Source of the DNA: Nitrospinales bacterium
Lineage (GTDB): Bacteria; Nitrospinota; Nitrospinia; Nitrospinales; JAJDAT01
Reading direction: 5' to 3'
Assembly (NCBI GenBank): GCA_046757665.1
Contig: JBHHYO010000020.1
Coordinates: 1 to 36,228, forward strand
DNA length: 36,228 nt
Below the pieces are notes generated by a model, which had not been told where the DNA came from, ran no database searches, and was given only the letters and a program-made list of their open reading frames with translations. Position numbers and translations under genes: made by a program. Numbering within the stretch: the first letter of the stretch is position 1; each line of letters starts with the position of its first letter. Shown here piece after piece: positions 1 through 36,228 of the stretch.

Positions 1-23
1 TTCCTCATGGATTAAAATAAAGT

Positions 24-305
24 ATGTCGACCCGGCTTTTTGATTTGCTTTGCGGACAGTGCGGCGGTCATGTTGTCTTGTACCGTAAAGAGGGGTCGGG
101 GAATTTATTGAGGCTTTATCTGGACAGAATTCTCGCGCCGGAAGAAATATCCGGATTGATACAACCGCTTGCGAAATCCAAACTCCCTTCCTTGACTTGC
201 TCCGAATGTGGTCAGCTTATTGGCGTCCCCATGGCGCACGGCAAGAAGAACCGGCCCGCCTTTCGTCTGATCAAAGGTGCATTCCGCAAAAAAGAAAAGA
301 AATGA
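24..305 (+). CDS. Small zinc-ribbon-like hypothetical protein
   Basis: 93 aa with two CxxCG pairs (CGQCG, CSECG) and a basic C-terminus; convergent with the next gene. Confidence 0.7.
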   Translation: MSTRLFDLLCGQCGGHVVLYRKEGSGNLLRLYLDRILAPEEISGLIQPLAKSKLPSLTCSECGQLIGVPMAHGKKNRPAFRLIKGAFRKKEKK

Positions 306-320
306 TGTTTTCCGTGTCTT

Positions 321-1286
321 CTAAAACGGCCAAAATTTGGCGGATTTTTTTTTGTGGAGAAGGATGGCGACGGGCTCTTTTTCATAAACCGGCGGATAAT
401 CGCGCAAGGAAACTAAAAAACCTCCATTCGCCGGGGCGATGATCTCCTCCAGTGTTTCGCCCGTGTACATATCCAGAATGCCGCCGATTTTTTGCCCCGG
501 TCGGAGAGTGACGCCGACTGGTGTTTCCGGGATGAACAAGCCTGCGTGGGTTGAGGTGAGCGTGATCTCGTTTTCCGGAGAATAAAAAGTTGCGTCGCAT
601 TTTTTTCCTCTTTCGCGGGAATGAGACAGCAAGCCCATGGCCAGCATCAGGTTGACCAGCCCGTTAAAAACGCTTTCGCAGTAGTTCCGGTTCAGGGAAC
701 CGATTTTGCCGGCGCTTATCATCAGAGAGGGAATGCCTTGTTCGGTCCACTGATGCAAAAGGTGGGTCTCGGGTAAATCCGAAACTTCGCGGACGGCGTC
801 AAGCCCAAGATGGCAGGCTGTTTTTTTTAGTCCGCGGTTGGGTCGAAGCAACTTTACATGCGGGGAGTCCTGGTAATGATTTGCGCCGCTCGAAAGTATG
901 ATGCCTTGGGCGGATTCTGCGGTGTGTTCAAGGATGGCGGCAGTCGCCTGTTCGCCGACCTCGCCACTTTCGTTTCCCGGAAAAGCCAGGTTCAGGTCCA
1001 ATTCGTCAAAAGGCCAGTTGCGGGTGCCGGACTGGGTGGCTCCAAAATTCACCACGGGAACAATCCGCACCTTGCCTTGGAGACGGTACTCCTTTTCCTT
1101 GCCTGCCGCTAGGGAGCGAAGGAATCGGCTAAGGCGCGCGGTGATGTAAAATCCGTTGATCTCGTTGCCGTGTAATCCGCCGACAATGGACAGAGTTTCG
1201 TCCAAGGCTCCCCCGTCCCAGGTACTATGGTACAGAGTGATGGAACCACCCATGGGAGATGGAATGGAGAGCAGGATTTTTTTCAT
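321..1286 (-). CDS. Succinylglutamate desuccinylase/aspartoacylase (M14) family protein, degenerate paralog
   Basis: GGLHGNE motif and C-terminal biotinyl/lipoyl-like HAGLF..PA.GG domain. Start set at the ATG at 1286, which overlaps the upstream TGA (ATGA), rather than at 1415. Confidence 0.85.
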   Translation of the reverse strand: MKKILLSIPSPMGGSITLYHSTWDGGALDETLSIVGGLHGNEINGFYITARLSRFLRSLAAGKEKEYRLQGKVRIVPVVNFGATQSGTRNWPFDELDLNLAFPGNESGEVGEQATAAILEHTAESAQGIILSSGANHYQDSPHVKLLRPNRGLKKTACHLGLDAVREVSDLPETHLLHQWTEQGIPSLMISAGKIGSLNRNYCESVFNGLVNLMLAMGLLSHSRERGKKCDATFYSPENEITLTSTHAGLFIPETPVGVTLRPGQKIGGILDMYTGETLEEIIAPANGGFLVSLRDYPPVYEKEPVAILLHKKKSAKFWPF

Positions 1287-2266
1287 TTTGGTTCGGCGTT
1301 TTTTGTGGCGATCCTGGCCAGGATTGCGCCCGAATAAGCCAGGGGAAGCTCTCTCAAAGTGAAAATAAAACCGTTGGCCGGGCTTTTTAACTCTTCCAAG
1401 ACGGTTCCGTGGCAAGGATCCACTACCTCGCCGAGCGTTTCTCCTTGCCGGATGTTTTGGCCGAGCGCCGCCCGCTTGATAAACAATCCGGGATGCTTTG
1501 CGTTGACGACGACGACCTGCTCCGGCCCGGCCAGCAGAGGATTTTTAACGGCGGGCGGGCCGCTTTTGCCCAGGTCCAGAATGCCGAGATGATGCAAAAA
1601 ATGAAGAATGCCGGAAAAAATCTGCTCGCCGGCGGCGGGTATCAGGCGCAGGCCGGTACCGGCTTCTATTACCAGCGTGGGAATCTTGCGCCGGTTTAAA
1701 TTGTAACTCAAGGTTGACTCGAATACCTTGGCCATGGGATGCACCCAGATGAGGTCCACGTTGCATTGTCTGGCCAGGGGAATCAGCTTTTTGTCGAACT
1801 TGCGGATGATGCGGATTTGCGGCGCTTCCTGCAAGTGCAGGTTGCCGGCATGAAAATCTACTACGAGGTCCGAACAGGAAATCAGGTCCTCCAAAAACCG
1901 GCGGCTGAAATGGGAGGGGAGCGAGGCTCCGCTCCGACCGCCGAACTGACGGTTCATGTCCTGACCGAAAAAAGGCCAAAGGCGCGTGGCGTCGCCAATG
2001 GCTTGCGGGTTTGCGGCAGGATAAATGTTGACCGCTCCCTTGATGGCTTGTGGGCGGGTCTGTTCCAGCTCGCGCAGGTAACGGATCAGTCGTGAGCAGA
2101 GGGACACTCCTTCCAGTTCGTCGCCATGGAGACCCGCAACCAGGGAAACCCGCTTGACGGGCCGGCCGGAAAACGGCGCGAAACTTTGCTTGACGATTTG
2201 GAAGGAATGGCTCAGCGGGCTTTTATACGATAGGAGCGTCCGTGTTTGCAAGCGGCTCTTCCTCAA
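1283..2266 (-). CDS. Succinylglutamate desuccinylase/aspartoacylase (M14) family metallohydrolase
   Basis: AGLHGDE, DMNRQF, DFHAG and IEAG motifs; TTG start overlaps the ntrC stop (TTGA). Confidence 0.88.
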   Translation of the reverse strand: MRKSRLQTRTLLSYKSPLSHSFQIVKQSFAPFSGRPVKRVSLVAGLHGDELEGVSLCSRLIRYLRELEQTRPQAIKGAVNIYPAANPQAIGDATRLWPFFGQDMNRQFGGRSGASLPSHFSRRFLEDLISCSDLVVDFHAGNLHLQEAPQIRIIRKFDKKLIPLARQCNVDLIWVHPMAKVFESTLSYNLNRRKIPTLVIEAGTGLRLIPAAGEQIFSGILHFLHHLGILDLGKSGPPAVKNPLLAGPEQVVVVNAKHPGLFIKRAALGQNIRQGETLGEVVDPCHGTVLEELKSPANGFIFTLRELPLAYSGAILARIATKNAEPK

Positions 2267-3726
2267 TCCCCGGACAACGAATCCTTGCCTTCGGCGCCGC
2301 GTGGCTTGCTTCGCAGATTCATCGCGTCCATTTTCCGCTTCAACGTATTGCGGTTGATGCCCAAGGCCTTGGCGGCCGCGGCCTGATTGCCGGAATATTT
2401 TTCCAGGATGATTTGAAACAGGAGTTTTTCCAGAGACTGAATCAAACGGTCGTACAATTCACCGTCTTCGGCCCAGTCGTTTTGATATTCCCGGAGCAGG
2501 TGCTCCAGCTTGTGTTCCCACAGCGCGGCGGGATCATCCGGGGTTGTCCTGCCTTCAAAAAAATGCTCCGGCAGGTGTTCGGGAAGAATCGGCCCGCGGG
2601 AGGCAAGAACCATTCCGCGCTTGATTACATTTTCCAGTTCGCGGATGTTTCCCCGCCAGGAATAATTTTTCAAGGCCTTCTCCACTTCCGGCGAGAGATA
2701 AATTTTTTCCTCCGTCAACTCTCCGGAGAGCTTGTTTAAAAAATGGTTTGCCAGCAGGGGCACGTCTTCCAGCCGTTCCCGGAGCGGTGGCAGATAAATC
2801 TGGATGACGTTCAGGCGATGAAAGAGGTCTTCCCGGAACTGGTTGCGCTCCATCAATTCTTCAAGATGCTGATTCGTGGCGGCAATGACCCTGACGTTTA
2901 CCCGAATCGGTTCCTTTCCGCCCACGCGGTAGAACTCGTTGTTTTGCAGTACTCGGAGGATTTTGGCCTGTAGCTGGATTTCCATATCGCCGATTTCGTC
3001 CAGGAATACGGTGCCTTCATTGGCCAGTTCGAACTTGCCGCTTTTTCTTTCCACCGCGCCGGTGAAGGCGCCTTTTTCATGTCCGAACAACTCCGACTCC
3101 AGGAGTTCCCTGGCGATGGCGGCGCAGTTGATGCAAATAAAGGGCTTGGTGGCCCGTTTAGAATAATGATGGATGGCTCGGGCCACCATTTCCTTTCCCG
3201 TTCCGCTTTCCCCGGTAATTAATACCGCCAGGTCGGACACGGCGGACTTGCCGATGGTCTTGAAAACCGCTTGCATACTTTTGGATTTGCCGATAATGGT
3301 GTCGATGGCAAAATCTTCCGGTTTCGGTTTCGGTTCCGATTGGGGAGCCTGGATTTTTTCGCTTGCCGCCGCCTTGTCGACCAGGGCGTAAATTTCATCG
3401 AAATCAAAAGGCTTGCTGATGTAGTCATAGGCGCCCTTGCGCATGGCCTCTATGGTGTTGTTCATGGTGTCCTGGGCGGTCATGACGACGACCTTGGGCG
3501 GGTTATCCAGGGGTTTGAGCCGCTCCAGCAGTTCCAGTCCGCTCATCCCGTCCATAAAGATGTCGGAAAAGACAAGCAAATACCGATTGCGGTCGATTTT
3601 TGCCATGGCTTCTTCTCCGCTGGCGGCGGTGTGAACTACAAACCGCTTTTTTTCGAGAGCCTTCTTGAAGACCCAGCGGATATTTTCCTCGTCGTCGATA
3701 ACCAGAATTTTTTTCTGCATGTTCAA
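2263..3726 (-). CDS. ntrC: Sigma-54-dependent response regulator NtrC (GlnG)
   Basis: Receiver domain (VIDDE..SDIFM), Walker A GESGTGKE, GAFTGA, FLDEIGD, and C-terminal HTH NQAAAAKALGINRNTLKRK typical of NtrC. Confidence 0.9.
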   Translation of the reverse strand: MNMQKKILVIDDEENIRWVFKKALEKKRFVVHTAASGEEAMAKIDRNRYLLVFSDIFMDGMSGLELLERLKPLDNPPKVVVMTAQDTMNNTIEAMRKGAYDYISKPFDFDEIYALVDKAAASEKIQAPQSEPKPKPEDFAIDTIIGKSKSMQAVFKTIGKSAVSDLAVLITGESGTGKEMVARAIHHYSKRATKPFICINCAAIARELLESELFGHEKGAFTGAVERKSGKFELANEGTVFLDEIGDMEIQLQAKILRVLQNNEFYRVGGKEPIRVNVRVIAATNQHLEELMERNQFREDLFHRLNVIQIYLPPLRERLEDVPLLANHFLNKLSGELTEEKIYLSPEVEKALKNYSWRGNIRELENVIKRGMVLASRGPILPEHLPEHFFEGRTTPDDPAALWEHKLEHLLREYQNDWAEDGELYDRLIQSLEKLLFQIILEKYSGNQAAAAKALGINRNTLKRKMDAMNLRSKPRGAEGKDSLSGD

Positions 3727-4997
3727 TCTCTTTTCCCGCGGGGGCGTTCCTGTCGAACCGGAATAAAAACCTGAACGGCAGTCCCCGCGGATTTGCGGGA
3801 CACGATTCTTATTTTACCGAGATGATCCTCAATAATCTTCAAGGAAATAGGCAGGCCCAGGCCACTGCCTTTTTTCTTTGTTGTGTAGAAGGGCGTGAAG
3901 AGATTTTTTTGCTCCTCTTCGGAAATGCCCGGCCCGCAATCGGTGATTTCGACGACAATGTGCATCTCGGTACTGCCATGGCTAAGCGATTTGCGGGGAT
4001 ATTCGTTGCTGATTCGGGTGATCACCCAGATTTTTCCACCATCCGGGGAAGCTTCCGCCGCATTGCGTATCAGGTTGAGAAAAACCTGTTTTAACTTGTC
4101 CTCATCGGCTTCGATCAGAGGGAGGCTGGGATCGTAATCCTGAATAAATTCGCATCGCTTGGCGGTCAGGGTATTTTTTTCCAGGGTGATGATTTCCTCC
4201 AGAATTTCATGGATGTTGGTTTCCTCCAGTTTTAGCTTTTGCGGCTGGGCGAAATCCAGCATATGTTTTACCATACGATTGATGCGGTCCACCTCGTTAA
4301 TCACAACCTCCAGATACTCGCGGAATTCCGGGTTGTTCAACTCGCTACGCAGTAACTGCGCGGAGCCGCGAATACCTCCCAGCGGATTTTTGATCTCATG
4401 TGCCATTCCCAGCGCCAGTACGCCAAGGGTGGACATGTGATCCGACTGCCGGGTCGCTTCTTCCAAATCCTTCAACAAGCTCATGTCCCTGACGAGTACG
4501 ACACAGCCTTCAATAGAGGCCGACGACCCCAGGTAGGGGGATAATGTCAGGTGAACCGGGAACGTGGCGCCCTTGACTTTCCTGTAGCCGAGACATTCCA
4601 CATCACAAAAGGACGAGCCGTCGCAAATGGTTGCCCGGATTTTGTCGAGGACGGAGGGTTGGTTCGGGAACAGATCGGTTAGTGGGTGGCCTTCAAAAAA
4701 GTCGTGGGACTGCCCAAACATCTCCTCGATAGCCAGGTTGCCGCGGACGATTTTCAGTTCGTTGGAAACGAGCAGTATCCCTTCGATCAGGGAATAAACG
4801 ATATTTCGATAGAGGTCCCCATCAGGCGTTGCCGGGGCTGTCTGCGAAGGCAGGCGAGGTCTTCGGAGTGGTTCAGGTTTTCTTTTTCCCTTGGGAACAG
4901 GGGGCTTTTGCGTTTGATTTTTTTTCAAGAGGGTTTGGTTTGGATGAAGATTTGGCTTCGGGTGTCCTGTTCGGTTGGGATGCGGTGCTTTCGGCAT
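3723..4997 (-). CDS. ntrB: PAS-domain sensor histidine kinase NtrB (GlnL); start uncertain
   Basis: MAHEIKNPLGGIRGSAQLL H-box, NLIRNA N-box, FTPFYTTK and GSGLGL boxes; overlaps ntrC by 4 nt. The first ~50 aa are low complexity and overlap the upstream gene. Confidence 0.88.
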   Translation of the reverse strand: MPKAPHPNRTGHPKPNLHPNQTLLKKNQTQKPPVPKGKRKPEPLRRPRLPSQTAPATPDGDLYRNIVYSLIEGILLVSNELKIVRGNLAIEEMFGQSHDFFEGHPLTDLFPNQPSVLDKIRATICDGSSFCDVECLGYRKVKGATFPVHLTLSPYLGSSASIEGCVVLVRDMSLLKDLEEATRQSDHMSTLGVLALGMAHEIKNPLGGIRGSAQLLRSELNNPEFREYLEVVINEVDRINRMVKHMLDFAQPQKLKLEETNIHEILEEIITLEKNTLTAKRCEFIQDYDPSLPLIEADEDKLKQVFLNLIRNAAEASPDGGKIWVITRISNEYPRKSLSHGSTEMHIVVEITDCGPGISEEEQKNLFTPFYTTKKKGSGLGLPISLKIIEDHLGKIRIVSRKSAGTAVQVFIPVRQERPRGKRD

Positions 4998-5256
4998 GGG
5001 AGTGAGCCGCTTGCGGACTGGCGGCTTTCGAGTCCGCCTCGATCCCTTTTTTCCTGGATTCCGAAGGATAGTCCGTCGCGTACCAGCCGGACCCCTTCAA
5101 AATAAACCCGGCCGCGGAAACCAGGCGGCGCACCTTGCCGTTGGCCCGGCCGTTGCAACCGGCTCCCATGCAGGTTTTCAGAGGTTTGGCGGAGACCGCC
5201 TGCATCATCTCAAAAACAACGCCGCACTTCTGGCACTCGTATTCGTAAATCGGCAT
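4873..5256 (-). CDS. FmdB-family zinc ribbon putative regulatory protein
   Basis: MPIYEYECQKCG...C..C...LKGSGWYATDY signature; GAAAGGGG upstream of the ATG. Confidence 0.88.
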   Translation of the reverse strand: MPIYEYECQKCGVVFEMMQAVSAKPLKTCMGAGCNGRANGKVRRLVSAAGFILKGSGWYATDYPSESRKKGIEADSKAASPQAAHSHAESTASQPNRTPEAKSSSKPNPLEKKSNAKAPCSQGKKKT

Positions 5257-5371
5257 AAATGGCCCCTTTCTCGTGTGATCGTCGTGTGCTCTGCTCTATA
5301 TAAAATAAAATGAAAAAATCCGCATGCAAGGTGTCCGGTAAATTTTTCCCGGACAAATCGCTGACCGGAAA

Positions 5372-6304
5372 TCAGGCGCTTGGGGGATAAACCTCGGTCA
5401 ACCACTTTTTAAAAGCGGGATTTTTCCCTCGGACGGCGTCAAAAAAGGTTTTTTGAATGGTATCCGCAATTTCCCCCTTTTTGCCGTTGCCGATCATTCG
5501 CCCATCAATTTCCCGCACCGGCGTAACCTCTGCGGCGGTGCCGGTCAGGAAAACCTCGTCGGCAATGTAAAGTTCGTCGCGGGTGATTACGGTTTCCTTC
5601 AGCTCGATTTTCAGAAATTGACAGATTTCCATGATCGAATTGCGGGTGATACCCTCCAAATTGGCGCAGAAGAGGGAAGGGGTCTTCAATACGCCTTTGG
5701 AATAAACAAAAATATTTTCTCCGGACCCCTCGGAAACGTATCCCTGCTGGTCTAACAAGATCGCTTCGTCGTAACCGTCCCGGACCGCCTCGGCTTTTGC
5801 CAGGATCGAATTGACATAATATCCGCAGGTCTTGGCCTTGGTCATGCTGATGTTGATGTGGTGGCGGGTAAAGGAGGATATCCTGACGCGAATTCCCTTG
5901 TCCAAACCGTCTTCTCCCAAATAGGTTCCCCAGGGCCAGGCCGCAATGGCGACACGAACATCCACACCTGCCGGATTGAGGCCCATTTTATTGCTTCCCA
6001 AAAAAACAATGGGGCGGATATAGCATTCTTCCAGTTGGTTGACGACAATCAGTTTGAGAATGTTGTCGGTAATTTCCCTGGGCGAATAGGGAATGTCGAT
6101 GCCCATGATTTGAGCGGAATCGAACAGCCGGTCCACATGCTCGGGAAGCCGGAAAACGGCGGACTTCTTGTCATGGGTCTGATAACAGCGAATGCCCTCA
6201 AAGACGCCGAGGCCGTAGTGCAGGGTGTGAGTCAGAACGTGAACGTTGGCTTCGTGCCAGGGAAGCAACTTTCCGTCCATCCAGATTGTTTCGGATTTTT
6301 CCAA
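5372..6304 (-). CDS. ilvE: Branched-chain amino acid aminotransferase
   Basis: LHYGLGVFEGIR, YIRP, KAK PLP lysine, EGSGEN, LEGITR and GTAAEV motifs. Start set at the TTG at 6304; the ORF extension to 6373 runs into promoter DNA. Confidence 0.95.
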   Translation of the reverse strand: MEKSETIWMDGKLLPWHEANVHVLTHTLHYGLGVFEGIRCYQTHDKKSAVFRLPEHVDRLFDSAQIMGIDIPYSPREITDNILKLIVVNQLEECYIRPIVFLGSNKMGLNPAGVDVRVAIAAWPWGTYLGEDGLDKGIRVRISSFTRHHINISMTKAKTCGYYVNSILAKAEAVRDGYDEAILLDQQGYVSEGSGENIFVYSKGVLKTPSLFCANLEGITRNSIMEICQFLKIELKETVITRDELYIADEVFLTGTAAEVTPVREIDGRMIGNGKKGEIADTIQKTFFDAVRGKNPAFKKWLTEVYPPSA

Positions 6305-6350
6305 GGGTTGCGCGGTAAAAGTTAAACAGGTAATAATTGATTTTATTTTA

Positions 6351-6379
6351 TTGACCCCCCCCTCTAAAATCAAGATAAT
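6351..6379 (+). promoter_or_regulatory. Candidate sigma70 promoter P1 for the tRNA pair
   Basis: TTGACC (6351-6356), 17 nt spacer, GATAAT (6374-6379), with an AT-rich upstream tract. Confidence 0.5.
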
Positions 6380-6386
6380 AAATTGA

Positions 6387-6415
6387 TTGACAGGCGAAAG
6401 CGGGTTTGATAGCTT
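6387..6415 (+). promoter_or_regulatory. Candidate sigma70 promoter P2 for the tRNA pair
   Basis: TTGACA (6387-6392), 17 nt spacer, TG-n-TAGCTT (6410-6415), 22 nt before tRNA-Lys. Confidence 0.6.
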
Positions 6416-6437
6416 TGAACCCTTTTGTATAAAGTGG

Positions 6438-6513
6438 GGGCCGCTAGCTCAGTTGGTAGAGCAACGCCCTTTTAAGGCGTGGGTCGAAGGTTCGAGCCCT
6501 TCGCGGCTCACCA
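6438..6513 (+). tRNA. tRNA-Lys(UUU)
   Basis: GGGCCGC/GCGGCTC acceptor stem, anticodon arm ACGCC-CTTTTAA-GGCGT, GGTTCGAG T-loop, encoded CCA; 76 nt. Confidence 0.97.
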
Positions 6514-6535
6514 CCCTCTTTGGAAGAATCGCTAT

Positions 6536-6610
6536 GTCCCCATCGTCTAGCCCGGCCCAGGACACCGGCCTTTCACGCCGGCGACGCGGGTTCGAATCCC
6601 GCTGGGGACG
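6536..6610 (+). tRNA. tRNA-Glu(UUC)
   Basis: GTCCCCA/TGGGGAC acceptor stem, anticodon arm CCGGC-CTTTCAC-GCCGG, GGTTCGAATCC T-arm; CCA not encoded. Confidence 0.96.
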
Positions 6611-6708
6611 CTGGATTCTAAAGAAATCCCAGGTGTCTTTGAAAAATCAACCGCCATTTGCCAACAACTGGCCAACAGATTTCACAATCGACCCACTAAA
6701 AGCTTTCG

Positions 6709-8445
6709 ATGCCTGCCTCTGATAAGGAGGGAGGGAACGAGGCCGCAAATTTGAGCGTCACAAATTCCTCCCCACAGTCCAATTTTATCCGCAACATCAT
6801 TCAGGAAGATTTAGGGACCAATAAATACGGCGGGCGGGTGCATACGCGCTTCCCGCCGGAACCCAACGGTTTTCTCCACATCGGACATGCCAAATCCATT
6901 TGCCTCAATTTCGGCGTCGCCGGAGAATTTGGCGGTTTGTGCAACCTTCGATTCGACGATACCAATCCAAGCAAGGAGGATGAGGGGTATGTGGAATCGA
7001 TCAAAAAAGATGTGCGGTGGCTTGGGTTCGACTGGCAGGACCGGTTGTTTTACGCATCCGATTACTTTGATCAACTGTGCGAATATGCCGTGCGATTAAT
7101 CAAGGACGGAAAGGCGTATGTGGATGATTTGAGCGGCGACGAAATTAGGGAGTACCGGGGTACGTTGACCCAGCCCGGACGGGAAAGCCCTTTCCGCAAT
7201 CGCTCCGTCGAGGAAAACCTGAACTTGTTCGAACGCATGAAAACGGGAGAGTTCGACGAGGGCACGCGGGTGTTGCGTGCAAAAATTGACATGGCATCAG
7301 GAAATCTGAACATGCGCGACCCCGTAATGTACCGCATTTTAAAAGCAACGCATCATCGAACCGGCGACAGATGGTGCATTTACCCCATGTATGACTTTAC
7401 CCATTGCCTTTCCGACTCGATCGAAGGCATAACGCATTCGATTTGCACCCTGGAATTTGAGGATCATCGTCCTTTGTATGACTGGTTTCTGGACGAGTTA
7501 CAAGTCTATCACCCCCAGCAGATCGAATTTGCCCGGTTGAACATCAGCTACATGTTGCTGAGCAAACGGAAGCTCCTGCAACTGGTCCGTGAGGGCCATG
7601 TCGGCGGGTGGGACGACCCGCGGATGCCGACCTTGTCGGGGATGCGGCGGCGTGGTTATACCCCGGAGTCCATCAGGGATTTTTGCGACCGCATCGGCGT
7701 TGCCAAAAGCAACAGCGTCATCGACATCGCCTTGTTGGAGCATTGTCTGCGGGAGGATTTGAACAAGCGTGCACGCCGCGTCATGGCTGTTTTGCGTCCG
7801 TTGCGGGTGGTTATCGACAATTATCCGGAGAGCATGGTGGAAGAACTGGAGGCCGTGAACAATCCCGAAGACCCCGCCATGGGCACAAGAACGATTCCCT
7901 TTTCACGGGTTCTGTATATCGAGAAGGACGATTTCCTGGAGGACCCGCCGAAAAAATTCTTCCGCCTGGCGCCGGGACGTGAAGTGCGCCTGAAACATGC
8001 CTACATTATCAAGTGCGAACGGGTGGTCAAGGATGAGCAAACCGGCGAAGTGGTCGAACTGCGGTGTACCTACGATCCAGAAACGAAAAGCGGCTCATCT
8101 CAAGAAGGACGCAAGGTCAAGGGAACACTGCACTGGGTTTCCGCCGACCATGCCCACAAGGCCGAAGTCCGGCTTTACGATCACCTTTTCCTGAAAGAAA
8201 ACCCGGGCGACGAAAGGGAATGCCCCGACCTGGCGTCCGGGCTCAATCCCGATTCGTTGCAGGTGTTGACGGATTGCCGGTTGGAGCCCTGCCTGGCGGG
8301 CGCCGTGCCGGGCGACAATTACCAGTTTTTGCGGTTGGGGTATTTCTGTGTCGATGCCGTCGATTCGACAACCGACCGTCCGGTGTTCAATCGAGCCGTG
8401 ACCCTGCGGGACACCTGGGCGAAGATCGTGAAAGGAAAGAAATAA
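6709..8445 (+). CDS. glnS: Glutamine--tRNA ligase
   Basis: [41 protein letters not shown] and FLRLGYF motifs. True start may be the TTG at 6751. Confidence 0.97.
8371..8442 (+). repeat. Direct repeat copy 1 (3' end of glnS)
   Basis: 72 nt ACCGACCGTCCGG...GGAAAGAAA matching 9766-9837 except for one base. Confidence 0.95.
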
Positions 8446-8477
8446 AGCGTAAAAAAATATGTCCCATACTTTGGAGC

Positions 8478-9532
8478 TTATTCGGATGTCTGGGCTATTT
8501 TTTTTGCCAGTCGGTCGGCAATGATCTTGTAACCCTGCTCATTCGGATGAATGCCGTCATGCATCATTAATGATTCGTCGAAAGCGATATCGGGAAATTC
8601 GACCAAATATGCTTGTCCATATCCCGCCACGACAGTTTTGAGCAGGGAATTATAAAAATTGTGTACTTGGGGAATATACCGGGTTGGGATCAGGTGGTCT
8701 TTGTTTATTTTCGTTATGTGAGTTCCCATCGGCGCCGAGATTAGATATATCTTCATTTGATGTTGTAGTGCGGTTTCGATAATCCCTCTGATGTTGTCAA
8801 CATAGTAACGAGGAGGGACTCTTAGATGATCAGCAATTCCTCCAGCGACTTTGGCGAAATGGGCGACTCGTATTTTTTCGGCGGATAAATCTGATATTGG
8901 AGCCATTGGTATATTCTGAGCTTGGAAAACAAGCGGTGAACGAACAGATCGAACTGGCTTAATTGTTTAAACTTGTTGTCCACCTCCCCGTAAGTTAACC
9001 AGTGATCATTCCAGTTGAAATAGGCCACAATAATATCAGGCTTGTATTTCATCAGCTCGAGGAAATAGAGGTATCCTTGGTAAGTTGAGTATCCCCCCAC
9101 CCCTGCTATAAGGGGCTCCGCTTCGACATTATACCTGTCATCTAATGTTGCAATGGTTTTTTCCGGGTAATGGTCTTTTCCCGCATTCGTGCATGAATCT
9201 CCCAAGAAAAGAATGCGCTTCACGCCTTGTATGTTTTTTATGGGAAGAAGCTTGCCCTGATACCCCTCAGAATTGATTTTTCCAAAATTGGGTTTTGCCG
9301 CCCACATCCGGGTAGGATGAGGCGTGAATTTTTGATGGGTTCTGAATTTTTCCTGCCACTCGATATAAGAGTCGATGAAGTTTTGTTTCATCTCCCTTGG
9401 AAACCGCGAATAATTAAAATCCGCAAGCATCAAAGCGATTTCCAGTATGGAAGAAAACAAAACGACGGCAATCAGGCTAAAGGTTATTTGTTTTCCTAAA
9501 CCGGAGGTGGAATCTTGGGGTTTTTTTGACAT
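8478..9532 (-). pseudogene. Membrane-anchored SGNH/GDSL hydrolase split by a frameshift near 8822-8832
   Basis: ORF 8822-9532 carries an N-terminal TM helix, LGDS, GVGGYST and NWND blocks. ORF 8478-8906 carries RVP and the DGIHPN catalytic His block in another frame. Confidence 0.8.
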
Positions 9533-9765
9533 TTTTTCTTGAGTCGGGATTATGAATTACGTGGACTCGAATTGATCTGGGTTTTCCAACACGCGGCCTG
9601 AACAAGGACATCTTCATCCCGTATCCCGTTTGGCTTGGGCGCTTCCTGATTTTTCCATTGTTTTTTTATTTCGTCAACAACCCGGTTTGGATTAACGGTT
9701 AACATTGATTATGATAAAATCTAGGATGGGAGCAGATTATTGGACGAGCCAGCGTCGGTTCCGCC

Positions 9766-9837
9766 ACCGACCGTCCGGTGTTCAATCGAGCCGTGACCCT
9801 GCGGGACACTTGGGCGAAGATCGTGAAAGGAAAGAAA
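9766..9837 (+). repeat. Direct repeat copy 2 (duplicate glnS 3' end)
   Basis: Matches 8371-8442 with C>T at 9810. Followed by AAA TGA, whose stop overlaps the ATG of the next gene. Confidence 0.95.
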
Positions 9838-9839
9838 AA

Positions 9840-10418
9840 ATGATGAAAAAAATCCTGTTTTATGCCATGTTGAGTTTTGGATTGGTTTTCCGGTTTGCCG
9901 GCGGTTTTGCAATCGACATGGCGGCGGCCCAACCGGAAGGAGGTTCCATGACGCTGACACTTGCATCATCGTCTTTTGTGCACCAGGGCGAAATCCCTCC
10001 TGTCTACACCTGCGACGGGCAGGATATTTCCCCGCCGTTGAACTGGTCGGGTGTGCCGAAAGACGCCAAAAGCCTGGTATTGATCATGGACGATCCGGAC
10101 GCCCCGGACCCCAAGGCGCCGAAAATGACCTGGGTGCATTGGGTGCTATACAATATTCCACCCTCCGCGTCCGCCCTGCCGGAAGCCGTGTCTCCTGAAG
10201 CTTTGCCCAAGGGAACCGCGGAAGGCCTGAACAACTGGGGAAGAACCGGTTATGGCGGCCCCTGTCCGCCCATCGGCCGGCACCGCTACTTCCACAAATT
10301 ATATGCCCTGGATACGGTTTTGCCCGACCTGAACAAACCGGACAAAAGCAAACTGGAACAGGCGATGGAAGGCCACGTCCTGGAAAAATCCGAACTGATC
10401 GGAACCTATCAGCGGTGA
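9840..10418 (+). CDS. YbhB/YbcL family Raf kinase inhibitor-like (PEBP) protein with signal peptide
   Basis: YTCDG.DISPPL, DDPDAP, WVHW, YGGPCPPIGRHRY and YALD motifs; start set at the ATG at 9840 (MMKKILF...). Confidence 0.93.
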   Translation: MMKKILFYAMLSFGLVFRFAGGFAIDMAAAQPEGGSMTLTLASSSFVHQGEIPPVYTCDGQDISPPLNWSGVPKDAKSLVLIMDDPDAPDPKAPKMTWVHWVLYNIPPSASALPEAVSPEALPKGTAEGLNNWGRTGYGGPCPPIGRHRYFHKLYALDTVLPDLNKPDKSKLEQAMEGHVLEKSELIGTYQR

Positions 10419-10436
10419 TTTGTTCCTACTCCACCG

Positions 10437-11384
10437 TTACGCTCCCATAATCTCACCGCGGCTCACCATGATGTCGTTTGCCTTCTCCAGGGGCAACTCA
10501 AAGGGGTAATCGTTCTCCGATGAGATGGCGGGGTAGGTTTCGGATTCCTCATCCGGCAACGCAAAGATCGACAGCGTATACTCCTTGACGCCTTTCAGCC
10601 GAACGGTGTAAATCGGCTTTTTGAAATCTTCCTTTTTTTTGTCTTCGATGTATTTTTCAGCGCGCAATTTGGCAAGGGTGTTGATCAGGCTGTGCACTCT
10701 CGATGCGTCGGTCTTTTTGTCGTCGTCCAGAACCCAAACCGTTTCGGTAGCCGGCTCGGTTTTGGTTTTATCCTTGGAATCTTCGGTTGCCTCTTTCGTG
10801 ACCGTTTTCTTGAGAAGTTTCGTGGTTTTTTTGTTTTGTTCCAGCTCAATCTCCCGGATTTCATTTTTATCGAAGGAGAGGGCGGTCATGTCACGCAGGT
10901 CCGCCATCTCGTGGTCGAATTTTCTTCTGAAATTTTCCCGCGCATCGTAGACACGATGGTCGTCCGCCAGCTTGACGAAGGTGTGCCGTCCCGATGTGCT
11001 GGGCTTGCCGATATCAAATGCGCGCGTCAGCGTGTTTCCGGAAAACATCTTGACGGATATCTTCTTGTCGCCATCGAGTTCATAGCGGTTGTAATTTTTC
11101 GATTCCGACACCATGGCGGTGAGCGTGAGGTTTTTGGCTACGTCCAGCATTGGGTCGATTTTGCTTTTGTCCGCGGGATAGCCTTGCGGGGCAATGCGCC
11201 AGCGGTCGGTTTTTTCGAGTTTCAGGGAGTGGCCGGAGTTGGCGATCTCGATTTTGGAGATGTCGGCTTTGACGACCGGGGACAGTTTGGGAATCCGGTA
11301 ATGCGTTTTGTCGGCCTGGCGCTGTGTCAGATACAAGGACAAAGCTAAAATGACCGCGCCAAGAATCAAGTATTCCTTTTTCAT
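10437..11384 (-). CDS. DUF4340-like membrane-anchored accessory protein of the Gld-type ABC operon
   Basis: N-terminal TM helix, W....GYPAD and LRD motifs; last gene of a gldA/F/G-like operon. Confidence 0.75.
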   Translation of the reverse strand: MKKEYLILGAVILALSLYLTQRQADKTHYRIPKLSPVVKADISKIEIANSGHSLKLEKTDRWRIAPQGYPADKSKIDPMLDVAKNLTLTAMVSESKNYNRYELDGDKKISVKMFSGNTLTRAFDIGKPSTSGRHTFVKLADDHRVYDARENFRRKFDHEMADLRDMTALSFDKNEIREIELEQNKKTTKLLKKTVTKEATEDSKDKTKTEPATETVWVLDDDKKTDASRVHSLINTLAKLRAEKYIEDKKKEDFKKPIYTVRLKGVKEYTLSIFALPDEESETYPAISSENDYPFELPLEKANDIMVSRGEIMGA

Positions 11385-11387
11385 TTT

Positions 11388-13586
11388 TTAAAGCATTTCC
11401 CCTTGATGTTGGAAAATCATTTGAATTTTTTTCTTTCGCCTGTTGCGGGCCAGGCCGATGGCGACTCCGAAGAGAATCACTATTACCGGCAAGCCGGCGA
11501 TGTTGAAGGCTTTTGTAAAAATTTTAGTTCCCGGAGCAATATCATTGAGTGGGTTGAACTGTTGCTCCTTGCTTCGCATTTCGGCGATTCCTTCTCGATG
11601 GTTCAATGCGTCCACCACGTTCATGATGAAGGTAGCGTTGGTGCTCACACCCTCGACATCCAGCATGGTATCTTTGAGAATTTCCGCAGTAGCTATCAGG
11701 AAAATTTTGGCGGGTTTTCCTTTGGCCAGAGTGGCGCCTTTTTCCTCGATCTTCGACAAATCGGGGCTCTTGGACTTTTCATCCGATGAGTCTTTACTTT
11801 TTGCGGAATCGGCATCACTCCCCGGTTTTTCCGGGATAGGTTTGTCCGCAAAATAACTGGGGAATTCCCCCTCCAGAAGATAGGCCAGAGGAATGCTTTT
11901 CAGCTCATCCTCGGAAGTGGGGGCGCGAATGAGCATTGGATTTGTGGTGATGTTGTCGGTCATTTCCCAGGACCGGTCCGAAGAGGTAAACAACATGCTG
12001 GCCTTCAGGCCGCTTTTGGAAAGCGTTTCGTCATCCAGCGCCAGCGGGGAAATTTTGCTGACGACCAGGCCCTTGATGTTTTTCATGAATGGAACATTAT
12101 GATTGATGAACTGGTTTTGGATGACCGGCACAAAATACAGTTTTCGCTCGCCGCCGCCGAATTGGCGTGGAACCTGTTGATTGAAGGAATTTTCGTCCAT
12201 AACGTAACCCGGTTTTATGCGGATGCCGTAGTGATTCAGCAGTTTTTCCAGGCCCGTGTCGATCTCCACGTAACGGGGACCACGGTTAAAAATCATGGAT
12301 TGCCGGTCCTGGGGAAAAATTTCATTGTACCGGTCAAGAAACAGAATTAGATTTTTCCCGCGCATCAGGGCTTGGTCAATTTGATACAGTTCGTAATCCG
12401 TGAAGGTTTCCGTTGGTCTTGCAATGAGCAGGGCGTTGATGTCGTCTGGAATCTTTTCTTCGCTAAGATAGACGTTCTTGATGGTGTAATTTTGCGAAAC
12501 CATTTTGTTGAAAATGGCCAGCGAGTCCGGGTTGGGTTGCCCCATCGGCATGGCGCCGGAAAGGCTTGGGGTGCCGTGGTCGGCCAGAAAACCCAGGTCC
12601 TCATTGATGTCAACCAGGAACTCAAGGTTGTCGTTCAGCGTTTGTTCGATGTTGTCGATATTCACCAGATCGTAACGGGTTCCGATGATCGGTATTCGCA
12701 GGACGTTCAGTAGAGGGATGCGGAGAAATTTGTTGCCGTACTCCATCACCAGCCCGATGAGGCCCTGTCCGGCAGGGATTTTTCCGTCCAGAAGCGCCGG
12801 CCATTTGAGGCTCATGACGTTATATTTTTTCGATGCCTCCTCCAGTTCACGCTCGGTTGCGGGGTCGATATGATGGAACTCCAGTTTGTCATAGTTTTTG
12901 GCGTTTAAGTTTTTAACGATGTCCTTGAACTTTTCCGGAAGTCCCTGAAGACCCTTGAGCTTCATATAAGGCGCGACGTTTTCCAGGGAGGAGGAAAGGA
13001 ACAACTTGGTTTGAATTTTACCCGACAGATTAAGAAGTGCGCTGATTTTGTGGTTCAATTTTTGAATGGCCGTCGTCAGCTTGTATTCCAGGCCGTCCGT
13101 GGCGGTGATGGTTGGAATGCGTTCGACCAGGTCACCATGAATCAGCGCCAGCCCCATGTAGGCCCTTTGAAATTTGACTTCATCGTTTTCGATATTCTGG
13201 ATCTGCACCGGTTCGATGCCATAATCGCTCGCCAGGTCCCGGTTGGCCCTTGTTTCGGGCGTCACGGCTCCCTCTTCCAGGCTGACGTCGTAAAAGCGGT
13301 AGTTGAAAAAATTATTGGAATACAGTGCGTACTCTTCCAACAGGTCGTGCAAATACTGTTCGACGTTGTTGTAAGGCGGCGGCAGGTTCTTGGTGAAAAA
13401 CACGTTGATGGTCAGGGGTTCGGAGAGCGTTGCTACCATCTGTTTGCTGTAATCGGAGATGGAAAACATCCGGTTTTCCGTCAGGTCTACCCTGAAAAAC
13501 AGCGTGGTTCCCGCCACATTGACGAGAATAAGAACGATCAGGTAAATTATAAATTTAACGTATTTTCCCGAAACCTTCCCCATCAC
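11388..13586 (-). CDS. GldG-like ABC transporter auxiliary component
   Basis: N-terminal TM followed by RVDLT...FSIS, LEYKLT and DHG motifs, plus a C-terminal TM. Confidence 0.87.
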   Translation of the reverse strand: MMGKVSGKYVKFIIYLIVLILVNVAGTTLFFRVDLTENRMFSISDYSKQMVATLSEPLTINVFFTKNLPPPYNNVEQYLHDLLEEYALYSNNFFNYRFYDVSLEEGAVTPETRANRDLASDYGIEPVQIQNIENDEVKFQRAYMGLALIHGDLVERIPTITATDGLEYKLTTAIQKLNHKISALLNLSGKIQTKLFLSSSLENVAPYMKLKGLQGLPEKFKDIVKNLNAKNYDKLEFHHIDPATERELEEASKKYNVMSLKWPALLDGKIPAGQGLIGLVMEYGNKFLRIPLLNVLRIPIIGTRYDLVNIDNIEQTLNDNLEFLVDINEDLGFLADHGTPSLSGAMPMGQPNPDSLAIFNKMVSQNYTIKNVYLSEEKIPDDINALLIARPTETFTDYELYQIDQALMRGKNLILFLDRYNEIFPQDRQSMIFNRGPRYVEIDTGLEKLLNHYGIRIKPGYVMDENSFNQQVPRQFGGGERKLYFVPVIQNQFINHNVPFMKNIKGLVVSKISPLALDDETLSKSGLKASMLFTSSDRSWEMTDNITTNPMLIRAPTSEDELKSIPLAYLLEGEFPSYFADKPIPEKPGSDADSAKSKDSSDEKSKSPDLSKIEEKGATLAKGKPAKIFLIATAEILKDTMLDVEGVSTNATFIMNVVDALNHREGIAEMRSKEQQFNPLNDIAPGTKIFTKAFNIAGLPVIVILFGVAIGLARNRRKKKIQMIFQHQGEML

Positions 13587-13594
13587 AACTCCTC

Positions 13595-14299
13595 CTACGA
13601 TTTTTCCTGCAAGACCAGGTGCGAACCGTACAAGCCGATAAAGATGACACTTAAAAAGTATAGAATGTCGCGTGAATCCAGAATGCCTTTTGCAACGTTT
13701 TCAAAATGAAGGTTGGCGCTCAAATAACCGACAAAGGGGACCAGCGGCTGGGGAAGAAAGAAAAGGACATAATGCAAGATCGTCAGGGTGAAGCAGATAC
13801 CGGTCCCTATGATAAAAGCGATAATTTGGTTTCGCGTCAGCGAGGAGGCGAAGAGCCCGATGGATGAAAAGGCTGCTCCCAGTAAAACAGCGCCGGTGTA
13901 ACCGCCTATAACGGGCCCCCAGTCGAGCTGGCCGAAGAATGCGATGAATACTGCGTAAGACAGCGTTGGCGCCAGCATGGCCGCCACAAAGAAAACCGCC
14001 GCCAGAAACTTGCCCACAACAATGTCCCGGAAAGTCACCGGTAACGTCAGCAACGTCTCGTACGAGCCCAGGCTCAACTCCTCGGCGAACAATCGCATGG
14101 TGACGGCGGGGATGACAAAAGCAAACGTCAAGGGAAGCAGTTCAAAAAAACTGCGCAACGTGGCCTGGTTGGAAAAGAAGAACGTCGAAAAAAACAGCCA
14201 GCCTGTCGCCAAAAGAAAAATGGCGATAACAATATAGGCGATGGGCGATACAAAGTAAGCCTTGATCTCTTTTTGCAGTATGTGAGTGACCCGTTGCAT
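13595..14299 (-). CDS. GldF-like ABC-2 permease
   Basis: KEIKAYFVSPIAY, TMRLFAEE..G..ETLLTLP, GKF and SSLTRNQI motifs; hydrophobic. Confidence 0.9.
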   Translation of the reverse strand: MQRVTHILQKEIKAYFVSPIAYIVIAIFLLATGWLFFSTFFFSNQATLRSFFELLPLTFAFVIPAVTMRLFAEELSLGSYETLLTLPVTFRDIVVGKFLAAVFFVAAMLAPTLSYAVFIAFFGQLDWGPVIGGYTGAVLLGAAFSSIGLFASSLTRNQIIAFIIGTGICFTLTILHYVLFFLPQPLVPFVGYLSANLHFENVAKGILDSRDILYFLSVIFIGLYGSHLVLQEKS

Positions 14300-14300
14300 A

Positions 14301-15239
14301 TCAGTTGTCCCCGGTCAGTTCTCTGAAAATGTTTTCCAGCGTTTTGCTTTCCTGATGAAATCGCATCAAAACCCAGTCCGTCTCCTTGATTCTTCTATAA
14401 ATACTTTCCCTGGGGTCGCCGTTGGAGTCGCAGGTGAGCCGCAAATTTAACATGCCGTCCTCTTCGGCATCCAGCCGTTCAATAGCGACAACTCCTTCGA
14501 TGGATTTCAGCTGGGATTCCACGGATTCAATTTGGGCGTTTAAAAAAGAAAGATAGAGAAAGCGATCTTTGCCCATTGATTGTTTGATGGTTTGGGTACT
14601 GCCGTCGGCGACGATTTTTCCCTTGTTGATGATGACGATCCGGTCGCATGTGGCCTCGGCTTCGCTCAAAATATGAGTGGACAGAATGACGGTTTTTTCC
14701 TGTCCGATATGTTGTATGATTTTCCGGATTTCCACAATCTGGTTGGGATCGAGGCCCGATGTGGGTTCGTCGAGGATCAGGATTTCGGGGTCGTTCATCA
14801 TGGCGTGCGCCAGGCCGACGCGCTGTCTGAGCCCCTTGGAAAGCTCGCCGATCGTCTTGTGCATGATGGAATCCAGGCCGCATAAACCGGCAAGATGCCG
14901 CATTCTGGAGATTTTTTGATCCCGCGGGATTTCGCGTATTCTGGCGACGTAATCGAGATAGTCGAAAACCAGCATGTTGTGGTAAAGAGGGGCGGACTCC
15001 GGCAAGTAACCCATGAGTTTTTTGATTTCCAGCGAATTGTCGATGATGGAATAATCCTTCACCTGGATGTTTCCGGAGGTGGGCTGAAAATAACCCGTAA
15101 GCATTCGCATGGTGGTGGTTTTCCCCGCACCGTTGGGGCCGAGCAAACCCAATATTTCGCCCTTGTTGATCGTGAGGCTGATATGGTCCACCGCGCAAAA
15201 ATCGCCGTAATATTTGGTCAGGTTTTCGGCACGGATCAT
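14301..15239 (-). CDS. GldA-like ABC transporter ATP-binding protein
   Basis: GPNGAGKTT, LSKGLRQR, LDEPT and STH motifs; AAGGAG ribosome-binding site. Confidence 0.93.
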   Translation of the reverse strand: MIRAENLTKYYGDFCAVDHISLTINKGEILGLLGPNGAGKTTTMRMLTGYFQPTSGNIQVKDYSIIDNSLEIKKLMGYLPESAPLYHNMLVFDYLDYVARIREIPRDQKISRMRHLAGLCGLDSIMHKTIGELSKGLRQRVGLAHAMMNDPEILILDEPTSGLDPNQIVEIRKIIQHIGQEKTVILSTHILSEAEATCDRIVIINKGKIVADGSTQTIKQSMGKDRFLYLSFLNAQIESVESQLKSIEGVVAIERLDAEEDGMLNLRLTCDSNGDPRESIYRRIKETDWVLMRFHQESKTLENIFRELTGDN

Positions 15240-15334
15240 GAGGTCTCCTTTATCAGGGTTGGTTTAAAACGTAAAGCATGGTTTGAACGAGAGCGGCGGT
15301 CCTGACGCAATGAGTGGCGCGCCTCGGGCCGCAT
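15236..15334 (-). CDS. Candidate 32-aa leader ORF coupled to the ABC ATPase
   Basis: AAGGAG-7nt-ATG; reads MRPEARHSLRQDRRSRSNHALRFKPTLIKETS; its TGA overlaps the ATPase ATG. Confidence 0.35.
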   Translation of the reverse strand: MRPEARHSLRQDRRSRSNHALRFKPTLIKETS

Positions 15335-15545
15335 GGCAATTCTCCTTTTCCGGCAATTTTCAGGCCGGGTTCCAGGAGAACGGCGGTGGAATCGCTTTCA
15401 TGAATGCATGGCTCAATGCGGCTGAAGTGAAGCGTAAACTTTCCTGAATAACCCGAATGGCGATGAAGCGAACGGTTGGCTGTTTGTGAACGAGTTCCTG
15501 AATAAGCATGATACGATTTCAAATTTCAGGGATTCTGTTTGTCCT

Positions 15546-15575
15546 ATAATATAAAATCGGAAAATTCCCTGTCAA
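15546..15575 (-). promoter_or_regulatory. Candidate sigma70 promoter for the Gld-like ABC operon
   Basis: TTGACA (15575-15570), 18 nt spacer, TATTAT. Confidence 0.45.
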
Positions 15576-15663
15576 GTACAGGCGCACGGGAAAATTCCAT
15601 TAAAAAATCCGGAAAAATTCGTCTCTTTTTTTCGTCCTGCCGTTATTCTATCATGTTCGCGGG

Positions 15664-15927
15664 TCAGGGCGGCGATGCCGCCTCCGGCGAGTGGCAGAAG
15701 GTGCAGGCGCCCATCGGCCGGTGCGGCATGATGGGTGCGTTTTCTACCTTTTGTGTGTGACAATGAAGGCATTGCGGAACTTCCTTGCCGATGTGAAACT
15801 CCGTTTGGCTGAGCCGGGGCGCCGCGCCGATGAACCCGTAACCGATGCCGCCGACCAGCGCCAGACCGATCAGGCCCACGACGCGGAAAAAATTGCGCCG
15901 GGCGGGATTTCGTTTCTTTTTTGCCAT
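15664..15927 (-). CDS. Small membrane-anchored diheme c-type cytochrome (NapB-like motif pattern)
   Basis: CLHCH and CTFCH, each preceded by an AP...H segment; RRNFF plus a hydrophobic helix at the N-terminus. Confidence 0.8.
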   Translation of the reverse strand: MAKKKRNPARRNFFRVVGLIGLALVGGIGYGFIGAAPRLSQTEFHIGKEVPQCLHCHTQKVENAPIMPHRPMGACTFCHSPEAASPP

Positions 15928-15945
15928 GTGACGGGATGGGAAAAA

Positions 15946-16332
15946 TTATTTTTTTGCCGCCGCGATGACGTCCATTTCAACTTTCGCTCCCTTAGGCAAG
16001 GCGGCGGCCTGGACGCAGGCGCGGGCGGGTTTGTGACCGCCGAAAAAGGTTTCGTAAACCGCGTTCATGCGCCCGAAGTGGCCCAGGTCCGCCAGATAAA
16101 CGGTTGTCTTGATTACGTCGGTGCGGCTTAGCCCGTCCGCCTTCAAAATCGCTTCGATATTTTTCAGCACCTGCTCGGTTTCCTGCTCGATCTCGCCTTC
16201 CAGAAACTCGCCGGTTTTCGGGTCCAGGGCGATTTGCCCGGAAGTAAAAACAAAGTCGCCAAATCCGATTCCCTGCTCATAGGGACCGATGGCGGCTGGG
16301 GCGTCATCTGTTTTGATGGTTCGTTTGTGCAT
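15946..16332 (-). CDS. ridA: RidA/YjgF reactive-intermediate deaminase
   Basis: APAAIGPY, SGQI, KTTVYL, PAR and LPKGAKVE motifs. Confidence 0.93.
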   Translation of the reverse strand: MHKRTIKTDDAPAAIGPYEQGIGFGDFVFTSGQIALDPKTGEFLEGEIEQETEQVLKNIEAILKADGLSRTDVIKTTVYLADLGHFGRMNAVYETFFGGHKPARACVQAAALPKGAKVEMDVIAAAKK

Positions 16333-16364
16333 GATTCACCAAATCGTGGGTTGAATAAAAACCG

Positions 16365-17120
16365 TCAGCTAACGGCCATTTTCCGGATGAATGGATAGGA
16401 TTTCATTTCGCGCCCAACATACTGCGAAACCAGTTTGTGGGTCAGGGACTCGATTTCCTTCTCCAGGTTTTTGGGAATCTTCAACCGTTGCGACCGGTTG
16501 ACGTCAATACTCAACATTTTTCTGAGATAGTTGAGGGTTCCCGCTTGAATGCGGAGGTTCGGCCTTGTTTTCGGCGCGCAGTTGCGGCAGGCTACGCCGC
16601 TCTTTTTAAAACTGAAATCGATCCACTCGCCATCCGGAATTGTCCTGCAAACGACGCATTGATTCAAGCGGGGCATATAGCCGGACAACGCCATTATACG
16701 CATCTCGAACAATGGGCACAATGTTTCTGGAACGGGACGGCTCTTTAACTCCCGCAGTGCGTTCAGCAGGAAACAAAAAAGTTTCGTGTCACGGTCGCCT
16801 TCTGCCGCCATGGCGTCAACCAGTTCGTTGAAATAGATGGCGGTATAAATTTTGTCGATGTCCTCGCGAACCGATTGAAACGACTCCAGGATGTCGCAAT
16901 GGTTCAAACGGTAAATCCCCTGGTTTTCCTTGCCGAAGTAGATCATTTGAATGAAGGACATCGGTTCCAGCGCCGCGCCGAACTTGCTTTTGATATTCCT
17001 TGCACCCTTGGCGGCGCATTTGATTTTGCCGTGATCCTCGGTGAGAAGTGTGATCAGCTTGTCTTTCTCGGCAAGGTTGATGACGCGCAGGACAATGGCT
17101 TTGGTATTATAGAGTCCCAT
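16365..17120 (-). CDS. recO: DNA repair protein RecO
   Basis: AIVLR...EKDKL..LLT..HGK..AKGA OB-fold and Zn-binding CVVC/CRNC. Confidence 0.93.
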   Translation of the reverse strand: MGLYNTKAIVLRVINLAEKDKLITLLTEDHGKIKCAAKGARNIKSKFGAALEPMSFIQMIYFGKENQGIYRLNHCDILESFQSVREDIDKIYTAIYFNELVDAMAAEGDRDTKLFCFLLNALRELKSRPVPETLCPLFEMRIMALSGYMPRLNQCVVCRTIPDGEWIDFSFKKSGVACRNCAPKTRPNLRIQAGTLNYLRKMLSIDVNRSQRLKIPKNLEKEIESLTHKLVSQYVGREMKSYPFIRKMAVS

Positions 17121-17616
17121 GGCGGGTTTGTTCCAAATCGAGCAGAAATTGTTTGATATGTGTGCCCCCGGTGTAGCCGCCCAGGCAACCGTTTTCCCGG
17201 ATCACCCGGTGGCAGGGAATAATGATGGGAAGGGGATTCCTGCCGTTGGCGTTGCCCGCGGCCCGGTAGGCGGCGGGTTTGCCGATGGCCCGAGCCAGCC
17301 ACCGGTAGCTTCGGGTTTTGCCGTAAGGGATGGTTCTCAATTTCCGCCACACAAGACATTGAAACGGCGTTGCCGTGCCGAAGTCCGGACGGTAAACGAA
17401 TTGTTTCAACCGGCCCTTAAAGTAAAGGTTGAACTGGGTCTTCATGTCGCTAAACGCCCGCGGCCGCTTCGACGGAATTTGCCGGTAAAGCGTTGCCAGG
17501 TATTCCGCAAACTCGGTTTCGCTTGCAAGTTGCAAGCGGACGCGGACAAGACCTGTTTCGCTGGACGCCAGGCCAATCAAGCCCAATGGCGAATGAATAA
17601 GGGTATAAAACAACAT
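17107..17616 (-). CDS. ogt: Methylated-DNA--protein-cysteine methyltransferase
   Basis: TPFQ..VW, IPYG, RAAG.ANG.NP and PCHRV active site. Confidence 0.95.
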   Translation of the reverse strand: MLFYTLIHSPLGLIGLASSETGLVRVRLQLASETEFAEYLATLYRQIPSKRPRAFSDMKTQFNLYFKGRLKQFVYRPDFGTATPFQCLVWRKLRTIPYGKTRSYRWLARAIGKPAAYRAAGNANGRNPLPIIIPCHRVIRENGCLGGYTGGTHIKQFLLDLEQTRHGTL

Positions 17617-17645
17617 GGGGTATAAAGCAACCTGTTGTGGGATGG

Positions 17646-18554
17646 TTACAATAATTTCCGCAGGCCCGCAAACAGGGGAGTCAACGAATCCTCGACCTTG
17701 ATGGCGCGGGTCGCGCGCGATCTTATCGCCGACAACAAGTCCGCGTGGTGTCCCGAATCGTAGCCGGTCACCGTGGTGCCGATGATCAGGTTCAAATGAT
17801 CGTCGCTGGAGCCAATGGCGGCCAGCCCCAGCTCGGCTGAATAATTTTTCTCGTAGCCGTGACCAGTACTGATGTCCTCAATTCCATCTACCAGGCCCAG
17901 CAAGTGCTGGCGTATCAGGGAAATTGGTGCACCGAAGGGATAATGGCGTTCGACTTCCGGGTGGGGAATGATGGCGATACCGCCAAGGGATTTCGCCAAC
18001 CGGGCCGGCAATTCCATTGGCCCCATCTGGGTGTCGAACCGCGAAAAATTCCGGGCAATATCGGAATATGTTTTTGGGTTCAGGTAATCTTCCGGAAACA
18101 CAAGGATCAAATGGCCTTGTTGGGTGCTGATCTCAAAACCCGGGTAAACGGTTACGGGATTCAGGGAGTCGTGCTCCCATTGGTGAAATTGCCGCCGGCG
18201 TTCCTCGAAGGAGAGCAGTGACTGTTGCAGGAGAAATTTGCGTGGCATCAAATGTTCGGTGATAACCAGAAAATCGAGGCCCAGGGCCGCCGCCCGAACC
18301 ATAAGCTCCTTGACCGGAAAAGCGCCGTCGGAAAAAATCGAGTGGCAGTGGGTTTCGCCGACAACCAGGCGCGGATTTTGTCGTTTTAGCCGGCGAATGT
18401 TTCGTTTGATACGTTTGTCGAGAAAACGGTTGGCGGCCAGTCCGGAAACCGGAGCAAGCATCCGCACCTTGGCCGAGGCGGGAATGGCCAGGCCCGCAGA
18501 GGCCGCGCCAATCACGACCCCCGCCGCGCTTTTCAAAAAACCTCTTCTGTTCAT
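17646..18554 (-). CDS. Tat-exported PHP-domain phosphoesterase-like protein
   Basis: NRRGFLK twin-arginine signal; THCHSIFSDG, ITEH, FEIST..GH, PHP and SSDDH metal motifs. Confidence 0.85.
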   Translation of the reverse strand: MNRRGFLKSAAGVVIGAASAGLAIPASAKVRMLAPVSGLAANRFLDKRIKRNIRRLKRQNPRLVVGETHCHSIFSDGAFPVKELMVRAAALGLDFLVITEHLMPRKFLLQQSLLSFEERRRQFHQWEHDSLNPVTVYPGFEISTQQGHLILVFPEDYLNPKTYSDIARNFSRFDTQMGPMELPARLAKSLGGIAIIPHPEVERHYPFGAPISLIRQHLLGLVDGIEDISTGHGYEKNYSAELGLAAIGSSDDHLNLIIGTTVTGYDSGHHADLLSAIRSRATRAIKVEDSLTPLFAGLRKLL

Positions 18555-18681
18555 AAGTTCTTTGTCTTCAACCTCAAAAATAGATTAAACCGGCGACGGC
18601 TATTTAAAAAGGATAACACATTTTCTTTTCGCCTGTGGGGGCAGGCATGTCCGCTCTTCCGGCAAGCGGGATTGGGTCGTT

Positions 18682-19950
18682 TCAATGTTGGAACAGTTGA
18701 GGAAAAAACAGGCTGAGCGCGGGGATGTAGGTTATCAGCAACAGCCCAGCCAGCCGCAGGCCCAGAAAGGGCAGGGTTGCGCGATAAAGGCGCACTACCG
18801 GCTCGTTGAACCGTGAACTGGCAATGAACAGGTTGATGCCCACTGGTGGCGTGGAATAGCCGATTTCCAGATTGGTCAAGAAGATGATCCCCAAATGTAC
18901 CATGTTGACGTCAAAACTCTTGGCGATGGGAATGATCAGCGGAACGACGACGATGATCGCCGAAAAAATATCCATCATGCACCCGACGAGCAACAGGAAA
19001 ATATTGAGCACGATCAGGAACGTCAGTTGATTGTCGATATATCGTTTCATGAAGGCCAGCAGTTGCATGGGGATTTGCTCGTCGATCAGGTAGCTGGTAA
19101 ATCCCATGGCGGCGCCGAGAATAATAATGATGCTTCCGACAAGCACCATGCTTTCCCGCATCAGCCGCGGAATGTCGCGGAGGGGATGGATATCCTTGTA
19201 AACCGCCGACTCGACGATCAGGACGTACACCACGGTCACCGCCGCCGCTTCCGAAACGGTGATGATGCCGCCGTAAATTCCAAACAGGATGATGAATGGC
19301 AAGGGAAGTTCCCAGATGGCCTCCCGGGCGGCGCTTTTGGCCTCGGTGAAATCAAACGGCGTTTTATGGATTTTGAATTGGCCGCTTTTCAGCGTGCCGT
19401 AAAAGGCGATGATGGCAATCATCAGGAGCCCGGGAATGATCCCGGCAAGAAAAAGCTTGTCGATGCTGACCTGCCCCACGAGCCCGTACAGGATCAACGG
19501 CAGGGAAGGGGGAAACAGCAGGCCCAGACTACCCGATGAGGTTATCAGCCCAAGGGAAAAATTTTTGGAATACAGTTCCTTGATCAACAAGGGATAGAGC
19601 AACCCTCCGAGGGCGATGATAGTCACCCCGGATGCGCCGGTAAAGGCGGTGAAGAAGGCGCAGGCGAGCAGGACCACCAGAGGAACTCCGCCGGGAACGC
19701 TTCCCAGCGCCGCCCGCGACAGGCGGGTCAGGCGTTGCGGCGTTTTGCTCTCCGCCAAAACGAAACCGGCGAAGGTGAACAGTGGAATGGCGATCAGCGT
19801 TGGGTTGGCGGCGACCCGGTACAGTTCGATAAATATCGCCGAGCTGTCGATCTCCGCCAGGTAAAAGGAGTACAATGCCGCCAGGCCGATGACGGCAAAC
19901 AGCGGTGTGCCGAGGAGCAGCAGGGCCGTGGCGGCGGCGGAAAAAATCAT
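18682..19950 (-). CDS. dctM: TRAP transporter large permease
   Basis: LIAIPLF, GLLFPPS, LFLAGIIPG and TPPVGINLF motifs; many TM segments. Confidence 0.93.
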   Translation of the reverse strand: MIFSAAATALLLLGTPLFAVIGLAALYSFYLAEIDSSAIFIELYRVAANPTLIAIPLFTFAGFVLAESKTPQRLTRLSRAALGSVPGGVPLVVLLACAFFTAFTGASGVTIIALGGLLYPLLIKELYSKNFSLGLITSSGSLGLLFPPSLPLILYGLVGQVSIDKLFLAGIIPGLLMIAIIAFYGTLKSGQFKIHKTPFDFTEAKSAAREAIWELPLPFIILFGIYGGIITVSEAAAVTVVYVLIVESAVYKDIHPLRDIPRLMRESMVLVGSIIIILGAAMGFTSYLIDEQIPMQLLAFMKRYIDNQLTFLIVLNIFLLLVGCMMDIFSAIIVVVPLIIPIAKSFDVNMVHLGIIFLTNLEIGYSTPPVGINLFIASSRFNEPVVRLYRATLPFLGLRLAGLLLITYIPALSLFFPQLFQH

Positions 19951-20450
19951 GAGCCGGACGCTCCGTGGGAATTGCCGGTCGATGCCGATCCCCCGGCGGC
20001 CTGCAAGAGGAAGCGCAGGGCGATTACCGAGAAACTGAACGGCAGAATGGTTTCAAATATCCAGCCCGGCAGATTGAGAAAAAGCGTCGCCCCGCCTTCT
20101 CTTTCGAATTGCACGAATTTCCACGCCGCCCAGGCCAGATACCCGCTGATGCCGGCGGCGGACAGGCGGACGACCACTCCGGAAACGGTTCTCCACCGCG
20201 GCGACATGAAATGGGGAAGAAAGTCGATGGCGATGTGGCGGCCGGCGCGCGTTGCCAGCGAGGCCCCCAGAAAACCCACCCATAAAACCAGCTGACGGAG
20301 AAAAACGTCCGCCCAGAGAATCCCTTGGTCGAAAAAATTTCGCAAAATCACCTGGCCGAAGGAAAGCAGAATCATGAACGACAAAATAAGGACAACCAAC
20401 CATTCTTCCGCCCTCGCCAGATAACTGTCGATCTTTTTGATGATTTGCAT
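19947..20450 (-). CDS. dctQ: TRAP transporter small permease
   Basis: Four TM segments, QVILRN, W..FLGASLA...RHIAID; overlaps dctM by 4 nt. Start set at the ATG at 20450. Confidence 0.9.
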   Translation of the reverse strand: MQIIKKIDSYLARAEEWLVVLILSFMILLSFGQVILRNFFDQGILWADVFLRQLVLWVGFLGASLATRAGRHIAIDFLPHFMSPRWRTVSGVVVRLSAAGISGYLAWAAWKFVQFEREGGATLFLNLPGWIFETILPFSFSVIALRFLLQAAGGSASTGNSHGASGS

Positions 20451-20501
20451 GGTAATATTCAGGCGTGGTTTTTTCGTTTTATCAATCGGTCGCAAACGAA
20501 G

Positions 20502-21311
20502 ATGAAACTAAAATTATTTTTTCTGTCCGCAATTGTAAGTGTTTTTGCGGTGAATTGTGAATTTTCTTTCGCCGGGGACGGGGTTTATTTTCCCGCCGGC
20601 GAGTTTTGGATGGGTAGCGCGGATGGGGAAGGGGAGGTGGACGAGCACCCGCGCCACAAGGTGTATCTGGACGCCTTCATTCTCGACCGATACGAGGTGA
20701 CCGGCAAGGATTTCGAGGAATACCTCGCGGCTCATCCCAAGAAGTATCCGACGATTACCGGCTGGTATGACCGCAAGGTGCGGCCAGGGATGGGAAACCG
20801 CCCGGTGATCGGCCTCACCTGGAAACGTTGCGTCAATTACTGCACCTGGCGCGGCAAGCGCCTGCCCACCGAGGCGGAATGGGAGCGGGCGGCGGCGGGA
20901 TTGACCGGACGACCTTACCCCTGGGGCCACGAACCCCCGGACCCGCAACGCGCCAATTTCAGCAAATGTTGTTTTATCATGAAAGGCGATGTCCTCGAAG
21001 AGGTGGGACACTACGAGCTGGGAAAAACTCCGGAAGGTGTGTACGATATGGCCGGCAATATCGCCGAATGGGTTTACGACTGGTACGATAAAAATTATTA
21101 TCGAAACAGTGAGCACAAAAATCCCCGCGGTCCCCAAAAGGGAAAACATCATACGATTCGCGGCGGCGCCTGGAACAGCCTGGCCACTTATATGAGGTCC
21201 GCCGACCGTTACGGGTACGACGACGCCAAGGACTTTTACGGCATCGGTTGCCGTTGCGCCCGAACCGCCCCCAGTAACCGCCCGGCGCAAAAGGAACAAG
21301 ATGAAGATTAG
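20502..21311 (+). CDS. Exported formylglycine-generating enzyme (FGE/SUMF1) domain protein
   Basis: F.MGS, E.P.H, YEVT, RLPTEAEWERAA, YDMAGN..EW and RGG motifs; signal peptide from the ATG at 20502. Confidence 0.9.
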   Translation: MKLKLFFLSAIVSVFAVNCEFSFAGDGVYFPAGEFWMGSADGEGEVDEHPRHKVYLDAFILDRYEVTGKDFEEYLAAHPKKYPTITGWYDRKVRPGMGNRPVIGLTWKRCVNYCTWRGKRLPTEAEWERAAAGLTGRPYPWGHEPPDPQRANFSKCCFIMKGDVLEEVGHYELGKTPEGVYDMAGNIAEWVYDWYDKNYYRNSEHKNPRGPQKGKHHTIRGGAWNSLATYMRSADRYGYDDAKDFYGIGCRCARTAPSNRPAQKEQDED

Positions 21312-22356
21312 CGGATCGTTGAAAAACCGTCCTTGCAGGAAACAGCCATGCCGGTTCCCTGCGTTGTTGTCTACTCTCGTCGAAGCAATCCGTTCTCCGG
21401 CGTTGTGGGTTTTGCCGGTCGTCCTTATCGTTGCCGGATGGGGTTGCACTTTTTTAAAGGTCAATCTTTCTCCATCGGTTTCTCCTCTCAAGGAAAAGGT
21501 GATTTCCGACGAGGGCCCGGCGAAAATCCTTCTGCTGGATATTCGCGGTTTGATCGCCAACAAGAAACAACGCGGTTTCACGGGCGCCGAGCGGGACACG
21601 GGAATGGTGGACCGCGTCCGGGAGTCCCTGAAAAAGGCCGAAAAGGACGATGACATCAAGGCGATTCTGCTCCGCATCAACAGTCCCGGCGGTACCGTCA
21701 CCTCCAGTGACATTATCTACAACGAACTGCGGTCATTCAAAAAGAAGCGGAACATCAAGGTTTACGCCGCCCTCATGGATCTCGCCACCTCCGGTGGCTA
21801 TTATATCGCCGTGGCCGCCGACCACATTACCGCCCATCCCACTTCCATTACCGGAAGCATTGGGGTGATTGCCCTGAAGGTCAATCTGCAAGGGTTGATG
21901 GAAAAGATCGGCGTGGATTGGGAGGTGGTGAAGTCCGGCGACAAAAAGGATTTTCTGTCGCCATTTCGTTCATTTACCAAAAAGGAGCGGCAACTGTTTC
22001 AGGAAAATATCGATGATTTTCACCGGAGGTTTGTGGAGGTCATTGCCGAGAACCGTCCGGGGCTGGAACTCCCTGCTGTCCGGGAGTTGGCGGATGGCCG
22101 GATTTTCAGCGCCCGGCAAGCCCTGGACAACAAGCTGATTGACGATATCGGCTACCTGGATGATGTGCTGTCTCTAATAAAAAAGGACCTGGGTGATGCC
22201 CATGTCAAAGTCGTCACCTATTACCGCTCCGGAGAATATAAAAGTAATATCTATTCTTCCGTCAACGGCGCCCCCACCATCAACATGGTGAACATCGACC
22301 TTTCCTCCATTACCCTGAATAACTCTCCGCGGTTCATGTATCTTTGGATGCCTTGA
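21301..22356 (+). CDS. sppA: Signal peptide peptidase SppA (36K type)
   Basis: RINSPGG, ATSGGYY, TGSIGV, KSG..KD and ADGRIF motifs; start uncertain. Confidence 0.93.
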   Translation: MKISGSLKNRPCRKQPCRFPALLSTLVEAIRSPALWVLPVVLIVAGWGCTFLKVNLSPSVSPLKEKVISDEGPAKILLLDIRGLIANKKQRGFTGAERDTGMVDRVRESLKKAEKDDDIKAILLRINSPGGTVTSSDIIYNELRSFKKKRNIKVYAALMDLATSGGYYIAVAADHITAHPTSITGSIGVIALKVNLQGLMEKIGVDWEVVKSGDKKDFLSPFRSFTKKERQLFQENIDDFHRRFVEVIAENRPGLELPAVRELADGRIFSARQALDNKLIDDIGYLDDVLSLIKKDLGDAHVKVVTYYRSGEYKSNIYSSVNGAPTINMVNIDLSSITLNNSPRFMYLWMP

Positions 22357-22472
22357 AAATCTGCTCCCGACGGGCCTTGTCAACCGGGGTCTTTTGCTTG
22401 ATAATAAATTGTAGAATGATGATTTTTGTGAAGCTGGCTAAAAGATAATCTTGAGGAGCAAAGGCGAATCTT

Positions 22473-22817
22473 ATGCGCAAAAAAATCATTTTCATTATTT
22501 CTCTGCTGACCTTGGGAATTCTGATTTGCCCTGTAACCGGAAACTTTGAAATTTTTGCCGAGCAGGATGGGGGTGTTGTCATTTTCAAGGACACTAAAAA
22601 AATGCGTCCGGTGGTGTTCAGCCATCAGAAGCATTTGGCCGCCGGGAATTCATGCGAGGCCTGTCACGAAGGAATTTTTAAAAAGAAGAAAGGCAGTACT
22701 CCCAGCATAACCATGATGTCCATGAGAAAAGGCAAGTATTGCGGAACCTGCCATAACGGCAAGAAAGCCTTCACCGTCAAACATTCCTGTTCGAAATGTC
22801 ATTCCGGGCCTCGATAG
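22473..22817 (+). CDS. Triheme c7-type periplasmic cytochrome
   Basis: Signal peptide, VVFSHQKH, CEACH, ITMMSM, CGTCH and CSKCH. Confidence 0.88.
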   Translation: MRKKIIFIISLLTLGILICPVTGNFEIFAEQDGGVVIFKDTKKMRPVVFSHQKHLAAGNSCEACHEGIFKKKKGSTPSITMMSMRKGKYCGTCHNGKKAFTVKHSCSKCHSGPR

Positions 22818-22829
22818 CTTCCCGGTTAA

Positions 22830-23627
22830 ATGACCGAGAGGAAAAAGGTGTTCTTTAAGAATAAACTTTTAACCCTGCCCGTTGTTGTTCTCTCGGTCGT
22901 TTTTGTTTTTTTTGGCCCCCGCCTGCCGGATGCCGCGGAAAAGGCGCCGACGGGTAAATTCCAGTTCCATGCCGGGATCGCGCCTTTTAAGGACGGAGAA
23001 AAAGAAAAGTACCGGTTGCAGATCACCCAACCTTATGCTTTCTCCCTTAAAACGATTCAGCAAAGCATGGCCGCGTTGGGTTATCAGGAAAGAACCGTTT
23101 CCTGGTCCAAAAAAAAGCGGGTTTTTAACAATGAGGCCATCAAAATCCTGGGGCCCATGATTCTGAAAAGATTTGCCCAGGCCGATTCCAATCAGCGCAT
23201 CGTTTTTAAGGTCCTGAGCCCCTCGGGAAGAGTGATAACTCTTGGCGACACGTTTTTGACTCCGTTGGGACTGCACTGGCGCTTTACCGTGATGAGTCGC
23301 GTCCGGCGCAAGATCGACGATTTCAGCGTCATGGGAGATTCGTGGAAGCTGGTTTTGCGGAAGGGGCTGGTCTATAAAAAGAAGATGCGGAAGGATTTGA
23401 ATAACCTGGTTCAGGACATCAGCAACTGGATGGTGTTTCCTAAAATTCGTCCCGTCAAGGCGCGTCTGGTAAAAAAATCTACTCCCCCCTCGGCAGATGC
23501 GCCGGCAAACGAAATCTCCAGCCGCATCAAGAAAAGACTGCGTATACTGGAAGACCTTCAGAAAGAAAGTTTGATCAGCGAGGCAGAATATAATAAAAAG
23601 CGTCGGGAAATTCTGAAAGGTTTTTAG
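22830..23627 (+). CDS. Exported hypothetical protein with C-terminal SHOCT-like domain
   Basis: N-terminal hydrophobic segment; ends RLRILEDL...LISEAEYNKKRREIL. Confidence 0.75.
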   Translation: MTERKKVFFKNKLLTLPVVVLSVVFVFFGPRLPDAAEKAPTGKFQFHAGIAPFKDGEKEKYRLQITQPYAFSLKTIQQSMAALGYQERTVSWSKKKRVFNNEAIKILGPMILKRFAQADSNQRIVFKVLSPSGRVITLGDTFLTPLGLHWRFTVMSRVRRKIDDFSVMGDSWKLVLRKGLVYKKKMRKDLNNLVQDISNWMVFPKIRPVKARLVKKSTPPSADAPANEISSRIKKRLRILEDLQKESLISEAEYNKKRREILKGF

Positions 23628-23630
23628 CCG

Positions 23631-23666
23631 AAAAAAAATCCCCCTTCCTCATTAAGAGGAAGGGGG
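23631..23666 (-). terminator. Rho-independent terminator for the Cyc2-like gene (possibly bidirectional)
   Basis: 11-bp stem CCCCCTTCCTC/GAGGAAGGGGG with a 5-nt loop; the A8 tract gives a U-tract on the minus strand; lies between convergent genes. Confidence 0.85.
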
Positions 23667-23680
23667 CCTTGTTGACGTGT

Positions 23681-24946
23681 TCAGAACATCGAGCGAATTT
23701 CCATTTTAAATTCGCTTTTGGTTTGAATGGCTCCACTGACATCCACCCGCCCCGTCAAACCCACCTTGAAGTTGTTCCTCGCCAAATACCAGATGGACGG
23801 GGAAATCTTGTTCAATCCCAAGGCGAGAATATCATCCGAGGTGATTTGATCGTACTGGAGAACATAAAACCAATTATCCCTTAAGTAGGCTCCCGTAACC
23901 GTCAAGCCCTGAAACTCCTTCTGTATGCTGGAGGTGGGATTCAGGTCGAAGTTCTCGTCCTGTGCGAATTGGTAGGCGAACAACAAATCGAAGTTTCTCT
24001 CGGATTTTTGCGTGTTGAAGCGAAGATTGCCGGAAATGGTATAGCGCCGGAAATCGTTTTCAATCTGGCTGGCAACACTGCTGGCGGTGTCGGTGCCGTC
24101 ATAATAATGAAAAGCGACGCTACTGCCTTCAAACCGGTCACCGCCGATTTTGGGCAGATAGGCGCGGGCGCCAGCCCAGAAATTCTTCTTGCGGTCGGTA
24201 TCGCTGGCGTCCTTGCCGTTGTCCAACCCGGCATACCATAGAAAAGGTCCCTTGTAGCCATAGTATTGAACGCCCGGTCTTGGCGACCGGATGTTTACGG
24301 AATTTTCACCCAGGCCGTTGGAGGACTTGACGTTCAGAATGTCCGACTTTTGGAAAATCCGCAGTCGGTCGGCGTAGGGCGTAAAATCCACCGGCGACAA
24401 CCTGCCGACCTGAAAATTGACCAAGGTCGTATTGAAGATGTTGGCATATTTCAGATTGAACCATTCGATTTCCGAGGCGTCATCCGTAAAGGTCTGTTCG
24501 ATGAAAAGGCCCATGTTCTTAAACAGGGTGCCGCCCACGAAAAAATTCAGTTCCTTGGTCTTCCCGACATTGAATGAATCTTGCGTCTTGCCGTTTTGCG
24601 TGACGCTGTTCGTCTTGTATTCGAATGGGGTTATCTGGATGCGCGCTCCAAACCAATGCGAGACCTTGTCGATAAACAAGTCTTCCGAAAGTTCTTCCTT
24701 GCCGGTTTTGTCGCCATCGGGCGCTTCTCCGGGCCATTGATAGGCGTTTCGCATGAACTTTTCGCCGAAAAAGTTCAGCCGCGGAAAAACGGTGTGACAG
24801 GTGCTACACTTGACCCCGTATTTCCGGGCCCATTGGGCAAGTGCCTGCGCGTCCTGGGCGGCGAACAGAAAAACCAGGTTCCACAGCAGAAAAAGAGAAC
24901 TCCCCGTGAGAGCAATTCCTGAAAAACGCTTTCCGAATGTTTTCAT
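23681..24946 (-). CDS. Cyc2-like fused monoheme cytochrome c / outer-membrane beta-barrel
   Basis: Signal peptide, then WARKYGVKCSTCHTVFPRLNFFGEKF; the rest is rich in amphipathic strands and aromatic residues and ends in Phe (EIRSMF). Confidence 0.78.
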   Translation of the reverse strand: MKTFGKRFSGIALTGSSLFLLWNLVFLFAAQDAQALAQWARKYGVKCSTCHTVFPRLNFFGEKFMRNAYQWPGEAPDGDKTGKEELSEDLFIDKVSHWFGARIQITPFEYKTNSVTQNGKTQDSFNVGKTKELNFFVGGTLFKNMGLFIEQTFTDDASEIEWFNLKYANIFNTTLVNFQVGRLSPVDFTPYADRLRIFQKSDILNVKSSNGLGENSVNIRSPRPGVQYYGYKGPFLWYAGLDNGKDASDTDRKKNFWAGARAYLPKIGGDRFEGSSVAFHYYDGTDTASSVASQIENDFRRYTISGNLRFNTQKSERNFDLLFAYQFAQDENFDLNPTSSIQKEFQGLTVTGAYLRDNWFYVLQYDQITSDDILALGLNKISPSIWYLARNNFKVGLTGRVDVSGAIQTKSEFKMEIRSMF

Positions 24947-24978
24947 GTTTGTCCTCCCATTTTAAGACTTAGAACAAG

Positions 24979-25007
24979 GTTATATGGCGATCTGTACACT
25001 TTGTCAA
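24979..25007 (-). promoter_or_regulatory. Candidate sigma70 promoter for the Cyc2-like gene
   Basis: TTGACA (25007-25002), 17 nt spacer, TATAAC (24984-24979); GGGAGGA ribosome-binding site before the ATG. Confidence 0.7.
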
Positions 25008-25064
25008 GCAGTCATTTGAACGCCTTTGCGATGGCGAATATTTTGGGATTGTCAGGATTCATTT

Positions 25065-26531
25065 TTATTGGACGTAGCGTTTTTTGAATTCGGCGGCGGC
25101 CGCCTTGCGCCGCTTTTTTTCCTCCGCCGGCATTTTGCCGAGGAACCATCTATGTTCATCGGTGTTCAGGATTTTATCCAGTTCCTTGAGGACCGCCCTG
25201 GCGGTGGCGGCGGCCTTTCCGCCCTTGCGGATGGCCTTTTCGCAGGCCTCCCGTGTCTCCGGAACGAAATGAATATAAAACCGTTTGGCGACCTCGAAAA
25301 ATCCGTGCCATTGGGTGTAATCGGGAGCCATCATGGAAGCGCCGTGCCTGGCCCGTCTTCCTTCATGGTGCCACAGGAAGAAGTAGGTCCATTCCAGTGG
25401 CTCGTCGAAGGCGACGGGGGTCAACACGCCGCCCGCCTTCATCATTTTAATAAGTTTAGTGGATGGGATCCCGTATTTTTCATTGTACAGATTGACGGCG
25501 CTGTCGAATTGCCGATAAAACCCTTCGACATACAAGTCCGAATGACAGCTGGCGCAAACGTTCATCATATTTTCCCGGCGGTCTTGCCAGCTTTCGACTT
25601 GCTTGCCGTCTTTTATAGCCTTGGCGTCGATTTTTTCCGAAATCGGCGGCCGCAAGGTCCAGGAAATCCGCTTGCCGACATCGTGTGTCACCGGCTGGTC
25701 CGCGGTGGCGCTCATGTGACAGGTCGCGCAAGTCGGCGCGGCGGTGTATTCGATACCTACGCGCCAGGGTTGCGCGGTGATATTCATATACTCCAGGTTG
25801 GCCTTGAAGGCGATACCGTGTTTGGACTCCTCGTAAATCTCTTTCTGCGGATGGTCGGGGCCCATGTGGCATTTTCCGCAACTGTCCGGCCCGCGGGCGA
25901 CCGCCATGGAAAAATTGTGCCGCGAATGGCAAGCCGTACAGGACCCCTTGCTACCGTCCGGGTTCAGCCGTCCGATGCCGGTGTTGGGCCAGGTGGACGG
26001 GTCGGGGCGGCCATCTTCCATGATCTTCACCACCGAACCGTGGCACTGCCAACAGCCATTGACCGCGGCCGGAGACGCACCGTTAAGCGACAATCGATGC
26101 GTATCCCCCTCCACCACCTCCGCCAGAACATTGTCCAGGGAACCCAGGATTTTTCCTGCGTCGGCGTGGTGCGATGCCTGGAACTGATCGTTCTGCGTCT
26201 GATGGCATTTGGAGCAGTCTTTTGGGGATACGATAACGGCGATCAAAAAACCCTCATGATCCCAGGCATCGACCTCGGTCTTTTCCGCTTCATGGCAATC
26301 GAAACAGGCAACGCCCTTGAGGGCATGTTTGCTGTCTCTCCATTGTTCCACCAGGGAAGGCGTGGTTACCGTATGACAATCGATGCAAAGCTCGCTTGAC
26401 GCGGGAATCTTGATTGCCGCCTTCTTGCCTACGATTCTCTTGTTGCCCTCAATGGCGCCGACCACCAGCAGGGCGCCGAGAAAAAATAAGCCGATAACCG
26501 CGATGATGATTCTTTTGGTATTGAGCGACAT
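25065..26531 (-). CDS. Octaheme cytochrome c, hydroxylamine oxidoreductase (HAO) family, probably reductive type
   Basis: Eight CxxCH (CIDCH, CFDCH, CSKCH, CWQCH, CTACH, CGKCH, CATCH, CASCH); HAO-type W..SKH, CH.RH.FS, GPDHPQ.EIY.ESKHG, APTCATCHM and PDY..WHG. Confidence 0.9.
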   Translation of the reverse strand: MSLNTKRIIIAVIGLFFLGALLVVGAIEGNKRIVGKKAAIKIPASSELCIDCHTVTTPSLVEQWRDSKHALKGVACFDCHEAEKTEVDAWDHEGFLIAVIVSPKDCSKCHQTQNDQFQASHHADAGKILGSLDNVLAEVVEGDTHRLSLNGASPAAVNGCWQCHGSVVKIMEDGRPDPSTWPNTGIGRLNPDGSKGSCTACHSRHNFSMAVARGPDSCGKCHMGPDHPQKEIYEESKHGIAFKANLEYMNITAQPWRVGIEYTAAPTCATCHMSATADQPVTHDVGKRISWTLRPPISEKIDAKAIKDGKQVESWQDRRENMMNVCASCHSDLYVEGFYRQFDSAVNLYNEKYGIPSTKLIKMMKAGGVLTPVAFDEPLEWTYFFLWHHEGRRARHGASMMAPDYTQWHGFFEVAKRFYIHFVPETREACEKAIRKGGKAAATARAVLKELDKILNTDEHRWFLGKMPAEEKKRRKAAAAEFKKRYVQ

Positions 26532-26551
26532 GATTCACCCGTGAGTTTGGA

Positions 26552-27610
26552 TTAAGCCAACGCTTCCCAGACGGTTAAGGCCAGGTAAAAGGAAAAGCCG
26601 AAAAAACCGATCCAGACGCTCAGCTCCCGTTTGGGAAATTGTTTTTCCAACAGTTGGTCGATAAACGGCCACAAAACGATGATGCCGACAAAAAAGATCT
26701 GACCGAGGATGCCGATATAAACGTTGTTGAGTTTCAGCCACCGGAACGAGGCGTAAAAATACCATTCCGGTTTGATATGGTCGGGCGTCAACAGGGGGTC
26801 AGCCGGCTCGCCCACTCCAGCGGGAAAAATAATCGCCATGATCGTCAGCAAATATAGAATCAGTATGGCAATCAACAATTCCGTCAGCGCGTGATTCGGG
26901 ATTAAAGGGAAAGTTTTATGCTCCAGTTTTTTTTCCTCGTCAAACTCGAACTCCGTGACCCCGTGCAGGCGGATGAAAATGATGTGCACCGCCACCAGAC
27001 CGGCCAATATTGCCGGCAAAATCACGACGTGAAAAACATACAACCGGGTCAGGGTGTTTCCCGTCACTTCGGAACCGCCGCGAACAAAATCGGCCGCGGC
27101 TTGCCCGACAACGGGAACTTTCGCGGCGATCTGCGTGCCCACCATAGCCGCCCAGTAAGAAAGCTGGTCGTAGATGAGGGAATAGCCCGTAAACCCGAGA
27201 CCCAGAACCACGAATAAGATCACCACGCCGATCATCCAGTTCAGTTCCCTTGGTTTGCGGTAAGCGCCGGTAAAAAACACCCGCGACATATGCAACATGA
27301 CGGTTACGATCATGAGTTCGGACGCCCATTTGTGCAGGCTTCGGATATACCAGCCGAACCGCACCTCGTTGGAAATCCGGGTGACGCTGTTGTAAGCCTC
27401 CTCGGGAGTGGGCACATAGTGGAACAATAGAAATATTCCCGTAACGACCTGAATGACAAACAGGATGGCTGGCGTTCCTCCCAGCGCGAACCACCAGTGT
27501 TTGAGATGGTTGGGAACCGGCTCGTTGGTCAGGGTTTTTAACTCCTGCGGATCGACGGGAATCCTCTCCTTCACCCATTCCCCTATCCAGGATTTTTTCG
27601 ATTCAGGCAA
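26552..27610 (-). CDS. Cytochrome b/b6 (fused with subunit IV) of a Rieske/b complex
   Basis: Four heme-b His (SLH, MLH, VFH, AVH), YRKPRELNW, GFTGY and IKPEWYF Qo motif. Confidence 0.95.
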   Translation of the reverse strand: MPESKKSWIGEWVKERIPVDPQELKTLTNEPVPNHLKHWWFALGGTPAILFVIQVVTGIFLLFHYVPTPEEAYNSVTRISNEVRFGWYIRSLHKWASELMIVTVMLHMSRVFFTGAYRKPRELNWMIGVVILFVVLGLGFTGYSLIYDQLSYWAAMVGTQIAAKVPVVGQAAADFVRGGSEVTGNTLTRLYVFHVVILPAILAGLVAVHIIFIRLHGVTEFEFDEEKKLEHKTFPLIPNHALTELLIAILILYLLTIMAIIFPAGVGEPADPLLTPDHIKPEWYFYASFRWLKLNNVYIGILGQIFFVGIIVLWPFIDQLLEKQFPKRELSVWIGFFGFSFYLALTVWEALA

Positions 27611-28064
27611 GGAACACCTCGTCCACGTAGATATAAATGGATTGATTGATGACTTCGATCCGGTACGAGCGCAGAGGCGCCGGGGGCGGGCCTTTCAGCA
27701 CCTTTCCCCTGGCATCGAAAACTCCTCCGTGGCAGGGGCAGTAAAATATTTTCCGGTCCTGTTTCCAATGCACCCGGCATCCCAGGTGGGTGCATCGGCT
27801 GGAAAGAGCGATAAACTCTTCGCCGGTATTGGTGATGGCGATTTCCTGACCCTTCAGGTCCTTGAAATTCAGGTGATGCCCCGGCGGGATGCGGTCGATC
27901 GTGGCGACAAAAAGTTTCCGCGTCAGCTTTTTTGCGGGTGGCGGGATAAGATATTTGGCGGCATAAACACCCAACAGGGCAAAGCCGGCAAAAAGGCTGG
28001 AACCCATGAGTGCGTAAGAGAAAAACTCTCTCCTCGTTGCGCTCTTGTCCTCGATCTTTTTCAT
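27603..28064 (-). CDS. Rieske [2Fe-2S] subunit
   Basis: TRREFF Tat anchor, CTHLGC, CPCHGG and GPPPAPL; overlaps cytochrome b by 8 nt. Confidence 0.95.
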   Translation of the reverse strand: MKKIEDKSATRREFFSYALMGSSLFAGFALLGVYAAKYLIPPPAKKLTRKLFVATIDRIPPGHHLNFKDLKGQEIAITNTGEEFIALSSRCTHLGCRVHWKQDRKIFYCPCHGGVFDARGKVLKGPPPAPLRSYRIEVINQSIYIYVDEVFLA

Positions 28065-28092
28065 GTTACGCCTTTAGTGTAACCAGCAACAA

Positions 28093-28121
28093 CTTGTAGC
28101 AGTAGGAATAGTACATGTCAA
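28093..28121 (-). promoter_or_regulatory. Candidate sigma70 promoter for the Rieske/cytb/octaheme operon
   Basis: TTGACA (28121-28116), 17 nt spacer, TG-n-TACAAG (28098-28093). Confidence 0.55.
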
Positions 28122-28364
28122 GGCTCTCTTGGTCCCAAAGCATTCATATTTTGTACCAAAAGCCCCGGCGGTTCCCCTGTTCAAAAATTCCTGTTAAATC
28201 AAAGCGTTGCCGGGGTATGTTCGAACGCCGGGACGGGCTTCCCTGACACGGCCCGATAGTTATCAAAACCTTTTTGGGAAAATCCAAAAAATTTTGGGTC
28301 GGTAAAATACAACCCCTGGCATAAAAAATGTTTCCCCCTTGCCGCCGGAAAGGTAAAATGAAAC

Positions 28365-29018
28365 ATGATTGTCGATCTTAACCTGAAAGGCAGGCACGCC
28401 GTGGTCTTTGGCGGCGGCCGGGAAGCCGTCCGCAAGGTCGATGCGCTTTTGACCCAGGACTGCCGTGTCACCGTCGTCGCTGAATCGGTCGATGAAGAAC
28501 TCCGGCGCTGGGCGGCGGAAAAAAAAATCGACCTGCTCCAGCGGCGCGTCGAAAACGGCGACTGCCTGCGGCAGTTCGACAACCTGCTCCTGGTCATTGC
28601 CGCAACTGACGACGCCTCCCTGAACCGCCGTCTGGTGGAGACGGCAAAAGCGTTGTGCTGTTACGCTTATGCGGTGGACGATCCGGAGCACAGCGATTTC
28701 CGCCATCCCGCCGTGATCAACCTTTACGACACCGTGCAGATTGCCGTTTCCACCCAGGGCAAAAGCCCCCTCATGGCCGGGAAAATCCGCGACCGCATCG
28801 AACCGGTTCTCAGGAATCTGGTCACCAGGGAAGACATCCTGCAAATCCGGTTGCAGGAAAAAATGCGGACGGTCGCAAAACATGAATTGGCCGGCGCCGA
28901 CGCCAGAAAACGGTTCCTCGTGAATATGTTGCAGGACGAGGAGATCAAGAGCCTGCTGGAGCAGGGTAAACTGAAAGAAGCCGAAACCGCGGCCTTGAAT
29001 AAATTGCAACGCGGCTGA
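28365..29018 (+). CDS. Precorrin-2 dehydrogenase/sirohydrochlorin ferrochelatase (SirC/Met8/CysG N-terminal type)
   Basis: GGG..A.RK, IAATDD..LN, VDDP..SDF..PA and IAVSTQGKSP motifs. Confidence 0.92.
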   Translation: MIVDLNLKGRHAVVFGGGREAVRKVDALLTQDCRVTVVAESVDEELRRWAAEKKIDLLQRRVENGDCLRQFDNLLLVIAATDDASLNRRLVETAKALCCYAYAVDDPEHSDFRHPAVINLYDTVQIAVSTQGKSPLMAGKIRDRIEPVLRNLVTREDILQIRLQEKMRTVAKHELAGADARKRFLVNMLQDEEIKSLLEQGKLKEAETAALNKLQRG

Positions 29019-29050
29019 GTCCAACCCCCTTTATTCAAAGAAAAGAGGAC

Positions 29051-29296
29051 TTGGTGAATACCTCAAAACCAAAATTTCAAGTTGGACAACAAGTGCGTCA
29101 CAAGCTGTTCAATTACTGCGGCGTGGTTGTTGGCGTTGATCCCGAATTCCAGAGCACCGAGGAGTGGTATCAAATGATGGCCAAAACCCGGCCGCCCAAG
29201 GACAAGCCCTGGTATCACGTCATGGTCAGTGACGGGAACCGCCATACTTACGTGGCCGAGCGCAATCTCGAAATTGATCCGATCACTTTAAATTAA
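29051..29296 (+). CDS. hspQ: Heat shock protein HspQ (YccV-like), short form
   Basis: KFQVGQ.VRHKLF.Y.GVV..VDPEF, PWYHV and YVAERNL motifs. Confidence 0.88.
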   Translation: MVNTSKPKFQVGQQVRHKLFNYCGVVVGVDPEFQSTEEWYQMMAKTRPPKDKPWYHVMVSDGNRHTYVAERNLEIDPITLN

Positions 29297-29319
29297 CTCA
29301 CCTCCCGAAGAAAGGTCTT

Positions 29320-29493
29320 ATGGATACCGTTATTGCAATTGTGGTTGCCGCTTTTCTGGCATTCATGGTTTATTCGATGATTCGCTACGCCCGGTTTATT
29401 CACAACTACCCCCATGAAAGCCCGGAGGAGAAAAAGCGCACGGATGAAAACCCGCCACCGGCGGACCCTGACCGCCCATCGAAGGGAGAATGA
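29320..29493 (+). CDS. Small single-TM membrane protein (57 aa, absent from the ORF track)
   Basis: AAAGG-ATG; reads MDTVIAIVVAAFLAFMVYSMIRYARF...PSKGE; fills the gap between hspQ and the VOC gene. Confidence 0.7.
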   Translation: MDTVIAIVVAAFLAFMVYSMIRYARFIHNYPHESPEEKKRTDENPPPADPDRPSKGE

Positions 29494-29496
29494 GCC

Positions 29497-30096
29497 ATGA
29501 TCGAATCGGCCGATGAGTTTTTTTCGCGGTATATGAAGGCATATCTAGCGGAAAACCGGGCGGCCGGCCTGCTGGCCGAGTCTCTCAAACGTTGCGGCAC
29601 GGGCATCATGCCGCTGGTGGACCACTGCACCCTGCGGACCCGGGACGTTGACCGCCGGGCCAAACAGGTTGTGCAATTCGGATACCGCTACGACGACACC
29701 ATCGGCGTGCTGGAATTCGATAATTGGTGGGCAAAGGTTTATCGAAAACCGGGGTTCCCGGCATTGTTCATCGACCAGGCTTTTGCCGGCGAGCGGGGCA
29801 GGGACAGTCTGATCCCCGAATGGGTTGCGGCGCATGGAGAAGAATGTTTTCATCATATCGCCCTCCGGGTTGAGGATATCGACGCGGCTATCGACGCCAT
29901 GGAATCCCGCGGCGTCGAATTCGCCGGAACTATCGTTGGCGAAAAAGGCTCCGACCTGCGGCAGATTTTCACCCGTCCGGAATTAAGAGACGGCAAGGTT
30001 TTTACGGTTCTGGAACTCATCGAGCGGCACAACGGTTACGAGGGGTTTCTTCCTCCTCAGGCGGACGGCCTCATGCAGTCCACCCGCAAGCCATAG
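29497..30096 (+). CDS. VOC-superfamily metalloenzyme (HPPD/HglS-like)
   Basis: DHCTLRT, HHIALRVEDID, LRQIFT and LELIER..GF motifs. Confidence 0.8.
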   Translation: MIESADEFFSRYMKAYLAENRAAGLLAESLKRCGTGIMPLVDHCTLRTRDVDRRAKQVVQFGYRYDDTIGVLEFDNWWAKVYRKPGFPALFIDQAFAGERGRDSLIPEWVAAHGEECFHHIALRVEDIDAAIDAMESRGVEFAGTIVGEKGSDLRQIFTRPELRDGKVFTVLELIERHNGYEGFLPPQADGLMQSTRKP

Positions 30097-30129
30097 AGAC
30101 GCCGCTCATCTCTCCATGGAGGCGCTCCA

Positions 30130-31548
30130 GTGATTCGAAAAACCGATCCCCAGGCGATTGCGCCCTATTTAAAGGACGCCTCCAACTTCTCCGGCGGCCA
30201 GGCGGCGGAGGTGGTTATCCCGGAGACCGTAGCCGAGTTGGTCGATTTCCTGAAGACTAACCGGGAGCCGATTACGGTTGCCGGCGCGGGCACCGGGCTC
30301 ACCGCCTCGCGCATTCCCACCTCCGGCATCGTCGTCTCCATGGAGCGGTTGAATAAAATCGGCCCGCGGGAAAATTCCGTCATCACCGTGGAACCGGCGG
30401 TGCGGCTGGCCGAGCTGGAGACCCATTTGCGCTCCACCGCCTGGTTTTATCCTCCCAATCCCACGGAAATGCTGGCGTTCGTCGGCGGAACCATTGCCAC
30501 CAACGCCTCGGGGTCGCGGAGCTACAAGTTCGGAGCCACGCGGGACTACGTCGTTGAGCTTGAGGTGGTCCTGGCCGATGGCCGCCTGGCGCGTCCGGTC
30601 CGCGGCCAGACAATCGACACGCCGTTGGAATGCACCGGCGGCGCGGCGGTGCGCTTCCCCGATGTCCGCTACCACAGCCCGCCTTGCAAAAATGCCGCCG
30701 GCTATTACGTCCGTCCCGGCATGGACTGGATCGATCTTTTTGTCGGCTCGGACGGCACCCTGGGGATCATCACCCAGGCGAAATTACGGCTTTTGCCGCG
30801 GCCGGCGGATTTCATCAGCGGCGTGTTGTTTTTCAGCCAGGAGGAATTTTGCTGGCGGCTGGTAAAAACTTTCAAGGCCTGCATTCACCCCTCGATCCGC
30901 CCCTGCTCGCTGGAATATTTTGACCGGTATTCATTGCAGAGGCTGAAACCGGCCTACGGCGCCATACCCGCCCGCGCTGTCGCGGCTCTCTTTTTCGAGC
31001 AGGATGTGTCTGCCAAAGCGGATTACGATCCCTTATTGCAAGCCTGGTACGAGTTCCTTGAAGCGGAAGAGGTCTTGCTGGACGATTCCTGGTTCGCGCA
31101 AAGCCCCAGGGACCAAGAACATTTTTACCGCTTTCGCCACGAGATCCCCCTCATCCTGAATGAGGAAAACAGCCGCCTGGGGCGAGTGAAAATCGGCACC
31201 GACATGGCGGTGGGGGACGAACATTTTCTGGACATGATGCGGTTTTACCGGGACCAGCTCGAACGGAGCGGCCTGGACTATGTTGTGTTCGGTCACATTG
31301 GCGACAATCATCTCCACATTAACCTGTTGCCCGGCAGGGAGGAAGCCGCCGCCGCCCGCGACGCCTGCCAGGCTCTGGTCGATCAAATCCTGGCGTGGCG
31401 GGGCACCATCTCCGCGGAACACGGCGTCGGCAAGTTAAAGAAAGACTATTTCCGGCAAATGGTGGGGGAGGGCGCTCTGCGCGAACTGCGGCAGATCAAA
31501 ACGAGCCTCGACCCCGACGGACTGCTGGGCATCGGCAATATGCTGTAA
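30130..31548 (+). CDS. FAD-linked oxidase/2-hydroxyacid dehydrogenase (GlcD/D-lactate/D-2HG family)
   Basis: GAGTGL, GG..ATNASG, KNAAGY, GSDGTLG, GHIGDNHLH and SAEHGVG motifs. Confidence 0.9.
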   Translation: MIRKTDPQAIAPYLKDASNFSGGQAAEVVIPETVAELVDFLKTNREPITVAGAGTGLTASRIPTSGIVVSMERLNKIGPRENSVITVEPAVRLAELETHLRSTAWFYPPNPTEMLAFVGGTIATNASGSRSYKFGATRDYVVELEVVLADGRLARPVRGQTIDTPLECTGGAAVRFPDVRYHSPPCKNAAGYYVRPGMDWIDLFVGSDGTLGIITQAKLRLLPRPADFISGVLFFSQEEFCWRLVKTFKACIHPSIRPCSLEYFDRYSLQRLKPAYGAIPARAVAALFFEQDVSAKADYDPLLQAWYEFLEAEEVLLDDSWFAQSPRDQEHFYRFRHEIPLILNEENSRLGRVKIGTDMAVGDEHFLDMMRFYRDQLERSGLDYVVFGHIGDNHLHINLLPGREEAAAARDACQALVDQILAWRGTISAEHGVGKLKKDYFRQMVGEGALRELRQIKTSLDPDGLLGIGNML

Positions 31549-31568
31549 CCTCTCCGGAAACGGCCCGC

Positions 31569-32498
31569 TCAGTGTTCCCGGGGCGCAAGCATATCCGGGT
31601 TGGAGTAATTGACCAGGTTGGGAGAATTCCGGGCGCCTTCGCTGAGAATGAGCGTTTTGAGGTTGGTCAACGTTTTGCTTTCCGACAGAGCCTTGGCCCC
31701 TTCGGGTCCAAAACGATTTCTTGCAACGCGCAGTTCGGTCAAACCGGCGAGCGTCGTGGATTGGGCCAGCGCCTTGGCTCCCGGGTCGCCGAACAGGTTG
31801 TTGTCCAGGCGCAGTCTCTTGAGTCCCCGGACGGTTTCCGCGGCGGCCAGAAGCTCGATACCCGCGTCGGTGATTTTGTTGGAAGACAAAGTCAACTCCT
31901 CCATTCCGGCAAGGCCTGGCCATTGTACGAGGTCGGCCACGCCTGCGTCGTCAAGGTATCCCCTTTCCATGGAAAAGATTTTCAGTTTTAGAAGGCCGCG
32001 GCTCAAGGCCGCAACGGCCCCGTTGCCCACCTTGTTGTAATCCAGGTTGAGCGAGGTCAGCGTTTTAAAATTCGCGGAAGCCGCCAATTCGGAAATGGCG
32101 TCATCCGTCAGGCGGTTGTCGTTGAGCGTCAACACCTGGAGACGCTTGATACCCGGCTGTTGCAAGGCGGCGATATCCCGTATGCCCTCATCCGTAATGA
32201 AATTGATCCCAAGGTTGAGTTCGCGCAGATTCCCCAGCCGGTCGGATTCAAAAAGAATTCGCAACGCCGGAGCGGCGATTTGGTTGTCGCTTAAATCCAG
32301 CGACTCGACGCCGCAGACCCGTTCCGATTGAGTGATGACGGACAGCTCGTCGGTGGAAATATATTGTCCCGAAAGCTTCAGGAGCTTGCCGTTTTGCTTC
32401 AGTTGCTCGTGGATGATTTCCAGCAAACGGGCCTTCTTTTCCTCCAGGCCGGGCTGGCTACTCTCATATTCGGCGTTGCCGCCTCGAATAATAGCCAT
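31569..32498 (-). CDS. Leucine-rich repeat protein (RI-like, ~28-aa repeats)
   Basis: Repeated LxxLxLxxNxI/LxDxG units. Confidence 0.88.
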   Translation of the reverse strand: MAIIRGGNAEYESSQPGLEEKKARLLEIIHEQLKQNGKLLKLSGQYISTDELSVITQSERVCGVESLDLSDNQIAAPALRILFESDRLGNLRELNLGINFITDEGIRDIAALQQPGIKRLQVLTLNDNRLTDDAISELAASANFKTLTSLNLDYNKVGNGAVAALSRGLLKLKIFSMERGYLDDAGVADLVQWPGLAGMEELTLSSNKITDAGIELLAAAETVRGLKRLRLDNNLFGDPGAKALAQSTTLAGLTELRVARNRFGPEGAKALSESKTLTNLKTLILSEGARNSPNLVNYSNPDMLAPREH

Positions 32499-32618
32499 AA
32501 GCGCTCCCTGTGAAATATTAAAATAATTTAATGAGACGTTAATATTTATTTAATCTTATTTCCAATAAAATCAAACCGTTTATTATTGTTACTACTCAGC
32601 AAGGAGGTTCTTTGATTT

Positions 32619-32873
32619 ATGACGCTTTTTAAGACTCTCGATATTCGCGGTTTGCATTTTACCAACGGCTTTCAGCTGGCCGTGAAGGAATTCGGTGGCA
32701 TCAAGAAAAACGGGATATTGGAAATCATTCTTGACCGCAAAAAGAATTTCACCGAAGCCTTTAAAAACTGGGCACGGTCCAACGGTTACAATTTTTCGGA
32801 CGTCGATGACGGTAGCCGAATGATTCGCATTTTTATCAAAAAATGCAACTGCGGGATTAAGGCCAGAGCTTGA
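32619..32873 (+). CDS. TusA/SirA-like protein lacking the canonical CP motif
   Basis: TLDIRGL, G.LEII.D, W....G and I.I.K pattern; AAGGAGG ribosome-binding site. Confidence 0.7.
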   Translation: MTLFKTLDIRGLHFTNGFQLAVKEFGGIKKNGILEIILDRKKNFTEAFKNWARSNGYNFSDVDDGSRMIRIFIKKCNCGIKARA

Positions 32874-32890
32874 AATGACGACCGCTCCTC

Positions 32891-32991
32891 ACACCGGCTT
32901 TTCCGCTTGAAGTTTGAATACCGGGTTTTTCTACCCCCCGGGTTCGTGCTACTTGCAACTCCCTCCTCTGGAAAAGCCGGTGTTTTTTTTT
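32891..32991 (+). other. Long intergenic hairpin with 14-bp perfect terminal inverted repeat and a U-tract
   Basis: ACACCGGCTTTTCC (32891-32904) pairs with GGAAAAGCCGGTGT (32970-32983); inner CCGGG/CCCGG stem; a T-run follows. Confidence 0.7.
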
Positions 32992-33013
32992 CACTTGGCC
33001 ATCCCCCGGATTT

Positions 33014-33787
33014 CTACCCGCCAGAGCGGTTTTTTTGATATAAAATCAGGAGCCCGTCGAGAGTCAAGTCGAGATCGACGGCATCGATAATATCAAGCTG
33101 GGAAATGATCGATTTCGCAATCCCGCCGGTAGCGATGACTTTTGCCTGTTGTCCCAACTCTTGGCGCATTTTGGAAACAATATTGGTAATCATCCCGGAG
33201 AATCCATGGACGGCGCCCGATTTGATGCTTTCCTCGGTTGATTTGCCGATCACCCGCTCGGTAGCCGCCAAATCCACCCGCGGAAGTTTGGCGGTATTTT
33301 TAAACAGCGCTTCCATGGAGATGTTGATTCCCGGGAAAATCGCGCCTCCGAGGTATTCGCCTTTTGCCGATATGGCATCGAACGTGGTGGCCGTGCCGAA
33401 ATCGACAATGATCAACGGCCCGCCGTATTTTTCATGCGCCGCCACGGCGTTGACAATACGGTCCGCCCCCACTTCCAGGGGGTTATGATACAATATCGAA
33501 ATTCCGGTTTTTATTCCCGGCCCGACCAGCAGAGGCCGACACGAAAAATATTTCAGCGACATCTCCTCCAAAACGGGTATCAATGGCGGAACAACGCAGG
33601 CAATGATGATATCGTCGATGGTCTCGGCATCAACCGAGTTCAGCACGATGAATTCCTTGATCAATACCCAGTACTCGTCCGCGGTGCGGTTCCATTCCGT
33701 GCGGATGCGCCAGTTCGTCAAGAGCCGGTCATGGGAAAATAAACCGATTAAATTATTGGTGTTGCCGACATCAATGGCAAGTAGCAT
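33014..33787 (-). CDS. coaX: Type III pantothenate kinase
   Basis: AIDVGNTN, GADR, VDFGTATT, GGAIFPG and ATGG motifs. Confidence 0.95.
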   Translation of the reverse strand: MLLAIDVGNTNNLIGLFSHDRLLTNWRIRTEWNRTADEYWVLIKEFIVLNSVDAETIDDIIIACVVPPLIPVLEEMSLKYFSCRPLLVGPGIKTGISILYHNPLEVGADRIVNAVAAHEKYGGPLIIVDFGTATTFDAISAKGEYLGGAIFPGINISMEALFKNTAKLPRVDLAATERVIGKSTEESIKSGAVHGFSGMITNIVSKMRQELGQQAKVIATGGIAKSIISQLDIIDAVDLDLTLDGLLILYQKNRSGG

Positions 33788-33825
33788 GACTCTCCATAAA
33801 ATTGTTTGACGGTGACGAGCGAAAA

Positions 33826-34206
33826 ATGCCGAAGCGGATCTTTCTTATTATTGTCGGTATTATGACGCAGGTTGTGTTTGCCTCCATCGGATACGCGCAG
33901 TATGAATGCGTCCGCGGCGATTGCATCAACGGCACCGGAAAACTGGCCGTTAAAGACAGCGCCGCGTACCTGGAAGGCCGGTTCGTCAACGGCGTTCATG
34001 TTGAAGGCAAAGTCGTCTTCCCCAGCGGCACGATTTTTCAGGGAATTTTCAAGGATCATAAACTGGTTCAAGGAACAAAAAAGTTTGCCAACGGCCAGAC
34101 CTTGCAAGGAAAATTCATTGAGAACGTCCTTGTCGATGGCATCTTCACCGACGCCAACGGCGTTTCACGGCCGGTCAAACTGAAACCGCTGGACTCAAAA
34201 AAATAG
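33826..34206 (+). CDS. Exported MORN-repeat-like hypothetical protein
   Basis: Signal peptide, CVRGDCINGTG, and repeated F/LxGxFxxG units. Confidence 0.7.
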   Translation: MPKRIFLIIVGIMTQVVFASIGYAQYECVRGDCINGTGKLAVKDSAAYLEGRFVNGVHVEGKVVFPSGTIFQGIFKDHKLVQGTKKFANGQTLQGKFIENVLVDGIFTDANGVSRPVKLKPLDSKK

Positions 34207-34244
34207 CTTCGCCGTAAAAGTTTGCGATTGTCATATATTATAGC

Positions 34245-36228
34245 TTACCCCTCCCGTACCGCGGCGGGAAAAAAAGGAACGCCGCTGGTCCGCTTACCCA
34301 TTAAAATGAACAGCGCGGGGAAAACAGTTAAAACAAAAGGCAGTTGTACGGCCAAGCCGGATATGATGGCGATAGCCAGCGGTTGTTGCATGGCGGCGCC
34401 CGGGCCAATTCCCAGTGCCAGGGGCAATAGCGCCAGGATGGCCGCCAATGTAGTCATGGCTATGGGACGCATCCGGTTTTTCCCCGCAACAATCAGACGC
34501 TCCTGCACCGTATCGCTTTTCCCAAGGTCATTATATTCGGAATAATAGAAAATGGTGACTTCAGTAGCAATTCCTATCACCATGGTCATACCCATCATGG
34601 CGGTAATATTAAGCTCCGTTCCGGTAAACCATAATCCGACAAACACCGCCGCCGTTGTTAATAGCGTTGTCAATAACATGGCGATAGCTACCCGGAAACT
34701 CTCATACAGGAAAAGAAGGAGAGCAAAAGTCAGCACTATGGCTGAAACCAGAACCCAGATAAGACCGCGAAAAGCGATTCTCTGTTGCTGGTAAAGTCCG
34801 CCCAGTTGGTAATATACCCCCTTTGTGAGGAAACCCGGACGGTCAAGCACCGCGATAATATCGGCAATCGTCGAACCCATGTCGCGTCTGCTAATCCGGC
34901 CCGTCACGGCTATCATTCGTTTCAGGTCATCCCGCATGATTTGTGGCTGGCCCGTGACAACCCGCAACTCCGCTACGCGGCCCAGGGGGAACCAGTGGCC
35001 ATCGGGAGCACGCAACCGCAGGGCGCCAAGGTCGCTGATTTTGTTGCGCCCAACTTTTGGGGTCCACACACGAAGGTTGACCATTTTGGGATTTTGCGCG
35101 ATTTGTCCGGCAACGGCGCCTGTCAGTTGATTTTTTAACATTCGTGTAATGGCACCGGAAGAGACACCTTCCAGGGCAACTTTGTTCCGGTCCACCTTTA
35201 CGATCAGGGCGTCACCGGCGATCACAATGCCGTTATTTATATCGACGACCCCCGGAACTTTTTCAATGGATCGAGCTGTTTTTACAGCCAAATCGCTTAG
35301 CGCTTGACTGTCGTCGGAAAACAGCTTGATCTCGATAGGCTGTGGCACGGCCGTCAAATCTCCGATAAGGTCTTCCATCAGCAGTGCCATTTCAATGGCC
35401 AGTCCAGGCACCGAATGTTCGATTTGTTGCCGTACGTCATCCATTACCGAATCGATGTCCCGGCGAGGATAACCTTTCAAGCGTACAAAAAAATCTCCCC
35501 TGTTGACTTCGGCAAAGCCTCCGCTCAACGCCAGGCCCGTGCGCCGGGAGTAAGTCTGCACCTCGGGGGTGTTCTGGAGAATAACTTCAACCTGGCGAAG
35601 AAGACGATCCGTTTCGGCAAGCGACGTGCCCGCCTTGGCCCGGTAATCCAGAATAAAACCACCCTCATCGATTCTTGGAAGGAATCCCGTCCCTATTTGG
35701 TTGTAACCCAGCCAGCCTAAAGCCAGAAAGGGTAAGATGACGCCCAGAACCAGCCAGGGATGCGGTAAAATAATGCGCATTATCCATGAATAAAACGGAT
35801 GCCTTGCCTTCCCGGGCGGGTTCGCCGATTTTCGTTCTACGTCCTTTTGTTTCAGGAGAAACAAGCTCAACAATGGCACCGCCAACCAGGCCACCATAAA
35901 GGAAATAACCAGGCTGGCGGCCATGGTAACCGAAAGTGCCTTGAAAAAGGCGCCAGTCACCCCGGAAAGAAACGCCAGTGGCACAAAAATAATGAGGGTG
36001 GAAGCTGAGGAACCGGCCAGTGGATGTGTTATCTCAGTGACGGCTCGCATCACACGCTCATGCTTGTTCCCGGCTCCATCCTGTAGCCGACGGATAATAT
36101 GCTCAATCATGACGATCATATCGTCGATGATCAAACCCACGGCCGCCGCCATTCCGCCAAGGGTCATAATATTAAAACTCATATCCATTACAAAAAGCAG
36201 TAGGGCCGTCGTGGCCAGGACCGTGGGT
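34245..36228 (-). CDS. RND efflux permease (AcrB/CusA/CzcA family), 5' part beyond the window
   Basis: NIMTLGG...GLIIDD, F.PL.F, G.FF, FLP..DEG, RMRPIAMT and QPLAIAIISGL motifs; the frame is open to the window edge. Confidence 0.93.
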   Translation of the reverse strand, partial: PTVLATTALLLFVMDMSFNIMTLGGMAAAVGLIIDDMIVMIEHIIRRLQDGAGNKHERVMRAVTEITHPLAGSSASTLIIFVPLAFLSGVTGAFFKALSVTMAASLVISFMVAWLAVPLLSLFLLKQKDVERKSANPPGKARHPFYSWIMRIILPHPWLVLGVILPFLALGWLGYNQIGTGFLPRIDEGGFILDYRAKAGTSLAETDRLLRQVEVILQNTPEVQTYSRRTGLALSGGFAEVNRGDFFVRLKGYPRRDIDSVMDDVRQQIEHSVPGLAIEMALLMEDLIGDLTAVPQPIEIKLFSDDSQALSDLAVKTARSIEKVPGVVDINNGIVIAGDALIVKVDRNKVALEGVSSGAITRMLKNQLTGAVAGQIAQNPKMVNLRVWTPKVGRNKISDLGALRLRAPDGHWFPLGRVAELRVVTGQPQIMRDDLKRMIAVTGRISRRDMGSTIADIIAVLDRPGFLTKGVYYQLGGLYQQQRIAFRGLIWVLVSAIVLTFALLLFLYESFRVAIAMLLTTLLTTAAVFVGLWFTGTELNITAMMGMTMVIGIATEVTIFYYSEYNDLGKSDTVQERLIVAGKNRMRPIAMTTLAAILALLPLALGIGPGAAMQQPLAIAIISGLAVQLPFVLTVFPALFILMGKRTSGVPFFPAAVREG

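Follow-up and report, generated by a model that had tools for sequence, protein, structure and literature searches.

Two adjacent respiratory modules, a Rieske/b-octahaem operon and a Cyc2-like porin locus, in a Nitrospinales bacterium

Do neighbouring genes for redox proteins of the outer membrane, periplasm and inner membrane encode one chain of electron transfer? A locus in a Nitrospinales bacterium raises this question. It lies in a stretch of 36,228 nucleotides (contig JBHHYO010000020.1), here called the window. We established the gene identities, the folds, the conservation and the recurrence of the adjacency. The region consists of two conserved respiratory modules placed side by side. 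By sequence comparison, module 1 is assigned as Rieske, fused cytochrome b and HAO-like octahaem. Module 2 is a Cyc2-like monohaem porin with a c7 trihaem cytochrome and a non-redox periplasmic protein of 265 aa.

Table 1. Features of the locus (window coordinates)
Feature	Position	Strand	Basis
Cytochrome c7, periplasmic trihaem, 114 aa	22473-22817	+	PF14522, TIGR04257, 3 CxxCH
265-aa protein, function unassigned	22830-23627	+	sub-threshold SHOCT match only
Hairpin, terminator-like, between two convergent units	23640-23666		terminator scan
Cyc2-like fused monohaem cytochrome-porin, 421 aa	23681-24946	-	1 CxxCH, predicted barrel, hhalign
Octahaem-to-barrel gap, 118 nt	24947-25064	-	promoter-like elements by eye
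HAO-family octahaem cytochrome c, 488 aa	25065-26531	-	PF13447, 8 CxxCH
Cytochrome b, b6 and subunit IV fused, 352 aa	26552-27610	-	PF00033 + PF00032
Rieske [2Fe-2S] subunit, 153 aa	27603-28064	-	PF00355
sirC / CysG N-terminal domain, 217 aa	28365-29018	+	TIGR01470

Components and signals of the two modules

The ORF list and family searches recovered the six redox genes of the original prediction at their positions. Its haem counts for the trihaem, barrel and octahaem proteins (3, 1 and 8) also agree with ours, and the trihaem gene is on the strand opposite to the barrel gene (Table 1).

In module 1, the octahaem scores 88.9 bits against PF13447. Its nearest solved relative is 4qo5 (IhOCC), with E = 5.2e-51 from the single sequence and 1.7e-65 from a profile. 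The N-terminal hydrophobic anchor is conserved (alignment A2). These comparisons place the membrane-anchored octahaem in the IhOCC/εHao type of the HAO family. It is the sole c-type cytochrome of the operon. The cytochrome b matches PF00033 (183.1 bits) and PF00032 (37.4 bits) in one protein. The Rieske subunit (PF00355, 52.1 bits) has a twin-arginine-like RREFF, read by eye. Across seven Nitrospinota operons, orthologues share 76-79% identity for cytochrome b and 53-61% for Rieske. Both genes lie directly upstream of the octahaem in all seven other Nitrospinota genomes with an orthologue, and in 14 of 80 loci across phyla. NapA follows the operon at seven of the nine loci of other phyla with readable downstream genes; the three candidates tested all exceed the NCBIfam cut-off. 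Nitrite reduction is assigned to this type of operon in the accessible parts of two papers (PMC6606698, PMC5317091). By analogy, the complex of module 1 probably reduces nitrite.

The 421-aa barrel protein of module 2 matched no family in Pfam or NCBIfam. Its haem motif is ALAQWARKY-GVK-CSTCH-TVF-PRL, and its C-terminus ends in ...RSMF. The AlphaFold2 model (mean pLDDT 86.2, pTM 0.83) predicts 16 long strands from residue 99 to 420, with the CxxCH in a short helical N-terminal part ahead of them. With this model, Foldseek returned 256 PDB matches at E <= 0.001; among those listed are the general porins OmpU, OmpF and PorB (best E 1.2e-12). With hhalign, the barrel family aligned to Nitrospinota AIPxFARKY proteins over 384 columns (probability 99.95, E 1e-38). 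The most conserved part of the protein is its haem-binding stretch. The close subfamily has few members: the profile matched 3287 representative clusters, and 85 of them reach E <= 1e-30.

The c7 cytochrome scores 64.6 bits against PF14522 and 86.5 bits against TIGR04257 (cut-off 40), and has a signal peptide, read by eye. Its orthologues (43-54% identity) adjoin the Cyc2-like gene in L019, L020, L021, L022 and L028, and also in L172, L173, L176 and L246. The only Pfam match of the 265-aa protein is a sub-threshold SHOCT (16.1 bits against 27). Its N-terminus is a signal or anchor, its core of about 170 aa is conserved but lacks conserved Cys or His, and a SHOCT-like helical hairpin lies at the C-terminal end. 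A word-indexed search found ten homologues, none with a name, and the nearest Atlas clusters are chiefly Nitrospinota. Its AlphaFold2 model (pLDDT 81.3) had no PDB match at E <= 0.001 in Foldseek, and VIA-align matched the C-terminal helices only. The c7 partner is present in all loci orthologous for the 265-aa gene.

The hairpin between the convergent units has 11 pairs, eight of them G-C, followed by a T run on the - strand. It is the strongest terminator-like site within 22000-29500, and both the Cyc2-like gene and the c7/265-aa pair end at it. The gap between octahaem and barrel genes is 118 nt long, and the scan found no - strand terminator-like site in it, as originally proposed. The promoter claimed for the barrel gene has a counterpart too. 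By eye, we read TTGACA (25007-25002), a 17-nt spacer, TATAAC (24984-24979) and a GGGAGG ribosome-binding site. The promoter scan does not list this site, because its rule requires T at the end of the second hexamer. The gap of the G068-type block, described below, carries an 11-pair terminator-like hairpin. With the c7/265-aa pair on the opposite strand, these sequence signals suggest that the modules are separate transcription units. The G068-type hairpin likewise suggests that their co-transcription is not conserved.

Recurrence of the block and exchange of its parts

The adjacency is not unique to this genome, a point on which the original prediction depended. The gene order Rieske, cytochrome b, HAO, Cyc2-like, 265-aa and c7 occurs with unchanged orientation in genome G068, which represents a different family. 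Relative to the window, identity is 57% (Rieske), 77% (cytochrome b), 79% (HAO), 51% (Cyc2-like), 45% (265-aa protein) and 47% (c7). Metagenome contigs add further examples: among 17 loci with Cyc2-like identity of at least 49% to the window, five (L172-L176) contain the six-gene block. The G068-type block has other flanks, with an ABC transporter and a UbiA gene at one end and MqnC-like and chemotaxis genes at the other. A gene order repeated in independent assemblies is more than chance.

Module 2 is kept in the four orthologous loci first examined (4/4). Rieske/b lies within 5 kb of a close Cyc2-like orthologue in five of six Nitrospinota genomes (120 searched). These are G000 and G068, with the HAO type, and G017, G020 and G023, with the b6 type. 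In G000, cytochrome b loci number only three in 2.97 Mb. Cyc2-like loci labelled Bacteroidota, Zixibacteria and Elusimicrobia also have Rieske/b and multihaems within about 6 kb. This recurrent pairing favours a functional link.

The modules are separable, and each is found without the other. The Rieske/b-HAO operon was seen in nine Nitrospinota genomes, and in seven of them it lacks a Cyc2-like neighbour, as it does in 80 of 80 loci from other lineages. Conversely, in a non-redundant set of 20 close Cyc2-like orthologues, 8 have neither Rieske/b nor the c7 and 265-aa genes nearby.

The nearest relative, L160, encodes a Cyc2-like protein that shares 82% identity with that of the window. Its DNA matches the window only at 31068-28340 and 24949-23829. 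Between these matches, L160 carries a 5.2-kb Rieske/b6/subunit IV cluster with c554-like, c3-like and NapC/NirT-like multihaems, against the 3.4-kb operon of the window. DNA similarity stops at 24949, and the window gap shows no homology to what precedes the L160 Cyc2-like gene. Judging from this alignment, the Rieske/b cassette was swapped in the same slot. In other relatives, the Cyc2-like module adjoins a different Rieske/b6 multihaem cluster. The Cyc2-like tree pairs the window with L160 (support 100/100) and places L172 and L175 among clades with the other Rieske/b type as neighbour. Therefore, the neighbour type switched two or more times, with a Rieske/b neighbour kept throughout. Whichever Rieske/b type adjoins, a membrane-anchored multihaem can be encoded immediately upstream of the Cyc2-like gene and on its strand. 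It is HAO-like in the window; in L160 and L020, it is NapC/NirT-like with 11 CxxCH.

The tetrapyrrole gene, listed alongside the redox components in the original prediction, proved to be a flank gene outside the conserved block. From its TIGR01470 match (129.9 bits), sirC is assigned as precorrin-2 dehydrogenase / sirohydrochlorin ferrochelatase. It is syntenic with yccV, a glyoxalase gene and an FAD-oxidase gene whichever Rieske/b type adjoins, and is missing from the G068-type block. Siroheme-type NIR_SIR proteins are encoded elsewhere in the window genome.

A possible link between the modules

The proposed chain of redox parts is supported in part. The recurrent Cyc2-like and Rieske/b pairing speaks for it; the separability of the modules, their apparently separate transcription and the position of sirC outside the block do not. 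We consider a functional link plausible, with a probability of about one half. By analogy with known cases, module 1 would take electrons from quinol and pass them, at the periplasmic face, to nitrite (alternatively to hydroxylamine or NO). We infer that the modules exchange electrons, and likewise the direction and the substrate. An extracellular donor, for which dissolved Fe(II) is the most plausible candidate, would give electrons to the haem of the Cyc2-like protein. From this haem, c7 would relay them to the Rieske/b complex at its membrane-anchored multihaem subunit. In one branch, nitrite would be reduced at the catalytic haem of the octahaem. In the other, electrons would go uphill through Rieske/b into the quinone pool, comparable to the branch of iron oxidisers from Cyc2 to bc1 for reverse electron flow (PMC8406198 and PMC7029218, parts available to us).

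The adjacency might also be devoid of functional meaning. Self-sufficient modules would then sit in a variable region where recombination swaps respiratory cassettes. Module 1 would reduce nitrite with quinol for assimilation or detoxification, and module 2 would have an unrelated role at the outer membrane. Each module stands alone in many genomes, G014 has them on separate contigs, different cassettes fill the slot beside sirC in close relatives, and the gap bears promoter-like (window) or terminator-like (G068-type) signals, all in line with this explanation. Nevertheless, a second family has the whole block in other genomic surroundings. Moreover, what the slot holds is not arbitrary: each of its two cassettes is a Rieske/b module with multihaems. 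The Cyc2-like and Rieske/b pairing is also repeated in three distant phyla. We consider a meaningless adjacency somewhat unlikely. Electrons could also flow outward, from quinol through Rieske/b, the octahaem haem chain, c7 and the Cyc2-like porin to an extracellular acceptor such as Fe(III), Mn(IV) or a partner cell. The c7-type cytochromes are best known for outward electron transfer in metal reducers, and c7 trihaems and NapC/NirT-like multihaems are parts that metal reducers use. Both occur beside the Cyc2-like gene in L160 and L020, and other large multihaems of the genome score against the NCBIfam Geobacter Ext models. This direction is nevertheless quite improbable, given that Fe(III) is insoluble at neutral pH and that Rieske/b requires an acceptor of higher potential than quinol. 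In addition, the Cyc2 proteins that have been characterised oxidise Fe(II), each with one buried haem believed to react with Fe2+ in solution (PMC8406198, in the portion consulted).

It is very doubtful that the 421-aa protein is no conduit at all. On this reading it would be a porin with a haem used in sensing, or in taking up or handling a small solute such as an N-oxide or a metal ion, and c7 would serve the Rieske/b-octahaem alone. The fold resembles general diffusion porins, and two residues of the published Cyc2 motif are changed in the protein (P to A and F to W). In G031, a c7 homologue lies divergent beside the Rieske/b-HAO operon with no Cyc2-like gene there, a point that also speaks for the functional link. 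On the other hand, homology to canonical Cyc2-motif proteins extends over the full length, and conservation peaks at the haem-binding stretch. Distant Cyc2-like relatives most commonly have, as the next gene downstream, one for a small periplasmic monohaem cytochrome, and a 10-CxxCH protein often comes after it. We favour the functional link; recurrence of the block in a second family hints at a possible route from outside iron to nitrogen chemistry.

Comparison with known systems

The original prediction did not recognise the arrangement as described, but its Rieske/b-octahaem part is already in print. Nitrospira moscoviensis has two Rieske/b genes upstream of 'ONR', and Caldithrix abyssi has εHao beside Rieske/b. 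Bc-like operons with an octahaem are known in Nitrospina gracilis, Kuenenia and Methylomirabilis. The window shares with the known operons the order Rieske, cytochrome b and octahaem, without a mono- or dihaem c1. NapA adjoins window-type operons in other phyla, as in Caldithrix. The window and G068 differ in the Cyc2-like porin after the octahaem, which the available parts of the literature on these operons do not mention. IhOCC (Igni_0955, PDB 4qo5), an octahaem nitrite reductase from the archaeon Ignicoccus hospitalis, was recovered from the soluble as well as the membrane fraction (PMC4429474). Among multihaems, it is a member of the HAO/HDH/IhOCC clade, and it has no P460 cross-link (PMC9250108, accessible portion). 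In contrast, the window octahaem has a conserved N-terminal anchor and lies inside a Rieske/b operon.

One redox part per envelope layer is also found in the MtrAB, PioAB and MtoAB conduits and with the PpcA-type c7 shuttle of Geobacter. A c7-type periplasmic carrier is common to the window locus and the porin-cytochrome conduits of metal reducers. Unlike the MtrAB type, the window has no decahaem threaded through a 26-strand barrel. It encodes a predicted 16-strand barrel with its own fused haem.

The Cyc2 proteins of iron oxidisers (Acidithiobacillus ferrooxidans Cyc2, Mariprofundus Cyc2PV-1 and Leptospirillum Cyt572) share more with the window protein. Like them, the window protein carries a signal peptide, one CxxCH near the N-terminus, PxL four residues past the haem motif and a 16-strand porin barrel, predicted here, and it is about 420 aa long. 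The pathway idea is also common, since in Cyc2 systems a periplasmic cytochrome delivers electrons to complex III (PMC7029218, parts available). Nevertheless, the window subfamily has the motif A-x-[A/S]-x-[W/F]-A-R-K-Y instead of the published A-x-P-x-F-A-R-[Q/K]-[T/Y]. Its partners are the c7 trihaem and the 265-aa protein, not Cyc1 or rusticyanin. The adjoining complex bears an HAO-type octahaem, and the host is a member of a nitrite-oxidiser phylum.

Genes and signals of the six-gene block

The block of interest consists of two modules. Module 1 is an operon with Rieske, cytochrome b, and HAO-like octahaem genes. Module 2 is a triad formed by a Cyc2-like porin, a trihaem c7 cytochrome, and a 265-aa protein. 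The original prediction had listed these genes, except the 265-aa one, among others of a possible electron conduit across the envelope. The seven genes in the table below are all present as open reading frames at the expected positions, and their families are those that had been claimed. An S49 peptidase gene borders the block on one side and sirC on the other. The remainder of the window carries ordinary housekeeping genes.

Features of the six-gene block and its border, with the alternative b6-type cluster of related loci
Feature	Position	Strand	Remarks
c7 trihaem cytochrome	22473-22817	+	3 CxxCH; TIGR04257, 86.5 bits (cut-off 40)
265-aa protein	22830-23627	+	0 CxxCH; SHOCT match below threshold only
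Terminator-like hairpin, strongest in the region	23640-23666		between the convergent barrel gene and c7/265-aa pair
Cyc2-like barrel protein, 421 aa	23681-24946	-	1 CxxCH; no Pfam or NCBIfam family
HAO-type multihaem, 488 aa	25065-26531	-	8 CxxCH; PF13447 match
Fused cytochrome b	26552-27610	-	
Rieske protein	27603-28064	-	
Siroheme-synthase N-terminal-domain protein (sirC)	28365-29018	+	
b6-type cluster, nearest relative of the window locus	L160:2760-7997		
b6-type cluster, another relative	L020:10593-15690		
b6-type cluster, a further relative	L022:10581-14590		

The gap between the octahaem stop and the barrel start measures 118 nt (24947-25064), as had been proposed. It was described as free of an obvious terminator, and our scan lists none on the minus strand there. 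The barrel gene was also credited with its own promoter. Read by eye, the gap holds a promoter-like TTGACA, a 17-nt spacer, and TATAAC, together with a GGGAGG ribosome-binding site. The automated scan misses the promoter-like site because of its last base. A search for sequencing runs covering 22400-28100 listed none from RNA.

Two other loci of the window are unusual. A 309-aa protein (31569-32498, minus strand) consists almost entirely of leucine-rich repeats (PF13516, PF12799), which is odd for a free-living bacterium. At 321-2266 (minus strand), two reading frames that overlap or stand in tandem each match the AstE/AspA catalytic domain, and a sigma-54 two-component pair adjoins them.

The accessible part of PMC8406198 defines Cyc2 by a signal peptide, one CxxCH, an upstream AxPxFAR[Q/K][T/Y] motif, a PxL four residues downstream of the CxxCH, and a 16-strand porin, with at least 365 aa. 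The barrel protein shows every one of these features that sequence or model can address, except the upstream motif. Its N-terminus reads by eye as a signal peptide (a basic stretch, a hydrophobic stretch, and A-Q-A). The single CxxCH occupies residues 47-51 and precedes the PxL (CSTCH-TVF-PRL); F54, P55, and R56 are invariant in our alignment of the subfamily (A1). The AlphaFold2 model, built with 39 homologues (pLDDT 86.2), has a short helical haem-binding head ahead of 16 long strands between residues 99 and 420. Foldseek returns 256 PDB chains at E <= 0.001. The best is OmpU (E 1.2e-12), and the matches listed include the general porins OmpU, OmpF, and PorB.

The upstream motif reads A-L-A-Q-W-A-R-K-Y, with alanine instead of proline and tryptophan instead of phenylalanine. 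The subfamily consensus is A-V-S-Q-W-A-R-K-Y. Paralogues from related Nitrospinota genomes carry the canonical A-I-P-x-F-A-R-K-Y. We aligned A1 by hhalign with a set of such Nitrospinota proteins (A5), chosen by the canonical motif alone and none of them an assayed Cyc2; the probability is 99.95, with E 1e-38 over 384 columns. Given this profile homology and the divergent motif, we name the protein Cyc2-like. By sequence, it is a homologous sister subfamily and not a filed Cyc2 member, and its Fe(II) oxidase activity is putative. The profile finds 3287 representative clusters at E <= 0.001 and 85 at E <= 1e-30; at the sequence level, this is a small subfamily within a large superfamily. Most of the named homologues belong to Nitrospinae/Nitrospinaceae MAGs. 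The alignment query recovered relatives among the genome contigs, where a single-sequence query gave no confirmed one.

The barrel gene has two partners, the c7 and 265-aa genes. The c7 protein is assigned to the trihaem c7 domain by both its profile score and its haem motifs. The 265-aa family has few relatives, unnamed and mostly from Nitrospinota, and no conserved Cys or His. Its AlphaFold2 model is confident (pLDDT 81.3). With the whole model as query, Foldseek finds no PDB match at E <= 0.001, and a wide VIA-align search reaches Z up to 6.5 for the C-terminal helical hairpin only, with no match for the core. The predicted complex of barrel residues 37-421 with residues 36-215 of the 265-aa protein scores 0.03 against a mark of 0.32, which is evidence neither way. 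The first four related genomes in which a close orthologue was detected (G014, G017, G020, and G023) share the layout of the window, with both partner genes downstream of the Cyc2-like gene in convergent orientation. Separately, genome G031 has a c7 trihaem (L153:10054-10362), 45% identical to that of the window, divergently upstream of a Rieske/b-octahaem operon, though this genome has no close Cyc2-like orthologue.

The octahaem and Rieske/b operon

The eight CxxCH and the PF13447 match place the octahaem in the HAO family, whose homologues are very numerous (at least 8000 candidates at E <= 0.001). Pattern matches in species genomes were confirmed in 597 of 603 cases. The best solved relative is IhOCC (PDB 4qo5, E 5.2e-51; profile E 1.7e-65); HAO, HDH, and HAO-like PDB chains give 1e-15 to 1e-22. 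Alignments to N. europaea HAO end at chain residue 402-403, short of the C-terminal region that holds the cross-linking tyrosine of that enzyme. The octahaem resembles IhOCC, which has no P460, more closely, and this is only a hint that it may lack the tyrosine of oxidative HAOs. The portion of PMC9250108 at hand groups IhOCC with HAO and HDH and describes it without the P460 cross-link.

In the window, Rieske and cytochrome b genes directly precede the octahaem gene, with no other c-type subunit. Fourteen of the best 80 loci repeat this arrangement with nearly fixed spacing, under labels such as Acidobacteriota, Calditrichaceae, Bacteroidales, Planctomycetota, and Cloacimonadota; a Calditrichaceae MAG locus (L068) has it at 58% identity. 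Among 41 related Nitrospinota genomes, eight, the window's included, carry an orthologue of the octahaem (77-100% identity), and two more a 51% paralogue. The gene order is the same in all seven of the other Nitrospinota orthologue loci.

Outside Nitrospinota, nine Rieske/b-octahaem loci have readable downstream genes. Seven of them continue with a NapA-type periplasmic nitrate reductase gene and a small cytochrome (two or four CxxCH, mostly four), and the three NapA candidates tested all exceed the curated NCBIfam cut-off. These continuations are seen in L068, L069, L074, L075, L079, L094, and L117. The operon with NapA and the small cytochrome is a compact candidate cluster for nitrate conversion to ammonium. 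We had considered whether the large haem-free product encoded after Rieske/b-HAO in other phyla might be a porin, giving a further type of conduit; it proved to be NapA. In three other Nitrospinota genomes (G028, G014, and G011; L152:8423-9971, L155, and L157), the genes after the octahaem encode, in turn, a 222-aa fusion of a monohaem cytochrome with an unknown domain and a 267-aa exported protein that matches no family. We asked whether the 222-aa protein was a shortened Cyc2-like one; instead, it combines a class-I-type cytochrome c with a second domain and lacks the Cyc2 motif.

This operon has precedents in the accessible parts of three papers. In Nitrospira moscoviensis, two Rieske/b genes precede the gene of an octahaem nitrite reductase and are expressed together with it (PMC6606698). 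In Caldithrix abyssi, εHao adjoins Rieske/b and Nap (PMC5317091). The bc-like operon of Nitrospina gracilis, which Kuenenia and Methylomirabilis share, includes an atypical octahaem (PMC3578206). The layout in the window matches the Nitrospira ONR and Caldithrix εHao operon type. So, the original view that the arrangement was not recognised as described holds for the six-gene block, which we did not find in the texts available to us, and does not hold for the Rieske/b-octahaem operon, which was already published. Considering this operon type, the likeness to IhOCC, and the NapA neighbours, module 1 most likely uses quinol to reduce nitrite or a related N-oxide.

Recurrence of the adjacency and exchange of the Rieske/b neighbour

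No Cyc2-like gene lies near the octahaem gene in the 80 loci of other lineages or in the seven other Nitrospinota operons. Searching from the Cyc2-like side, we found matches at E <= 1e-60 in eight of 120 Nitrospinota genomes. One of them, G068, belongs to a different family and has exactly the order Rieske-cytochrome b-octahaem-Cyc2-like, followed by the 265-aa and c7 genes on the other strand. Five metagenome contigs (L172-L176) carry the same six-gene block, L176 starting inside the octahaem gene, and their Cyc2-like proteins are of two kinds. Thus, the adjacency of the Cyc2-like gene to HAO and Rieske/b, for which a conservation check had been proposed, is not unique to the window's genome. 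The flanks of the G068-type block are unlike those of the window, with ABC transporter and UbiA genes at one end and MqnC-like and chemotaxis genes at the other. The sirC gene had been listed alongside the redox genes; on synteny, we reject it as part of the system. In the G068-type contigs, a UbiA prenyltransferase gene (L172:2570-3427) and an MqnC/CofH-like radical SAM gene (L172:9643-10782) bracket the block, and the two may have a role in making menaquinone.

In G017, G020, G023, L160, L168, and L170, a different cluster adjoins the triad, or as much of it as the contig covers. This b6-type cluster encodes a GYD-domain protein, a c554-like protein with five CxxCH, Rieske, b6, subunit IV, and a c3-like protein with five CxxCH. 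It occurs in nine of the 41 related genomes, and the window's genome (G000) has no orthologue of it. In L160 and L020, the gene that immediately precedes the Cyc2-like one, on the same strand, encodes a NapC/NirT-like protein with 11 CxxCH; tblastn similarity indicates that this is probably also the case in G020. The L160 locus is the closest to the window, with 82% identity in the Cyc2-like protein and 85-90% for the sirC, yccV, glyoxalase, and FAD-oxidase genes. At the DNA level, similarity is confined to 31068-28340 and 24949-23829 of the window. The match is broken between sirC and the Cyc2-like start codon, and therefore one Rieske/b cassette replaces the other.

A tree of 20 non-redundant close Cyc2-like orthologues, which omits exact duplicates and G068, shows the distribution of the two neighbours. 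The HAO type stands beside three, the b6 type beside six, and for three the contig is too short for a call. The remaining eight have neither type, and they also have no c7 and 265-aa genes. The window and L160 are paired with support of 100/100, and L172 and L175 are nested among clades with the b6-type neighbour. On this tree, the neighbour type has switched at least twice, and a Rieske/b neighbour was kept each time. The 2.97 Mb of G000 contain only three cytochrome b loci. We estimate a chance adjacency within 5 kb at about 1% per genome, a figure whose use as a formal test is weakened by the relatedness of the genomes.

Among distant Cyc2-like loci, three (labelled Bacteroidota, Zixibacteria, and Elusimicrobia) have Rieske/b and multihaem genes within about 6 kb. 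The commonest neighbour is a small monohaem cytochrome directly downstream (10 of 39 clustered loci). It has 114-170 aa in L032, L040, L044-L046, L048, L049, L052, L053, and L055, mostly labelled Ignavibacteria, and several of these loci encode close by a 10-CxxCH protein of roughly 512 aa.

A candidate electron route and its relation to known systems

The host phylum is known for nitrite oxidation. In G000, a 1153-aa alpha subunit of the type II DMSO-reductase family and a 425-aa beta subunit (G000:C22:10463-15299; L242:1464-6300) fit a periplasmic nitrite oxidoreductase (NXR-like), both scoring under all curated cut-offs. Therefore, the host is probably a nitrite oxidiser. The same genome has a second Rieske/b6 complex (G000:C13:7352-13968; L240:2353-8969), with an FAD-dependent pyridine-nucleotide-disulfide oxidoreductase before it and a 911-aa protein with 8 CxxCH after it; it resembles the anammox-type Rieske/b complexes with an NAD(P)-linked subunit. 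Two adjacent large multihaems (G000:C10:40730-45546; L241:11731-16547), of 880 aa with 10 CxxCH and 721 aa with 11 CxxCH, match the NCBIfam Geobacter ExtM model under its cut-off. A dihaem SoxX-like protein adjoins them.

We observe here the identities of the parts, their folds and predicted compartments, and a recurrent, twice-rebuilt adjacency of Cyc2-like and c7 genes with Rieske/b-multihaem modules. From this, we infer that the two modules exchange electrons, and inward flow is the most economical reading. The Cyc2-like haem would oxidise an outside donor, most plausibly dissolved Fe(II), in the way of characterised Cyc2 proteins. The c7 protein would then ferry the electrons to the membrane-anchored octahaem. 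There, they could either reduce nitrite at the catalytic haem or move uphill, by way of Rieske/b, into quinone.

In its most specific form, the six-gene block of this nitrite-oxidiser lineage would be an envelope-spanning Fe(II):nitrite oxidoreductase system, running from Fe(II) through Cyc2-like, c7, and octahaem to nitrite. Rieske/b would let the same haem chain trade electrons with the quinone pool in either direction, and sister lineages, with their b6-type cassette, would have an alternative form of this plug-in. We consider this tentative, with a probability of roughly one in five. Several observations argue against a link between the modules. They are separable, and in G014 the two lie apart. 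The barrel gene of the window has its own promoter-like site. The gap of the G068 type contains an 11-pair terminator-like hairpin, although that of L175 has none.

Both modules are of known kinds. Cyc2-like genes have been noted in Nitrospinaceae/Nitrospinota MAGs (PMC11995701, PMC6850669, PMC9769843), and the accessible portions of these papers make no mention of their pairing with Rieske/b or of the cassette swap. We found neither the six-gene block nor the swap in the parts of the literature searched. The locus touches an old open question: whether Fe(II) oxidation is enzymatically coupled to nitrate or nitrite reduction, and by which proteins. It offers a compact and conserved candidate, with an outer-membrane Cyc2-type haem-porin and a periplasmic c7 beside a quinol-linked octahaem reductase. 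If the Fe(II):nitrite reading is true, the block would define, at the level of genes, an enzymatic route by which iron oxidation is coupled to the reduction of N-oxides. A second question is the source of low-potential electrons in nitrite oxidisers, for which a cheap supply would be useful in assimilating nitrite or producing NAD(P)H. Each of the six proteins is of a size suited to expression and assay, so the idea is directly testable.

Compared with known systems, the proposed uphill branch would be analogous to the Cyc2-periplasmic cytochrome-bc1 route of iron oxidisers, as the available parts of PMC7029218 and PMC10654088 present it. On the other hand, the block differs from the MtrAB/PioAB type of conduit. 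In that type, a barrel of about 26 strands encloses a separate decahaem, whereas the barrel of the window has 16 strands with a fused monohaem, and the CxxCH counts reveal no decahaem gene in the block.
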